NCBI GenBank assembly: GCA_025594325.1
Contig: JANHCV010000002.1
Span: forward strand, 62,001 to 126,000
Direction: 5' to 3'
DNA from: Blastocladiella emersonii ATCC 22665
Taxonomy: Eukaryota > Fungi > Blastocladiomycota
DNA: 64,000 nt
Shown here in pieces: positions 1 to 64,000 of this stretch. The position numbers and the translations under genes were made by a program. How positions within the stretch are numbered: position 1 is the stretch's first letter; the number at the start of each line of letters is the position of its first letter. The notes beneath the pieces were generated by a model. It saw only the letters and a list, made by a program, of their open reading frames with translations. It was not told the origin of the DNA and did no database searches.

Positions 1-53
1 CATGGAACGCGGCCCGCGCGCACCGCCACTGACCGCAACGACCCGCCGGCACC

Positions 54-3000
54 ATGGATGACCGCCTCCCGCCCGGCCCCGGCGCACCCGCCGACAACGG
101 CGATGACCTCTTCTTCGAGGAGCCCGACGACGTGCACTCGCGCCGCGCCAGCTCGGTCGCGTCCTCGTCCTCGGCCCACTCGCGCGCGGACAGCCGCGAG
201 GGGAGCTACGACGGCAGCGACGCCGACAGCGACGGGGATGGAGATACCTCGCTCGCCTCGCTTCCGCGCGCCTCGTCGCCGGACAGCGACTACGGCGGCG
301 CGCACAACGCCGACGACGACCTCTTCTTCTTCTACCAGCCACCACCCACGCTTGGCGAACGCTCCGACTCGCCCGCGTCGTCGGCGTCGTGGACCACCGT
401 CTCGTCGCCGTCGTCCTCGTCATCATCGTCCCATACATCACCCTCAATCGCAACCGCGTCGCCCTCGCCACCCGCTTCGCCCTCGGCCGCTGCCACCTTT
501 GCCTCGCCATCGCCACCACCGATCCCGGTTCTCGCGCCACCGTACGCCTAGCCTGCTCGAACGCAGGCTCAGACTTCGCTGATCCACCACATTCTCGATA
601 GATTGAACGTGTCGCCTGCCCCCATCGACGCCGCTGCGCCATTACCGCCACGATCCGCATCCGCACCCGCACAAGTGCAGTTGCCCTCACCGGCACCTGC
701 GCCAGCAGCAACCGCACCAACAGCAGCACTACCAACAGCAGCAACACCAGCACCAGCACTAGCACCACCCGCCCAGGATACGCCCGTGTGCCGCATCTGC
801 CGCGACGAGGCCACCCCCGACATGCCCCTGCACCGCCCCTGCAAGTGCACCGGCTCCATCCAGCACGTCCACCAGGCCTGCCTGCTCGAGTGGCTTTCCC
901 GCTCGGGCAAGGACGCCTGCGAGGTGTGCGGCTGCGCCTTCACCTTCAGCCCCGTCTACCGCGCCGACATGCCGCGCATCGTCCCGCCCACCGTCGTCGT
1001 GCGCGAGATCGTGCGCTCCCTCGTCGTCCACGTCCTCCTCTACTGCCGCGTCCTCCTCGTCCTCGCCATCTGGCTCATCGCCGTGCCCTCGCTCGTCCTC
1101 TTCGTGTGGCGCCTCGCCTTCCGCTTCACCCGCGTCCGCTCGATCGCCGACAGCGCCGCCGCCTTCCCGACCTCGCGCGCCGACCTCGCCGCCTACATCA
1201 ACCTCTCGCCCCACCCGTCCGACTGGCTCCCCACCTGGCTCCCCGAGGACCTCGTCTACGGCCAGGTCCTGTGCGCCACCGCCGTGTCCATCGCCATCCT
1301 CCTCTTCCTCATCAAGGAGTGGGCCCTCGACGCCTTCCAGGTCGCCCTCGAAGCCGAGCGCCGCGCCCTCCGCGAGAAAGCGCGGGCCGACGCCGCCGCC
1401 CTGGGACGCTCCAACGCCGACGTAGCCGCCAAGCAGGCCGCCGTGGTCCGCGCCGAGGCGACCGTGGAGCGCCACGAAATCCGGGTCGCTGCGCTCCGCG
1501 ACTCGGTTGATGCACACGACGCCTCTCTGCTGCGCTCCCGCGGCCTCGTCCAAGACGCCGAGCGCCGCCTCGCCCTCGCCGGCGACGACCAGGGCACGGC
1601 TGACGTTATCAAGGCCGAACTCGATGCCGCTTTGAAGGGCAGTGAGGCAACTCTCCGCGAGGACCTCGCGAATATCAGAGAGCGCGAGCGGGAGCAGTTC
1701 GCTGCCCTCGATGCCCGCGTGGCTGCCCTTAATCTCCCCGATCTCCCACCACCAGAAGCAGCGCCGGAACCCGCCGGCGAGCCTGAGCCAGATGCGGGCC
1801 CGGCCCCCGCCGAGATCGAGGTCGAGTACGAGGACCCGTGGCAGTCTGCCGCTGCCGCCGCGGCCGCCGCACGTCCCGCCGACGTCGACGTCGACCCGCC
1901 CATCAACGTGGACGATCTCCCGCCCGCTGCGCCCGTCGTCGAACCCCCAGCGAACCCCGACAACCGCCCCGCGGCCGACGCCGGCGGCCTCGACGAGCTG
2001 CTCGGCTTCGTCGGCCCGCCCCGTGTCCTGTTCCAGGCTCTCGGCATCACCGTCGCCTCGCTCATCGCCGTCATCGGTGCGACCATCTACTTCCCGTACC
2101 TGGCCGGTCTCGCTGTTCTCGGCACGCGGCCGATCCACTTCGCCATGGTCGTCGCGTCAGCGGCGCTCCGCTCGCTCGACGTCGCCGAGCAGCTTGCCGT
2201 CGACTACCTGCACGCGCGCATCGACTGGTTCCACCCGACCGTCGCCGACGTGGTCCGCCAGCTCCGCGCCGCGCACGCGCACGCGGCCGCCCACCCGGTG
2301 CGGTACCGCGACGTGTACCTGTCGCGGCCCGTGAGCGCGATCCTCGACGAGCTCGACGTGCCCAACGTGCTGACCAACGACGAGTGGCCCATCATCGCGT
2401 TCGTCGTGCTCCTCGGCTGGGCCACGCTCGCCTCGGTCGCGGCCGCGTACTGGTTCGTGACGCGGCGCCGCTCGGTGCTCGCGCGCGTCGGCTTGCGCGT
2501 GATCAAGACCGTCGGGCGCACCATTGCCAAGACGGTCAAGCTCGTCGCGTTCACGCTCATGGAGTGGATGCTGTTCCCAGCGTACACGGGCGTGCTCCTC
2601 AACGCCTTCTCGTTCCCGCTGTTCCCGTACTCGCTCGACCAGCGGCTCGCGTTTGCCGCGCGGCAGCCGTTTGCGGCCTACTTTCTGCACTGGTTCATCG
2701 GCACCCTCAGCATGTTCCACCTCGCCAACCTGGTCGGCGCCGCGCGCGAGGTGCTGCGGCCAGGCGTCATGTGGTTCATCCGCGACCCGTCGGACCCCGA
2801 GTTCTCGCCGTACCGCGAAATCGCGGAAAAGTCGCCGCTCATCATCCTGCGCAAGTTCGCCATCTCGCTCGTCCTGTACGCCATCGTGGTCGGCGGGATC
2901 GTCGGGACCGCGACGGTCGGGCTCGTGGCGCTCGGTGTCACCCCGCTGCGCACACCCAACGTCGCCCTCACGGACGTGCCGCTCGACCTCGTGATCCTCA

Positions 3001-4457
3001 GCGCCGCGCTGCCGTGGATCGCCCGCTGGGTCCCCTGCTACGAGATGGTGCGCAAGGTCATGTGGGGGTGTTTCGTGCAGTTCGGCCGCGCGCTGCGCCT
3101 CTCGAGCTATCTGTTCGGCGGGTACCACGCCGAGGAGGTCTCCTCGGACGGTGGCGCCATCCTCCGCATGCTCCGCCCGCTCGCCCCCGTTCACGTTGCC
3201 CCGACCCACGTCAACACGACCGTCGACCCGCACCCGGTCCTCGCGGCCGCCACGGCAACGACGGGCCAGCTGGATGACGGCGGCAGCGGGCTGTACATGG
3301 TCCCGGGCGTGGACATGATGAAGATCCCGCCGAGCGGGCGCGTCGTGTACCCGGTCGACGCCGCGGGCCGGCTTCTCTCGAGCCCCGCGCACCCGCGGTT
3401 TGTGCCGCTCGCGGGCGACAAGCCCGAGAACTGGACGTTTGCGTGGCTCCCGCCTCGCTTCACGGCGCGGTGGATGGCACTCGTAGCGCTGCTCCTCGGC
3501 ACGCTCGGCGGCACGCTCATGTTCGTGATCGGGCTCCCGCTGATCGTCGGCCGCGAGCTCGTCCCGCACGCGATCCAGTACCTCGCGCTGCCCAACACCC
3601 CCGTCGACGCGATCGCGGCGCGGCTGCACGACAGCTACGCGTACCTGTTCGGCGCGCTCCTCGTCGCCACGCCGGTCCTGCTCCGGCTCGCGCTCGACGC
3701 GCTCGTGTTCGGCCCGCACGCGCGCGTGCGCTCGCGGATCGCGGTCAAGTGGGCCGTCGTCGTCGTCACGGCGGGCATCGTTCTCCCGATCGTGGTCGGC
3801 GGGATCTTCGAGGTCATGGCCGTCCTCCCGACCCGCCTCGCCTTCGAGCCGCTCGCCACGTTCGCCGACCGCGCCGAGCAGGACTCACCGCTGCGCCGGC
3901 TCGCAGTCGATTTCGTGACGGGCGCGGTCGTGGCCCAGATCCACTTTTACCTGATCGACATGCGGCCGGACCCGCCCGAGCCGGTGCGCGCCGTCAACGA
4001 CATGCTGCGGCGCGGGTGGCGCGAGCTTGACATCGACATCTACATCCACCGGCTGCTGTACCCGGGCATGGCACTCGCGCTCGCGTTCCTGTACGTCCCC
4101 GACGCGTTCAGCCGCATCATCACGGCGTGGGTCGTCCCGGGCGCCGTGGCGCGGCTCCTCGCCGCGGACCGCATCGACGACGCGCGCGCGTTTGCCGAGG
4201 CGGTGCCGCCGGCCGCGGTGATGCGCGCGGCCGCCCGCGCCCTCATCGCGTGGACCACGTTCAACCTGTTTATCGGCGCACTCCACTTCCGCCGGTTCCA
4301 GGGATGGGTCCGCCGCGTGCGCGACCGCGAGTACCTCGTCGCCCGAGTCCTGCACGACCGCCCAGCTGACCCGGCCGCGCCACTGGTCGAGGCGCAGGCG
4401 CCGGCACCGATGCCTGACGTTGTCGTCGATCCGGCCGCGATTGTGCCCGCCCAGTAG
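54..4457 (+). CDS. DOA10: ERAD E3 ubiquitin ligase Doa10/SSM4/MARCH6, 2 exons (54-541, 602-4457)
   Basis: RINGv motif CRICRDEATPDMPLHRPCKCTGSIQHVHQACLLEWL...CEVC, many TM helices and the conserved RDPSDPEFSPYREI segment. Intron 542-601 (GTACGC..CTGAT..TAG) joins the 54 ORF in frame to the 603 ORF. Confidence 0.93.
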
Positions 4458-4775
4458 CTTTAATACACAAATGTAACGCGTGACGAGCGATGCATCGACG
4501 AAAGAGGAAGGAGGGCGCTCAGCGGCCGCACGTGAGTGGCACAGCGCGTCTCGCGCCGCACGTCTCGCACGCGTGCCCCTGTCGGTTGCGCGGCCGGCAG
4601 CGCTAAAGCGTGATGTGCGCGGGAGACGGCCGTTCAGGGGGGCAACTCATTAACCGTGCGATCCGGCGAGCGAGGGCCAGCGTGCCCAGCGTGGGACCTT
4701 GGACCCGACCCGGCCTTCGCCACACCGCCCTCGCTCCCTTCTGATACTTGCAACGGATTCACTCTTGATAAAACC

Positions 4776-5921
4776 ATGGCTCAATCCGGCGTCCCTGTGG
4801 ATCAGCTGCACCAGGCCCTCGCGGCGGCCATCCCGCTCACCATCGAGGAGCGCGAGCAGCGCCTGCGCACGCTCTTCGAGTCGTTTGCGACGTTCGGCGC
4901 CTCGCGGTCGTCGCAGTCGACGCTGCTCCAGCAGCACGAGGTTCGCGGCGGACCCTCACTCATCGCGGCCTCGCCACGGACCACTCACGCCGCCCGTGTC
5001 GTGTAGCCGCTCATCGACTCTGCGCGGTTCCTCAAGTTCTTCAAGGACCTGACGCTGCTGGACGGCGCGCTGACGTCGACGTCGCTCGACCTGCACTTCA
5101 CCAAGGCGCGCGCGCACTTCAAGCGCACCGACCGCAAGCTCGACTACGAGGCGTTCCTGTACGCGTTGCAGCTCGCGGCCGTGACCAAGTTCGGCGCCGC
5201 CATGGCCGACGACGACGCCCTCGAGTGCCTCATCTCCGAGGCGTGCCGGTCGACGGCCGGCGGGCCCATTGCGCGCGCCACGGTGCCCGTCACGGACGGC
5301 GTCTACTCGAAGCTCACCGAGGGCGGCAACGGCGCGCACCAGCAGCAGCAGGCGGCCAACTACACGGTCGTCGAGTCGGGCATGGCCAAGATGCGGCTCG
5401 GCGGCGGCGGCAACGGGTCGCGGTCGGGCTCGTCGAGCAACCTGGTTGCCATGAGCGGGACCGGCAACAGGTCGCGCAGCAACCTGGGCCCGACGGCCTC
5501 CGGCGCGGGTGCGAGCGGCGGCGGGTCGCGGTCCAACCTGGCGTACCGCGCGACGGCGTCGAGCACGGCGCGCACCGCGAGCTCGCACGCGCTGACGGCG
5601 GGCGGGTCCGGGTCGCGCGGCGCGAGCATGCACAGCCTGACGGGTGGCGGCGGGAACGGCGGGTCGCGGACGAACCTGTCGCCGAAGCGCACGACGGCGG
5701 CCGCCGGTGGCAGCACGTCCAACCTCGGGACGGCCGAGTTCGCGCCGACGCAGCCCGAGATCCCGCGCGGGTCCGTCTTCGACCGGCTCACCAACCCCAA
5801 GGGATACACGGGCACCCACAAGGAGCGGTTCGACGAGGAGGGCAAGGGCCGCGGGCTTGCGGGCCGTGTTCAGGACGATATCGGCGCCAAGTCGCTCGAT
5901 CAGTTGGTCGAGCGTCGCTGA
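4776..5921 (+). CDS. TPPP: Fungal-type TPPP / p25-alpha microtubule-binding protein, 2 exons (intron 4941-5006)
   Basis: The spliced frame gives [48 protein letters not shown] (p25alpha core) and a C-terminal [31 protein letters not shown] (partial p25alpha GxGxGxxGR motif). Confidence 0.85.
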
Positions 5922-6038
5922 GCGCGACTGTGCGCACGCATGCACGGGCAAGATCGAGCGAGCGAACGGGAAGCGTAGTAGTGTGTGTTGTCAGAGTGCG
6001 TGGTGTGTATATCCTCCTTTTACAAGAACGAGAGCGGC

Positions 6039-6812
6039 TCATTGGCCGCCGGTCCCGTTGCCGCCCGGGATATTCTGCGACAACCAGGAGAGCCCCTCGA
6101 GCAGGCCCTCGCCCGTGATGGCGCACGACGGGTGCACGTACCACACGCGGTTGTTGAGCTTGTGCAGCTCGAGCTTCTCGGTCAGCAGTGCGAGCGATGC
6201 GGCTAAGGATCGGATCCGGTGTGAGATGTGCGTCGCAGGGCGCAAGCGAGGTATAGCACGTACCGCCTGGCACGTCCTGCTTGTTGGCAAAGACAAGCAG
6301 CAGCGCGTCCTTCATCTCGGGGTCGTTGATGATGCGGTGCATCTCCGCCGAGGCCTCGGCGAAGCGGTCCGGGTCGGACGAGTCGACGACAAAGATGAGG
6401 CCCTGGGTGCCGGCGTAGTAGTGCCTCCAGAGCGGGCTAGGCGTGCGTGGGGGTTGCAGTCAGTCGCCGGTGCGACGGGTGGCGGCACGAGCGGCAGCGG
6501 CAGCGTACCGGATCTTGTCCTGACCTCCCACATCCTGCAAGCGAGCGAACGCGCGCGCGTCGTCAGTCCAGGGCCCTGCACGCGGTGCGGACGAGGCGAT
6601 CGATCCCCACGCACCCACACGTTGAACTTGACGTTCTTGTAGGTGACCGACTCGACGTTGAAGCCGACGGTCGGGATGGTCTGGACGTGCTGATCGAGCT
6701 TGAGCTTGTACAGGATGGTGGTCTTGCCGGCGTTGTCGAGGCCGAGCATCAGGATGCGCATCTCCTTGCTGCTGAACAGCTTGGCGACCATCCTGGAGAA
6801 GGCGCCGCCCAT
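6039..6812 (-). CDS. ARF6: ADP-ribosylation factor, ARF6 class; 4 exons (introns 6535-6614, 6437-6508, 6203-6263)
   Basis: MGGAFSR (myristoylation Gly), [30 protein letters not shown]|[28 protein letters not shown] and NKQD. All splice phases fit. Confidence 0.93.
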
Positions 6813-7436
6813 GGTGTCGGTCGCTGCGGTCGGTAGTGGGGGAACGGGTTTGCTGGTGCGTGCGGCAGACGTTGCTGCCAGTCGGTTGCAGGGGCCTAGG
6901 CCGGGAAATGATACATGGGTTGCCTAGTCACGGGTGCGGGGAGAGAGCGCGAGCGGTTTGACTTTGACGCGGCGGGGTGGGTGGCGGCAGCGGCCACGGC
7001 CGTGGTCGGCGCTCCCTCCCTCTCTCCCCCGCACCCCACGCAAGCTCCGCGGAGCCGAGGAGCACTCCTGGAGATCGATCCGGGCTGCTCTTCGGTGCGA
7101 TATCGCGGGAATGTGTCCCAGCAGCGCGACCAGCGCGGCTCGCCGCCGCGCGACCGACCATGGACGCGTCTCGCACCCGACCCACTGCCCGCCACGGCCA
7201 CCTCGCTCGCGGATCCGGTCATGATGGCCGGCGCGGAATCAGTCGCAAGGGCACGGCTTCTGGAACGCGTCTCGTCTCGCGAATGGATGTCTCGCAGCAG
7301 TCGCGTGACCGCGTCGCGTCGCGCGCGAGACACGCGGACTTCGCGGCCACTCGAGCAGAGTTGGATCCGCGCCCGCTCTCCTCTCCTTACTTGCCGAGGC
7401 AAACCCCGTTATCCATGAAGCCCTGAACCTATCACT

Positions 7437-9085
7437 ATGCTCTTCACGCCGCTCCTCCTCGAACCGTGGGCCAACGTGGTGTGGCCGTTCGTCACCGTCG
7501 CATGCATCTACGCCATCGCGTTTGGCGCGTGGGGCGACCACTGGTCCCGCACCATCCGCGCCATGTACATGCTGGCCGAGCGGTACCCGAGTCCCGAAGC
7601 GGTGCGTCGATGGGCGATGGAGGACGGCACGGAGCGCGCGCGCTGATGGCGGCGGACCGCACGTGTAGAACCCCGTCGAGTCGGGCTACTTGCCGACCGT
7701 GGCCAACCTACTCAGCCTGTCGGTGCCGCAGGCGACGCAGCCGGCAACCACGGCGAACGCCGCCACGTCGACGGTGCTCCCGCTGCACAACCCGTCGCCC
7801 GTTGGCGGCGGAGCTCCACCCGCACCACCACCGCGCTTCCTCCCGTCTGGCCGACCCGCGATCCCGTCGCCGGCGTTGCACAAACTCGTCTCCACGTTCG
7901 TCACCCTCAAGTTCATCTGGACGGGCGCCATCGCCGCGGCCATGGTCGTCAACAAGCTGCGGCCGGGCACCATCCCGCAGCCCACGTCGCTGACCAGCTG
8001 GCCCATCATTTTGGCCATGATCATGGACGGGATCGTAATCGGGCTCTCATTCGTTGTCGCGGGCGCCATGGCCATCGGACTGTGCGTCCCTCCCCACCAC
8101 CTCGCACGGCTACGTCCAACACTCACCTCGACGCCGTGTAGGAGCCTTGTCCGCGACCGCCTCGACGCGCGGGACACGTCACTCCTGCGCGGCCTGTTCG
8201 TGATCGGCATGCTGTCGACGATCCTGACGGCGTCGCTCGACCGGTACGCGCCGCTTTGGTCGATCGGCACGCTGCTGGTCGTGCAGCGCGCGCTGAACCC
8301 GGCCATCCAGCAGGCACTCGCCTACATGGCCGCGCTCCTCACCGTGCACGGCACCCTGCGCGTCCCCGGCATGTTCCACCCGCGCACGCTGCCCGTCGTC
8401 CACGCCAAGCTGCGCTGGCTCGGTACCACGCAGAAACTCCTCGGCGGGTGGATGATGACGGTCGCGGTCCGCGAGCTCCTCGCCCTCTCGCTCGACACGT
8501 ACGTCGGGCTCTCGGGCCGGTCCGGCACCGCGGGACAGCTCACGGCCGGTCGCGGGATCACGGCGTGGGCGCTCGTCGCCGCGAGGGAGATCCCGGACGT
8601 CGTCATGGCCGGCGCCCTCGCCGCGCACGCGAGGCTGCGGCTGCCCGTGCCGTGGAACGGGGTGCGGAGCAGCAACGCCGCTGAGGTACGCTTTCCTCCC
8701 TGTTCTCGCCCCACTGGGTACTCTAACACCGCGACTCGTGTAGCGCGCCGCCCGCATCGCGGCCCGGACTCGGCCGCCTACCGGCGCGGCGGCCATCGAG
8801 ATGCAGTCGCTCGACTCGCTGGACCGGCGCGGCGTGCACCCGTGGGCCATGGACGAGGTGGCGGCGCGCGAGCCGCGGCCTGCGGGCACGTACCGGCTCG
8901 TGGTCCTGCCGGGCGACGACTGCGCGATCCCGCACCCGTACGTGTGGGGCGGCAGCGGGTGCCACCTCGCCATGGCCGAGGATGCGGGCGACCGCGCGCG
9001 CGAGGCTGAGCGGCTTGCCCGCGTGTTCCGCAAGCGGTGCGAAGGGGTCGGAGTCGGCGTCGGTGTGGGGGTAGTAGGCAGCTAA
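7437..9085 (+). CDS. Uncharacterised multi-pass membrane protein, 4 exons (introns 7602-7668, 8082-8141, 8686-8743)
   Basis: Three canonical introns join the ORF pieces in frame. Several hydrophobic segments and host-like codon usage. No family recognised. Confidence 0.65.
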
Positions 9086-9117
9086 AGGGGGGACAATGTA
9101 TTCTTCCTTCGATTACT

Positions 9118-10329
9118 CTACTCAATATTGCTCGCCGACTCGGCGGAAGCGAGCCGCGCGCGGCGCTTCTGCACGGCGACGCGTAGGCGGTCGAGCGACT
9201 TGATCGTGTCAGCCATGTCGATGCACGCGTCGGTGATGGACTGGCCGTAGACGAGGCCGTCGAGCCCCTTGTCGGCGACGAGGTCCTGGCGGCCGGCGCG
9301 GATGTTGGACTCGATCATGACCGAAGTGATGAACCTGCCCGACTCGGTCTCCTCAAGCTGGCGCGCCACCTCGGCGAGCACGATCGGCTGGCGGTTGTGG
9401 TCCTTGGACGAGTTGCCGTGCGACGCGTCGATCATGAGGTGCGGGCGCACGCCCCACTTGTGCAGGTCCGCGACGACCGCCGATACGCTCGCCTCGTCGT
9501 AGTTGGGGCCCTTGGACCCGCCGCGCAGGATCACGTGGCACGCGTCGTTGCCCGTCGTCGACACGATGGCCGACAGGCCCTGCTTGGTCACCGACAGGAA
9601 GTGGTGCGGGTTGGACGCGGCCAGGATCGCGTCGCTCGCCACCTTGACGTTGCCGTCCGTGTCGTTCTTGAACCCGACGGCCATGGACAGGCCCGAGGCC
9701 AGCTCGCGGTGAATCTGCGACGCCGTGGTGCGGGCGCCGATCGCGGACCAGCTCGACAGGTCAGCGAGGAACTGCGGCGAGATGGTGTCGAGGCACTCGC
9801 CGGCGCACGGCAGACCAATGGTCCCGTTGATGTCGACGAGCAGCTGGCGCGCGATGCGCAGGCCCTTGTTGATCTGGTACGTCCCGTCGAGATCCGGGTC
9901 GTTGATCAGGCCCTTCCACCCGACCGTGGTGCGCGGCTTCTCGAAGTAGACGCGCATCACGATGAGCAGGTCCTGGGCAGCCGTCGCCGCGTATGCGTGC
10001 AGGCGGCGGGCGTAGTCGAGCGCGGCGGCCGGGTCGTGGATCGAGCACGGGCCGACGACCACGAGCAGGCGGTCGTCGTGGCCCTTGACAACGGCCGACA
10101 CCTGCTCGCGGGCGAGCGCGACCGTGGTGGCGGCGGCCGGGGTGAGCGGGATCTCCTCGTGCAGGATCTGCGGCGGCAGCAGCGGGCGGATCTCGCGGAT
10201 GCGTGTGTTGTCGAGCTCGGACAGGGCGTCGGTCGGGATCTTGTTGGCGGCGCGGCGCAGGTGCGCGTTGCTCGGGGCCGCGGGGCGCGTCGAGTGGGTC
10301 GGGGTGGAGACGCCGTTGGTCGATGACAT
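9118..10329 (-). CDS. ARO4: DAHP synthase (phospho-2-dehydro-3-deoxyheptonate aldolase, class I, Aro3/Aro4 type), intronless
   Basis: Motifs LVVVGPCSIHD, MRVYFEKPRTTVGWKGLINDP, AIGARTTASQIHRELASG, GFKN, VILRGG, IDASHGNS and YGQSITDAC. Likely start MSSTNG at 10329; the ARO3/ARO4 distinction cannot be made here. Confidence 0.95.
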   Translation of the reverse strand: MSSTNGVSTPTHSTRPAAPSNAHLRRAANKIPTDALSELDNTRIREIRPLLPPQILHEEIPLTPAAATTVALAREQVSAVVKGHDDRLLVVVGPCSIHDPAAALDYARRLHAYAATAAQDLLIVMRVYFEKPRTTVGWKGLINDPDLDGTYQINKGLRIARQLLVDINGTIGLPCAGECLDTISPQFLADLSSWSAIGARTTASQIHRELASGLSMAVGFKNDTDGNVKVASDAILAASNPHHFLSVTKQGLSAIVSTTGNDACHVILRGGSKGPNYDEASVSAVVADLHKWGVRPHLMIDASHGNSSKDHNRQPIVLAEVARQLEETESGRFITSVMIESNIRAGRQDLVADKGLDGLVYGQSITDACIDMADTIKSLDRLRVAVQKRRARLASAESASNIE

Positions 10330-10410
10330 GGTGTTGATGCTTGGCAGAGGGATCGTTGCGTGTTGTTGGCGATGAGGAGAGGAGAGGGGAGGTCGGGGCG
10401 GCGGGCGACC

Positions 10411-10418
10411 TTTTATAG
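10411..10418 (-). promoter_or_regulatory. Putative TATA box upstream of the DAHP synthase gene
   Basis: Minus strand reads CTATAAAA, about 80 nt upstream of the ATG, in an otherwise GC-rich region. Confidence 0.5.
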
Positions 10419-10870
10419 CCGTGGGCGCGCCCCGCCCAACGCTATCGCGGCGTTCGCGGCGTGATTGCCGGCAAGGCGTGAGCTTCGGTGGGCGTGAGTC
10501 GCGCTCGAGCGCGCCAGCCAATCAGAATATTCGGCACGCGACCATTTTGCGTGCCCTCTCTCTTCCTTCCGACTTTTCCCGGGCCGCGCCGCGTCACTCG
10601 TGTCGGCGCTGCTGCAAGTGTCACGTTGGGTGCTATTCATAGGGCACGCGCGAGGGCGCGGCGATGGCCGTGGCCATGACCATGGCAGCAGTCGCCATGG
10701 GTGGCCATGGTCGCGACGGGCGGCGGCGGTGGTCGTGATCGAAGTCTCGGCGGGCGGTATTCTCCGTGACTATCATGCGGCAAGGTTGAGGTCATTTGCG
10801 AGGCGAAGCGAGGCGTGGAAACAAACAAAAAAAGTGCAAGGAATACATTACAAACAGCGAGGCCTGCAGA

Positions 10871-11336
10871 TCAGAAGCCCATGCGGGCGGTGGCGGCCTG
10901 ATACCGCACCGTGTCCTCGGGCTTGCCGGTCGGGTACTTGATCTGGTAGTCCTTTTCGCGGCGGAAGAGGAGGACCTGGGGCTCGGGGTTGTGGATCATG
11001 TAGTGTTCCCTGGACGAGCGCGGAGGGGGTCAGCGAGCGATTGGGGAGTTGGGGTGAGAGTGGGAAGAAACGGACCAGCCGAGCGACTGCTGGACGCCGA
11101 GCTCGCGCCACTCCTGCTCGGACATGAGGCGGTCCTTGGGAATGTACTTGACGAGCTCGCGGGGGACAGTGACGTGACTGCATGGACGGCGTGAGATGGG
11201 AGGTGAGCACACACGAAGTGGGACAGCGGAATGGAAGCACAACTCACCGGTACTCCCAGACGTCGTCCGAGTAGCGTGCCGAGTAGACGATCTTTTCGCG
11301 GTACGCCTCGGCGTCTCTGCGGAGGTTCGGGTCCAT
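10871..11336 (-). CDS. CKS1: Cyclin-dependent kinase regulatory subunit Cks1/Suc1, 3 exons (introns 11178-11247, 11010-11075)
   Basis: Spliced product: [66 protein letters not shown]. Confidence 0.95.
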
Positions 11337-12009
11337 GGCGATGGGCGGGTTGGGGTCGGCGGGTCGGGGTGCAAGCTAGCGGCCCACGGGCGGGTGAGCA
11401 TTCACGAAGCGGTGTGCATGGAGATTCATTGCGGCAAGTTACGTTGGAAAGCGCAGCGGTTAGAGCGGCGATGCGGGCGGGGCGGGGACAAGGAGAGCGG
11501 CGGCCGCCCCTGAGACCGCGTGGCGCGCCGCCGCTGCACGACGTGCCGATCGGTCAGGTGAGGTCACCTGCCGCGTGCGAGACGCGTTTCCCGCGCGCCG
11601 GCTGCGCGTCACGCCGCGTCGCCCGTGACGCACCGCGCTTGCGGGCCGTTAGCTGGCCGTTAGCCGGCGGCAAGGGAAGAAGAAGGACGGCGTTGGCGTT
11701 GGGTGGCACCGTGTCTCGCACTCGCGGGGAGGCGAGACGCGCCGCGCCCATCATCACGCGGTGCGCGTCAGGGGACCCGATACGCGACGCGACGCGACTT
11801 GTTCCCTCAACCGCTCGCCGCCGTGGCTTTGCGCCCGCCCCCGCCCCCGCGACCACCCGCAACGCGCTCCCGCTCCTCTGTCTGCCCTGCACCCGCACCC
11901 GCACCCACCGCCGACCTCGCTCGACCGCATCGACCGCTGCAGCGCACGACGCACGCACCCGACCACCACAACCCACCACAACCCACCACCACCCGCCACC
12001 ACCACCACC

Positions 12010-15000
12010 ATGCTGTCCGCCGGCGCCCTCAGCGACCGCGCGCAGTCGGCGCTCAACCGCCTGCGCCGGTCGAAAAAGGAGGTGGACGCCAAGGGCTTCA
12101 CGCTCATGACCCTACCGTACCTGCAGGAGGTGGCCAAGGAGCAGAAGGGCTACCACACACCGGCGCTCAACGACAACCTGTACCTGCACTACAAGGGCTT
12201 TGCCCGCATCTCGGACGCCATCTGCGCCTACGACGGCCTCAAGTCGCTGTGGCTCGAGGGCAACGCGCTGTCGTCGATCGAGCACCTTGGTACTTGCTCT
12301 GCCTCTCCCACTTGTTACGATCGCGCTCACACCCCACCCCCACAGACGCCCTCAAGCTCCTCCGCTGCCTCTACCTCCAGGAAAACTGCATCGAATCGCT
12401 CGCCGGCGTCGCCCGCATCCAGTCGCTCGCCATCCTCAACGTGTCCAACAACCTGCTCACCGCCCTCCCCGCCGAGCTCGCCGACCTGCCGCACCTCTCG
12501 TCGCTGCACGCCACCAACAACAAGTTCAAGTCGGCCGCCGACATTGCCGTGCTGCGCGACTGCACCGCCCTCACCGTCCTCGACCTGCACCACAACGCCA
12601 TCGACGACCGCGCCGCCGTCACGGACGTGATCTGGCACATCCCCAACCTCGCCGTCCTCACCCTGCACCACAACCCGGTCCTGCAGTCGCTCGCCCAGTA
12701 CCGCCGCAACACCATTGTCCAGATCCAGTCCCTCACCTACCTCGACGACCGCCCCGTCTTCGACAACGAGCGCCGCGCCACCGAGGCCTGGGCCGCCGGC
12801 GGCATCGACGCCGAGCGCGCCGAGCAGCAGCGCCAGCGCGACGCCGAGCGCGACGAGCAGCGGCGCAACTTTGACGCCCTCGCCGCCCTCCAGGCACAGA
12901 ACCGCGAGAAGCGCCGCGCCGCCGGCGAGGACGTGGACGCGCCCATGACGTTCGCCCCGCACCTGCAAAAGTTCCACGACGACATGGTCGCCAAGGGGCT
13001 CGCCGAGGACGCGTCCGAGGACGACGACGATGCTGCCGCCGAGGACCAGGTCAGCGATCTCGACGACGAGGACGCGCCGCCCTCGCTCGAGTCGGTCCGC
13101 CCGCCTCCCACTAGCTCGGCCTCCGAGTTTGACGGCGGCGTCCGCATCAACCCCGCCGTCCCCGTCCGCGCCGCCGGCACCATGGACGTGGCCGGCACCC
13201 AGGTCGAGCCGCCGCGCGTCTCGGCCCCCGCCGTGCCCATGGTCGCACCCACGACCGCCGCCGCCAAGGTTCAGGAGATTGACGACACCGAGTCGACCAC
13301 CGCGCCCCTCATCTCCGAGGCCAAGGACGACGACGAGCCGTTTGTCCCGCTCGCCCAGCTCCTCAGCGACGCCGAGCGCGACGAGGAACGCCGCCGCCCG
13401 CGCTTCGAGGAGATCGAGGACGAGGACAACAAGGTGGTCGAGATCGATACCAGCAAGGTCGCATCCATCACGTCGCTGCTCGGCACCGCGTCCGCGGATA
13501 AGCTCGACGACGAGGAGTCGGCGCCGCTGCTCGGCGCGTCGGACTCGGCGCCGTCGCGTCGCCCGCTCATCGAGGAGGTCATCGAGACCATCCCGCTCGT
13601 CGAGACGGCTGCGCCACCCGCGCCCATCATCGCGCCCGCGCCCGTCCACGCTGCACCCGCGACGTCGGCATGGTCCGCGCCCGGCGACCCGTTCCAGATC
13701 CGCGCCTTCCGCAAGCTGCAGGAGACGGAGCGTGCCGACGACTCGAGCGTCCCGCCGTCGCCCGCGATCCCGGCCACCCCGCACTCGACGCCGGTCCCCG
13801 TCTCGGCGACGCCCAGCGTGGCCGTCTCGCCCGCGCCCTCGGCCGACTCGCGCACCTCGACCGCAACGGCCACCTCGGCCACGGGCTCGCTCGCTGCCGC
13901 GTCGTCGTCGCGCATCTGCACCACCGACCGCGCCGAGATGACCGTGTCGCCGACGCCCAGCGACGCCTCGGACGCGTCGCTCATCCGCCCGCAGGACCGG
14001 TTCAACGACGACTTTGACGAGCTCGAAGGCGAGGACGACGATGGCGACGGCGAAGTGTCCGAGGACCCCGACTCGCCGCTCACGCTCGGCGACGGCGACG
14101 AGGCCGCCGACGGCGAGAACCCGTGGGCCGGGCCCAGCGCGCCGCACCCGACGCCCACGTCCGAGGCGTTCCCGCCCGTCTGCACAACAACCGCCGCCGC
14201 CGATAGCGGGGTGCCCGCGCCGCCGACGCCCGTGCGCCGCGGGTCGCGTCTCCGCATCGAGATCGGCGAGGCCCTCGAGCGCGCGTCCGCGGCCGCCGCC
14301 GAGGACTCGGTCCACGCCTCGCTCACGTCGCCCGTCACCTCTTCGGCGCCGCACCGCCGCAACCGCAAGGGCCTCCGCCTGCTGCCCAACATTGCCGGCG
14401 GGATGCCGCAGCAGCAGTCGCCCGCCACATCGACGGCAGCTGCCGCCGCGGCCGCGCTGCTCGCCGGGACCGCCGTCGGCTCGCCGTCCGAGGACACTGG
14501 CCCCGTCGCCGTCGACCACCTGCACGGGTTCGTCCCGCCCATGACGCCGACCATGGACATGACGCCGGCCGCGCCGCACTCGACGCCCGTGTCGTCGCAC
14601 GCCGGGACCCCAGCGCCGCCGATGCCGTGCCCGATGACGCCGACGTCCGAGTCGCTCCCGCGCGCGCCGCACTCGACGCCCGTCGCCGGGATCCGCGCCG
14701 GGTCGGACCGCGCACCCATCGCCGCGCCCGTCCCCGTGCCCGTGTGCCCCATGACCCCGACCATCGACCCGACCCCGCGCCCACCCTTCTCGACGCCCGT
14801 GTCGGCGACGCGGCCATTCGGGGACGCGGGCATCGTGTGCCCCATGACGCCGACGGTTGACACCACGCCGCGCGCCCCGTTCTCGACGCCCGTCGCGGGC
14901 ACTACCGCCGCCCGCCAGCAGTGGACCGCGCCCGCCGAGATGCCCATGACGCCCACGTCCGAGGCCATGCCGCGCGCGCCCTTCTCGACGCCCGTCGCCC

Positions 15001-15269
15001 CGCAGCGCGGCGCAGGTCCGGCGGCCGTGGGCGCCGGCGAGGAGGACGCGGCGGTCGCGGCGCTCCAGCGCGTCTTCAACCAGCGCGCCATGGCGGCGGC
15101 GGCGGCCACGCGCGTGCCCGACTCGGACGACGAGGAGGACGAGGAGGACGACGGGCTCGAGACGGTCGAGGTCCGCGAGGTCCGCAAGTCCACGGCCGCG
15201 GCGCCTGCTCCTGCACCATCGGCGCAGCGCGACGGCGGTGACGCGGACCCCGGCGCGGCGTGGGTGTAA
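12010..15269 (+). CDS. DNAAF1: Dynein axonemal assembly factor 1 (LRRC50/ODA7) with long low-complexity tail, 2 exons (intron 12290-12345)
   Basis: MTLPYLQEVAKEQKGYHTPALNDNLYLHYKGF, LKSLWLEGN, LRCLYLQEN LRRs, YRRNTIVQIQSLTYLDDRPVFDNERRATEAWAAGG. Confidence 0.9.
14533..15000 (+). repeat. Five copies of a ~19-aa coding repeat (C/P/M)PMTPTxxxxPxxP(F/H)STPV in the DNAAF1 tail
   Basis: PPMTPTMDMTPAAPHSTPV, CPMTPTSESLPRAPHSTPV, CPMTPTIDPTPRPPFSTPV, CPMTPTVDTTPRAPFSTPV, MPMTPTSEAMPRAPFSTPV. Confidence 0.9.
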
Positions 15270-15393
15270 TGGGGGCGGCTGCGCGCGCGAGTCGTCGAAG
15301 TTTGCTTTTGATTCACATCTCACTCTCCATTGTTGACCCTGACGACCGAACGAACGAACCATTTGTGCACGCACAACATCATATATATCTCCA

Positions 15394-18300
15394 TCATACC
15401 TCCTCGCTGCCTTCCGACTCGGACTCGGACTCCGAACTCGCCTCGATGGTGTCCCACCCGCGCTCGCGCGCCATGGTGAGCGCCTGCTGCCGCGTCCACG
15501 CCTCGCGGTCGCCGCCCTTGGCGAGCATGAGTTCCGCGAGCCGCGCCGCGTCCGTCGACCGCCGCATCAGGTCGTCCTCGTCGCGCGTCCACACCCACCG
15601 CGCCCGCTCGTCGGGCGTCGCGGCGCCGATCGCGATCGCGAGCGTCCGCCCGCGGTGGTACGACGTCGACGCGAACAGCCGCCGCACCGTGCGCCGCGGG
15701 TGGCCTGAGATGCGGGACACGGCGTGCAGCCAGTCGAGCGGCGCGACGGACGAAGCGAGGGGGTCGGTCGCCCAGTCGATCTCGGACGCGGCCGCGGGCG
15801 CCGGTACAGGTGGCGGGCGGGCGGGCGAGAACTGCGAGAGCGACGGCGGCGCTGGGGGCTGGACGGACGTGGCAGCGGCCGCGGCTGCAGCAGCGCGTGA
15901 CCGCGTCGAGGGCCCGCGCTCGCCGCCCGACTCGGACGCGGACGGCGAGTACTCGGACTCGGACTCGGAGCTGACGTACTGCACCCCGCGGCGGCGGCGG
16001 CGGTTCTTGGGTTTGGGCGCGTCGGGCTGCTCGGGCTGCGCGGGTTGCGCGGGCGGCACCTTGGAGGTGCCGCGGACCGGGACGACGACCCGCGCGACCT
16101 GCGGCGGGCGTGGCGGCGCCGGCCGGTCGGCGGGCGCGTAGTACTGCGTCGTCTCGAGGTCGGGTGGCGGGCGAGGCGGCGCGTGGCGCGGGAGCTGCCA
16201 CCCGGGCGCCGCGGTGACGGCGGCCGTGGTGGTCGAGGTCGAGTCGCGCGGAGCGGACTGGATCTCGGGCGACGAGGAAAAGTGCAGGCCGACGGGCGGC
16301 TCGAGGTCCAGGTCGAGATCTAGGTCGAGGTCGACCGGGTGGTGGTGGTGGTGGTGGGTGGCCTCGACGGACTCGGCCGCGACGTGGGCCGCGGCGACGC
16401 CGTCAGCGCTTGAGCGGTCGAGGTCCACCTCCATGGGACTGCTGACGGTGCCGCCGCGTGCGCACCGCTCGCGGTCGTCGGCGAACAGGTACTCGTCGTG
16501 CTCCTGCAGCAGCTCGTCGTGGTACTCGTCCTCGCCGCAGCTCGACGCGCCGCACGGGTAGCACTCCTGGCACCGGCACTCGGGGCACCCGCGGCAGTAC
16601 CCGTACCCGTGGCACACGTAGCGGTCCTGGCAGCGCAGGAACCGGGTCGAGCACCGGTGGCACTCGGCGCGCTCCTCGTCGTGGCACTCGGCACACCCGC
16701 CGCAGTCGGACCTGCTCGTGTCGTGCGGCGAGAACCCGCACATGTGGCACCGCTTGCACTTGAAGCTGCGCCACGCGTCCCTGGACGCGTCCTCGCTCGA
16801 GACGCGGTCAGCGGGCACGGGCGCGGGTGCTGGAGCTGGTGGGGCGGTGTCGAACTGCGAGTCGGGAGCGACGACCGCGATGCGCTGGCGCTTCGGCTGC
16901 GGCTCGACGCTCGCATTGACGCCGGCACGGAGGTCCTCGTCGTCGCCGTCGGACCCGTTGCTGCTCGGGATCACCGCCGTCCGGCCGCGTCGGACGCGTT
17001 TCCTGGACGCGGGCGCGGGCGGCGGCAGCGGGACGGGTTCGGGTTCGGGCACTGGCGCGGTAGCGTGCTGCATGCCGTATCGCGCCTCGACCTCGAGCTC
17101 GTCGTCGTCGAGCTCGAGGCTGACGCGCTGCGAGTGACCCTGCGATGCCGGCACCGATCCCGATGCCACGAGCGAGCTGGGCACCACCACCACCTCCGCC
17201 TCCACCGCCTCCGCCGCCTCCTCTTCGTCGTCCTCGGTGGGACACGCGCTCGAGTCCGAGAGGACCGGAACGACCGACGCCGAGTTGGGCGCGCGCACGG
17301 GGCTCGTGGGCACGTCGAGGTCAAAGTCGTCGAGGTCCATGAGCATCGAGTCCGGCAGGCCCGTGAGGAGCCGCGGGTCCTGCGTGAACAGCGGCGAGTG
17401 GAAATCGGGAAGTGCGCCGACGGCGGGGCCCTCGAGCGGGGACAGTAGCGGCGGCGGTACCGGGCGCGTGCGGGTGGAGGAGATCGTGAGCCGGGGCGGG
17501 GACACACGCGTCGTTGGAGGGTGCAAGAGGGTGTTGGCAGTTGCGGCGGCGGTCGAGGTCGAGGTGGCCGACGCAGGGGCGGGCATAGACGAGGCGGCAG
17601 TCACCGTCGCGGTCGACGACGCGGATGCACCGGTCCGCGGCCGCTCGGTGCTATCGGTGGACGAGGTGGTCGGCCGCTCCGGCGTGAGCGAGGGGAGCGA
17701 CGGCGAGGAGGACGGGATGGGCTGCGCGACCTCGGCGTCGGCGTTGGTCGACGCAGGCGCCGAGACCGTAGCGCGACTCCCGATCATAGGCGACGAGGAT
17801 GACGGGATGGGCTGCGCGAGCTCGGCGCCGGTGTCAGTCGATGCAGGCGCCGAAACCGTAACTCGACTCGCGATCGCGGGCGACGAGGAGGGCGACGGCG
17901 CGAAAGAGGACCCGCGGGCCGAAGGGTTAAGCGCGGGCGCAGACAGGACGAGGCGGGGCGGCGCACAGTCGAGTGGGGCCGCGAGGAACATGATCTCACC
18001 GATGGAGCGCGGCGAGCGGGCCATGGCAGTCGCGGCGACCATCTCGTCGTCGTCGTCGTCGTCGTCGTCACTGGACACGTCGATGACGGTGCGTGTCCGT
18101 GCGGGCGGCGCGGGAGCAGCGGGCGACGTCGTGGTCGGCGGTGACACGACCGCGGCGGCGGCAGCAGCCTTCTTTTGCGGCGTCGTGACCGACGCGGCCT
18201 TGGCGGCCTTCTTGGCGGCGAACGCCTTGTCAGCGATCTCTTCCACCACGCGCTTCGCGTCATCCAGCGCGCGGCGCTCGGCCTCCTCCTTCTTCAAGCG

Positions 18301-18960
18301 CGCCGCCTCGGCCTCCTCGGCCTCCCTCGCAGCACTCACGGCGTCCGCGACTGCCGACCGGGCGGGCGCCTGGACGGTGCGTGTCGCGCGCGGCGGCATG
18401 TTCCCGGCGCCGCGCGGCAGGACGCCGGCGCGGAGCTTGCTGTACCACTGGTTGGAGATGGCCGTGTAGGAGCGGTACGAGCCGGGCAGGTTCGCGATCT
18501 CGCGGCACACGTCCTGGATCTTCTCGTCCTTGGCGCGGCCGAGGACGAGCGCCGTGATCATGGCGTTCTCGGCGTCGGTGAAGCGCGGCGCCTTGGAACG
18601 CAGCGTGTTCGGATGGCGCAGGTAGAAGGTCGTCGGGTCCGTGTCGTCAAGCTCGTCGTCGTCGTCGGACACGGTCACGGTCTCGATCTGCTTGGTGTCC
18701 GCGCCGGCGGCGGCGGCGGTCGTTGGCGAAGCGGCGGGCGACGGGTGCGCCGACACCGGTGCAGCAGCAAGAGCGACGGACGCGGGAGCAGAGACAGACG
18801 GTCGGCCGGCCGCGGAGGCGGTTGAGGACTTGCCGCCGCGCGCCGACCGCGACGCGGGCGCGGAGGCGCTGTGGACCTGGCCCGTGGGCGTCGCGGGACG
18901 CGCGGGCGGCACGGTGGCGGTTGCACCTAGTGCAGGCCGTATTCCATTTGATTTGTTCAT
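15394..18960 (-). CDS. RAP1: Rap1/TERF2IP-like telomere protein: N-terminal Myb-like domain, central Cys-rich insert, C-terminal RCT-like domain
   Basis: RFTDAENAMITALV...RSYTAISNQWYSKLR resembles the Rap1 Myb domain. The C-terminal WVWTRDEDDLMRRSTDAARLAELMLAKGGDREAWTRQQAL resembles the RCT motif (WTxxDDxxL...LxxKxG...R). Assigned from remembered motifs, not a search. Confidence 0.65.
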   Translation of the reverse strand: MNKSNGIRPALGATATVPPARPATPTGQVHSASAPASRSARGGKSSTASAAGRPSVSAPASVALAAAPVSAHPSPAASPTTAAAAGADTKQIETVTVSDDDDELDDTDPTTFYLRHPNTLRSKAPRFTDAENAMITALVLGRAKDEKIQDVCREIANLPGSYRSYTAISNQWYSKLRAGVLPRGAGNMPPRATRTVQAPARSAVADAVSAAREAEEAEAARLKKEEAERRALDDAKRVVEEIADKAFAAKKAAKAASVTTPQKKAAAAAAVVSPPTTTSPAAPAPPARTRTVIDVSSDDDDDDDDEMVAATAMARSPRSIGEIMFLAAPLDCAPPRLVLSAPALNPSARGSSFAPSPSSSPAIASRVTVSAPASTDTGAELAQPIPSSSSPMIGSRATVSAPASTNADAEVAQPIPSSSPSLPSLTPERPTTSSTDSTERPRTGASASSTATVTAASSMPAPASATSTSTAAATANTLLHPPTTRVSPPRLTISSTRTRPVPPPLLSPLEGPAVGALPDFHSPLFTQDPRLLTGLPDSMLMDLDDFDLDVPTSPVRAPNSASVVPVLSDSSACPTEDDEEEAAEAVEAEVVVVPSSLVASGSVPASQGHSQRVSLELDDDELEVEARYGMQHATAPVPEPEPVPLPPPAPASRKRVRRGRTAVIPSSNGSDGDDEDLRAGVNASVEPQPKRQRIAVVAPDSQFDTAPPAPAPAPVPADRVSSEDASRDAWRSFKCKRCHMCGFSPHDTSRSDCGGCAECHDEERAECHRCSTRFLRCQDRYVCHGYGYCRGCPECRCQECYPCGASSCGEDEYHDELLQEHDEYLFADDRERCARGGTVSSPMEVDLDRSSADGVAAAHVAAESVEATHHHHHHPVDLDLDLDLDLEPPVGLHFSSSPEIQSAPRDSTSTTTAAVTAAPGWQLPRHAPPRPPPDLETTQYYAPADRPAPPRPPQVARVVVPVRGTSKVPPAQPAQPEQPDAPKPKNRRRRRGVQYVSSESESEYSPSASESGGERGPSTRSRAAAAAAAATSVQPPAPPSLSQFSPARPPPVPAPAAASEIDWATDPLASSVAPLDWLHAVSRISGHPRRTVRRLFASTSYHRGRTLAIAIGAATPDERARWVWTRDEDDLMRRSTDAARLAELMLAKGGDREAWTRQQALTMARERGWDTIEASSESESESEGSEEV

Positions 18961-19142
18961 GGTCGTTGGGGTGCGGAACGTAGTCGAGTTTGCAGAGACC
19001 AAGTCGACGTCGCCGGAGTCGCTCCGGCCGTGAGACACGTGGTCTTCAAGACAGGCACATTTATGATGTAAGGAGTACAGAGTAGGGCGAGAGTGGTGGT
19101 GGCAGGGGATCAAAACTTGTGAGAGTGGGAGGGGAGGAGGAA

Positions 19143-21002
19143 CTACGCGGGCGAGACAACGGGGCTCTCGGGGAGCGGCACCTTGGTGGCCACGTCGACC
19201 GTGGGCGCCGGCGAGCCCGTCGGCGCGGACGCAGCAACAGCGGGAGCAGCAGCAGCGAGCGGCACGTCGTCGCTGTCGACGGAGCGTGCCGACTCGACGG
19301 GCGACAGGGACGGGTCCGAGACCGAGGCCTCCTCCTCGTCGTCGACGCCGAGGTCCGTGTCGGTGCGCAGGCTGGCGGGGGTCGCGGGCGTCGCGGGCGT
19401 CGCGGGGACGGCCGCAGCAGCCGCAGCGGCAGCCTGGGCCGCGGCCTGGGCCTGAGCAGCTTCCTGCGCGGCGGCGGCGGCCGCAGCAGCCTGAGCCTGA
19501 GCAGCGGCCTGCTGGCGGGCGCGGCGCTCGAGGGCCTCCTGGGCGAGCGTGCGCTGGGCCTGCGCGGCGGCCATCTGGCGCTCGCGCTCGGCGCTGGCGA
19601 GGATGCGCTGGAGGACCGTCTCGGGGCCGGGCGTCGGCGGGCCCGACTCGTCCGCCTCCTCGGCGGTGGCGGTGGGCGCAATGGAGCGGGCGCCGGCGGC
19701 GGGCGAGGTGGAGGAGGGCGCGTGGCCGCCGAGCAGGGCGACGGACATGGGCGCGCCCTGGGCGTGCGGGTCCTGGGCGGCGACCTGGGCGACGGTGGCG
19801 TGGGCCTGGAGCGCGGCCATGGTGCTGGAGGTGAAGGGCCGCGGCGAGGGCGGGCCGTACTCGGACGAGTGGACCGAGGAGCCCGTGGTGGTGGCGGCGG
19901 CGGACCGGGCCGTGGCGCGCGACGAGAGCAGCGGCTGCTGCGACGGCAGGAGCGGGGCCGTCAGCAGCGGCGACGAGTACACGGACGTGGCGCGCGTCGA
20001 CTCGGCCTTGGTCGTGGCCGACTCGGACGCGGTGGTGGAGCTGCCCATGGCCCAGGCGCGGTTGGCGAGTGGCGGCGACATGGTGGCGGAGGCGGCCATG
20101 GACTTGCGGGCGTTGGCGGGCGGCTCGTCCTTGTAGTCGTCGGCGGTCGGGGTCGGGATGAAGAGGAAGTTGAGCGAGTCGAGCGGGTCGCCCGAGCCCT
20201 TCTTGGTCTTGGCCTTGGCGGGGCGCGGCACCTTGGGCGCCGTGGACCCGGACGCGACCGAGGCCGACGACGCGCCGGCCGCGGCGGTGGTGGTGGCCGC
20301 GCCATCGGCGGAGACGGCGTCCGCGGCGGCCGAAGGGGCGCCGATCGGCTGGTCGTCGTCATCCTCCTCCTCGTCATCCTCGTCCTCCTCGACATCGACG
20401 CGGACAATGTTGACGGACTGGCCGCGGAAGTTGGCGACCATGGTGGCGCGCTTCTTGTGCGATGACGAGCTGGACGGGGCGGGCGAACCGGAGCGGTCGG
20501 GCGCGGCGCCGGCAGCGGCCGCGGCAGCCACGGCCTGGAGGACGGCGGGCGCGGGGACGGGCGACACGGCGTTCTGCTCGGTAGCCGAGGAGGAAGGTGT
20601 TGGCTCAGCAGCCGGCGCGATGGCGGGCTTCTCGTCATGGGTGGCGTCGACGGTCACCGCCACATGTTCCTGGGCCTGCTGGGCGGGCACCTGGCGCGCC
20701 TGCGGGACGGGGGTCGGCGCGGGCGAGACGGCGCCGTGGACGGCGGGCGACGAGCCGTTGGCGTGGGCCGTGAGCTTGTCGAGGGCGCGGGCGGCGTCGT
20801 GCGGCGGCGGCGACTTGGCGCGCGACCCGCGGCAGCAAAAGTACCACATGATGGCGAGCACGACGAGGCCGGCCGCGACGGCGCCGATGATGATGGGGGT
20901 GGTCGAGGAGGACGAGTCGTCGGCGGGCGGCGCGGCGCGCTTGACGAGGTGCTGAAGGGGCGCCGAAGCCACCGTGATGGTCGCACTGCGGTGGGGGGCC
21001 AT
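19143..21002 (-). CDS. Single-pass membrane protein with low-complexity Ala/Ser/Pro cytoplasmic tail
   Basis: TM segment IIIGAVAAGLVVLAIMWYFCC followed by CC-R; host codon bias; likely ATG at 21002. Confidence 0.7.
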   Translation of the reverse strand: MAPHRSATITVASAPLQHLVKRAAPPADDSSSSTTPIIIGAVAAGLVVLAIMWYFCCRGSRAKSPPPHDAARALDKLTAHANGSSPAVHGAVSPAPTPVPQARQVPAQQAQEHVAVTVDATHDEKPAIAPAAEPTPSSSATEQNAVSPVPAPAVLQAVAAAAAAGAAPDRSGSPAPSSSSSHKKRATMVANFRGQSVNIVRVDVEEDEDDEEEDDDDQPIGAPSAAADAVSADGAATTTAAAGASSASVASGSTAPKVPRPAKAKTKKGSGDPLDSLNFLFIPTPTADDYKDEPPANARKSMAASATMSPPLANRAWAMGSSTTASESATTKAESTRATSVYSSPLLTAPLLPSQQPLLSSRATARSAAATTTGSSVHSSEYGPPSPRPFTSSTMAALQAHATVAQVAAQDPHAQGAPMSVALLGGHAPSSTSPAAGARSIAPTATAEEADESGPPTPGPETVLQRILASAERERQMAAAQAQRTLAQEALERRARQQAAAQAQAAAAAAAAQEAAQAQAAAQAAAAAAAAVPATPATPATPASLRTDTDLGVDDEEEASVSDPSLSPVESARSVDSDDVPLAAAAPAVAASAPTGSPAPTVDVATKVPLPESPVVSPA

Positions 21003-22046
21003 GGCGACGAAAGCGGGTCCACGCGGGCGGGCGGGCCGGATATCACGCAGCACACAGGGCGGACCGATGGAGGAGAGCACGAGAGCGAGGCCCTGCCGAA
21101 GAAACTCAATGGCAACAGGCTCGGTGCGGAGGGAGGGAGGGAGCGCGGGTCGCTCTGCTGAGCGCTGCTGAGCAGGCAAAATAGAGTAGCCGCGAGGCGT
21201 TAGCGCTGCAGCACTAATCGAGGCCGGGTAATGAAGCGCAGCACGCAGCACGCAGTACCCACCTTCTAACGTCTAAGGCCGTCTATCGAGGAGGGCGAGC
21301 CCGTCAGGGACCGCGCGGCGATCAAGCAGGGACGCTCGGGGTCGAGTCGGGGGTGCGGGGCCGGCCGGCAGCGGTTGCAGGGAGTGGCGTCGACGTGGAG
21401 ACGACGGGGAGAGAGGGGTTCACGGCAGCGATGTATATTATCATACAGCGACCCCCGGCGGCAGCTTGTGCCCGAGCCGGCCAGCGTGGGGCAAGATCAT
21501 GACCTGCCCGGGTTGCAACGTCGAAACCGGCCGTGGTGGCGGTGGCGCGGGGGCGCGGCCAATGAGCTGCTTGCAGATCGCCCGTCACGCCTGCCACGGC
21601 CGAGTGACGAAGCGCGCCGAACGAGTGAGGTGGGCCCACGTGATGCGAGACTCGGGCGTCTCACGCCTCTGCCGGCGAGCGGATCGGCGGCCGTCAACTC
21701 TACGCCGCCGCTGCGCCCCACGCTCGCTCCCTTATACCAACCATTCGCAACGATCGCCGCCTGTGAGGGCCCGCATGAAGCTTCTGTGAAACAACCCGCC
21801 GACCTACCGAGACCGAGTCTGGACGCCCAAACCCGTGCTTGTCCTGCTTGCCTCCATTCCGATCACTCGTCGTCGTCTGAGCGCCCCACCGACCATCCCA
21901 CGCGAGAGCTGTGAGGCACTCTCCCCCGACGATCCGCGGAACCTTGTCGTCCGCGCGACCTCCTTGAACCCCCGCCCCCCGCCCGACCCCCTCCCCCGCT
22001 GCCCACCGTGATCGGCTCGCGCCCCTCTCCCGCCTCCGCCGCCACC

Positions 22047-25000
22047 ATGACCGGCGCCGAGGATGCTGCAGCGCTCATGGCCGCCGTCGACCCAAATACC
22101 GCCGCCACCGTGCGCGATGCCGTCGCCGCCGCCCTGAACCCCGCCGTCGCCGCCGCCACAAAGTCGCAGGCCGGCGCCTACCTCGACGCCCTGCGCGAGT
22201 CCAAGGACGGCTGGAAGGTCTGCCTCGCACTCTACCTCGCCGAGGACCCCAACCTCAACCCGCAGCTCGTCTTCTTCTGCATCCAGGTCCTCGAGGCCCA
22301 GCTCCGCTGCGGCCTGCCCGACGCCGACGCCGCCACCCTCCGCCGCGCATTCTGGGCCCACCTCGTCGACGCCGTGACCCCCGGCACCGCCGCTGCCCAG
22401 CGCCCGCCCGTCCCGCCCTACCTGCGCAACAAGGTCGCCCAGCTCGTCACCAAGCTGTTTGCCGCCCAGTGGCCCGCCCAGTGGCCCGCCTTCTGGGACG
22501 ACCTCTTTGCCCTGCTCCCCGCCGACCTGCGCGCCGCCGCCGCCGCTGCTTCGGGCGCGGGTGCGGCTGCCGCTGCCGCCCTCGCGCCACCCGCCAAGGC
22601 CGCCGCCGCCCGCGCCGTCGACATGTTCCTGCGCATCTGCTACACCATTGACCAGGAGATTGTCAACCTGCTCATCCACCGCGAGCAGACCGACGTGGCC
22701 CACAACCAGCTGCTCAAGGACATGATGCGCGAGGGCCCCGTCCAGGAAATGGTCCGCATGTGGTTCGCCATCGCCGTCGCCTACGCCAACCACGAGGACT
22801 CGGTCGTCGCCTGCCTCAAGAACGTCGCCCTCTACGTCTCGTGGATCGACGTCAACCTCGTCGTCAACGACTCGTGGATCCCGCTCCTCTTCCAGCACCT
22901 CGAGTCCAGCTGCCACGGCATCCGCCTCGCCGCCCTCGACTGCCTCAACGAGATCGTCGGCAAGGGCATGAAGCCCGAGGACAAGCTCGAGCTCATCCGC
23001 GCCCTCCGCATCTTCGACGTGCTCCAGACCGTCTCGGCCCAGCTGCTCCCCAATACACCCAACCTCGAGGAGGAGGACGACGACCTCATCTTTGTCGAGC
23101 ACCTCGGCAAGCTCGTCAACACCCTCGGCTGCGTCCTCGTCGCCATCTGGGTACGCTGCTCGCTTTTCACCCCGCGCTCCCGCCACGGCTGACCCGTCCT
23201 CCCGTAGATGGAAACCATTGAGCCCGCCCCGCGCGCCGCCATCGAGTCGCTCATCGCCGCCATCTTCCCGCTCTTCATCCAGTACTTTGCCAACGACTGG
23301 GACCACGTCTCCACCACCGTGCACGAGTACGGCAGCGAGTGGCTCTCGCTCGTCAAGCGCGCCAAGCGCGCCCGCGGCGGCACCGACGCCGCCCTGTCCC
23401 CCGCCGAGCGCGACATGGTCCGCTCGCTCCTCACCGTCGTCCTGCGCAAGATGCAGTACGACGCCGACCAGACCCCGCCCATCACCGCCCACGAGACGGG
23501 CACCGGGCTCGCCGCCGAGGAGGAGGACGACGAGGACGTGGCCCACTTCCAGGAGATGCGCCGCCAGCTCAAGATCCTCTACGACAACATTGCCACCATC
23601 GACCACGCCGCGTGGATCGAGCAGTCGGTCGCCCTCATGGGCTCCGTCTTCGACCAGTACCAGGCCAACCCCGCCACCGTTCGCTGGTGTGACGCCGAGC
23701 TCGCGCTCTACGTTCTGTACCTGTTCGGCGAGGGCTCGCGCCTCGCGTCGACCGTGGTCCGCGACCGCAACCTGATCGCGTACCGCGAGACCCGGCCCAA
23801 CGACCCGAACCCGGGGCCGTGGACGCCCATGGGCCAGATCATGATCCGCGTCATGCAGTCCGGGATCGGCGCGTACCCGCACCCGTGCATCGCGCCGCTG
23901 TTCCTCGAGAACGTGCACCGGTACGCCGAGTTCTACCTCGACGCGCCCGAGTTCATCCCGCGCGCGCTCGACGCCTTTGTCGCCGCCCTGCACGCGCCGC
24001 ACCCGGGCACCCGCGCGCGCGCGTCGTACCTGCTGCTGCGCACCGCCAAGGCCGTCAAGGCGCACCTCGCGCCGCTCGTCGACACGCTGCTCGGATCCAT
24101 GAGCGACCTGCTCGTGGTCCCCGTCCCCGACCTCAACGCGCCGCCACCAGCGCCCAAGGTCGCCGACGGGTCCGTCGCCGCCGCCGCCGAGGCCACGGCC
24201 GCGGGCAACCTCGACATGTTCCTGTACGAGACGGTCAGTCTGCTCATCTCGCTCGAGCAGCTGCCCGTCGACAAGCGCACCGAGTACCTCGGCGTCGCCC
24301 TCGCGCCGCTCATGCAGGCGCTGCAGCGCGACACGGCGCACGCGCAGCAGCTCGCTGCGTCGCCCGCGAGCGCCAAGCAGCAGAACCAGCTCAACATCCT
24401 CGCGTCGCACGCGGCCAACGTCGTGCAGGCGGCGGGGTCGCTCGCCAAGGAGTTCCCCGGGCGACACGTGCTCCGCGACGGGACGCCGCCGTGGGTCGGC
24501 GTGTTCGGCGAGTGCAACAGCGTGGTGCTCGAGTCGCTGACCGTGTTCGCCGGGCACGCCGAGTTCCGCGAGGCGGCGCGGTTCGCGTTCCAGCGGTCCG
24601 TCGGGCCCATGGGCGACGACGCGTTCCCGCAGCTCCCCGCGCTCGTCCAGCCGCTGCTCACGCGGTGCACGCTCGTCGAGGCGGCCGACCTGCTCAGCTT
24701 CCTCGGCATGCTCATGTACAAGTACAAGGCGGCGATCGCCGGGTTCATCGACGAGCTGATCCGGCCCACCGTCGCCATGGTGTTCGCGTTCCTCGGCCGC
24801 GCTCCCGAGGGCACCGACGAGACTATGCAGCAGGTCAACCTCAAGCGCCAGTACCTGTCGTTCCTCGGGTCCACGGTGACGTCGGGCCCCGAGCTCGACC
24901 TCGTGCTCCTGTCGCCGACCAACTTTGGGGGTGTGCTCCCCGACATCCTGTCGTCGGTGGCATCGGTCGCCATGGACGCGAGCGACCGGGCGCTGCAGAA

Positions 25001-25391
25001 GGTGGCGCTGTCGCTGATCGGCAAGTTCGCCATGGCGTGGACCGTGAATCGGGCGACCACGACGCCGCTGCCCGCGCATGTCCCCGCGTCGTGGCCGGGC
25101 GACGCACTGCGGCCCATCGCGGCGCGCGCGTGCGTCGAGATGCCCCTGCAGGCGTGCTCACCGACCGACGCCGGCTCGCTCGTCATCCTGCACGAGGTGG
25201 CCAGCCTGCACATGCACATGCTCCGGTCGTTTGGCGTCGAGGGCTGGCCACAGTACCTCGCGGCCGCGTACCTCCCCGCCGTCCAGTGCCCGCCCGAGCT
25301 CGCCAACGAGTACGCGACCGCGGTTGCGACGCTCGACCCGAAGAAGCTGCAGGCGTACCTGCGCGAGTTTGTCAAGCGCTTCCGCTCTTGA
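22047..25391 (+). CDS. LOS1: Exportin-T (tRNA exportin, Los1/Xpo-t), 2 exons (intron 23151-23207)
   Basis: YLRNKVAQLVTKLF..QWP..WPAFW, MFLRICYTIDQEI, HNQLLKDMMRE, YVSWIDVNLVVN, EIVGKGMKPEDKL, ELALYVLYLFGE. HEAT-repeat protein of about 1,090 aa. Confidence 0.9.
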
Positions 25392-25605
25392 TCTCACCTC
25401 TTGTGTCTCTCTTACCTTGTCCCCCCACCGGAGCGTTTTTGATGATGATCGCATACATGATTAGCTATATCCCGCCAACACGCACTCGGTTGTCGTCGAG
25501 CGAGAGGAGGGGAGAGGCAGCAGATGGAGGTCGGGATGATCGCCGCGTCGCTGCCGTGATGCCCTCTCTCCTAACAACCTCTCACTCCATGTATCCTGTC
25601 CCGCC

Positions 25606-27018
25606 ATGACGACCATCACCCTCCGCAAAGTCGCCGTCACAGGCATCGGCCTCGTCACGCCGCTCGGCGTCACGGCCTCCTCGACGTGGCAGCGTCTGAC
25701 CGCCGCCGAGTCCGGGCTCGTCGACCTGCGCACCTCGCCGCACGGCCTGCGCGGCGCCGACTTTGCTTCGCTTCCGTGCACCGTCGCGGGCGTCGTCCCG
25801 CGCGCCGACCTCGACCCCGCCTCGTTCCTCGCGCCGGGCGACGACCGCAAGACGTCGCTGTTCATCCAGTACGCGCTGCGCGCCGCGCGCGAGGCGCTCG
25901 CCGACGCGGCGTGGCGGCCCGACACGGATGCCGACTGCGCCGCGACAGGTGTCGCGATCGGGTCCGGGATCGGCGGCGTCGACGAGTTTGCCGCCGCGGA
26001 CCGCGCGGTTGCGAGCGGCGCGCTGCGTAAGGTGTCGCCGTTCGCGGTCCCCAAGGCCCTCGTCAATATGGCCGCCGGGTGGGTCTCGCTCACCCACGGG
26101 TTCACCGGACCCAATCTGTGCTCGGGCGCGGCGTGTGCGGCGGGCGCACACTCGATCGCGGACGCGGCGCGAATCATTGCCACGGGCGAGGCGAAGGTCA
26201 TGGTTGCGGGAGCCGCCGAGTCGACCATCTCGCCGCTGTGCATGACGGGGTTTGCGCGGTACGTCTCCGCCACAGGAGGTCGTCCCTTGGATACGCTCTA
26301 ACCCGCCGCGTCGCTTAGCGCAAAGGCCCTCACGACCTCGTTCAACGACGACCCAACCGCCGCGTCGCGCCCGTTCGACGCCGCCCGATCCGGCTTCGTC
26401 ATGGGCGAGGGCGCGGGCATCCTGATCCTCGAGGACCTGGAGCACGCGCTCGCACGCGGCGCGCCGACCATCTACGCGATCCTCGCGGGCGCCGGCGCCT
26501 CGGCCGACGCGCACCACATCACGTCCCCGCCGCCCGACGGCGCCGGCGCCGCGCGCGCCATGGCGGCCGCCCTGCAGCGCGCTGTCGGGGACCAGGTGAG
26601 CCGCGTCGGTTACGTCAACGCGCACGCGACGTCGACGGAGCTCGGCGACGTGGCCGAGATCGCAGCGGTGCGCAAGGTGTTTGGCGGCCACGCGACCAGC
26701 GGGCTCCGCGTCTCTTCGACCAAGGGCGCTATGGGTCACTTGCTCGGCGGCGCGGGCGCGGCTGAGGCCGCGGTTGCTGTTCTGGCGCTGCATCACGTAC
26801 GTCAGGCGCGCGAACCCGACCTGCAACGGGACTAACGCGACTTTCCGTAGGGCGTGATCCCGCCGACGCTCAACCTGCGCAACCCGGACCCGGCGACCGC
26901 CGGGATCGACCTCGTGCCACTGACCGCAGTGCGCGACGCGAACCTCGCCGCCGTCATGTCCAACTCGTTTGGGTTCGGCGGAACCAACGCGTCGCTCGTC
27001 TTCACCAAGCCCGAATAA
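25606..27018 (+). CDS. CEM1: Mitochondrial 3-oxoacyl-ACP synthase (FabF-like), 3 exons (introns 26259-26318, 26797-26850)
   Basis: [25 protein letters not shown] (catalytic Cys), [55 protein letters not shown]. Confidence 0.95.
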
Positions 27019-27038
27019 CAGAGACCCCGTTCTATCAA

Positions 27039-30038
27039 TCAATGGCGCATCTCGGACATGAGCTCGGTGCGCAACCGCGCCTGCCCGCGGGACCCGGACC
27101 CCCGCATCTTGCGCGACAGCGACGCGGCGATCGCGCCGCTCGTCCCGCCCGTGCTCGCGCTCGGACTCGTCGACGACGAGCGCGTCGGCCGCGCCGTCGC
27201 GTTGAACGCCTCGTTGATCCACCGGACCCACTCGTTGGCGTCACCCGGCGACGGCGTCTGCACGAGATGCGACCGTGGGCCGAGCCACACCGCGAAGCAC
27301 CCGTCGAGCCGGTCGTGCAGCGCGCCGACCAGTGGCTCGGCGAAGACGTCGGCTGAGTACGTTGTCTAGCGCGCGGGCGGCGGTGAGAGAGGATCGGGGA
27401 GAGGTTTTGAGTGAGCGTACCCCTATCGCCGCGCCGTCATAGTAGACCTGCAGCGATGGCGGCGAGCTGAGGAGGACCATCGTGGCCGGCTGCCACTGCC
27501 GGAACAGCCCGCCCATCTTGCGCAGCGCCATGCCCTCGCCGATGCGGACCAGCTACGCTCGCCGTGGTCAGTCGTGCTCCATGTCAACGAGGAGGAGCGG
27601 CGCACGCACCGCCGTGTGTGCGCCAACCGCCGTGCTCGACGTCGCACCGTCCGACTTGTCGCTCTCTGGCGCGGCCGAGCCCTCGCGGATCGTGAGTCCC
27701 GGCTGGAACGTGGCGATAGCTGAGACGCCGCCCTTGGCGTCGGATGGCCGTGCGTCGACCTGGTCCATGTCCCGCAGCGATATGGCTTCGAGCACCGGCC
27801 GGACGACGAGTAGCGCGGCCACGCCGTACAGCGTGACGAGGATGATGGCGCACTTGATGAGGAACTGGGCCTACAACACGGGCACCGTGGTCAGTAGAGA
27901 AACCGCGTAGCAGCTCGCACAGCGATGTACCCGAAAGTCGATCGAGAGGTACACGACGGGCAGCACGACGACGGCCGCGAACGCGATGAGGTACGACGCG
28001 AGCGCAATGTACCGCGCCTCGTTGAACGCCGACGCGACGCCACGCACCTGGTAGCTGAGCCAGCACGCGGCCACGAGCATTGCCGCGTGGTAGATGTACA
28101 GCAGCACCGTGGTCGCGAACGCCGCGGTCCCAGCCTGCGCGCACTGCCACGTGTAGCTCGTCACCGAGACCGCGGCTGTCGTCGCGTACGGCCGTCCGAC
28201 CTCGCTCCATAGGGTTTGGAGAAGGATATCGAACACGGCGAACCCGGTCACGACGCCCATCAGCCGCCGCGTCCTCAGGCTCTTGGCCTGCAGCCGCTTG
28301 TTGCCGAACACAAAGTAGATGCGCGTCGTCTTGGCCAGCGTGCTCGCGAGGACGATGGTCAGGCCGATCGAGAGCAGCCGCGTGCGCGCCACGCACACCA
28401 CGGCCGTCGTCGCGGGCAGCGTCTCGAGGAGCACGCCGGCGGCGATGAGGCAGGTGCCGAACAGGATCAAGCCGATGAAGACAGGAGATTGCGCGCGCAG
28501 ACTCGGCTCGCTGCGGAGGCGGTACAGCTGCACGGCGGCGAGAAGGGCGCCGGCAAAGTAGATGGCGCACGCGGCGAGGACCACGATCGCGATCGGGTCC
28601 GACGGCGTGATTTGGTCGAGCGAGCGGACTAGGTACGGGTGAAGTCGTCAGAATCGGACTGGGAACGGAGAGACAGCTGCGCGTACTGAATCCAGCGGGC
28701 GGCGCGGGCACCCACGCGCTCCAGATGTTGGTGTTAACCTTGATCCACGCGCACGCCGTGTCGGTCGCGCTGCCCGTGCGGTGGTACTCGCGCAGGAGCG
28801 AGTTGATGTCCGTGTCGCGCAGCGCCATGACCGTCAGGAACGTCGCGATGTGCGGCGTCGTGTCGCGGACCGATGCGCTGATGATCTTCGCGAGGAGCTC
28901 TACCAACGCGAAATGTTGGATTGTGACCACACAGGGAGAGCTTTAGGACGCACCGACGGTCCAGTCGCACGACAGCGTGTTATCTGGCGCGCCGACCTTG
29001 GCCGGGCTGTAGCCGGCGTAGCACTCGGACCGGGCCTGCGGCAAGTTGATGGCCGACAGGTTGTAGACGCTCGGCAGGACCTCGGGGGTCCAGTAGTACG
29101 CGATACAGCCGTAGTTACCCTGCACAGCGCATGCGGCGACCTTGGCGTCGATCGTGGTCGCGCCGAGGTACACGACGACGAGCTTGAGTCCGAGCGTCAC
29201 GATCCGCTGCTCCACCTCGCCTGGCGAGTAGCTCGGATCAAAGTGCTGCGCGCGATGAGTGTCAGTCGACGAGCACTCATAACGGGGTGATCGGCGTACC
29301 CAAAGCTCCTTGCACGTCGAGAACAGCGCGCCCAGGCACTGCGACGGGACAAAGATGCCGTTAGAGCAGTACGGGTAGGTCGCCGAGTCGCACAGAAACG
29401 ATCCGTCGGCCTTTCGCGCAGGCTGAGTGGTAGCGGCGGCCGGGAAGTAGGCGAGGACCGCGGGGTTGGTGAACGACCGCCACGAATCAAAGATCAAGCT
29501 CGGGTGCGCCTCTGTCAGCGCCGTGTTGATGTGGAACGCGATCTTGCCCGTGTAGCCGATCATGCCGCCGTCGAGCACGCTGCCCCGGCGCAAAATGTAC
29601 TCGGTGTAGAGGCTTCGCTTGTTGCTCGGCCAGACCTCGAGATTTGCATTGGTCGTGCCCATGGCGGCGCGCTTGTACACGTCAACTGTGTCGCCGTACT
29701 CGGCCATGGTCACGGCGACACCCAGAACGTCGGCGAGGAGCAGGCCGGCGACGTATGTCGTCAGATTGGAGCTGCACCGCGCGACCGGTTGGGTGAGCGA
29801 CAGGTTCACCACACAGCGGAGGCGGCATGGCATACCTGGGCCACACGTTAATTTCGAGCGTAACCGCGCCGGCCGACTGCTTGAGGTACGTGTTCGTATC
29901 CGAGGCGTGGTGTGGTAGCATCCATCCATACTTCTCCGTCACGTCGCGGCCGAGGCACCGCGGCAGGCCGCGGAGGACCTGCCCCGCATTCACAGCTCCC
30001 GCAGCCAGAACGAGAAAGAAGTAGTAGCGCAGATGCAT
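27039..30038 (-). CDS. Class-C-like GPCR: signal peptide + glycine-betaine-type periplasmic-binding domain + 7TM + C-terminal PH-like domain; 8 exons
   Basis: Introns 29772-29835, 29246-29299, 28900-28953, 28629-28686, 27871-27930, 27553-27609 and 27366-27420 all splice in phase. PBP motifs VWPSSNLTTYVAGLLLADVLG and NLEVWP. 7tm_3 motifs LRAQSPVF, LAKTTRIYFVF and AFNEARYI. Confidence 0.8.
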
Positions 30039-30397
30039 GGAGGGCAAGTAAACCACATGTTGCTTTGAAATTCGGGGTCGTGAGAGATCGCGCGCACAGG
30101 ATTCGAGCATGCGGCGCTCCTGTTCCAACCTGGCGGCGGATGGTGCACGCGTTTGTCATTCGATTGCGAGATGTGCGAGACGCGTGGGAGCAGGGCAACT
30201 TTCCGCACTGTGAGCGACGCGAGACTGGGCGCGGTCAGAGGTACTTCTGGCGCGGTGCGAGACGCGTGACGCGTCGCGGCTGCTGCGAGACATCACGCGA
30301 GGGTCACCTGACGCTCTGTCTCCTGTTCTGCTCCTCCAGGTCGGCGTGATCGACCCTGCCCTTTACGCTCTCCTTACTCCCAGAAACGCGACGCTAA

Positions 30398-32884
30398 ATG
30401 GATCAAACTACCAGCAAAGGGTCGGGGAAACCCGACGCATCGAAGAAGCGGCCGGGCTCGAGCTCCGGGGGCGGCCGGCCCAGCCCGTCCCTAACCTCGG
30501 GCGTCCCGGGCATTGGGCGCAACAAGGGTCCGCAGGCCCGCTCGAACACGAGTCCTTGAATAGTTCCCTGACGTGACTGTACCGTAGCCCGCAAGCTCGC
30601 CCAGGTGATCGAGAAGCAGACGCCCAGCAATGGTGCGCATCTCCTGCAGGCCCGATTTGTCGCCAACACATGGCTCACTCGACCCGCCCGCTGTAGAGCC
30701 AAACATCCTGCGTACTCTCAATGCGGCTAAGTTTGCCGACGCGCGCGCGTTCGAGATTCGCGCGCTCGGCTCCGTCATGCTTCGCGCCGCGTACGCCTTC
30801 CACCGCCATCCGCCAGCGCTCTACCCATCAGCTCACCCTTGTTTTCACCATTCCGTAGCGAAATGTCGAAATCGCGCGCGTTCCAAAAGGTCCCGCGCTT
30901 CCTCCGCCGCCGCGCCGCGTCGCACAACCCGAACAAGATCCCGCGGCGCCTGCGCGAGCGCGCGCACAAGGAGATCGCCAACGACCCGGTGCGGCCCAAG
31001 AAGAAGAAGCCCAAGGCCGTGCGCCGCAAGCCGCGGTCCGACTTTGCCGCGCGCCAGGAGCGCAATGGGACCTGGCTCGAGACGCACCTGTGGCACGCCA
31101 AGCGGTTCCACATGGAGTCCATGTTCGGGTGGAAGGTGCCCGTTGCGCCGACCCAAAAGGGTGCGCGCGCCATGTACCGCGCCGCAAAGTACGCCACCGT
31201 CGCTACCGACCTCTCGTACCTCGCCCTGTACGAGTTCCGCGGGCCCGTCGCCGATATCGCCAAGCTCGTCGCCGAGGTCACGGACCCATTCGGTCCCCGC
31301 GTCGGCGCTGCCCGGTACACGCACGGCCGCCGCACCGTTGAGACGGCCCTGTTTGCCAACTTCCCGCACGACCAGCTCGCCCCCGCCACGTTCCTGTGGC
31401 AGGCGGGCCATGCCGCCGGTGACGAGGTGGGATCCGGCCGCCTCTGGATGTGGACGCACCCGCTCGCCGAGGAGCAGCTGATCGCCGCCCTCGCCAAGGC
31501 CATGGAGCATCTCGCCATGACTTCGGTCCACGTCGAGCAGACCACGGACGTGTGCCGCATCTCGCTCAAGGGCCCCAAGGCGCTTGCGCTCCTCCACTCG
31601 GTCCTCGATCTTGCTCCATCCACGTCTGAGCCCGCCAAGCAGGTGTGGGAGGCACTCTGTGGCACCACGGACCCGAGCCCGCTGCCCGTCGGCGCTGTGC
31701 TCGGGCTGCAGGCCTGGGACCCGCGGCTAAGGTGCGTCGTCGCAAACGACCCGTGCCCGGGCCTCAACTCACTCGAACGTTGGTCCGTAGCTACCCACCA
31801 CGCCGCCCGACCTACGTCGTGTCGCAGGAAGCACGTGCCGCTGCTCAGGCCGTCATCGAGTCGCCCTGGCCCACTGCCTGCGCCGAGTCGACCGTGTGGG
31901 ACGCGTCGGTGCGCGACGCGAGCCGCGCGTCCAAGAAGCGCGAGCACGACCTCAACGAGCGGCGCCGCGCGCAGCTCGTGCCCGGGATCCGCCTCACGCC
32001 GGACGCCGCGCAGGACACGCAGTTCCCGGTCCTCCTGTTCCGCACCAGCGACCCTGTCGCCGGCATCGACGTGATCCTCCCGCGCGGCTGGTCGCTTCCG
32101 CTGTGGCGCAGCCTGACGTGGGCCGGCGCTCGCCCCGCTGGTCTCAACTGCCTGCGCAGCCTGCACCACGAGCACCTCGTGCCCATGTACCCGTACGACT
32201 TCCCGCTGTCGGACGGGCACGCCGACGTGATCCGCGCCGCGGCCGAGGTCCAGCAGTCCAAGTGGCGCGCGCGGCCGCCCGGCAAGCGCGTCAACTACGA
32301 GTCGCTCGGGATCGCGCACCCGTTCGACCCCGACTGGGCCGGTCTCGTCTCGCACGGCTGGCTCGTCTCGCCCGCGGTCGCATCGCGCGTCCTCGGCGAC
32401 GTGACCCGCGGCGAGTGGAGCCTGATGTGCACCGCGCTTGCGGCCGCGCACGCCAAACTCGATCCGACGACCGCAGGCACGCCGCTGTGCCACGTCGCGC
32501 TCGAGTTCCCCGGCCGCGGCAACGCCTCGGAGCATGCCCTCGTGTACTCGATGCGCGACGCGAACGAGGTCGGCGAATGGGGCCGCGTTGTGCGCACCGG
32601 CGCGTGGGACGAGGCCGCGAACAAGGGCATGAATGCGGCGCCGCCCGCGAGCCGCGTCGTCGGCTACGTGACGAGCGGCCGGTTCTCGCTCGCGATCGGT
32701 CGCGCACGCGTGATTGCTGTCGTCCGGGTCCAGGAGATGTACGTTTGCCGAAATGGGATGGATTCGGGCGCAGAACTAACTCTTCCGTGTGCGCGCATGT
32801 AGTCTTGGGCAGAAGTGGGTTCTCGTACGGTCAACAACGTCGCCCGTCGCGTACCCGGCCAAGATCGCGTCGATTTGGCGGTGA
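30398..32884 (+). CDS. POP1: RNase P/MRP subunit Pop1, 6 exons (introns 30528-30587, 30633-30697, 30791-30858, 31732-31790, 32739-32802)
   Basis: FADARAFEIRAL, RAFQKVPRFLRRRAASHN, WLETHLWHAKRFHM, DLSY..LYEF, ILPRGWSLPLW, PYDFP, RPPGKRVNY, GYVTSGRFSL. Confidence 0.92.
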
Positions 32885-33414
32885 CAACCGGAGATTTTGA
32901 TACACAGCAGGTTCAACTAGTGATTTGTCTGGAACTTTTTGGAACTCGGTCCGTTGCCGCAGTTGTGAGCACATGGCGGGAGATTTGGCACTAGTAATCG
33001 GAGCTGTGATCTGCAACCTGATAGACGCGACGCGCCCCTGGGACTGACGTGAATACGTCATGCAACGAGTAACCTAGGCCTTGATCCCTAAATTGATGCG
33101 AGTACTGTGATGACGATTTCAACGCCAGGCGAGGAAAGCCTGCCGGCACCTCGAGTCGCGTCCGATCACCGCGTTCACCTACGCGCTGCGCCACAGCCGT
33201 CGTGATGCGCGACCAATAAACTGGCCCATTGTTGAACGTCGCAGACGGGAGTTTCCGCGGAGCACCTTAAAGCGTCCAATCAGACACGGAGCTCATTTGC
33301 GTGTCCAGCTTGTGTCCACATATTGGCGACGCAGTTCACAGGGGTGGGTCATCCGAACCACGTTTCACTCGACTCGCTCGCTCTCCTTCCGGCCCCTTAC
33401 TAGCCGAAAGAAAA

Positions 33415-33792
33415 ATGATGCACTTTGGGGCCTACGCTCAGCCAGCTCAGCAACAGGGCGTCGACTTTTCGGCGCTGGATCGGTTCATTGTGTATCCCGA
33501 GCATGATCGCATTGATACCGACGCCAAGCGCCAGCACATCGTCAAGCTCATTGCGTCGCGCGTCCGACTGCTTCGGGATGAGCTCCCCCTCCATTATGCC
33601 CGGATCATCCACCTGAACGGCAGGGGAACTGCGAGCAAAACTTCAACCGAAAACCTCCTGAATCGCCACCTGAACCAAATCAAGTACTACACGGCCCTCG
33701 CCCACACGCTCAAGTATCCGCCTTCGGACGACGCGGAGGAGGATCTAATGAAGCTCATGATGAGCGGAATTGTTGACAAGGCTGCCTGCTGA
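33415..33792 (+). CDS. Small orphan protein (about 125 aa), paralog A of the pair flanking the transposon
   Basis: Open ORF with an A-rich start context. Aligns without gaps to the product at 37607-37968 (39 identities in 103 aligned residues by manual count). Confidence 0.6.
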   Translation: MMHFGAYAQPAQQQGVDFSALDRFIVYPEHDRIDTDAKRQHIVKLIASRVRLLRDELPLHYARIIHLNGRGTASKTSTENLLNRHLNQIKYYTALAHTLKYPPSDDAEEDLMKLMMSGIVDKAAC

Positions 33793-34117
33793 TTTTTTGC
33801 CTGTTTGTTGGTGTAATATATCTGCTCGCCATAGCTGTTCGCCCACTATCCACCATAGCCTTACTGCCAATATCGCGAGTCCGCACTGTCTCATCCCCTT
33901 ATTCCGTCGAGTTTAAGGGCCCGTTTGGTTCCGGGGTGAATCAGGTGGATCAATCGATTTTACACGGTCCGGTGTTCACCCAGCTGAAACGTGGCATTTT
34001 CACCCCGTCGCGTTCATCGCGGCGTTTGGTTCAACCCCCGGGTGAGCTGAATGGAACCCTCGTCGCTGAATCGCCCGTCTGCTCGCCCCCGAAACCTTCA
34101 GGCTGTGCTCCCCGGCC

Positions 34118-34125
34118 TATATAAA
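34118..34125 (+). promoter_or_regulatory. TATA box of Harbinger ORF1
   Basis: TATATAAA about 60 nt upstream of the ATG at 34187. Confidence 0.6.
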
Positions 34126-34186
34126 CGCCGTTTTCCTCCAAAGTAACTCGCTCTCTCTCCCCCGTCCTCCCTCAAAGCCGAAAAGA

Positions 34187-35315
34187 ATGGCTCCCCCGTC
34201 AAGCAAAAAGCGCGCTGGCCGTACGGCCATGTCCATCGAGGAGATCGTCAAGAACGTGCCCGAAATCCGCCGCCGCCCGCCGATAGCGACGAGGATGCAG
34301 ATGACGACGCTGCTGGGAGCGACGGCAACGCTGCTGTCACGCCGACCAACCCGCTGCCGCCCGTGACCATCGCCAAGCCAAGCAAGCGCAAGGCCAGTGG
34401 CAGCAAGGCCAGCAGCGGCAAGGCCAGCGGCGGCAAGGCCACCTTCTGCTCCGCGTCGACCAACTTCCTCCTCGACCACTTCTGCAACCTCGCTGACGAC
34501 GGCGTGCTCGGCGACAGCAACACGCTCAAGGCCCAGCACCGTGTGTCGATTGCCCAGGCCCTGTCGGACGAGTTCAACATGCAGTTTACGGCGGAGCAGG
34601 TCAAGAACCGCGTGACATACGTACGCTTTGTCTTGCGGACACGCGTCAACCGTAGCGCTAACAACGTCAGCGTTCGGCTCCAGCTTCGCACTTGTTTTCG
34701 CGCCGTAAAACGGCTTCTGTCGTACTCGGGCAACGGCTGCACCTGGAATGAGGGTGAGTGCACGGTCGACGTGCCAGAGGAGTTCTGGAACGATCTCTCG
34801 GTACGTTTGTTCAATATCGTTACGCGTCAACTCGCGGCGAGCTAACAGCGCCTGGCCTGCTTCAATTGTAGGCAGAGCTCAAGGAGGAGCTGACTGCGGG
34901 CTGCAAGCCCTTCCCGTACTACAAGAAGGCCAACATGCTGTGGGGCAGCTCGACCGCCACCGGCGAGTACTCGCACCTCAAGCAGGACGGCAAGGAGTCT
35001 GGTGACGTGGAAGGTGTCGATGGTCAAGACGACGCGGCCCCCGCCAGCAAGCGCAGCCGCACTTCGGACAGCAGCTCGCGTCGCCTCTCGGACTCGGAAT
35101 TCCTCATGGGCATCAAGGAGGTGTTCCAGAGCGTCGCGACCGCCGACTCCAAGCCCGCTCTGACCGCCGCACTTGAATGGGTCCAGGACGCGTACAACGA
35201 CAATGAAGAGTACCAGATCGACGTCGCCACCCGCCTGACCGAGGATCAAGCGCTTCGCGTCATGGCCGTGTCCGAATCGAAGCGCAAGCGCGTCCTCGAT
35301 TTTTTCATTCAGTAG
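34187..35315 (+). CDS. Harbinger ORF1, Myb/SANT-like DNA-binding protein (introns 34621-34683, 34801-34871); apparent 1-nt frameshift near 34263
   Basis: QFTAEQVKNRVTY|LRTCFRAVKRLLSYSGNGCTWNE...EEFW and KPFPYYKKANMLWGSSTATGEY match the PIF ORF1 pattern. The ATG at 34187 is out of frame by one base with the downstream coding region. Confidence 0.8.
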
Positions 35316-35628
35316 CTCTCTCGCACATGTCCCCCTCCCCTCGCGTTGCTTCCTGGCCTTGTTCTCGCCCATTTGTGTCCAATACATCTGGCTTTGTGTC
35401 CATCGTATCTTCAATCGTTACCCTTCGCTCGAAAATGACGCGACTCGTTGAGAAACGCGTGGTTCTCAAAGTGTCTCGCACGTCACGTGATTGATCGACG
35501 CGTCTCCACCGATGCGTTCTGACCTCAGCGACGCGTCAAATCATCTGAAGTCGCTTATCTAACGTTATAGTACTTGACAAATCAGTATATTACAGCATGC
35601 ATGCGGGTACAACAATTATTTCGCGCCT

Positions 35629-36946
35629 TCAAAGACGGGTCCCACGAGCGGCCATGACGCGCCTGTACTCGGTCCAAAGAACATTTGCGACGCGGTTCCG
35701 AAGCGAGATACCGCGCTGACGAGCTCCGTCCAGCGAGGCCTCGAGGACAGCGGCCTCGTCGTCCTCCTCGTTCTCGTCGTCCAGGGGCTCGCGCCCACGC
35801 ACTGGCGCCTCACGCGCCGCGTCCCGCGCGCGCCGGAGCTCCGTCTCGGCGTCGCGAAAGAAGGCGTCGCCGCCTTGGTTCCACTTGTTGATCATGTTGT
35901 GCAGCGTGCAGAGCGCGTACACAAGCTTGACTTGAGTCTTGATTGGGTAGGCCGCGCCAATCGAGAGGACGCGGAACCGCTTCTTGAGCACGCCAAAGAT
36001 ACGCTCAACAGAGTTGCGGAGCGACGCGTGACGCAGATTGAAAAGCTCCTCGCGGTTCTTAACTCTACGTACGTTGATGAAGCGGATGAGATGGCGCCAA
36101 CGTGATGGTCATGGCAGTGAGAACGTACCCATCCTTGCCGCGGGCAAACTCGCGAAGATGATAGCGGGTACCGCGGAAGGGCACGATGATGGACGTGCGG
36201 TTTGCGTAGCCGCCGTCGGCGAGGTAGAAGCGGCCGGCGGGGATCTTGAACCCACGGGCGAAGGCGTCCAAGAGCACGCGCGAGTCATGCGCCTTGCCCT
36301 CCCACCCTGCAAGAACGTAGGTGAAATTCAAGTCAAAGTCGCAGGCAGCGAGGACATTTGAGGATATGGTCCCCTTGCGGTTTCGGAACGAGTCGTGAAG
36401 CTTAGTGGGCACAACAAACGGGATGTGCGTTCCGTCAAGCGCGCCGACCGCGTTCTGGAACGGAGCGTATTTCGGGTCGTGGGCGATGCGCTCATGCACG
36501 GGCGTAGAATCGGACGGCTGGACAATGAACTCGGGCATCAGGCGGTACAGAGCGTCGAGCACTTGCTTCAGAACCCTGGACGCGGTCTCGCCAGAGATTT
36601 GGAACCGCTCCCTGAGGTTGCGGTTGGTGCTGCCCTCGCCGGCCATGACAAGAAAAACCATGAAGCGCGCCTCGACGGACAGCTCGCGGCCGTCGGCGAG
36701 AAGGCCACGGTCGCGGAACAGGCGGCAGATGGCCTTGAAGGTCTTGCGGGGCATACGGGCGATTTCCGAAAAACGCGTTTCGCTGTTGCACGTCAGCAGC
36801 TCTTGAACCCACGACTCGCCGGAAAGCGTGGACGTGCGGATAGGCTCCCACGAGCGGCGCTCGTTGCGAGCAGCGAGACGTCGCAGGAGAGCGAGGGCGG
36901 CTGTGAGCATTAGGCCGCGCAGCTTGCGGTTGTATCCCTTGCCCAT
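35629..36946 (-). CDS. PIF/Harbinger DDE transposase (HARBI1/DDE_Tnp_4 family), 2 exons (intron 36065-36128)
   Basis: RMPRKTFKAIC, LRERFQISGETASR, AVGALDGTHI (D), AGWEGKAHDSRV (D), FYLADGGY, YHLREF, LFNLRHASLRNSVERIFGVLKKRF (E). The frame is intact. Confidence 0.95.
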
Positions 36947-37606
36947 GTTGTTTGAGGGCTCGAGAACACGATGCGTGAGGTTAGGTGTTGATTCGTTGCA
37001 ATAAGCGCGGCTGCAAAGAGGTGGGAAAGATTTTATTGCGGGGGGGGGTGGGCGTTCATCCAGCGGGGCGTTTGGTTCGCACGGCCGCTGAGATGAACGG
37101 GGGTGAGGTGAAACGTGGCAACTTTTTCAGCTGATCCACCCGATCTGAACCAAACGGGCCCTAAGTCGGTGACATGCGTCCTACTTGGGCATTGTTCGGT
37201 CGTACCGCGCGACTGGGAGCGGAGACATCCGCGCGAGTCCGTGTTGCTGCCATTGTCCGATTTGACGATGCCAGCGTTTCCCGGGTTACGTTAGAACAGT
37301 GTCAAAGCTTGGGCTACCCTCTGAGAACTAATCTCCCGTTTCATGGGCTCGTCGTACAGTGTTTCTCGCACGACTGGAGTTGCGTGATTCGAGGTCTGAT
37401 CGACGCGTTGCGCCACACGCGGCAACACGTCCGCCATGCTCGCTTTCCCAAAACGTCGTTGAACATGGCACGATTGTCACTGCGTTGCCAGACGGGAACA
37501 TCCATAGTGTGTTCAGACGCCGTCACCTTCGCGCTTGCCGCGCACACGGTGCATCAGGCGAACTCACTTCCTCGTCAGTCGCCGCTCCCCTGTCTCAAGC
37601 AAAAAA

Positions 37607-37968
37607 ATGTCCAGTACCAACCAGACCGCCAGTCAAGCAGTGGACTTTTCGCCCCTCGACAACTTCCTTCGAGCTCCCGCGTCAGACGTGTTCAAGGACG
37701 AGAACAAGCGGCGGGGCTCATTCGGCTCATCGCGCTGCGCGTCCAGTCGCTTCGCCAGCGCCTTCTCCTGCACTATGCGGGTTTCCTACACAATGCCGAG
37801 AAGCCCAAGTACTCCGTGGACGACGCTGAGAATTTTCGTCGGTACCTGGCCAGGCCCATCGAGCATCACGTCGACCTCGCCCGCATGCTCATGGACCCGC
37901 CGATCAAGGATGCCGAAGCGGAGCTGCTCGAGCTCGTCAACAAGCGCCGCGAGAAGGCCTGGTACTGA
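37607..37968 (+). pseudogene. Paralog B of the orphan at 33415; one-base frameshift in the G-run at 37713-37716
   Basis: MSSTNQTASQAVDFSPLDNFL..KRRG is in one frame and LIRLIALRVQSLRQRLLLHYAG..DPPIKDAEAELL in another. One extra G restores gap-free alignment to paralog A. A sequencing error is also possible. Confidence 0.65.
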
Positions 37969-38026
37969 TCTGTTTGGTTGATCATGAGCATAATATATGT
38001 ACACACTTGTTCTTCGTTCGTCACGA

Positions 38027-39895
38027 TCACCGCCGTCCATCACGTCCGCCGTAGCCCTGTTGCTGCTGGCGCTGCCGATGTCGCGGATCCACGTCTTCCT
38101 CGTCCTCCTCGTCCGTCAGGTACATGGTACGCGCCATGTCGCGCTTGGGCATGACCTGGTCGTACCGCGCGGCTCGCGCCGGGGACGCGGGCATCTGCGG
38201 GCCCGCGACGCCGCCGTTGCTCGCCGATCCGAGCCGGCCACGACCCGCGGCCAGCGACGGCACACTGTTTGGGTTGAGGTTGCGCAGGGAGAACCCGGAC
38301 CGCAACGTGTCGCTCGCGTACCCACCGACCGGTCCGCCGCTCTGCGACGGCAGCGATCCGCGCGGGTACGTCGACGGGTCGTACGGGTCGACCGACTCGG
38401 CGTACAGCTGGCCGCTCATGAACGTGGCGCGCGGCGTCTGCATGGGCGACGTGAACCGCGACCCGCCGTTGCCCGAGCCCGACGAGTGCGTCGGCGTTGA
38501 CCGGCTGTGCTGGTTGTACGGGTCGTAGTCGCTCGAAGACGCCGGGGAGAGCGGCGCGAGTCGCTGCGACGCGGGCTGCGAAGGAGGTGGTGGTGGTGCG
38601 CCGCCGCGGTAGGCGGCCGACGCGGGCGCGAGCCGAGGTGACGCGTTGACGAACCGCGAGGACGACGGAGGGCCGGGCGCGGGTTGCTGCGGGCGGCCAA
38701 AGGCGGGGCTGCCGTACCCGTACGCGGCCGGGTTGGCGAGCCCGGGTCCACCGTTGCCGGATGCCATGTAGCTCGCGCCGCCCGGGACGCCCGACGGGGT
38801 GCCGAACGACGGGACCGTCTCGCGGTCGAACCGCAAAGCTGGCGGAGCAAAGTCGACAAAGTCGTCCTGCTTGCCAGTGGCGGCGCCCTCGGGCTTCGAG
38901 TCGGCGACGGCGATCAGCTGCACGCCGCCGCCGTACGCGTCGCTGGGGCCAAAGTCGGCCTTGGTCGGCGCGATGCCCATGGCCGGCGCCGCCGGCTGCG
39001 TGGCGCGCGTCGAGTCGCTCGGCTCGAAGCCGACGCGGTCGAGCGGCTTGGGCAGCGCGACGAGCGCGGCGAGCGCGAGCAGGCCCATGGCGCCCTGCGA
39101 GATGGCGAGGAGCTTGAGCAGGAGGAGCGGGTTCGCGGGGCCCGTGGGCGTCGCGGACATGGTGCCGAGCTGCTGCTGTTTCTGTTTCTGTTGCTGCTGC
39201 TGCGGCCGGTTTGGAGCGGCGCCGTTGGTGGTGGCTGTGCGGTTCTGGCGCGCGGCAGCACCCGCGGTGGCAGTCGGTGGTGATGATGGGGAAGTTGATG
39301 AGGATGGCGCGAGGTCGGCGGCGGCCAAGAGCGACTGAGCGATAATCGGCGGGGCCGCAGACAGGCGCGGCGACGAGACGCGCGAGGTGCCCGTCGGTAG
39401 CACAGCGCCGCGCGTGGCCGTGGCGGTCGTGGAACCGACACGGTTGCCGGCCGACGGGGTCGGCGTCGAGGAGGTCGGGACCATGCCGGAGCCGACAGCG
39501 GCGCCCGCGGCCTCGAGCTGCTGCTTGGGGAATGCAGACTCGCCAAAGAGCTGCAGCGGCTTGTCGGCGAGCGGGCCCGGGACGGGGACCAGGTTGAAGA
39601 AGGCGAGGGTGAGGTACACGGACGCGGCCGCGTACACGAGCAGGAGGAGGATGAGGAACCGGATCAGCCCGGTGACGACGGGGCTCGCGCGGTACGACGT
39701 GTAGATGCGCGAGGCGAGCGAGCACTGTCGCCGACGCACAAAGGTCAGGACGAGCGCGAGCACACCGAGAACAGCGCCGGCGCCCGCGAGGAACATGGCG
39801 CGGGTCGCCTTGTCCTCGAAGAGGAAAAAGCCGAATGCGCCCGCCGAGCCGGCTAGCACGAGGTGCACCAGCGCGGCGCCAATGTACGGCGCCAT
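38027..39895 (-). CDS. Uncharacterised membrane protein (N-terminal TM helices, Pro/Ser/Gly-rich tail)
   Basis: Hydrophobic segments at the N-terminus and mid-protein; host codon bias; likely start MAPYIG. Confidence 0.65.
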   Translation of the reverse strand: MAPYIGAALVHLVLAGSAGAFGFFLFEDKATRAMFLAGAGAVLGVLALVLTFVRRRQCSLASRIYTSYRASPVVTGLIRFLILLLLVYAAASVYLTLAFFNLVPVPGPLADKPLQLFGESAFPKQQLEAAGAAVGSGMVPTSSTPTPSAGNRVGSTTATATRGAVLPTGTSRVSSPRLSAAPPIIAQSLLAAADLAPSSSTSPSSPPTATAGAAARQNRTATTNGAAPNRPQQQQQKQKQQQLGTMSATPTGPANPLLLLKLLAISQGAMGLLALAALVALPKPLDRVGFEPSDSTRATQPAAPAMGIAPTKADFGPSDAYGGGVQLIAVADSKPEGAATGKQDDFVDFAPPALRFDRETVPSFGTPSGVPGGASYMASGNGGPGLANPAAYGYGSPAFGRPQQPAPGPPSSSRFVNASPRLAPASAAYRGGAPPPPPSQPASQRLAPLSPASSSDYDPYNQHSRSTPTHSSGSGNGGSRFTSPMQTPRATFMSGQLYAESVDPYDPSTYPRGSLPSQSGGPVGGYASDTLRSGFSLRNLNPNSVPSLAAGRGRLGSASNGGVAGPQMPASPARAARYDQVMPKRDMARTMYLTDEEDEEDVDPRHRQRQQQQGYGGRDGRR

Positions 39896-41244
39896 GGCGG
39901 CGACGGCGGGGGCAGGAAGGGGCGGTGGCGGGTCGGCGCGAGCGGGAGCGCGAGGGTGGTGGCGCCGGCCCGCGGCGGATGATGGTGAGGCGGTCGGCCG
40001 AGTTGGACGAGTGCGAGGGGAGGTGGGGCCGATCCAGCGGTTGGAGGCATCCGACCCAGCGGCGCCACAGACGGAGGAGACGAGAAGGCGGCGAGGACGG
40101 CGATGGAGGAGCGGGCGAGGTCGCCGTCGTCGAGGCCGTCGCAGTCGTTGTGGACGGTCCAGCGTCACTTGCACAAGGAAGCGTTGAGCAGGGATTAGCG
40201 AGGCTTAGCCTCAGGAGAGAGAGCGAGCTTGCGGCTGGAGGGCGGGCGGCAAGCAGGGGGAATCACAAGCCGAGAGATGAGCTCGATGTCCAAGTCGGGA
40301 ACAGCGAACACCGCGGCGGACAGCGGTCGTCGGCTAGAACCCTCGGGAGAAGCGAAGTCGCGAGCACGCGAGAGGGGACGCCAGCACCGGCGACATGATT
40401 GGGCGAGGCGGTGCACGGCGGTAAGTGCAGGACGGCGGCGGGCGGGAGTGCGGCGGTCGCGGGCGCGCGTGCATGCACGGTTCCTGCAAGCCTCAGCCAC
40501 TCACGTGTCGGGCTTGCATTGATGAAGTCGCCACAGGGCCGCGCGCACCGCGTCGCCGGCGACCAGCTGCTCCTCTTCTCTCGTGAGTCGAACGGCCTTC
40601 TTTCGGTCTCCCGAGGTCAGGGACCCGATGCATCGTTTCTCATCGTGTAACGCGAAAGACGCACGTTGCACTGTGACGCGTCCGACTTGAGGCGCCGGCT
40701 CGACGGCTCCGAGCACCAGCTGCGCGCTCGTGCATGCGTCATGATGCCGGCTCAGCAGCAAGAACGCTCTCAAGCGGATCAGCGCGCTGTTATTGCTCAT
40801 TTGAACGCGATGAGATCAACCGGCGTGCTCCAGGCGACGCTCGCTGCCGCGGCCGTCGCTGCGGGCGCAGGATGCGCAGCGGTCGCCGCCTTGGCCACCG
40901 CCGTCGCGACCGACTGACAGCGTGTCAGCTTCTCTGCGGCGTGACGAGGGAGTATCCGCCGCGTGTCTGCTTTCGAGCCTCGAAGTCGCGCTGAATGCGC
41001 GACGTTCTTCCCGAGGCATGAGGTTCGCGTCGCTCGCGCCCATGGCAGGTCCTTGCGCCGTGCAGGCAAGCTGGCGACTGTCTTCACCGTACAACTGAGC
41101 AAGGAGGTGCTTCTCTCGCAGTGTCCGTAACCGGGCGGGACGAGCAGAGTCGAATACCAAGCAGTTGTTATAGACGGGCGGTGGGGAACAGAGAGAGATA
41201 AACGAGGAAACGGGTCGGGAACTAGGGTACAGATCAGAGCGACC

Positions 41245-41913
41245 TTACACGGTCACCTCCTTGGCCTTGGGCGCTGGCGCAGCAGCAGCAGCGGCGGCGA
41301 GGGCAGCGGCGGCAGCCTCGGCCTCCTCCTTGCGCTCCTTGTCCTGGCGCGCGCGCGTGACGATCTCGAACGCTGCGGGCAACCGGAGGCCGGCCTGGCG
41401 GAGAGCGTCCTTGGCCACCTCCCAGTGCAGGGCGCCGCCGCCAATCTCGAACACGATGCGGCCCATGGGCACGCGGCACGCGTAGAACTCGAGGGTACCC
41501 TTACCCTTACCCATACGCGTCTCGTTACCCTTGGACGTGACGGGGATGTCGGGGAACACGCGCAGCCACATCTCGCACCCCTTGACGGGACGGATCTTGC
41601 GGCGGATGACGCGGCGCGCCGCCTCGAGCTGCGCCGCCGAGATACGCGCGCCCTCGCGCATAGCGAGACCGTACTCGCCGTGCTGCAGCGTGGTACCGGC
41701 CTTGGACCCGCCGATCGGCAGCGGGATGCGGCCCTTGTGCGCCTTGCGGAACCGGACCTTGCGCGGGTTCACAATCTCACCAGCAAAGCGGCGCTGGTGC
41801 GCGGAAGCGGCCTGCGGGGCCACCACGAGCGACGAGGGGACGGCAGCCGGGGCAGAGGCGGCAGCGGTCGAGGTGAGGCCCAGGCGGCCAAAGGCGCGGG
41901 TGAGCGAGAACAT
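41245..41913 (-). CDS. MRPL16: Mitochondrial ribosomal protein uL16m
   Basis: Arg/Ser/Ala-rich presequence, PRKVRFRKAHKGR, GEYGL, RISAAQLEAARR, RVFPDIPVTSKGNETRMGKGKG, GRIVFEI. Confidence 0.95.
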   Translation of the reverse strand: MFSLTRAFGRLGLTSTAAASAPAAVPSSLVVAPQAASAHQRRFAGEIVNPRKVRFRKAHKGRIPLPIGGSKAGTTLQHGEYGLAMREGARISAAQLEAARRVIRRKIRPVKGCEMWLRVFPDIPVTSKGNETRMGKGKGTLEFYACRVPMGRIVFEIGGGALHWEVAKDALRQAGLRLPAAFEIVTRARQDKERKEEAEAAAAALAAAAAAAPAPKAKEVTV

Positions 41914-43470
41914 GGCGGCGGGGAGCGGTGGTGGCGACGGTTGTTGGTAGGCGTTGGAGGATCGGGGCGATGCGCGTGTCGCCGTTGATTACGTTGCGTC
42001 GAGTTAAGCGTTCATCAAGGGTGTGCTCCGTCGTCAAATGCTAGCCAAGGGCGCTCGCGTCCGGCGAGCGTTCAGGTGCCACAACACAATCGAGTTCAAA
42101 AAGCGCCTCCCAACCGGTCACCCTGGCCCACGTGGTGCGAATCAACAGCTGGCTCGCTCCCCGCTCGCGCCTTCCCTGCGCCCCAAAAGCGAGGTAAACG
42201 GTGTCTGCCGGCCTGAATGCACCGACCATGCAGCAACAGCGCCATGCAGCTCCACCGCTTCCGTCACACACCCTCCATCCCCCAACTTGTACGTCTCCCC
42301 CGGACCCCGACCAGCCAGCCTGCCGCCCCCACATGTCGCCTTCAGGGAAGAAAAAACATGCCGCCCCAGGCGGAAAGAGAAACAATGTCGATATCGCATC
42401 ATTTTCCGATTCTGAGAAGACGAACACGGTGGCTCGCGGCGCTGCAACGACATCGCTCTCGAACCAGTTGCTAACTGTTCTCTCGCTTGCCTCCATAGCC
42501 TGCTCGCACACCTACCTCCCCTCTCGTTTCCCTCGACACGGTCCCAGTGCGGACCGATCCTGCTCCGTCGCCACCGTCGACCCCCCGTTTCTCTCACATC
42601 GAGAAGCGGGTCCTCAGATCTGCTATTCATCCCCGCCGTCCGCTCGCTCGCCCTTCTCGAGGATGAAGATCACCTTCTTTCTCACCATAGCTTATCACTT
42701 TCCCGTGCTGGTTGTATTCACACTGGCCGACTCGAGGAGCGCTCAGCGCGCGTCCACACTTGTTTTGCTACTTTCTTGACCGACCATGATATGGCGATGA
42801 GGAGAACAACCAAAATATTTCATGCTAAGTCCGAACATGGCTGAGGACACCTTTCTCTCTGAGCCGCTCGCTGCTTCGCAGCACACGTTGCTACTCTATG
42901 TGCGTTTTGCTTCGCTTCTCGCGCGACAGGGCTTCGGTCTCGCACGGCTATTGAACGAGACCGAGTGGCAAGCAACGTGATGACCGATGCTTCGACACGT
43001 ATCCTCAACACACCTTCTCGCGTTAAATGCACCGCTTCGAGCGGCATCGCTAGCTTTCAACGCTGTGAGCGCGGTACCGACCGCCAACGCTACTTAGGTT
43101 TCCCATCACCTCGGGGATCACCTCCCCAACTTAGTGTTGGTACCACCTCAAACTGACCTGTACATGGTGCGCGCGCTAGTTAAGATCATAGATGATGGCT
43201 GCACCGCTCAAAACGAGCGTTGGCTGACGGGGTGGGGTGGAGTTGAGCTATCGCGCGGCTGACGCATTTTCCGCTCCACAACCACGGATCCTTGGTTTAA
43301 AAACAAGTTTTGCTCACGAAAGTAGTGGATTAGGTTCGTAAGCGGGCGTCAAGCTTGTTAGCAAACAAATTGGCTTGGTGAGGGTGACGCGAACCAGCGT
43401 TCAAGGTCCGCGTGCGATGCGACCTCGGAAGTCTCGTTAAACATCCCCCACACCTCGGGGACGCCAAAAG

Positions 43471-43552
43471 TACTAGGGATGGGGTTCGAACCCATGCCTC
43501 CGAAGAGATTGGAACTTGAGACCAACGCCTTAGACCGCTCGGCCACCCTAGC
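43471..43552 (-). tRNA. tRNA-Leu(CAA): tRNA-Leu(CAA), intronless, 82 nt, with G1:U72 and U31.U39 deviations
   Basis: GCTAGGG acceptor stem, A-box TGGCCGAGCGGTCTAAGG, anticodon loop CT-CAA-GT, long variable arm, B-box GGTTCGAACCC, discriminator A, downstream TTTT terminator. Confidence 0.88.
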
Positions 43553-43622
43553 GATATTTTTGTGAGTTTGCGCAGATGAGGTTCCTGTTCACCTAAAACA
43601 GCGCCCCACCCTCCTCCTCCCC

Positions 43623-44624
43623 GAGGATCACGAGGTCGAGGGGCACGTCCGTGAGGGCGACGTTGGGCGTGCGCAGCGGGGTCACGCCGAGCGCGACGAG
43701 CCCGACCGTCGCGGTCCCGACGATCCCGCCGACCACGATGGCGTACAGGACGAGCGAGATGGCGAACTTGCGCAGGATGATGAGCGGCGACTTTTCCGCG
43801 ATTTCGCGGTACGGCGAGAACTCGGGGTCCGACGGGTCGCGGATGAACCACATGACGCCTGGCCGCAGCACCTCGCGCGCGGCGCCGACCAGGTTGGCGA
43901 GGTGGAACATGCTGAGGGTGCCGATGAACCAGTGCAGAAAGTAGGCCGCAAACGGCTGCCGCGCGGCAAACGCGAGCCGCTGGTCGAGCGAGTACGGGAA
44001 CAGCGGGAACGAGAAGGCGTTGAGGAGCACGCCCGTGTACGCTGGGAACAGCATCCACTCCATGAGCGTGAACGCGACGAGCTTGACCGTCTTGGCAATG
44101 GTGCGCCCGACGGTCTTGATCACGCGCAAGCCGACGCGCGCGAGCACCGAGCGGCGCCGCGTCACGAACCAGTACGCGGCCGCGACCGAGGCGAGCGTGG
44201 CCCAGCCGAGGAGCACGACGAACGCGATGATGGGCCACTCGTCGTTGGTCAGCACGTTGGGCACGTCGAGCTCGTCGAGGATCGCGCTCACGGGCCGCGA
44301 CAGGTACACGTCGCGGTACCGCACCGGGTGGGCGGCCGCGTGCGCGTGCGCGGCGCGGAGCTGGCGGACCACGTCGGCGACGGTCGGGTGGAACCAGTCG
44401 ATGCGCGCGTGCAGGTAGTCGACGGCAAGCTGCTCGGCGACGTCGAGCGAGCGGAGCGCCGCTGACGCGACGACCATGGCGAAGTGGATCGGCCGCGTGC
44501 CGAGAACAGCGAGACCGGCCAGGTACGGGAAGTAGATGGTCGCACCGATGACGGCGATGAGCGAGGCGACGGTGATGCCGAGAGCCTGGAACAGGACACG
44601 GGGCGGGCCGACGAAGCCGAGCAG
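43623..44624 (-). repeat. 1,002-bp inverted duplicate of Doa10 coding positions 1998-2999 (gene fragment)
   Basis: Base-by-base comparison shows identity to 1998 up to about 2926, then five substitutions, all synonymous. Homology stops sharply on both sides. Confidence 0.98.
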
Positions 44625-45050
44625 GAAGACATCCAACTGGTCGCCCGCCCCACAACTCCAACTTCACTCATTGTGCACCTGCTTGTAACTTCTCAGATTT
44701 CTTCAAACGGCGAGCCGAGATACTCTTTTCAACCGTGTTCGGCGAGCTGAGATGCGTTGTGCAACCGTGCTCGGCAACGGGGCTCGAGATGTCTTACGCG
44801 ATCACCTGATTGATCATGATTGATCAACGCGTCTCAAGTTTTGCTCTGTCGCGCGACAAGGCCCCTCACGCCTCGGAGATGTCCCTACCCCCTCCCCACC
44901 TTAAACATTAAATATTGGCCTGCGTGTAACAGTTTATTTTGCCGAAGGAGATCCGTTCCCATTGCTTGCGATCGATTGGCCTATGGCCTGAAGTACCTGC
45001 ACTGCGCTCCCGAGATCGGGCTAGATAGTTAAGCAGATTCGATGTCAGGC

Positions 45051-45257
45051 GACGTGGGCCGACGTGGGCCGACGTCGAAATTGCGGTCAACGACCTCGCG
45101 CGACGTCGCACGATCTCAATCTTTGTCATGTCCGCTGTAACGACGTCAGCCTAAACTGCCCAGATCGTCATCTCCCGGTTTCCTGATGCAGCGCAAAACG
45201 CTCGTGAGGCACCCTCGCTCAGTGGTCATCTCACCTCCTATCTCACCTCCTATCTCA
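45051..45257. repeat. Short tandem repeats inside the island: (GACGTGGGCC)x2+ at 45051 and (ATCTCACCTCCT)x2+ at about 45228
   Basis: Read directly; (TGATTGATCA)x2 also occurs near 44807. Confidence 0.8.
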
Positions 45258-45520
45258 AAAGAAATGAGCGGCACGTCCGTCAACCAGAAATTGCCTGATC
45301 GCCACTTTGATCGGCTCCGGTCTGACCTCACATTGAAAACGAGTAGAGTCGCGTAAAGCTGCTAGCGCGCGTCCAGCTTGTCGGCTTTCTTCAAAGCGTT
45401 TGATCCCGTTCGTTGACCTCAACCATGTTCGACCTCATGTTCAGTTCTTTGCGACAAGATGTCATGATGTGTGCGAAGAACAGTTTACTAGTGAATGAAG
45501 ACGACGCGAGCGAGGCGGTA

Positions 45521-46691
45521 CTAGTCGACCTTGGCCATGAAGACGCGGTCCTGGCTGTAGACCTCGATGCCCTTTTCCACGTCGCGCAGCTTGGCGAGGA
45601 CCTCCTGCTGGCGGCGGTACTTCTGAACGTTGCTAGGTTGGAGGGTGATGGGGAAGCGTGAGAGCTCGAGCATGAGTTCCTTTTGGGCTACATCAAGTCG
45701 GAGCGTGTCAGTGGCGACAATGGGTGCGAGCGAAGAGGAACGCGAGGTACGCACACTGCTGCAGGTAGTGGAGCGTCGAGAGTCGCTCCTCCTCGGGAAC
45801 GGGCACGGTGCCTTCTGGCCAGGTGCTACACGACATCGCAACGGGTGAGTGAGGGGAATCGGCGACGCGATCCGCAAGTGAGCAACACGTACTCGCGCTC
45901 ATGTTGACGCTGACGCTTCTCCTCCTCGACGCGGGCCCACTCCTCCTTGCGCTGGATGAGGCTACACGGGATGAAGGTCAGCGAGCTGGTTCCGAACCGG
46001 AATTGAGTCGAGAAGCGTACTAGGCGGGGACTTGGCCAGGCTTGGTCTTGCGCTCGGTTCCAGGCGAGCCGGACCCGCTCAGCGACGAGGACGAGGCGGA
46101 GCGCGCGAGCGAGCGTGGTGGCTGCTGCTGTTGCGAGGGTTGTGGGCGGGAGGACGAAGACGAGGTAGTGGGAGGAGGGCGACGCGACGACGGCGGGGTG
46201 GGTCCGCGGCGCGTTGACTCGGCCGAGTTGCGCGGCGAGCTGGATGTCGACGAGGGGCCCTCGGGCGTCGGGGGCAGCGGCGAGTTGCTGCTCAGGTACA
46301 GGCGGCTCGGAACGTGGCTGTAGCGGTCGCTCGAGGGCACGCGTTTCTTTTGCGCGGCGTTGTGCTGGTCCTAGACGCGGAATAAGTCAGTGTGTGACGT
46401 CGGCGCAGCGCAGTGTGAAAGTGTAGCGTACCCGCTCCTTCTTCTGGCGAACCTTCTCCTGCAGGACTTTGAGCTGGCGCGCGTTGTCCTTGGCGTGGTT
46501 TTTGGGGACGCCGCCGCGCTTGGTGATCTCATCGCTTGATGAGGGGAGCGGGCGAGCGACACGTCAGCGACGAGTCACGATGCGCGGAACGGAGAGCGGC
46601 AATACCGGATGCCGCGGGTCGGGTTGAGCGCCTCGTGGATGGCCGAGGACGAGCTGTGCTTGCGACCGATGGCGGCGGCGGACTGGAGCAT
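45521..46691 (-). CDS. ENKD1: Enkurin-domain protein (ENKD1-like), 6 exons
   Basis: Spliced product: KNHAKDNARQLKVLQEK, YSHVPSRL, GQVPAYLIQRKEEW, PEGTVPVPEEERLSTLHYL, ELSRFPITL..KLRDVEKGIEVYSQDRVFM. Introns 46535-46605 (AAG acceptor), 46371-46431, 45962-46020, 45826-45892 and 45688-45754. Confidence 0.82.
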
Positions 46692-47118
46692 GATGGGTGG
46701 CGGTTACGGCAGAATCGCGAGTTCAGAGATGCATTGCATGGGGTGCGGGGTGGCGCAGTTGCGGGTCGACGGGGGCGGGGGAGGGAGCGAGGAGGCGAAA
46801 CGCGGCGCGTCGCGTCGTGCGACGGGCGGCGGCGTGACCCGCTGCTGCGAGGCAGTGTGATGTCAGCTGATGCGTGCATCGCGGCGCGTTCGTCGGTTTC
46901 AAGCGCGGCCATCACGCGTCCCGCCACGGCCCCGTTCTCATGACCTGAAAAGCCACTCGTGCGCCCTCCCCGGCCTGCTTTACGCGGCAGGTGGCACCGC
47001 CCGCGCCGACGTCACACTTGCTCGGTTGTTCGCCGCGGTCGCGGGGCACTCCTTGCAACGATTCCTTCAAGTACCCCGCCCTCCCCGCCCCCATCGAGGG
47101 CCCCACAACCAAGTCAAG

Positions 47119-47430
47119 ATGCTCCTCTCCCTCATCGACGCGATCCACGCCACCACCTCGCCGCGCCTGCAGTCGCTCCTCGGCGCGCTCCCGCTCCCGC
47201 GCATCGTCGCCGTCGAGTCGGCCGTCACGCTGCTCCGCGAGCTGTACGAGGACCTGGCCCTTGACCCCGCCGCCTCGCCCGCCGACGCTGGCCTGCTCTC
47301 TGCCGCGCCACCATCACCGTCTCCATCGCCCGCCGGATCCACCGACGACATGCTGCTCGCCCTCTACGCGACGCTCGAGGCCCGCAAGTCGGCGACGACC
47401 ACGGCTGCGGCCACGCCCGTTGCGGCCTGA
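47119..47430 (+). CDS. Small hypothetical protein (about 103 aa)
   Basis: Host-like codon usage from MLLSLIDAIH; divergent from ENKD1 and convergent with TDP1. Confidence 0.5.
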   Translation: MLLSLIDAIHATTSPRLQSLLGALPLPRIVAVESAVTLLRELYEDLALDPAASPADAGLLSAAPPSPSPSPAGSTDDMLLALYATLEARKSATTTAAATPVAA

Positions 47431-47604
47431 CCGCCCATACCCTACGCCGCCACTGCCAAGGCGTCAAGGCGGCTCCCCGTCCGTTGGGAGCCGCGCATCC
47501 TTCATCCGTTCCCTCTGCTCTGTACATTTTTGCCCACCACCCGCACCCTAGCTCCTCCTGCTGTGATACAAGTCTCGCCCATGGCGCGTATATTGCGCTT
47601 CACA

Positions 47605-49630
47605 CTACTTTTCCTCGCCGCTCTGAGTCTGAGGGTAGTCGCCCTGGATCTACCCGTCCATCGCACGGGTGCGCTCTTGTCAGTCTTCGCCTCAGCGTCT
47701 TGAGGAAGAAAGCAAGCGTACCCATGGCTCGTCGCCGTCGCCGTACTTGCGCGGCGTCTTGAACGGCACGGGGAACCGCGTCCCGAGCTCGCTGCGCGCG
47801 TGGATCGCGTACACGACCCCGAGCTCGTAGTTGTTCATGGACACCTTGCCCGCGTTGCGCCAGTACGAGCCCCACGCCGCCTTGGTGAAGTTGTGCGACC
47901 TGCCCATCGCGATTGCGTGTCAGCTTCGAGTGGGGGTGTCGCGCGCATCCGGAGCACGTACCCGGCGTAGTAGAGCCCAATCGGCTCGCCGTCCGGGATC
48001 GTGGGCGCCGACAGCGTCTGCTTGACCACCGCGTACAGGATCTAGTGACGGCGACAACAAGTCAGCCCCAGTCCACCACACGCAGAAGCCACCCGCGTGC
48101 GACCCGTACCTTGCAGTGCGACAGATACCCGTCCGTCTTGCTCTCGAGCGCGTAGAAGACCTCGCGCGGGTACCCCTGCCGCTCCCACATGTCGCGCCGG
48201 AGCCACAGGCTGCCGCCGCCCGGTGCCCCGTACACGCTGCCGAGCACCGTGGCGGCCGTCGGGAACAGCACCTTGATCTCGTCGGCCTCCTGCGAGCTGC
48301 GGCTGGCCCCGCCGCGCACCTGCTCGAGGCACTGGCGCAGGAACGCGTGGTCGAGGGCGCCGAGCGACGAGGTCGCCGCGACCACCTCGAGCGGCGGCGC
48401 GTGGTCGCGCACGACGCCGGCCCACCCGGTACGCGACGCGGCCTGGGCGAGCGCCGTGATCCCGTACCCCGACGGGTGGTCGGTCGTCAGGCACGACCCG
48501 TTGCGCGAGAAGACGAGGTGCGCGCGCCACCGCCGCGTGTCGTACTGCGCCATGAACCGGTAGACGTTGTTCGGGACTTCGAGATCGCGCAGGCACGCCG
48601 ACAGCTCCGTGAAGAAGCGGCGGTCGTTGGCCGCGGCCTCGGCGTCGGCGGGCGTCGTGGGTTTCGGGAAGTCCTGCACGTGCACCACGTTCTCCATGCC
48701 CGACCAGTCGTACGAGATGAGGTTCGCCGACCCGATGGCGACGCGCATGAAGGTCTTGTAGATGAAGACGGACAGCTTGACGTGCATGTACCCGAACCCG
48801 CCGAGATTCGGTTCTACCTTGATGACGCGCTTCGAGAGCGTTTCGGGCAGCTCAATCGGGCTCGTCTTGTTGTTGATAAAGCACAGCCGGATGTGCAGCG
48901 GCAGCTTGGGCAGCAGCCACTCGGGCTCCCACACGAACGACGACAGGATCGCCGCCTGCAGGTGGTCCTAGTGTTTGGGAGAGGGCGGTTAGCGTCGTGT
49001 TGTTGGTGCCGCTAGGAGCAGGCGTCGGGTACCTTCTCGATCAGGTCCTCGTAGCGCAACCGCCCCGCCTGGTGCGGGCCCGTCGCGGTGAGCAGGAACT
49101 GGCCGTCGAGGTACTTGATCTTGGCTGCGCATACATTCGCTTGTCAGCGATGATGCTCTGCATCGCACGGCGTCGGTGCACGTACCATCCGTCACGTTCG
49201 CCGGACTCGCGGGTGCGGGTGGTGCAGCGGCGACGACTGGCCTCGATGGAGGAACGGGCCGCGCGGACACGGGTTTTTGCGTAGCGACGGGCCGAGCAGG
49301 CTCAGGCGCGGGCTCGCCGTCATCCGTATCGCTGTCGTCGAGCACGACAACCTCGCTCGGTTGCTGCGATGACGCCGAGACGGGCCGCGCGCGCTTGGCG
49401 GGACCTGCCTCGTCGTCGTCGCTGATCGTGACGCTGTGCACGCGCTTCGCCGGCGGTGCACTTGCCGCAGGTGGTGGTGGTGGCGCAGTGCTCGGCTGCG
49501 ACGACGGCTGCGGTTGCGAGGTGCCGGCGCTCGACGACCCCGAGGACGGCGGGATCGGAACCCCGGCGGCACGCATGGCCGCGCGCGCGAGGCGCTCCTC
49601 CTCGAGTTTGCGGCGAGTCTCGCGGTCCAT
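47605..49630 (-). CDS. TDP1: Tyrosyl-DNA phosphodiesterase 1, 6 exons (introns 49125-49185, 48968-49032, 48042-48109, 47900-47961, 47650-47721)
   Basis: Two HxK motifs (GYMHVKL and LSHCKI), SANLISYDW..MENVVHVQDFP, ATSSLG, YYAGSHNFTKAAWG, NYELGV, PVPF. Confidence 0.92.
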
Positions 49631-49831
49631 GGGTTTACGTTGCGGATCAGGTAGTGGAGAGCGGGGAACGAGGGAGCGCGTCCGCGGACTCGACCGGTCC
49701 GACCGCCGTTGACTCGGTGCTTCTTCCTTCCTCGGCCAAGCTCGTTCCGTACCGTGGGTCCCGCGCTTCCCATGAGCGAGGCGAGCCCTCGGGCCCGCTT
49801 TCTCTCTCCCTCCTCACATCGAACCCTTGCA

Positions 49832-51424
49832 ATGAACGCACTCGGCACCCGCCGCACCACGAGCCCCGCCGACGGCGAGGTCCTGCCGGCCGCGGGCCAC
49901 CCGGCCGTGACGTGGGACAGCGCGGCGCACCCGCGGCTCGAGGCCCTCGAGTCGATCCGCGCCGTCGCCGATCCCGTGTGCGACGCGGCCCTCGCCGCGC
50001 TGCTGGAGTGTCGCGCAGCCGCCGCCGCCGCGAGCGGGACCGCGGCGCCCGTCCCGTTCTCGCCCAAGGACAGCCTGGCGGCGTACCTCGCCGAGGTCGC
50101 GGTGCCGCTCGCGCAGCGCATGGCCGACGAGGGGTTCGAGGAGTCGACGCTCGCGCCGGGCGACCGCGCGATCCTCGCGCTGTGGGACGAGGTCAAGGCC
50201 GCGCCGGACTGGGTCAGCTGGCCCGTGGTCGCGCGCGCCGTCGAGGTCTTCTGGAAGTACTACCCGGCCATGAACGCGACCCTTGTCATGTCGTCGCTCT
50301 TCAACCTGTACTCGATCGAGTCCATCAACCGCATCCTGGCCTCGACCGGCGGCCTCGCAAACAAGCGCATCACGACCGTCCAGCGCCGGCTGACGGAGAC
50401 CACGCAGATGATCTTCGAAGCCATGCGCGGCGCCGACGCCCTGCGCGCGGGGAACAACGGGTGGGCCGCGGTCCTCAACGTCCGCTTCCTGCACGCCATG
50501 GTCCGCCACCGCGTCGCACAGCGTGGCGAGACCGTCTACTCGGCGGCCGACCACGGCGCGCCCATCAACCAGGGCGACATGCTCGCGACCGCGCTCGTCT
50601 TCGGGCCCGTCGTCGTCCGCGGCGTCGAGCGGCTGCTCGGCGCCCCAATGCCCGCGCAGGACCAGGCCGACTACATGCACCTGTGGGGGTTCCTCACCCA
50701 CCTCCTCGGCGTGCGCCTGGACCTCAACCCCATGGCGCCCGCGCGCGCGACGGCGGCAGCAACGGCGCACGCGCGCGAGTGCGGGTGGATCGGGGCGGGC
50801 GCAACCGAGACAGCGCGCGGTCTCGACGACGAGGAGACGCCCGCCGACGCGGTCCGCCACGCGCAGCACGTGTGCGACGCGGTCCTCGTACACCTGTACC
50901 ACCCGACGCCGCTGTCGCGGGAGTTCGGGTCGCGGCTGCTCGAGGGCGGCGCGACGATGCGCACCAACCCGATGCCCGTGACGCGGCTTGCCTGGTTCGC
51001 GCACGTCCTGCTCGGCCCCGAGCACGCCGCGAAACTCGGCGCTGACCCCGTTCTGGGGTGGTGGGCGCGCGTCGACCTGTGGTACCAGCTCACCATGATG
51101 CGCGCCGTGGTCGCAGCGTGGGACGCGGTGCCCGCGCTCCGCGGGTACCTGTTCGGAATGTACAACGACATGCACAACGACGCGTTCGTCTTCTACGCGG
51201 TCGGAAAGCACCGCGCCAAGAACACGACGTACGCCGAGGTCTCGGCCGGGTTCGCGTTCCCGATGCGCGAGAACGGCGCCGAGATGGCCGTGGACAAGGA
51301 GACGGACTTGGTGCTCCAGGCCGAGATCGCGAGCCGCGCGTGGTGGGCCGCGGTGATGCGCTGGGTCGTTGCTGCCGTGGCCGTCGCGGCGGCTGCGTGG
51401 GCAGTGATGGTCGTGTACGAGTGA
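49832..51424 (+). CDS. ER-bound oxygenase MpaB'/rubber-oxygenase (Lcp/DUF2236) family protein with a C-terminal TM anchor
   Basis: DPVCDAAL, PDWVSW..VARAVEVF, RRLTET, VRFLHAMVRHRV (heme His), PINQGDMLAT, DYMHLWGFLTHLLGV. Confidence 0.8.
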   Translation: MNALGTRRTTSPADGEVLPAAGHPAVTWDSAAHPRLEALESIRAVADPVCDAALAALLECRAAAAAASGTAAPVPFSPKDSLAAYLAEVAVPLAQRMADEGFEESTLAPGDRAILALWDEVKAAPDWVSWPVVARAVEVFWKYYPAMNATLVMSSLFNLYSIESINRILASTGGLANKRITTVQRRLTETTQMIFEAMRGADALRAGNNGWAAVLNVRFLHAMVRHRVAQRGETVYSAADHGAPINQGDMLATALVFGPVVVRGVERLLGAPMPAQDQADYMHLWGFLTHLLGVRLDLNPMAPARATAAATAHARECGWIGAGATETARGLDDEETPADAVRHAQHVCDAVLVHLYHPTPLSREFGSRLLEGGATMRTNPMPVTRLAWFAHVLLGPEHAAKLGADPVLGWWARVDLWYQLTMMRAVVAAWDAVPALRGYLFGMYNDMHNDAFVFYAVGKHRAKNTTYAEVSAGFAFPMRENGAEMAVDKETDLVLQAEIASRAWWAAVMRWVVAAVAVAAAAWAVMVVYE

Positions 51425-53416
51425 TGTGGACATGATCCGAGCACGGAGCGCGCTCTTTCTTGCGCACTTGGGCGTCTTTCACACTGAATACCGACGAAGA
51501 CCACAACGAGCTTTGAGAGAGAATGACTGATATGTATTCATGCACAAGAGACTGGCCATCGCGCTTTTCGCGGCCACGATCATGGCCACCGCCGCCGTTT
51601 AAGTCCCGAGTGTCCATCCAGCTCCACGCTGTGACATGACTGTACGAGGGCTACACCCGCGTGGGCAGCGCGGGTCTTTTCACGGTGCCCGCGCGAGTGT
51701 GGCCCATCAGCGTGGCGCTGGACGGCCGGCGAGACGCGAGTTACGGCTGCGGTGCATCGCCAGAAACGCGAGGCAAGCGGATGGCCAGCTTGATGCGCGA
51801 GGATTCTCTTGACAACAAACAGAAGAAGCCGGTATAAAGGTGCTTGGAGATCCGATGTGAAGCGATCGAGAGGTTGCTGATGCTGATGACGGGCGAATAC
51901 TGTAGTTTCTGCGCCTGTTAGGCGAGGAGAGTGTGAGGAACAACAGTACACCAATCTTCCAAGCGAGAGGTAACGTACTCGAGCGACAACTTGGCCATAC
52001 GAGCGGCAAGCTGACAGCGGTCACCCGTGAGGTGGGCTGACTTCCTTGAACGCGTCAGCGACGTGCACGGGTTGCACAATTGAATGGACGGAGCGCAAGG
52101 CGCCTACCACGAGCATCATTATGTCGAGAACTCGAAACACGTTTGCGTGGGAGAAGCGTAAAAAGCACGCGGAGCTTGTGTTGAGCAGCCCACACTGTCA
52201 CACCTCGTTGTCGTTGAGGTCGGACCCGAGTAGCACCAACATCTCGGTTACGAATGTGCGCTCAAAGCTACCCGCCACACCCGAAGAGCCGGCTACGCAG
52301 GACCGAGGTTGTGAGTGTCCAGGGGTTGGATCCGCGATGGGTGCGACCGCGTACGTCTCCCTGCGTTGCCGCTACTCGGCTCAAGAGGAGTTAAACGTAT
52401 ACAGCTATGCGTTCATTCAATCGGCCTGGAGAGCGTGGATCGCTGGGCAGTCGCCTTGACGTTTTGAGCCACGCCCGGGAGTGGAGCCAAGCGCGAACGG
52501 TGTGGCGCAACGCGACCTGAAACGGGACGCGTGCGTCACCGCACGAGGGCTTGTGTGATTCGGGCCCGCGTCGCGGATCGAAGACCGAAGCAGCAACTCG
52601 CCAAGATGACCCGCTACTCGGCGCGGCAGGGCGGGGCTGAAGGTGATTTGAGTCTATGCTTGCGCGAAGCTCGCCAGTCACGACGCCGTGCAATCTCCCG
52701 TCGCGGCACGCGAAGTCACAAGTGACCGTCAAGTCAAGACATTTGCGAAAGCGAGCGAAGCTTGTATTCTACCTGAACTCATCCCGGTTGACAACAACCA
52801 CCGGGGAGCACCCGGGATCAAGAGCCACGGCCATCGCCTCCAATTCTCACGCCGCAACAATCCTGCTCCCCGAGAAGGACGTGACGGGTCCAACACTGGT
52901 GCTCCCTTTGAGGAACGGCTCAATCGCCCAGCGTGACACGAAAGCTCGTGGATGACCGTAGAATCTGGAACACAATCCTCGCCTACTCTTCACCGTCAAC
53001 ATGTTGCCAAGATCAAGAAGCAGGCCAACAGTGCTGCGGACAAGTTGTCGACCGCCTGGCGTCAAGCGCGATTGAGGCTGCTGGGCGCGTGCATAGAATC
53101 GCAATGCATAGAGTTCTACTTCATGGAGCTGCCATAGGGTCGGGAGTGGGGAACGAGAGCGGGGCAACGCGAGCGCGAAGATGACCAACGCGTCTGACCA
53201 ACGCGGACCTCTCGCTTCCGGCCATAGCGACCGCGCTCTCGCTGAAGTGTGCTCCATGATCACCATGTTCAACGCCAGAACGACCGAAAAAATGCCCAGC
53301 AACCGCGCCGACTCTCGTCGCGTTCACTTTGAGGCAGGAAAGCTTGGTTATATACACACACGATGGGAGCGCGACGCACGCTCGCTCGCTCACTCAATCT
53401 ACGTCTACGTCTGCGT

Positions 53417-54721
53417 CTACGCCGGCGACGACGACGGTTTGCCGTCATGGGCCTCCTCCTTGGCGAACCGGACATGGCTCCGCGCAGGTTCGGGCTCGAC
53501 CTCCTCGTCGATCTTGACCAGCGTGTCCGGGGCCATGCCGACGACAGTCGTCCCGTCGTCCGAGACGACGCTGGGCGAGACCGGCCCGCTCCCGCCAGCC
53601 TCGACGGCGGGTGGCGTGCCGACCGTCGACGGCTTCCGGCCGAGGAAGATGACGGACGGGTGTCTGCCCGCGACCGCGGTAGCGTCGGACACCGACGACG
53701 ACGAGACCGAGGCCGAGGCCGAGGCCGAGGACCGTGTGCGAGCGACAGAAAGCGCGCTGGCGGCGACGGGTTTCTTGGTGACGGGGTCGATGACCATGAC
53801 GGTGGTCGGGTCGTACAGCGACGAGCGGACAGACCGCGACGCGGTGGTGGTGGTGGTGCGCTGGCCCTTGGCCGTCGACTTGGACCGCACGACCGTCGAC
53901 GCGCGCGACAGCGGGGTGTCGGGGTCGCGCTGCAGCGTCGAGGGCGGCTGCGAGATGGTCGAGGGCGACCGGTTGGCGAGGTTGGGCGACGCGGGCGTAA
54001 ACGCGGTCGCGGGCTTCTCGGCGAGCGCGGCGGCCTTGAGGGCGGCGGGGTCGAGGCTGTACGGGATGGTGAAATACCATGCGAACGCGAGGCCGCCGAG
54101 CGCCGCGTCCTTGGCGAACCACAGGAGCGCCGTGGTGCCGGCCTCGGGGAAGAAGTTGGGCGGGAGCAGGGCGAGCACGAGGACCTCGGACACGAGGAGA
54201 ATGAAGACCTGGCTGAACTGGACGGTGCGGTACCAGATGCCGGTTTGGGCCGATCGCTACAGCGGAGACGACGGAGAGTAAGCGAAGCGATCACGGCGCC
54301 CATCACGCGCGCGTCGAAGTCGGCGGCCCCACGCGCACCTTTACGAGCTCGCGGTGCGCGACCCACGCGACCACCACGGCGTTGATGGCAAACAGGAGGC
54401 ACCACAGGGCGAGGACGGCCGTGGTGACGGTCGCGTCGCCGTCGTTGGTGCCCGTGATGGTGCGCGCCGTGACGGCGTCGCGGTCCCAGTCGGGCCGCGG
54501 CCGCCCGTTGGCCATGCGGCCCGACGTCGCCAGCGTCACGTAGTAGGCGTTGAGCGCGAGGTAGCCGAGCGACAGCAGCTAGATCCGTCCGCATGTCAGC
54601 CGCGTGTGATCGGGTGGTAGAAGTCGGGGGGAAGCCGCCGTGCCTCGGTCGCGGCGTAGATCAGGTACCGCCCCGGCCGCGGCTGCAGCCTGGTGGCCGG
54701 CGGATCGAGTTGCGGCGACAT
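53417..54721 (-). CDS. 4-TM membrane protein with Ser/Thr-rich tail, tandem copy A (introns 54579-54643 GC-AG, 54257-54338)
   Basis: Shares motifs and intron positions with copy B (LLSLGYL, TTAVLALWC, TGIWYRT, LLPPNFFPEAGTTAL, AFAWYFT.PYSLD, LYDP..IDPV.KKP). Confidence 0.75.
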
Positions 54722-54996
54722 GGTGCAACAAGTGTATGTTTGGTGCAACAAGTGTCTCGCGCGCGTGTGCAGCCACACGTCGTCGTTTCTGACAGAGAGC
54801 GAGGAGCGCAAGGTCGGGGCGAGGCGAAGGGGGAGAAGACTTCGAGACGGCGAAGCGGCCCACCTGGGCCCACGCCGGCTTCCCGTGCGTGTCCGTGGCG
54901 GCGCAGGACTTGCTTGAACAACGCAGCCGCGAGCCGCTGCGGCGCGTGTGGCGCAACGCGGAGTCGGTCGTTGTTGGTCGGGGCAACTAGGTTTGA

Positions 54997-56405
54997 CTAT
55001 TTATGTACAGCGAGGGACGGGTGTGGGGCGGCTTCACAGCGAACGGATGGGGGCGCGACTGACGAGTCCGTCTCGTGCAGCGCGGGCGGGTCGGCGGCGG
55101 ATACCTCGCCCCACTGCACGTGCAGCGACGCGGCCTCGGCTGCCGGGGCCGCCGCCGTGGACGACGCGATCGAGTCGGCCTCGTCGATCAGCTGGAGCCG
55201 TGCGCCAGCCGCCGGGAAGCCGCTGGAGCGCGGCGGCGTGCCAAACTCGGACGCGGCGACGAGCGTCGACGCGCCGTCCTCGTCGGCCACCGACCCGTGG
55301 CTCAGTGTGCCGGGGTTGGACCGCGACCCGCTATGGTGGGGCCCGCCGAGCACGAGCACCGAGTGGCGGTGCATCGACCCGTGGCTGCGCGGCGACGTGC
55401 CGAGCGTGCGCGGCGACGACGACGCATAGCTGCGGGGCGACGACGCGTACGTCGGCTTCTTGGACACGGGGTCGATGATCAGCACCGCCGCCGGGTCGTA
55501 CAGCGTCGACGCCGTGGTCGCCATGGACCGCGTCGACCGGGCGAGGGGGACCTGCGACGTTGGCGCCGCGCTGCGCGAGCGGCCGAGGCCGCTGCCGGCG
55601 CTGCTGACACCCACGTCGCTGCCAAACGTGGCCGAGTCGGTGGACGGGCGCGAGCGGCGCGCCGCCGTCGAGCTCGTCGACGCGCGCGGGCCCGTAGCGG
55701 CCTCGGCGGGCGTGTCGCTGGCCGTCGCGTCGAGGCTGTACGGCAGCGTGAAGTACCACGCGAAGGCGAGCCCGACGAGGATTGCGTCCTTGATGAACCA
55801 CGCGAGCGCCGTGGTGCCGGCCTCAGGGAAGAAGTTGGGCGGCAGCAGACTGAGCGTCAGCACCTCGCTCGCAACCAGGATCCCGACCGCCGCAAACTGC
55901 AGCGTGCGGTACCAGATGCCGGTGCGGGTCGAGCGCTACACGCATGGGCGGGAGAGTAAGCCGCCTTGTTCATCTCACGCTCCGTTGTTTGAGCAACAAC
56001 AACAACGACGCACCAGGACCAGCTCGCGGAACGCCACCCAGGCCACGACCGCGGCGTTGACGGCGAACACGGCGCACCACAGCGCGAGCACGGCCGTCGT
56101 CAGGGTCTGGTCGCCGGCCTCGGTGCCCGTCAGCGTGCGCGCGTCCTCGGCGTCGTGCGGCAGCGCCGACCGCGCGTCGCCGTTGGCCGCCCGCCCCGAT
56201 GCCGACTGCACCAGGTAGTACCCGTTGAGCCCGAGGTACCCGAGCGAGAGCAGCTACATTCCCGCCAAAGGTCAGGCATGGGCTGGACCGGGAGTCGAGC
56301 GTGCAGGCGTCGTACGAGGGTCGCGAGGTAGATGAGGTAGCGCACGGGCTGCGGCCGGCGGCCCTTGAGCGGGCCCGCGTCCATCTCGAGGTCGGTCGGA
56401 TGCAT
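54997..56405 (-). CDS. 4-TM membrane protein with Ser/Thr-rich tail, tandem copy B (introns 56254-56315, 55936-56013)
   Basis: Paralog of 53417-54721 with canonical GT-AG introns. The start is ATG 56405 or 56384. Confidence 0.75.
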
Positions 56406-56846
56406 GGCGGGTCGGTCGATTGCGGCAGGTGCGCCTGCGCTTTCCGTGCGAGTGTGGGTCGGGAAGCGAGTTGGAGCGAAGGGGGAGAGTTTGGGAGCAG
56501 CCAGCGTGAACCCCCCCACGCCGCAGCCGCCGGATCCCTTGTTCGCGGCAGATCGGGGTGCGCGGGCACTCCATCGAGTTTTTCGGCGCGCCGAGTCTCC
56601 AAATCGAAACTTAAATTTCCGCCTCGCGCCTTGGCTGTCGATCCAGGCAGGTCGCCTCGCTCCTCGCTCCCACCGTCGGGCCATGGCATAGAAACGGGCT
56701 TGTACGTGTGTAGTAACGAAACGAGAGGGGAGGGAAACTGACAGAGGGGGGAGGGTGTGGGTGGTGGGGGTCGCGCGAGAGCAAAACCGCGAATCGAATC
56801 ATAGGATGAGGGAGGATGCTGAGCGCACGCAAGAGCGCCGAGCAGC

Positions 56847-59282
56847 TCAGTGTCTGCGCGGGGCCGCCACGGGCACGGCGCCGGGGACCGTGGGCGGGAT
56901 GGCCGTGGTGAGGTGGTCGAGCGCCTTCTTGTACGTCTGCTCGGCGCCCTTGAGCTTGTCGTGCAGCCGCGACTTGAGCGACCGCACGTCGGCCAGATAC
57001 TTGCCGCCGCCCGCGAGCGACAGCTGCGTCTCGGACCCCTCGAGCTCGCGCTCGAGCCACTGCCGCAGCGACAGCGTGTCCTTGAAGTCGGTCTTGAACT
57101 GCGCGTGCCGCAGCGACACCTGGTTGCTCCGCTTGAACCGGTTGCTTTGGTACCAGTACGTGGCGAATGCGTGGCACGAGAGTGGGAAGGAGAGGGGTGC
57201 GGGCGGTGAGTACTCGGCTGCCCATGTCCAGCAAACACAAGAAAGAAGCAACGTACTCGGCCACAATGAACGCGTTGAGGAACCGGATCCGCTGCAGTAT
57301 GCGCAGCGCGTTGAGAATGTCTCTCAGCGGCGACACCTGCTTGACCATGTTGGACCCGATCAGGTTGTCGAGCGCCTCGTAGAACTCGCGCGGCTGGTTC
57401 TGCACCGAGTGCTCGTGCAGCTGCGCCACGAGCTGCACCCACTCGTGGTTGTACCGCACCTCGGGCAGCGCCTCGATCACCGACTGCACGTTGGCGTCTA
57501 CACGCGCGCGAGCAACACCGTCAGCCACCGTCCCCGCGTCCACCGACAAGGCCCGTGAGCAACGTACGCGAGTGGGCGTCGCCGGCCATGGCAATCAGCC
57601 ACAGCGCGCCGATCGCGAGCGCGTTCCAGTCGTTGACCTGCTGGGCAAAGTCGTGCGTGACGAGGTGCGCCACGTTGGAGCAGAAGCCCGTGTAGTCCTT
57701 GAGCTCGAGGCACCGCAGGAAGTCGCGCGCGAGGTCGTTGTACGACTTTTCCTCTTCCTCCTCGTCGTCCACCTCCTCGCCTTCGTCCTCTTCCTCGTCC
57801 TCCTCCTCGTCGTCGTCGACGCGGTCGTCATCGTCGAGATCCTCGCCGTCATCCTCGTCGTCCAGGTCCTCGTCGTCCTCCTCGTCGTCGTACAGCGACC
57901 CGTCGTCCAGGTCGTCATCGTCGTCGCCCTGGCCGTCGTCGTACAGGCTCGCGTCGTCGGGGTGCGCGTGCGCGTGCGGGTGGTGGGCGTGCGACCCGTT
58001 GGTGGCGGCGGGGGCAGGGACAGCCGCGGCAGCAGCGGCAACGGGCGCGGGCACGGCGGCGTGGGCCTGGGCGGCAGGGGCGGGCACCGGCGCGGCCTGC
58101 TGCTGAGGCAGCGGCGGAGGCTGGGCGTACTGCTGCTGCTGCTGCTGCGGGTGCGGGTGCTGGGCGTGAGGGTGCGGCTGCTGCTGGGGGTGGGGCTGCT
58201 GCGCGGCAGGATGAGGCTGCTGAGCATGCTGCTGCTGCTGCTGAGGTGGGTGGGCGTACTGCTGCTGCTGCTGCGGGTGCGGCTGCTGCTGCTGAGCAGG
58301 CGGGGGTGGATGGTGCTGGGCCTGCTGCGCCGGGGGCTGCTGCTGCGGCTGGCCCTGCGCCTGCGCCTGCTGGGCCTGGGCGGCCTGGGCAGCCTGGGCG
58401 GCCTGGGCGGCCTGCTGCTGCTGGGCCTGGGCGGCGGCGGCAGCGGCAGCAGCCTGCTGCTGCTTGAGCTGGGTCTGCTGGTTGGCGTGGTTGGTGAGGG
58501 TGTTCTGGGCGTGGATGAGCGACTTTTGGGCGGTTTCGAGCTGGGTGCGGAGCTGGCCGTTCTGGTCCTTGAGCTTGACGCACTCGGAGCGCAGCTTGTC
58601 GCACTCGGCCTCCATGCCGCCCATGCTGGCCGAGAATTTGGCGCGCAGCGAGTGGAAGTCGGCCTCGAGCTTGCGCCTGCGGGCGTTCTCCTCACGGGCG
58701 AGCTCGAGCTCCTTGCGGATGGACCCGAGCGTGGCCTTGAAGTCGCTGAGGTCCTTGCGCAGCTCCACGACCTCGGCGTCGAGGAGCGTGGTCTCGTGCT
58801 CCTTGGCGAGCAGGGCCTTTTCGGCGGCCACCTTGTCCTCCTCGAGCTTGCGGCCGACCTCGACGAGGCGGCGGCCGGCGCGGCGCGTGAGCGACAGGGT
58901 GATGGAGATGTTGTAGATCTCGCGCTGCAGGCGCTCAATAGCCTTAAGCACGTCCGGGGTGACGCCGTCGGCGGGCAGGGCAAGCTCGGCGGTCAGGTCG
59001 CGCGAAAAGGACGAGAAGTTGGCCACCTCCTCGGGCGGCGGCGGCGGGACCGTGGTGGCCAGCGTCGACACGGCGCCGTTGGGCGGGGCGGCCGACGGGC
59101 CGCGCTTGGACACGGGCGACACGGGCATCTTGTCGGCGGCGGAGGAGCCGGCCTTGTCGCCCGACGCGGCGGTCGACACGGGCGGCGGCGCGCCTCGCCG
59201 CTTACCGTGGTTGGCCTGTGGCGAGGTAGGGAGTGTGAGCCGGGATCGGAGGTGCGTGCGCACAGGTGAGCGCGCGTACCAT
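56847..59282 (-). CDS. Uncharacterised protein: coiled coil, Q/A/P/H-rich tract, acidic tract, helical C-terminal domain; 4 exons (introns 59216-59279, 57498-57567, about 57146-57256)
   Basis: GCCGCC-ATG|GTACGC gives an ATG-only first exon spliced in frame to ANHGKRR. The last intron is inferred to use an AAG acceptor. Confidence 0.65.
58120..58480 (-). repeat. CAG-rich polyQ/QA/QPH coding repeat tract
   Basis: Runs of (CTG)n on the plus strand encoding QQQQ, AQAAQAAQAAQAQQ and PHPQQQQQ(Q)YA twice. Confidence 0.85.
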
Positions 59283-60129
59283 GGCGGCAGGTTAAGGAGG
59301 TGGTTCGTTGTTGCTGGCGAGTGAGCGAGTCGGCGCGGCAGAGTCGCGGGCAGCGCAATGGAGGCAGCGGCGCGGGCGAGTCGGCGCGGATCGCGGTCGC
59401 ACGCGGCAGCTCGGCACGAGCAACGGCGTGGGCGGGGACCGGGAGCGTCGCGGGCACGGGCGGGTGCGGCCGGGGCTGGGTGAATGCAGTGCCCACTGCG
59501 TGTATGCACTCGCGCTCGGCAGGCGGGGCGGGCAGACGGTGGCGGTGCGCGGGGAGTGCGGGTCGCGCGGTCAGGAGCAGCTACGTGGGGCGCGTTGCAG
59601 CAAGTCGCCGTGCGGGACGAGCAGTCTGGCGCGGTGGTCGGTGCAGATCCGAGCGGGAGCGCGAGCGCACGGCACGGCGCGGCGCCCGTCGCGAAGGGAG
59701 AGAGAAAAAAGTGTTTTGGGCCACGAAGCGCATCACCTGCCCCTCACGCGCGCCACACGTGCGTCTCGCACCCGCGCCCGCGAGACGCCGGGCCACGCGT
59801 CGCGACGCGTCGCTTTCTTGCCTTGTCTCCCCCGCCGCCCGCTGCCGCGAACTGCCACTTTGCATGCCGCACCGCTCGCCCGCGCTCGGGTCCGTGGGAG
59901 GCGTTTCGCCGCCTTGCCTTGCCTGTTCGGGACGCGCACCCCGCACTGCGGCCTGCTTGGCTCCACGATCCCGGACATGGGTCGTGCATATTCGCGATTC
60001 CCGGCCGCGCCCAGGGGGGACACGCCTACCCTGTCGACACGCGCGCCCCGTTGCTCTTACGCAATCGAAGCGCAACGGATCCCCATGCATCGCCCCATGA
60101 GTTAGTGCAACCGACGCTACAACCACACC

Positions 60130-63100
60130 ATGGCCCCCGTGCCCCATCACCCACCGCCGCCGCCGCCGCCGGCCCAGGCCGCGCAGGCGCAGGCAATGGC
60201 GGCGCAGCAGCAGGGCCAGGCGCCCAGCGCCGCCAAGGCCAACATCGACAACATCCTCGCCCAGCTCACCGAGCTCGAGGTCTCGTTCAAGCAGGAGATG
60301 GAGCCGCAGGACGAGCTCGACGCCGCCAACCGTGCCGACGCGGCCGCGCTCGCGCAGTACCTCCCCACCGGCCTCAACCGCTCCGGCTCGATCTCGTCCG
60401 ACGCGCGCCACCGCACGCAGACGGTACGCTTCCTCCTCGTGCTTTCAGTACGATCCACCCGCTCACCGGCAGCGATCCTCGCGTAGGCGCCCGAACCATC
60501 CCGTAAACAGGGTGGTGACACCGACGACGAGGACCTGTCGCCCAACTCGCTGCAGCGCAAGCGGTCCCTGTCGAGCGCCATCGCCGCGACCAAGCCCGGC
60601 ACGGCGCCCGCCGCCATCAACACGGCCGACTCGATCGTGCGCCGTGGCCTCGAGACGGCACGCCGCGGCTCGACCCCCGCCACCCCCATCTCCGTGTCCA
60701 CGGCCGCGGTCCGCAGTACCGCATCCGGGCCTGCGTCGCCCCGCCGCGCCAGCTCGCCGCTCGTCCAGGCCGCCCCGTACCAGCGTGGCCCGCTCAAGGT
60801 CGACACGGTGCGGAACCAGCAGGCCGCTGCCGCCGCCCGTCCTACTTTCCAGCCCAACCTGAGCACCGACATTGACCTGTCCGAGTCGCGCGCCCCGGGA
60901 TCTCGCGACGACGACGACGCGAGCCCGCCCGTATCGCCGCGCGGGAGCCTCGCGGCCATGCGCAAGGTCACGCAGCTGCGCTCGCAGTTTGACCCGCCCG
61001 CGGCCACCACGACAGCGGCTGCGCGGGGCCCGATCCGTGTCGCTCCACCACCGCCCGCGCCGCCGTCCGACGACGGGTCCGTCGGCGACGACGTGCCGCC
61101 CGCATCGCCCAACCCGTCGGGCAAGGTCCGCTCGCTCAAGTCCATGTTTGAGGCGCCGGCCGCTGCCGCGACGTCTTCCTCGTCGTCATCTTCGGCTGCG
61201 TACGAGACGGCGCGCCGCGGCACCTTCTCGACGCACCGGCGCTCCCCGAGCAACTCGGCGTCGTCGAGTGCCACCGCCGCGAGTACCCCCTCACTCGCAC
61301 CCTCGCCAGCGCCCGCTCCCGCTACCGCCCCCGTCCCGGCACCCATCTCGACGACGGCGCAGCCCGCGCCGAGCCCGGCCGGCACGATCCGCAGCACGTA
61401 CTCGCCGCGCACCGCGACGCTGATCCGGCAGCACCAGCAGCAGCACCCGGCGAGCCCGACTCCGACCCCGTCCTCGGCGGCCTCGACCATCAACCGGTCG
61501 TCGGCCGCCTCGTCGCTGTCGGGGTCGTCCAACCACAGCTCCATGTCGCGGTCGACGCACAGCTCCATGTCGCGCGACGGCGGCGCGCCCATCATCTCGC
61601 CGCGGTACCTGCTCCCGGACGTGATCCCCATCGACCCGCCGCCGCTGTCGCCCGAGCCGGCCTCGCCCGTCCACCCGCCGCCCGTCGTGATCGCCGCCCA
61701 GCCCGCGCCCGAGGAGGAGGTCACGGAGAACGAGGTCGCCGATGGAGGTACCCTCGACGCGATCCCGCCGCCGCCCGTGCTCCAGAACCACCACATCCCC
61801 GGCACGCTGCTGCGCGACATGGTGCCCATCTCGCCCAGCAGCCCGAGCTCGGACGGCAGCGGCGAGGACGGCGATGGCGGCCACTGGCACTCGATCGCGT
61901 CCACGGTCATGTCCGACACGGCGCCCGGCAACGGTATCTCGCCCACCGGCTCCGCCGAGTACCCGTCGGGCAAGCGCGTGTCGTGGTCGTCGGACACGTT
62001 CAACTACGCCATGCCGACGCACCACCACCAGCCTCCCGCCGCGGCGCCCGCACCGGCATCGATGCCCGTCCCCGCTTCCGCGCGCCCGACGACGGGCGGT
62101 GCTCGGCTCGCGGGCGCGCGCCCCGCACGTACCGCACCGCCGGCCGTCAACACGACGCGTGCGGCGGACGCGAGCGACCTCGAGATCGGCGCGCTCGACT
62201 GGGACTGCGAGCAGACGCTGGCGCTCGGGTCGGCCGCGAGCACGATGCTGCGCCCGGGGATCCGCGTGTCGCACTCGCCGGTCCCGCGGAGCCCCGTCAT
62301 CGTATCCCCGCCGAGCCCCGGCGGCATCGGCGCCGCCGCGGCCAACGGGTCGGCGGGCCAGTCGCTCAGCTCCCTGTACGACAACCTGGTCCACGAGGCG
62401 GACGTGGTTTTGAGCCGGCGGCCGAGCCACACGGGCGCGGGCATCGGTGTTGGCGATCCGGGGAACGACGAGACGCCGCTGCCGTCGATGCCGGCGTCGC
62501 GCAAAGGGAGCACGAGCGTCACGGCGCAGCTCGTGGTCGAGCTGCCGTCGCTCACCAATCTGTTCCGGCACCTCGACCTCGACCTCGACGACGACCCGAG
62601 CCCGCCGCCGCCGCCGTCCGCCAGCAGCCCGGCGTCGGGCGGATCGCCGAACCCGGGCGGCGCCGCGGCGGGTGGGCGCAGGCAGTACGCGGGCCTGTCG
62701 CGGTTCGCCGAACCATCGACATCCCCCAAACAGCTGTCGCCCGGCTCCTCGTCGCCCGGGTCGCCCGCCGGCAGGCAGCACCGCAGCGGCAGCTCGCCGA
62801 GCGTGCACGGCCCGCGCCTCGCGATCGGTCCCTCGGCGATGGCGTCCGTCGGCCAGCAGCACCGCGCCGCGGCCCGGCTCCGCGGCATGTCGCTCCCGCA
62901 GAACTCGCTCAACCCGACGGCGCAGATCCTCGAGGCCGCGGGACCTGCGGCGCGCGCGGCCGCGATGGGCGTCATCCACTCAGCGTCCAACCTCGAGAGC
63001 GTGCCCATGTCGCCCGAGGTCGAGGCGGACGAGCCCGAGCTCGTCGCGGCGGCTCCCGCCAAGCCGGCGGCAACGGTCGCGGCCGTCCCGGCGCCCCCGG

Positions 63101-64000
63101 TTGCTGCAAAACCTGTCGAGGCGGCGGCGGCCAAGAAGCAGCCCGCGCCCGCGCCGAAACCCGCACCGGCGCCCGTCATCCCTACCAAGGTCACCGTGAA
63201 CCCGACGCCGGCCCCGCGCGCGCCCGCGAGCGACACTTCATCCTCATACTCGCCCGCGTCCGCCACGTCCTCCTTCTCCCCAAGCGCCGCGTCCTCGTCG
63301 AGCCCGAGCACCTCGAGCCCGCAATCCACCGTCTCGCCCGCGACGGCGCAGGGGTTCACGGGGCGGCAGACGCTCGTGTTCGAGGACATGCGGCTCGACG
63401 ACCTGGTCGAGGTGCAGGCGCTCGCCGAGCAGCTCGACGCGCTGTGGAACAGCGACGACGCGACCTCGGCCAACGCGTTCCGCCTCTCGACGCTGTTCCG
63501 GCCCACGGTCGTCGCTGACGAGTCGTCGTCGTCGCCCGCGGGGACGCCGCCGCCGTCGATGCCGCTGTTGCCCGACCCGCTCGCGATCCCCGCGACGCCG
63601 CCGCAGAAGCCTGTCATCGAGGCCGCCGCGCCCGTGGCGGCAGTCAAGCAGCCGGACGCGTCCGCGGCGGCGGCCATGGCGCGCACGGGGTCCGTGAGCC
63701 TCGGCAAGTCGGCGGCCGAGAAAGCCGAGCTGATGCGCCGCGCCGAGGAGAAGCGGGCGGCGGAACGCGCGGCGGCGGCCGTGGCCGAGACGCCCGGGAT
63801 CGCGACGGACCCGCGCGTGACGCGGGCACTGGCCCGGCTCGCCGCCGCGCAGGTCCAAAAAGTCGCGGTGCGCGTTTACATCCACGACGCGGCCATGTTC
63901 AAGACGGTCGAGGTGACGTCGGTCATGTCAGCGGGCGTGGTGGCCGAGGCGGTAGTGGAGCGCGCGATGCTCGACAACCGGCACGGGCAGTGGACGCTGT
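60130..64000 (+). CDS. Large low-complexity signalling protein, 3'-truncated by the window; a Ras-association-like domain begins at the end (intron 60424-60486)
   Basis: The frame appears open from 60487 to the window end. The last residues KVAVRVYIHDAAMFKTVEVTSVMSAGVVAEAVV...WTL resemble the start of an RA/ubiquitin-like fold. Confidence 0.65.

What the first reader, a model, noticed from the sequence alone, without database searches (positions are those of the whole stretch)
43623..44624. 1,002-bp internal slice of Doa10 re-inserted, inverted, about 40 kb away with its reading frame intact
Seen: 43623-44624 is the reverse complement of 1998-2999, with sharp ends and no flanking homology. 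It keeps 334 in-frame codons covering the membrane core, including the conserved RDPSDPEFSP segment, but lacks the RING and an in-frame ATG. Inference: this is a very recent gene-fragment capture (Pack-TE-like, break-repair or retro-capture). A near-perfect copy in a new context could produce dsRNA/siRNA against Doa10, or a RING-less dominant-negative fragment if it is exonised.
Basis: partly seen in the sequence, partly recalled or inferred. Interest (0 to 1): 0.8.

Follow-up and report, generated by a model that had tools for sequence, protein, structure and literature searches.

The report
Stray inverted Doa10 gene fragment
The water fungus Blastocladiella emersonii really carries a backwards 1-kb copy of the middle of its Doa10 ubiquitin-ligase gene, pasted 40 kb away just upstream of a tRNA gene; it looks like a scar of DNA-break repair rather than a transposon capture or a working gene, and is an ordinary kind of event.

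Summary
Window 43623-44624 is the reverse complement of 1998-2999: 1,002 nt, 5 mismatches, sharp ends.

**Not an artefact.** The window is Blastocladiella emersonii ATCC 22665 (GCA_025594325.1, a PacBio HiFi assembly). Contigs built independently from three public runs of that sample cross both junctions. In one run the shared 929 bp sits at twice the depth of its flanks.

**Not a transposon capture.** The flanks lie on single-copy contigs of 6.6 kb and 20 kb. There are no significant terminal inverted repeats, no target-site duplication, and no likeness to the nearby Harbinger element's ends.

**Best reading (0.6).** A one-off copy-and-paste during break repair, 70 bp upstream of tRNA-Leu(CAA), with the donor gene left intact.

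**Unexplained.** All five differences are synonymous third-position changes packed into 55 nt at one edge. Neutral decay should not do this. It suggests a recombination mosaic involving another functional Doa10 sequence.

**Function.** The public annotation calls the copy a 334-aa hypothetical protein, H9P43_001976. This is probably an ab initio artefact. I found no other stand-alone protein of this kind and had no RNA data.

The scan has noted similar identical-core, diverged-edge repeats elsewhere in this genome. Interest is low.

The parts
54..4457 (+). Resident Doa10/MARCHF6-type E3 ligase gene. The public model is 1,447 aa with one 60-nt intron over the stop at 549-551. The gene is intact.
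   Evidence: Pfam RINGv and MARCHF6_C on ORF 603-4457. Public gene-4457 with the same two domains. Match to yeast Doa10 structures 8pd0/8pda/8tqm.
1998..2999 (+). Donor-type slice: codons 466-799 of ORF 603-4457. It holds the conserved TD-domain core.
43623..44624 (-). The ectopic inverted copy: 1,002 nt, 334 in-frame codons, protein-identical to the resident slice.
   Evidence: Both junctions are crossed by read-derived contigs, and the shared 929 bp has double depth.
43641..43695 (-). Diverged edge: five differences from the resident gene, all synonymous third-codon-position changes.
   Evidence: Statistics: P(5/5 synonymous) = 2.7e-3; P(all within 55 nt) = 4.5e-5. In the contigs, the copy's variants are linked to the left flank and the resident variants to downstream Doa10.
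43553..43622 (.). 70-bp spacer between the copy and the 5' end of the tRNA gene. The left junction is at 43622/43623.
   Evidence: Contigs span 42800-43725 with no differences in X1 and X3 (records 1 and 12); X2's contig (record 5) differs only at 42908.
43470..43552 (-). tRNA-Leu(CAA) gene. The copy lies upstream of it on the same strand.
   Evidence: ARAGORN. Rfam tRNA model, 52.3 bits.
43593..44817 (-). Public gene model H9P43_001976 (334 aa). It has a 12-nt first exon and a 220-nt intron whose acceptor lies inside the Doa10-derived DNA, then the copy plus 9 flank codons and a stop.
   Evidence: Gene call in L001 7097-8321. Sequence read. Protein P0001, 100% identical to the copy.
44625..45520 (.). 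Right flank: single-copy intergenic DNA up to the 3' end of the enkurin-domain gene (45521-46691, minus strand).
   Evidence: X2 contig of 20,129 bp starting at 44595, depth 136. Gene calls.

Best explanation
A one-off, transposon-independent copy-and-paste. I infer that a chromosome break in the intergenic DNA about 70 bp upstream of the Pol III-transcribed tRNA-Leu(CAA) gene was repaired with about 1 kb of DNA copied from the Doa10 gene 40.6 kb away on the same chromosome. The route would be either a templated insertion joined by end joining or an aborted synthesis-dependent repair. The donor gene was left intact.

The insert is most likely a non-functional gene fragment that the public annotation mistakes for a gene. 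Its present pattern (929 nt identical plus a 55-nt patch of synonymous differences) is a recombination or gene-conversion mosaic between Doa10 sequences, so its age is not known.

Shown: the duplication is real, has exact boundaries, sits in single-copy flanks, lacks transposon hallmarks, and left the donor intact. Inferred: the break, the repair route, the timing and the lack of function.
For: - **Junctions real.** Contigs built independently from each of three runs of the strain cross 43622/43623 carrying the copy-specific variants. They also cross, or abut by k-1 bases, 44624/44625. In X2 the shared 929-bp contig has depth 268.5 against 135.1 and 136.4 for the flanks and 127.6 for the resident flank. 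No contig shows an empty site.
- **Two library types.** X1's depth fits my own estimate for the 65-nt Illumina library and X2's high depth and long contigs suit the HiFi library described in PMC9730499. This assignment is my inference.
- **Flanks are unique.** X2's contigs, by my arithmetic from their lengths, run 37124-43725 and 44595-64723, and the left one ends at the Harbinger end.
- **No transposon hallmarks.** There are no extended TIRs (the best are 18 nt, E = 0.37 each). The flanks do not resemble the Harbinger TIRs. No TSD abuts the copy, and a shared 8-mer nearby is expected in 6-11% of random sites.
- **Donor intact.** The resident gene keeps both of its neighbouring parts.
- **Junction signature.** At most 2 nt of possible microhomology, read directly.
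- **Precedent.** Such insertions are described in yeast: about 10 bp to over 1 kb, copy-paste, Ku-dependent (PMC12214859).
Against: - No empty site from another strain is available, so the break, any filler DNA and the microhomology cannot be verified.
- A fresh templated insertion does not by itself predict five clustered synonymous-only differences.
- Both ends fall on codon borders (chance 1/9), which together with the synonymous pattern hints at coding constraint.
- The link to the tRNA gene rests on a single case.
- All three runs come from one sample, which is probably the source of the assembly.
Confidence: 0.6

Rival explanations
1. Remnant of an older, larger inverted duplication of a functional Doa10 gene, of the gene-bearing palindrome type this scan has noted elsewhere in the genome. 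Deletions trimmed it to 1 kb, and recent gene conversion from the resident gene overwrote its core, leaving one old, diverged edge.
For: Edge differences confined to synonymous third positions are what two once-functional paralogues would show. Earlier unchecked scan notes report identical cores with roughly 10% diverged, third-position-only edges in other inverted repeats of this genome.
Against: There is no trace of Doa10 homology beyond either end at DNA or protein level. Both ends are sharp. The copy sits in 53%-GC intergenic DNA beside a tRNA gene. A dead remnant should also carry non-synonymous changes in its unconverted edge (P about 0.02).
Confidence: 0.15
2. RNA-mediated capture: a partial cDNA of Doa10 mRNA, possibly from another allele, made by a retroelement's reverse transcriptase and inserted at the break or near the tRNA gene.
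For: The copy is wholly exonic and in mRNA sense on the tRNA's strand. Unchecked scan notes report tRNA-targeting retroelements in this genome. A transcript from another allele could explain synonymous-only differences.
Against: There is no poly(A), no TSD and no 3' end of the mRNA. The slice is internal, and the donor stretch has no intron that could prove an RNA route.
Confidence: 0.08
3. A working gene or exon: H9P43_001976 encodes a RING-less Doa10 membrane-core protein kept under coding constraint, for example as a modulator or dominant-negative partner of Doa10.
For: A 347-codon ORF with the frame intact, ends on codon borders, and 5 of 5 differences synonymous. A public gene model exists. 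The fragment contains the conserved TD domain.
Against: There is no start codon at the 5' end. The model needs a 12-nt exon and an acceptor inside Doa10-derived DNA. An intact frame is trivial in a copy that is 99.5% identical. No other protein of 184-585 aa resembles it among 5.8 billion sequences. There is no expression evidence.
Confidence: 0.07
4. Transposon-mediated capture: a Pack-type DNA element or Helitron carried the fragment.
For: A young-looking PIF/Harbinger element lies 6.5 kb away (note; ends read). Two 18-nt imperfect inverted repeats bracket the island. A crude block shuffle found more such pairs than expected (4 versus 0.14).
Against: Those inverted repeats have BLAST E = 0.37 each, do not extend, have no TSD and do not resemble the Harbinger TIRs. 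The flanks are single copy over 6.6 kb and 20 kb. No TSD abuts the copy.
Confidence: 0.05
5. Assembly or polishing artefact.
For: Both repeats lie in one contig of an assembly from which duplicated contigs were removed by hand.
Against: Junction-crossing contigs in three runs, double depth of the shared part, and each variant set linked to its own flank. HiFi reads of about 10.5 kb far exceed the 1-kb repeat.
Confidence: 0.02

Closest known systems
Templated insertions, i.e. captured genomic fragments at chromosomal double-strand breaks (yeast Break-Ins studies; PMC12214859, PMC11724301, and Yu et al. 2018 as cited there)
   Same: Copy-paste with the donor left intact. Size is at the upper end of the reported range (about 10 bp to over 1 kb). 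Ends are sharp with at most 1-2 nt of microhomology. Either orientation occurs, and there is no TSD or TIR.
   Different: Seen here as a fixed natural variant, not an induced event, and the break is inferred. In yeast, tRNA-proximal regions are reported as preferred donors; here the tRNA gene is at the acceptor site. The synonymous-only edge patch is not part of that picture.
Inverted repeats or palindromes homogenised by gene conversion
   Same: Inverted orientation on one chromosome, with an identical core and a diverged edge.
   Different: Only a 1-kb internal gene fragment is involved, with a 40.6-kb spacer. There are no symmetrical arms, and one partner is not a gene.
Pack-MULE or Pack-type transposon gene-fragment capture
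   Same: A gene fragment relocated into new non-coding surroundings and picked up as a gene model.
   Different: No TIRs, no TSD, single-copy flanks, and no related element carrying other cargo.
Inverted duplications at inversion breakpoints (staggered-break model)
   Same: Two inverted copies of about 1 kb, tens of kb apart.
   Different: In that model each copy keeps one ancestral neighbour. Here the resident copy keeps both (the gene is intact) and the ectopic copy keeps none.

Membership tests
Doa10/MARCHF6 E3 ligase (the resident gene) | N-terminal RING-CH (RINGv) domain | tested here: met
   Pfam RINGv, E = 3.8e-15, residues 63-109. PDB Doa10 RING matches.
Doa10/MARCHF6 E3 ligase (the resident gene) | Conserved TD membrane core and MARCHF6-like C-terminal domain | tested here: met
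   Residues 637-763 align to yeast Doa10 616-746. MARCHF6_C, E = 6.7e-16.
Doa10/MARCHF6 E3 ligase (the ectopic copy as a member) | RING-CH domain and C-terminal domain present | tested here: not met
   The copy has no Pfam hit at all. It covers ORF codons 466-799 only.
Pack-type or TIR DNA transposon | Terminal inverted repeats at the element ends | tested here: not met
   The best bracketing inverted repeats are 18 nt (16/18), E = 0.37, with no extension and unlike the Harbinger TIRs.
Pack-type or TIR DNA transposon | Target-site duplication abutting the ends | tested here: not met
   No direct repeat abuts the copy. An 8-mer lying 14 and 22 nt away has p of about 0.06-0.11.
Pack-type or TIR DNA transposon | Ends repeated elsewhere in the genome (a family) | tested here: not met
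   The flanks lie on unbranched single-copy contigs of 6.6 kb and 20 kb. Only exact 31-mer sharing is excluded; diverged copies are not.
Processed retrocopy | Poly(A) tail, TSD, loss of introns | tested here: inconclusive
   No poly(A) or TSD. The donor stretch has no intron, so intron loss cannot be scored.
Templated insertion at a DSB | Donor retained, sharp junctions with 0-few nt of microhomology, no transposon hallmarks | tested here: met
Templated insertion at a DSB | Demonstrated pre-insertion (empty) site and end-joining dependence | not testable with these tools
   The look-ups returned only this one assembly, and no empty-site contig appears in its runs.
siRNA or hairpin-RNA source locus | Antisense or convergent transcription and small RNAs mapping to the copy | not testable with these tools

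The most novel reading that the evidence does not exclude
H9P43_001976 is a real, newly born gene: a RING-less Doa10 membrane-core (TD-domain) protein kept under coding constraint and periodically overwritten by its parent gene. A related possibility is that the 1-kb inverted pair lets the 40.6-kb interval flip, reversibly truncating Doa10 after codon 799 of ORF 603-4457. The synonymous-only differences, the codon-border ends and the intact frame do not exclude this.
Probability: 0.06. Interest if true: 0.55.

Novelty: new member of a known kind. Interest (0 to 1): 0.22.

Why it matters
- **Annotation.** GenBank's hypothetical protein H9P43_001976 is a 1-kb fragment of the Doa10 gene. It should be flagged as a probable pseudogene fragment unless expression is shown.
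- **Genome biology.** It adds a clean, junction-verified natural example of a kilobase-scale copy-paste insertion in an early-diverging fungus. It also fits a genome that, by this scan's earlier unchecked notes, is rich in inverted repeats with identical cores and diverged edges.
- **Open point.** The synonymous-only edge patch hints that a second functional Doa10 haplotype once existed, for example in a diploid phase. If confirmed, this would bear on ploidy and loss of heterozygosity in this supposedly asexual laboratory strain.

Tried and rejected
- **Synthetic plant or assembly chimera.** Rejected by read-derived contigs.
They have no TSD and no extension, and the left and right flanks share no further similarity. 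My block shuffle suggested an excess of such pairs (4 versus 0.14), but it does not preserve dinucleotides or low complexity, so I give it little weight.
- **Harbinger relation.** The TIRs are unlike the flanks. A 19/21-nt likeness between 44815-44835 and the Harbinger interior is unexplained but short.
- **8-bp TSD CGCCCCAC.** Not significant.
- **Second Doa10 scrap at 45266-45280.** An exact 15-mer only, with no extension.
- **Staggered-break inversion model.** Rejected on topology: the resident copy keeps both ancestral neighbours.
- **Paralogue search for a donor of the edge patch.** No near relatives were found; the best hits are 26-43% identical, from other fungi. However, the organism's own 1,447-aa Doa10 also failed to appear, so this blank is weak.
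- **Other strains or empty site.** Exact-protein look-ups of two neighbouring genes returned only the one public assembly.
- **Other RNA families in the island.** Only the tRNA was found.

Full report
**1. Observation**

The window holds one long repeat: arms 1998-2999 and 43623-44624, inverted, 1,002 nt. Aligned with 100-nt flanks, the two are identical for 929 nt. They then differ at five positions (resident 2927, 2936, 2939, 2954, 2981; copy 43695, 43686, 43683, 43668, 43641) and agree for the last 18 nt. Similarity stops dead at both ends. Low-stringency blastn, and tblastn of the whole Doa10 protein against the rest of the window, find nothing further apart from chance-level scraps.

The resident arm lies in ORF 603-4457, which has a RING-CH domain and a MARCHF6-type C-terminal domain. 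It also aligns with yeast Doa10 structures, including the TD-domain core, which falls inside the slice. The slice is codons 466-799 exactly, starting and ending on codon borders, and both versions encode the same 334 residues. The copy's ORF (43593-44636, minus strand) has no ATG at its 5' end, but it has five internal in-frame ATGs.

**2. Source and reality**

An exact look-up of the neighbouring mitochondrial uL16 protein places the window on contig JANHCV010000002.1 of GCA_025594325.1. That accession belongs to Blastocladiella emersonii ATCC 22665. The genome was assembled from PacBio HiFi reads (mean 10.5 kb) and polished with 65-nt Illumina reads (PMC9730499).

Three public runs of one sample hold the stretch. 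Their independently built contigs show the following:
- In all three runs, a contig runs from the left flank across 43622/43623 to 43725 and carries the copy-specific variants.
- A contig covers 43696-45400 in X1, and one starts at 44595 and runs right for 20 kb in X2.
- In X2, the shared 929 bp is a separate contig at depth 268.5. Depths are 135.1 (left flank), 136.4 (right flank) and 127.6 (resident upstream flank).
- The resident variants sit on their own contig, continuous with downstream Doa10.
- There is no joint or contig for an empty site.

X1's depth fits my estimate for the Illumina library, and X2's depth and long contigs suit the HiFi library. On that inference, two library types agree.

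The runs are probably the assembly's own data. This rules out an assembler error or a planted sequence, but it says nothing about other strains.

**3. Setting**

The copy lies in 53-58% GC intergenic DNA, between the uL16m gene (41245-41913, minus strand) and an enkurin-domain gene (45521-46691, minus strand). Its gene-sense 3' end is 70 bp upstream of the 5' end of a tRNA-Leu(CAA) gene (43470-43552, minus strand).

The public annotation calls a 334-aa gene here, H9P43_001976. Reading the DNA shows a 12-nt first exon and a 220-nt intron whose acceptor is inside the Doa10-derived sequence, followed by the copy plus nine flank codons. This looks like an ab initio construction.

**4. Not a transposon capture**

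- **Unique flanks.** By my arithmetic from contig lengths, the X2 contigs beside the copy are unbranched and single copy from about 37124 to 43725 and from 44595 for 20 kb. The left one ends at the right end of the multi-copy Harbinger element. The immediate flanks are therefore unique at 31-mer resolution.
- **No real TIRs.** The inverted repeats proposed as element ends (42832-42849 with 45414-45431, and 42915-42932 with 44843-44860) are 16/18 matches with E = 0.37. They have no extension and no TSD, and they do not resemble the Harbinger TIRs.
- **No TSD.** No direct repeat abuts the copy. A nearby shared 8-mer is expected in 6-11% of random sites.
- **Not a clear retrocopy.** There is no poly(A). 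The donor stretch has no intron (the gene's only intron is near 549-551), so an RNA route can be neither shown nor excluded.
- **Not an inversion breakpoint duplication.** That model fails because the resident copy keeps both ancestral neighbours.

**5. Mechanism I commit to**

A break in the DNA just upstream of the Pol III gene was repaired with about 1 kb copied from Doa10, 40.6 kb away. The junctions carry at most 2 nt of possible microhomology (read).

This matches templated insertions described in yeast. Those are copied fragments of about 10 bp to over 1 kb, pasted at breaks by Ku-dependent end joining, with the donor retained (PMC12214859; also PMC11724301). The break, the route and the role of the tRNA gene are inferences from a single case.

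**6. The edge patch**

All five differences are synonymous third-position changes within 55 nt. The probabilities are:

| Test | Probability |
|---|---|
| Five random changes in that stretch all synonymous | 2.7e-3 |
| Five random sites falling within 55 nt of 1,002 | 4.5e-5 |
| Observed pattern with a neutral copy and a constrained gene diverging for equal time | about 0.02 |

Two of the differences are CpG in the copy against TpG/CpA in the resident gene. That is the direction expected for deamination on the resident side.

So the pattern is a mosaic, and the differences look like those between two functional Doa10 sequences. Possible sources are another allele in a diploid phase, a lost paralogue, or coding constraint on the copy. 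Blastocladiomycota alternate between haploid and diploid generations (PMC9457484).

I could not test these options. The paralogue search gave only distant fungal homologues, and it also missed the organism's own Doa10. Earlier unchecked notes of this scan describe the same identical-core, diverged-edge pattern in other inverted repeats of this genome. That makes ectopic conversion a plausible contributor here.

**7. Function**

Nothing shows function.
- No protein of 184-585 aa other than the model itself resembles the fragment among 5.8 billion sequences.
- No RNA run was available.
- Read-through from the enkurin gene would produce sense RNA, not antisense.
- A 1-kb inverted pair could in principle mediate inversion of the 40.6-kb interval and truncate Doa10. 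Contigs cannot test this.

**8. Verdict**

This is a real but ordinary structural variant: a new, well-verified member of a known kind (gene-fragment copy-paste at a repair site), mis-annotated as a gene. The one real oddity is the synonymous-only edge.

Noticed in passing
window 42908: Run X2 (the high-depth run, probably HiFi) has C at full depth where X1, X3 and the assembly have T. This is either a subline difference or a heterozygous site collapsed differently.
   Followed up: no
window 45266-45280 (minus strand): An exact 15-mer equal to resident Doa10 2970-2984. It carries the resident variant, not the copy's, and lies 640 bp from the copy. There is no extension and E is 0.05-0.16, so it is probably chance.
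   Followed up: yes
window 44815-44835 and 35488-35506: A motif TGATTGATCRACGCGTCTC is shared between the copy's right flank and the interior of the PIF/Harbinger element. The flank version matches a roughly 3x-depth contig exactly in all three runs. It could be a regulatory motif or a transposon scrap.
   Followed up: partly
window 54-4457: The resident Doa10 ORF has no ATG before its RING domain. The public model (1,447 aa) starts at 54 and removes a 60-nt intron over the in-frame stop at 549-551. This protein did not come up in the word-based homology search, although it lies within the length window.
   Followed up: partly
window 37124 (right end of the Harbinger element at 33914-37164): By my arithmetic, the single-copy X2 contig on the left begins here. 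This is consistent with the Harbinger element being multi-copy in the genome.
   Followed up: no
window 41914-43469: About 1.5 kb between the uL16m start and the tRNA gene has no called gene, no Rfam hit and only short noisy ORFs. Its content is unknown.
   Followed up: partly
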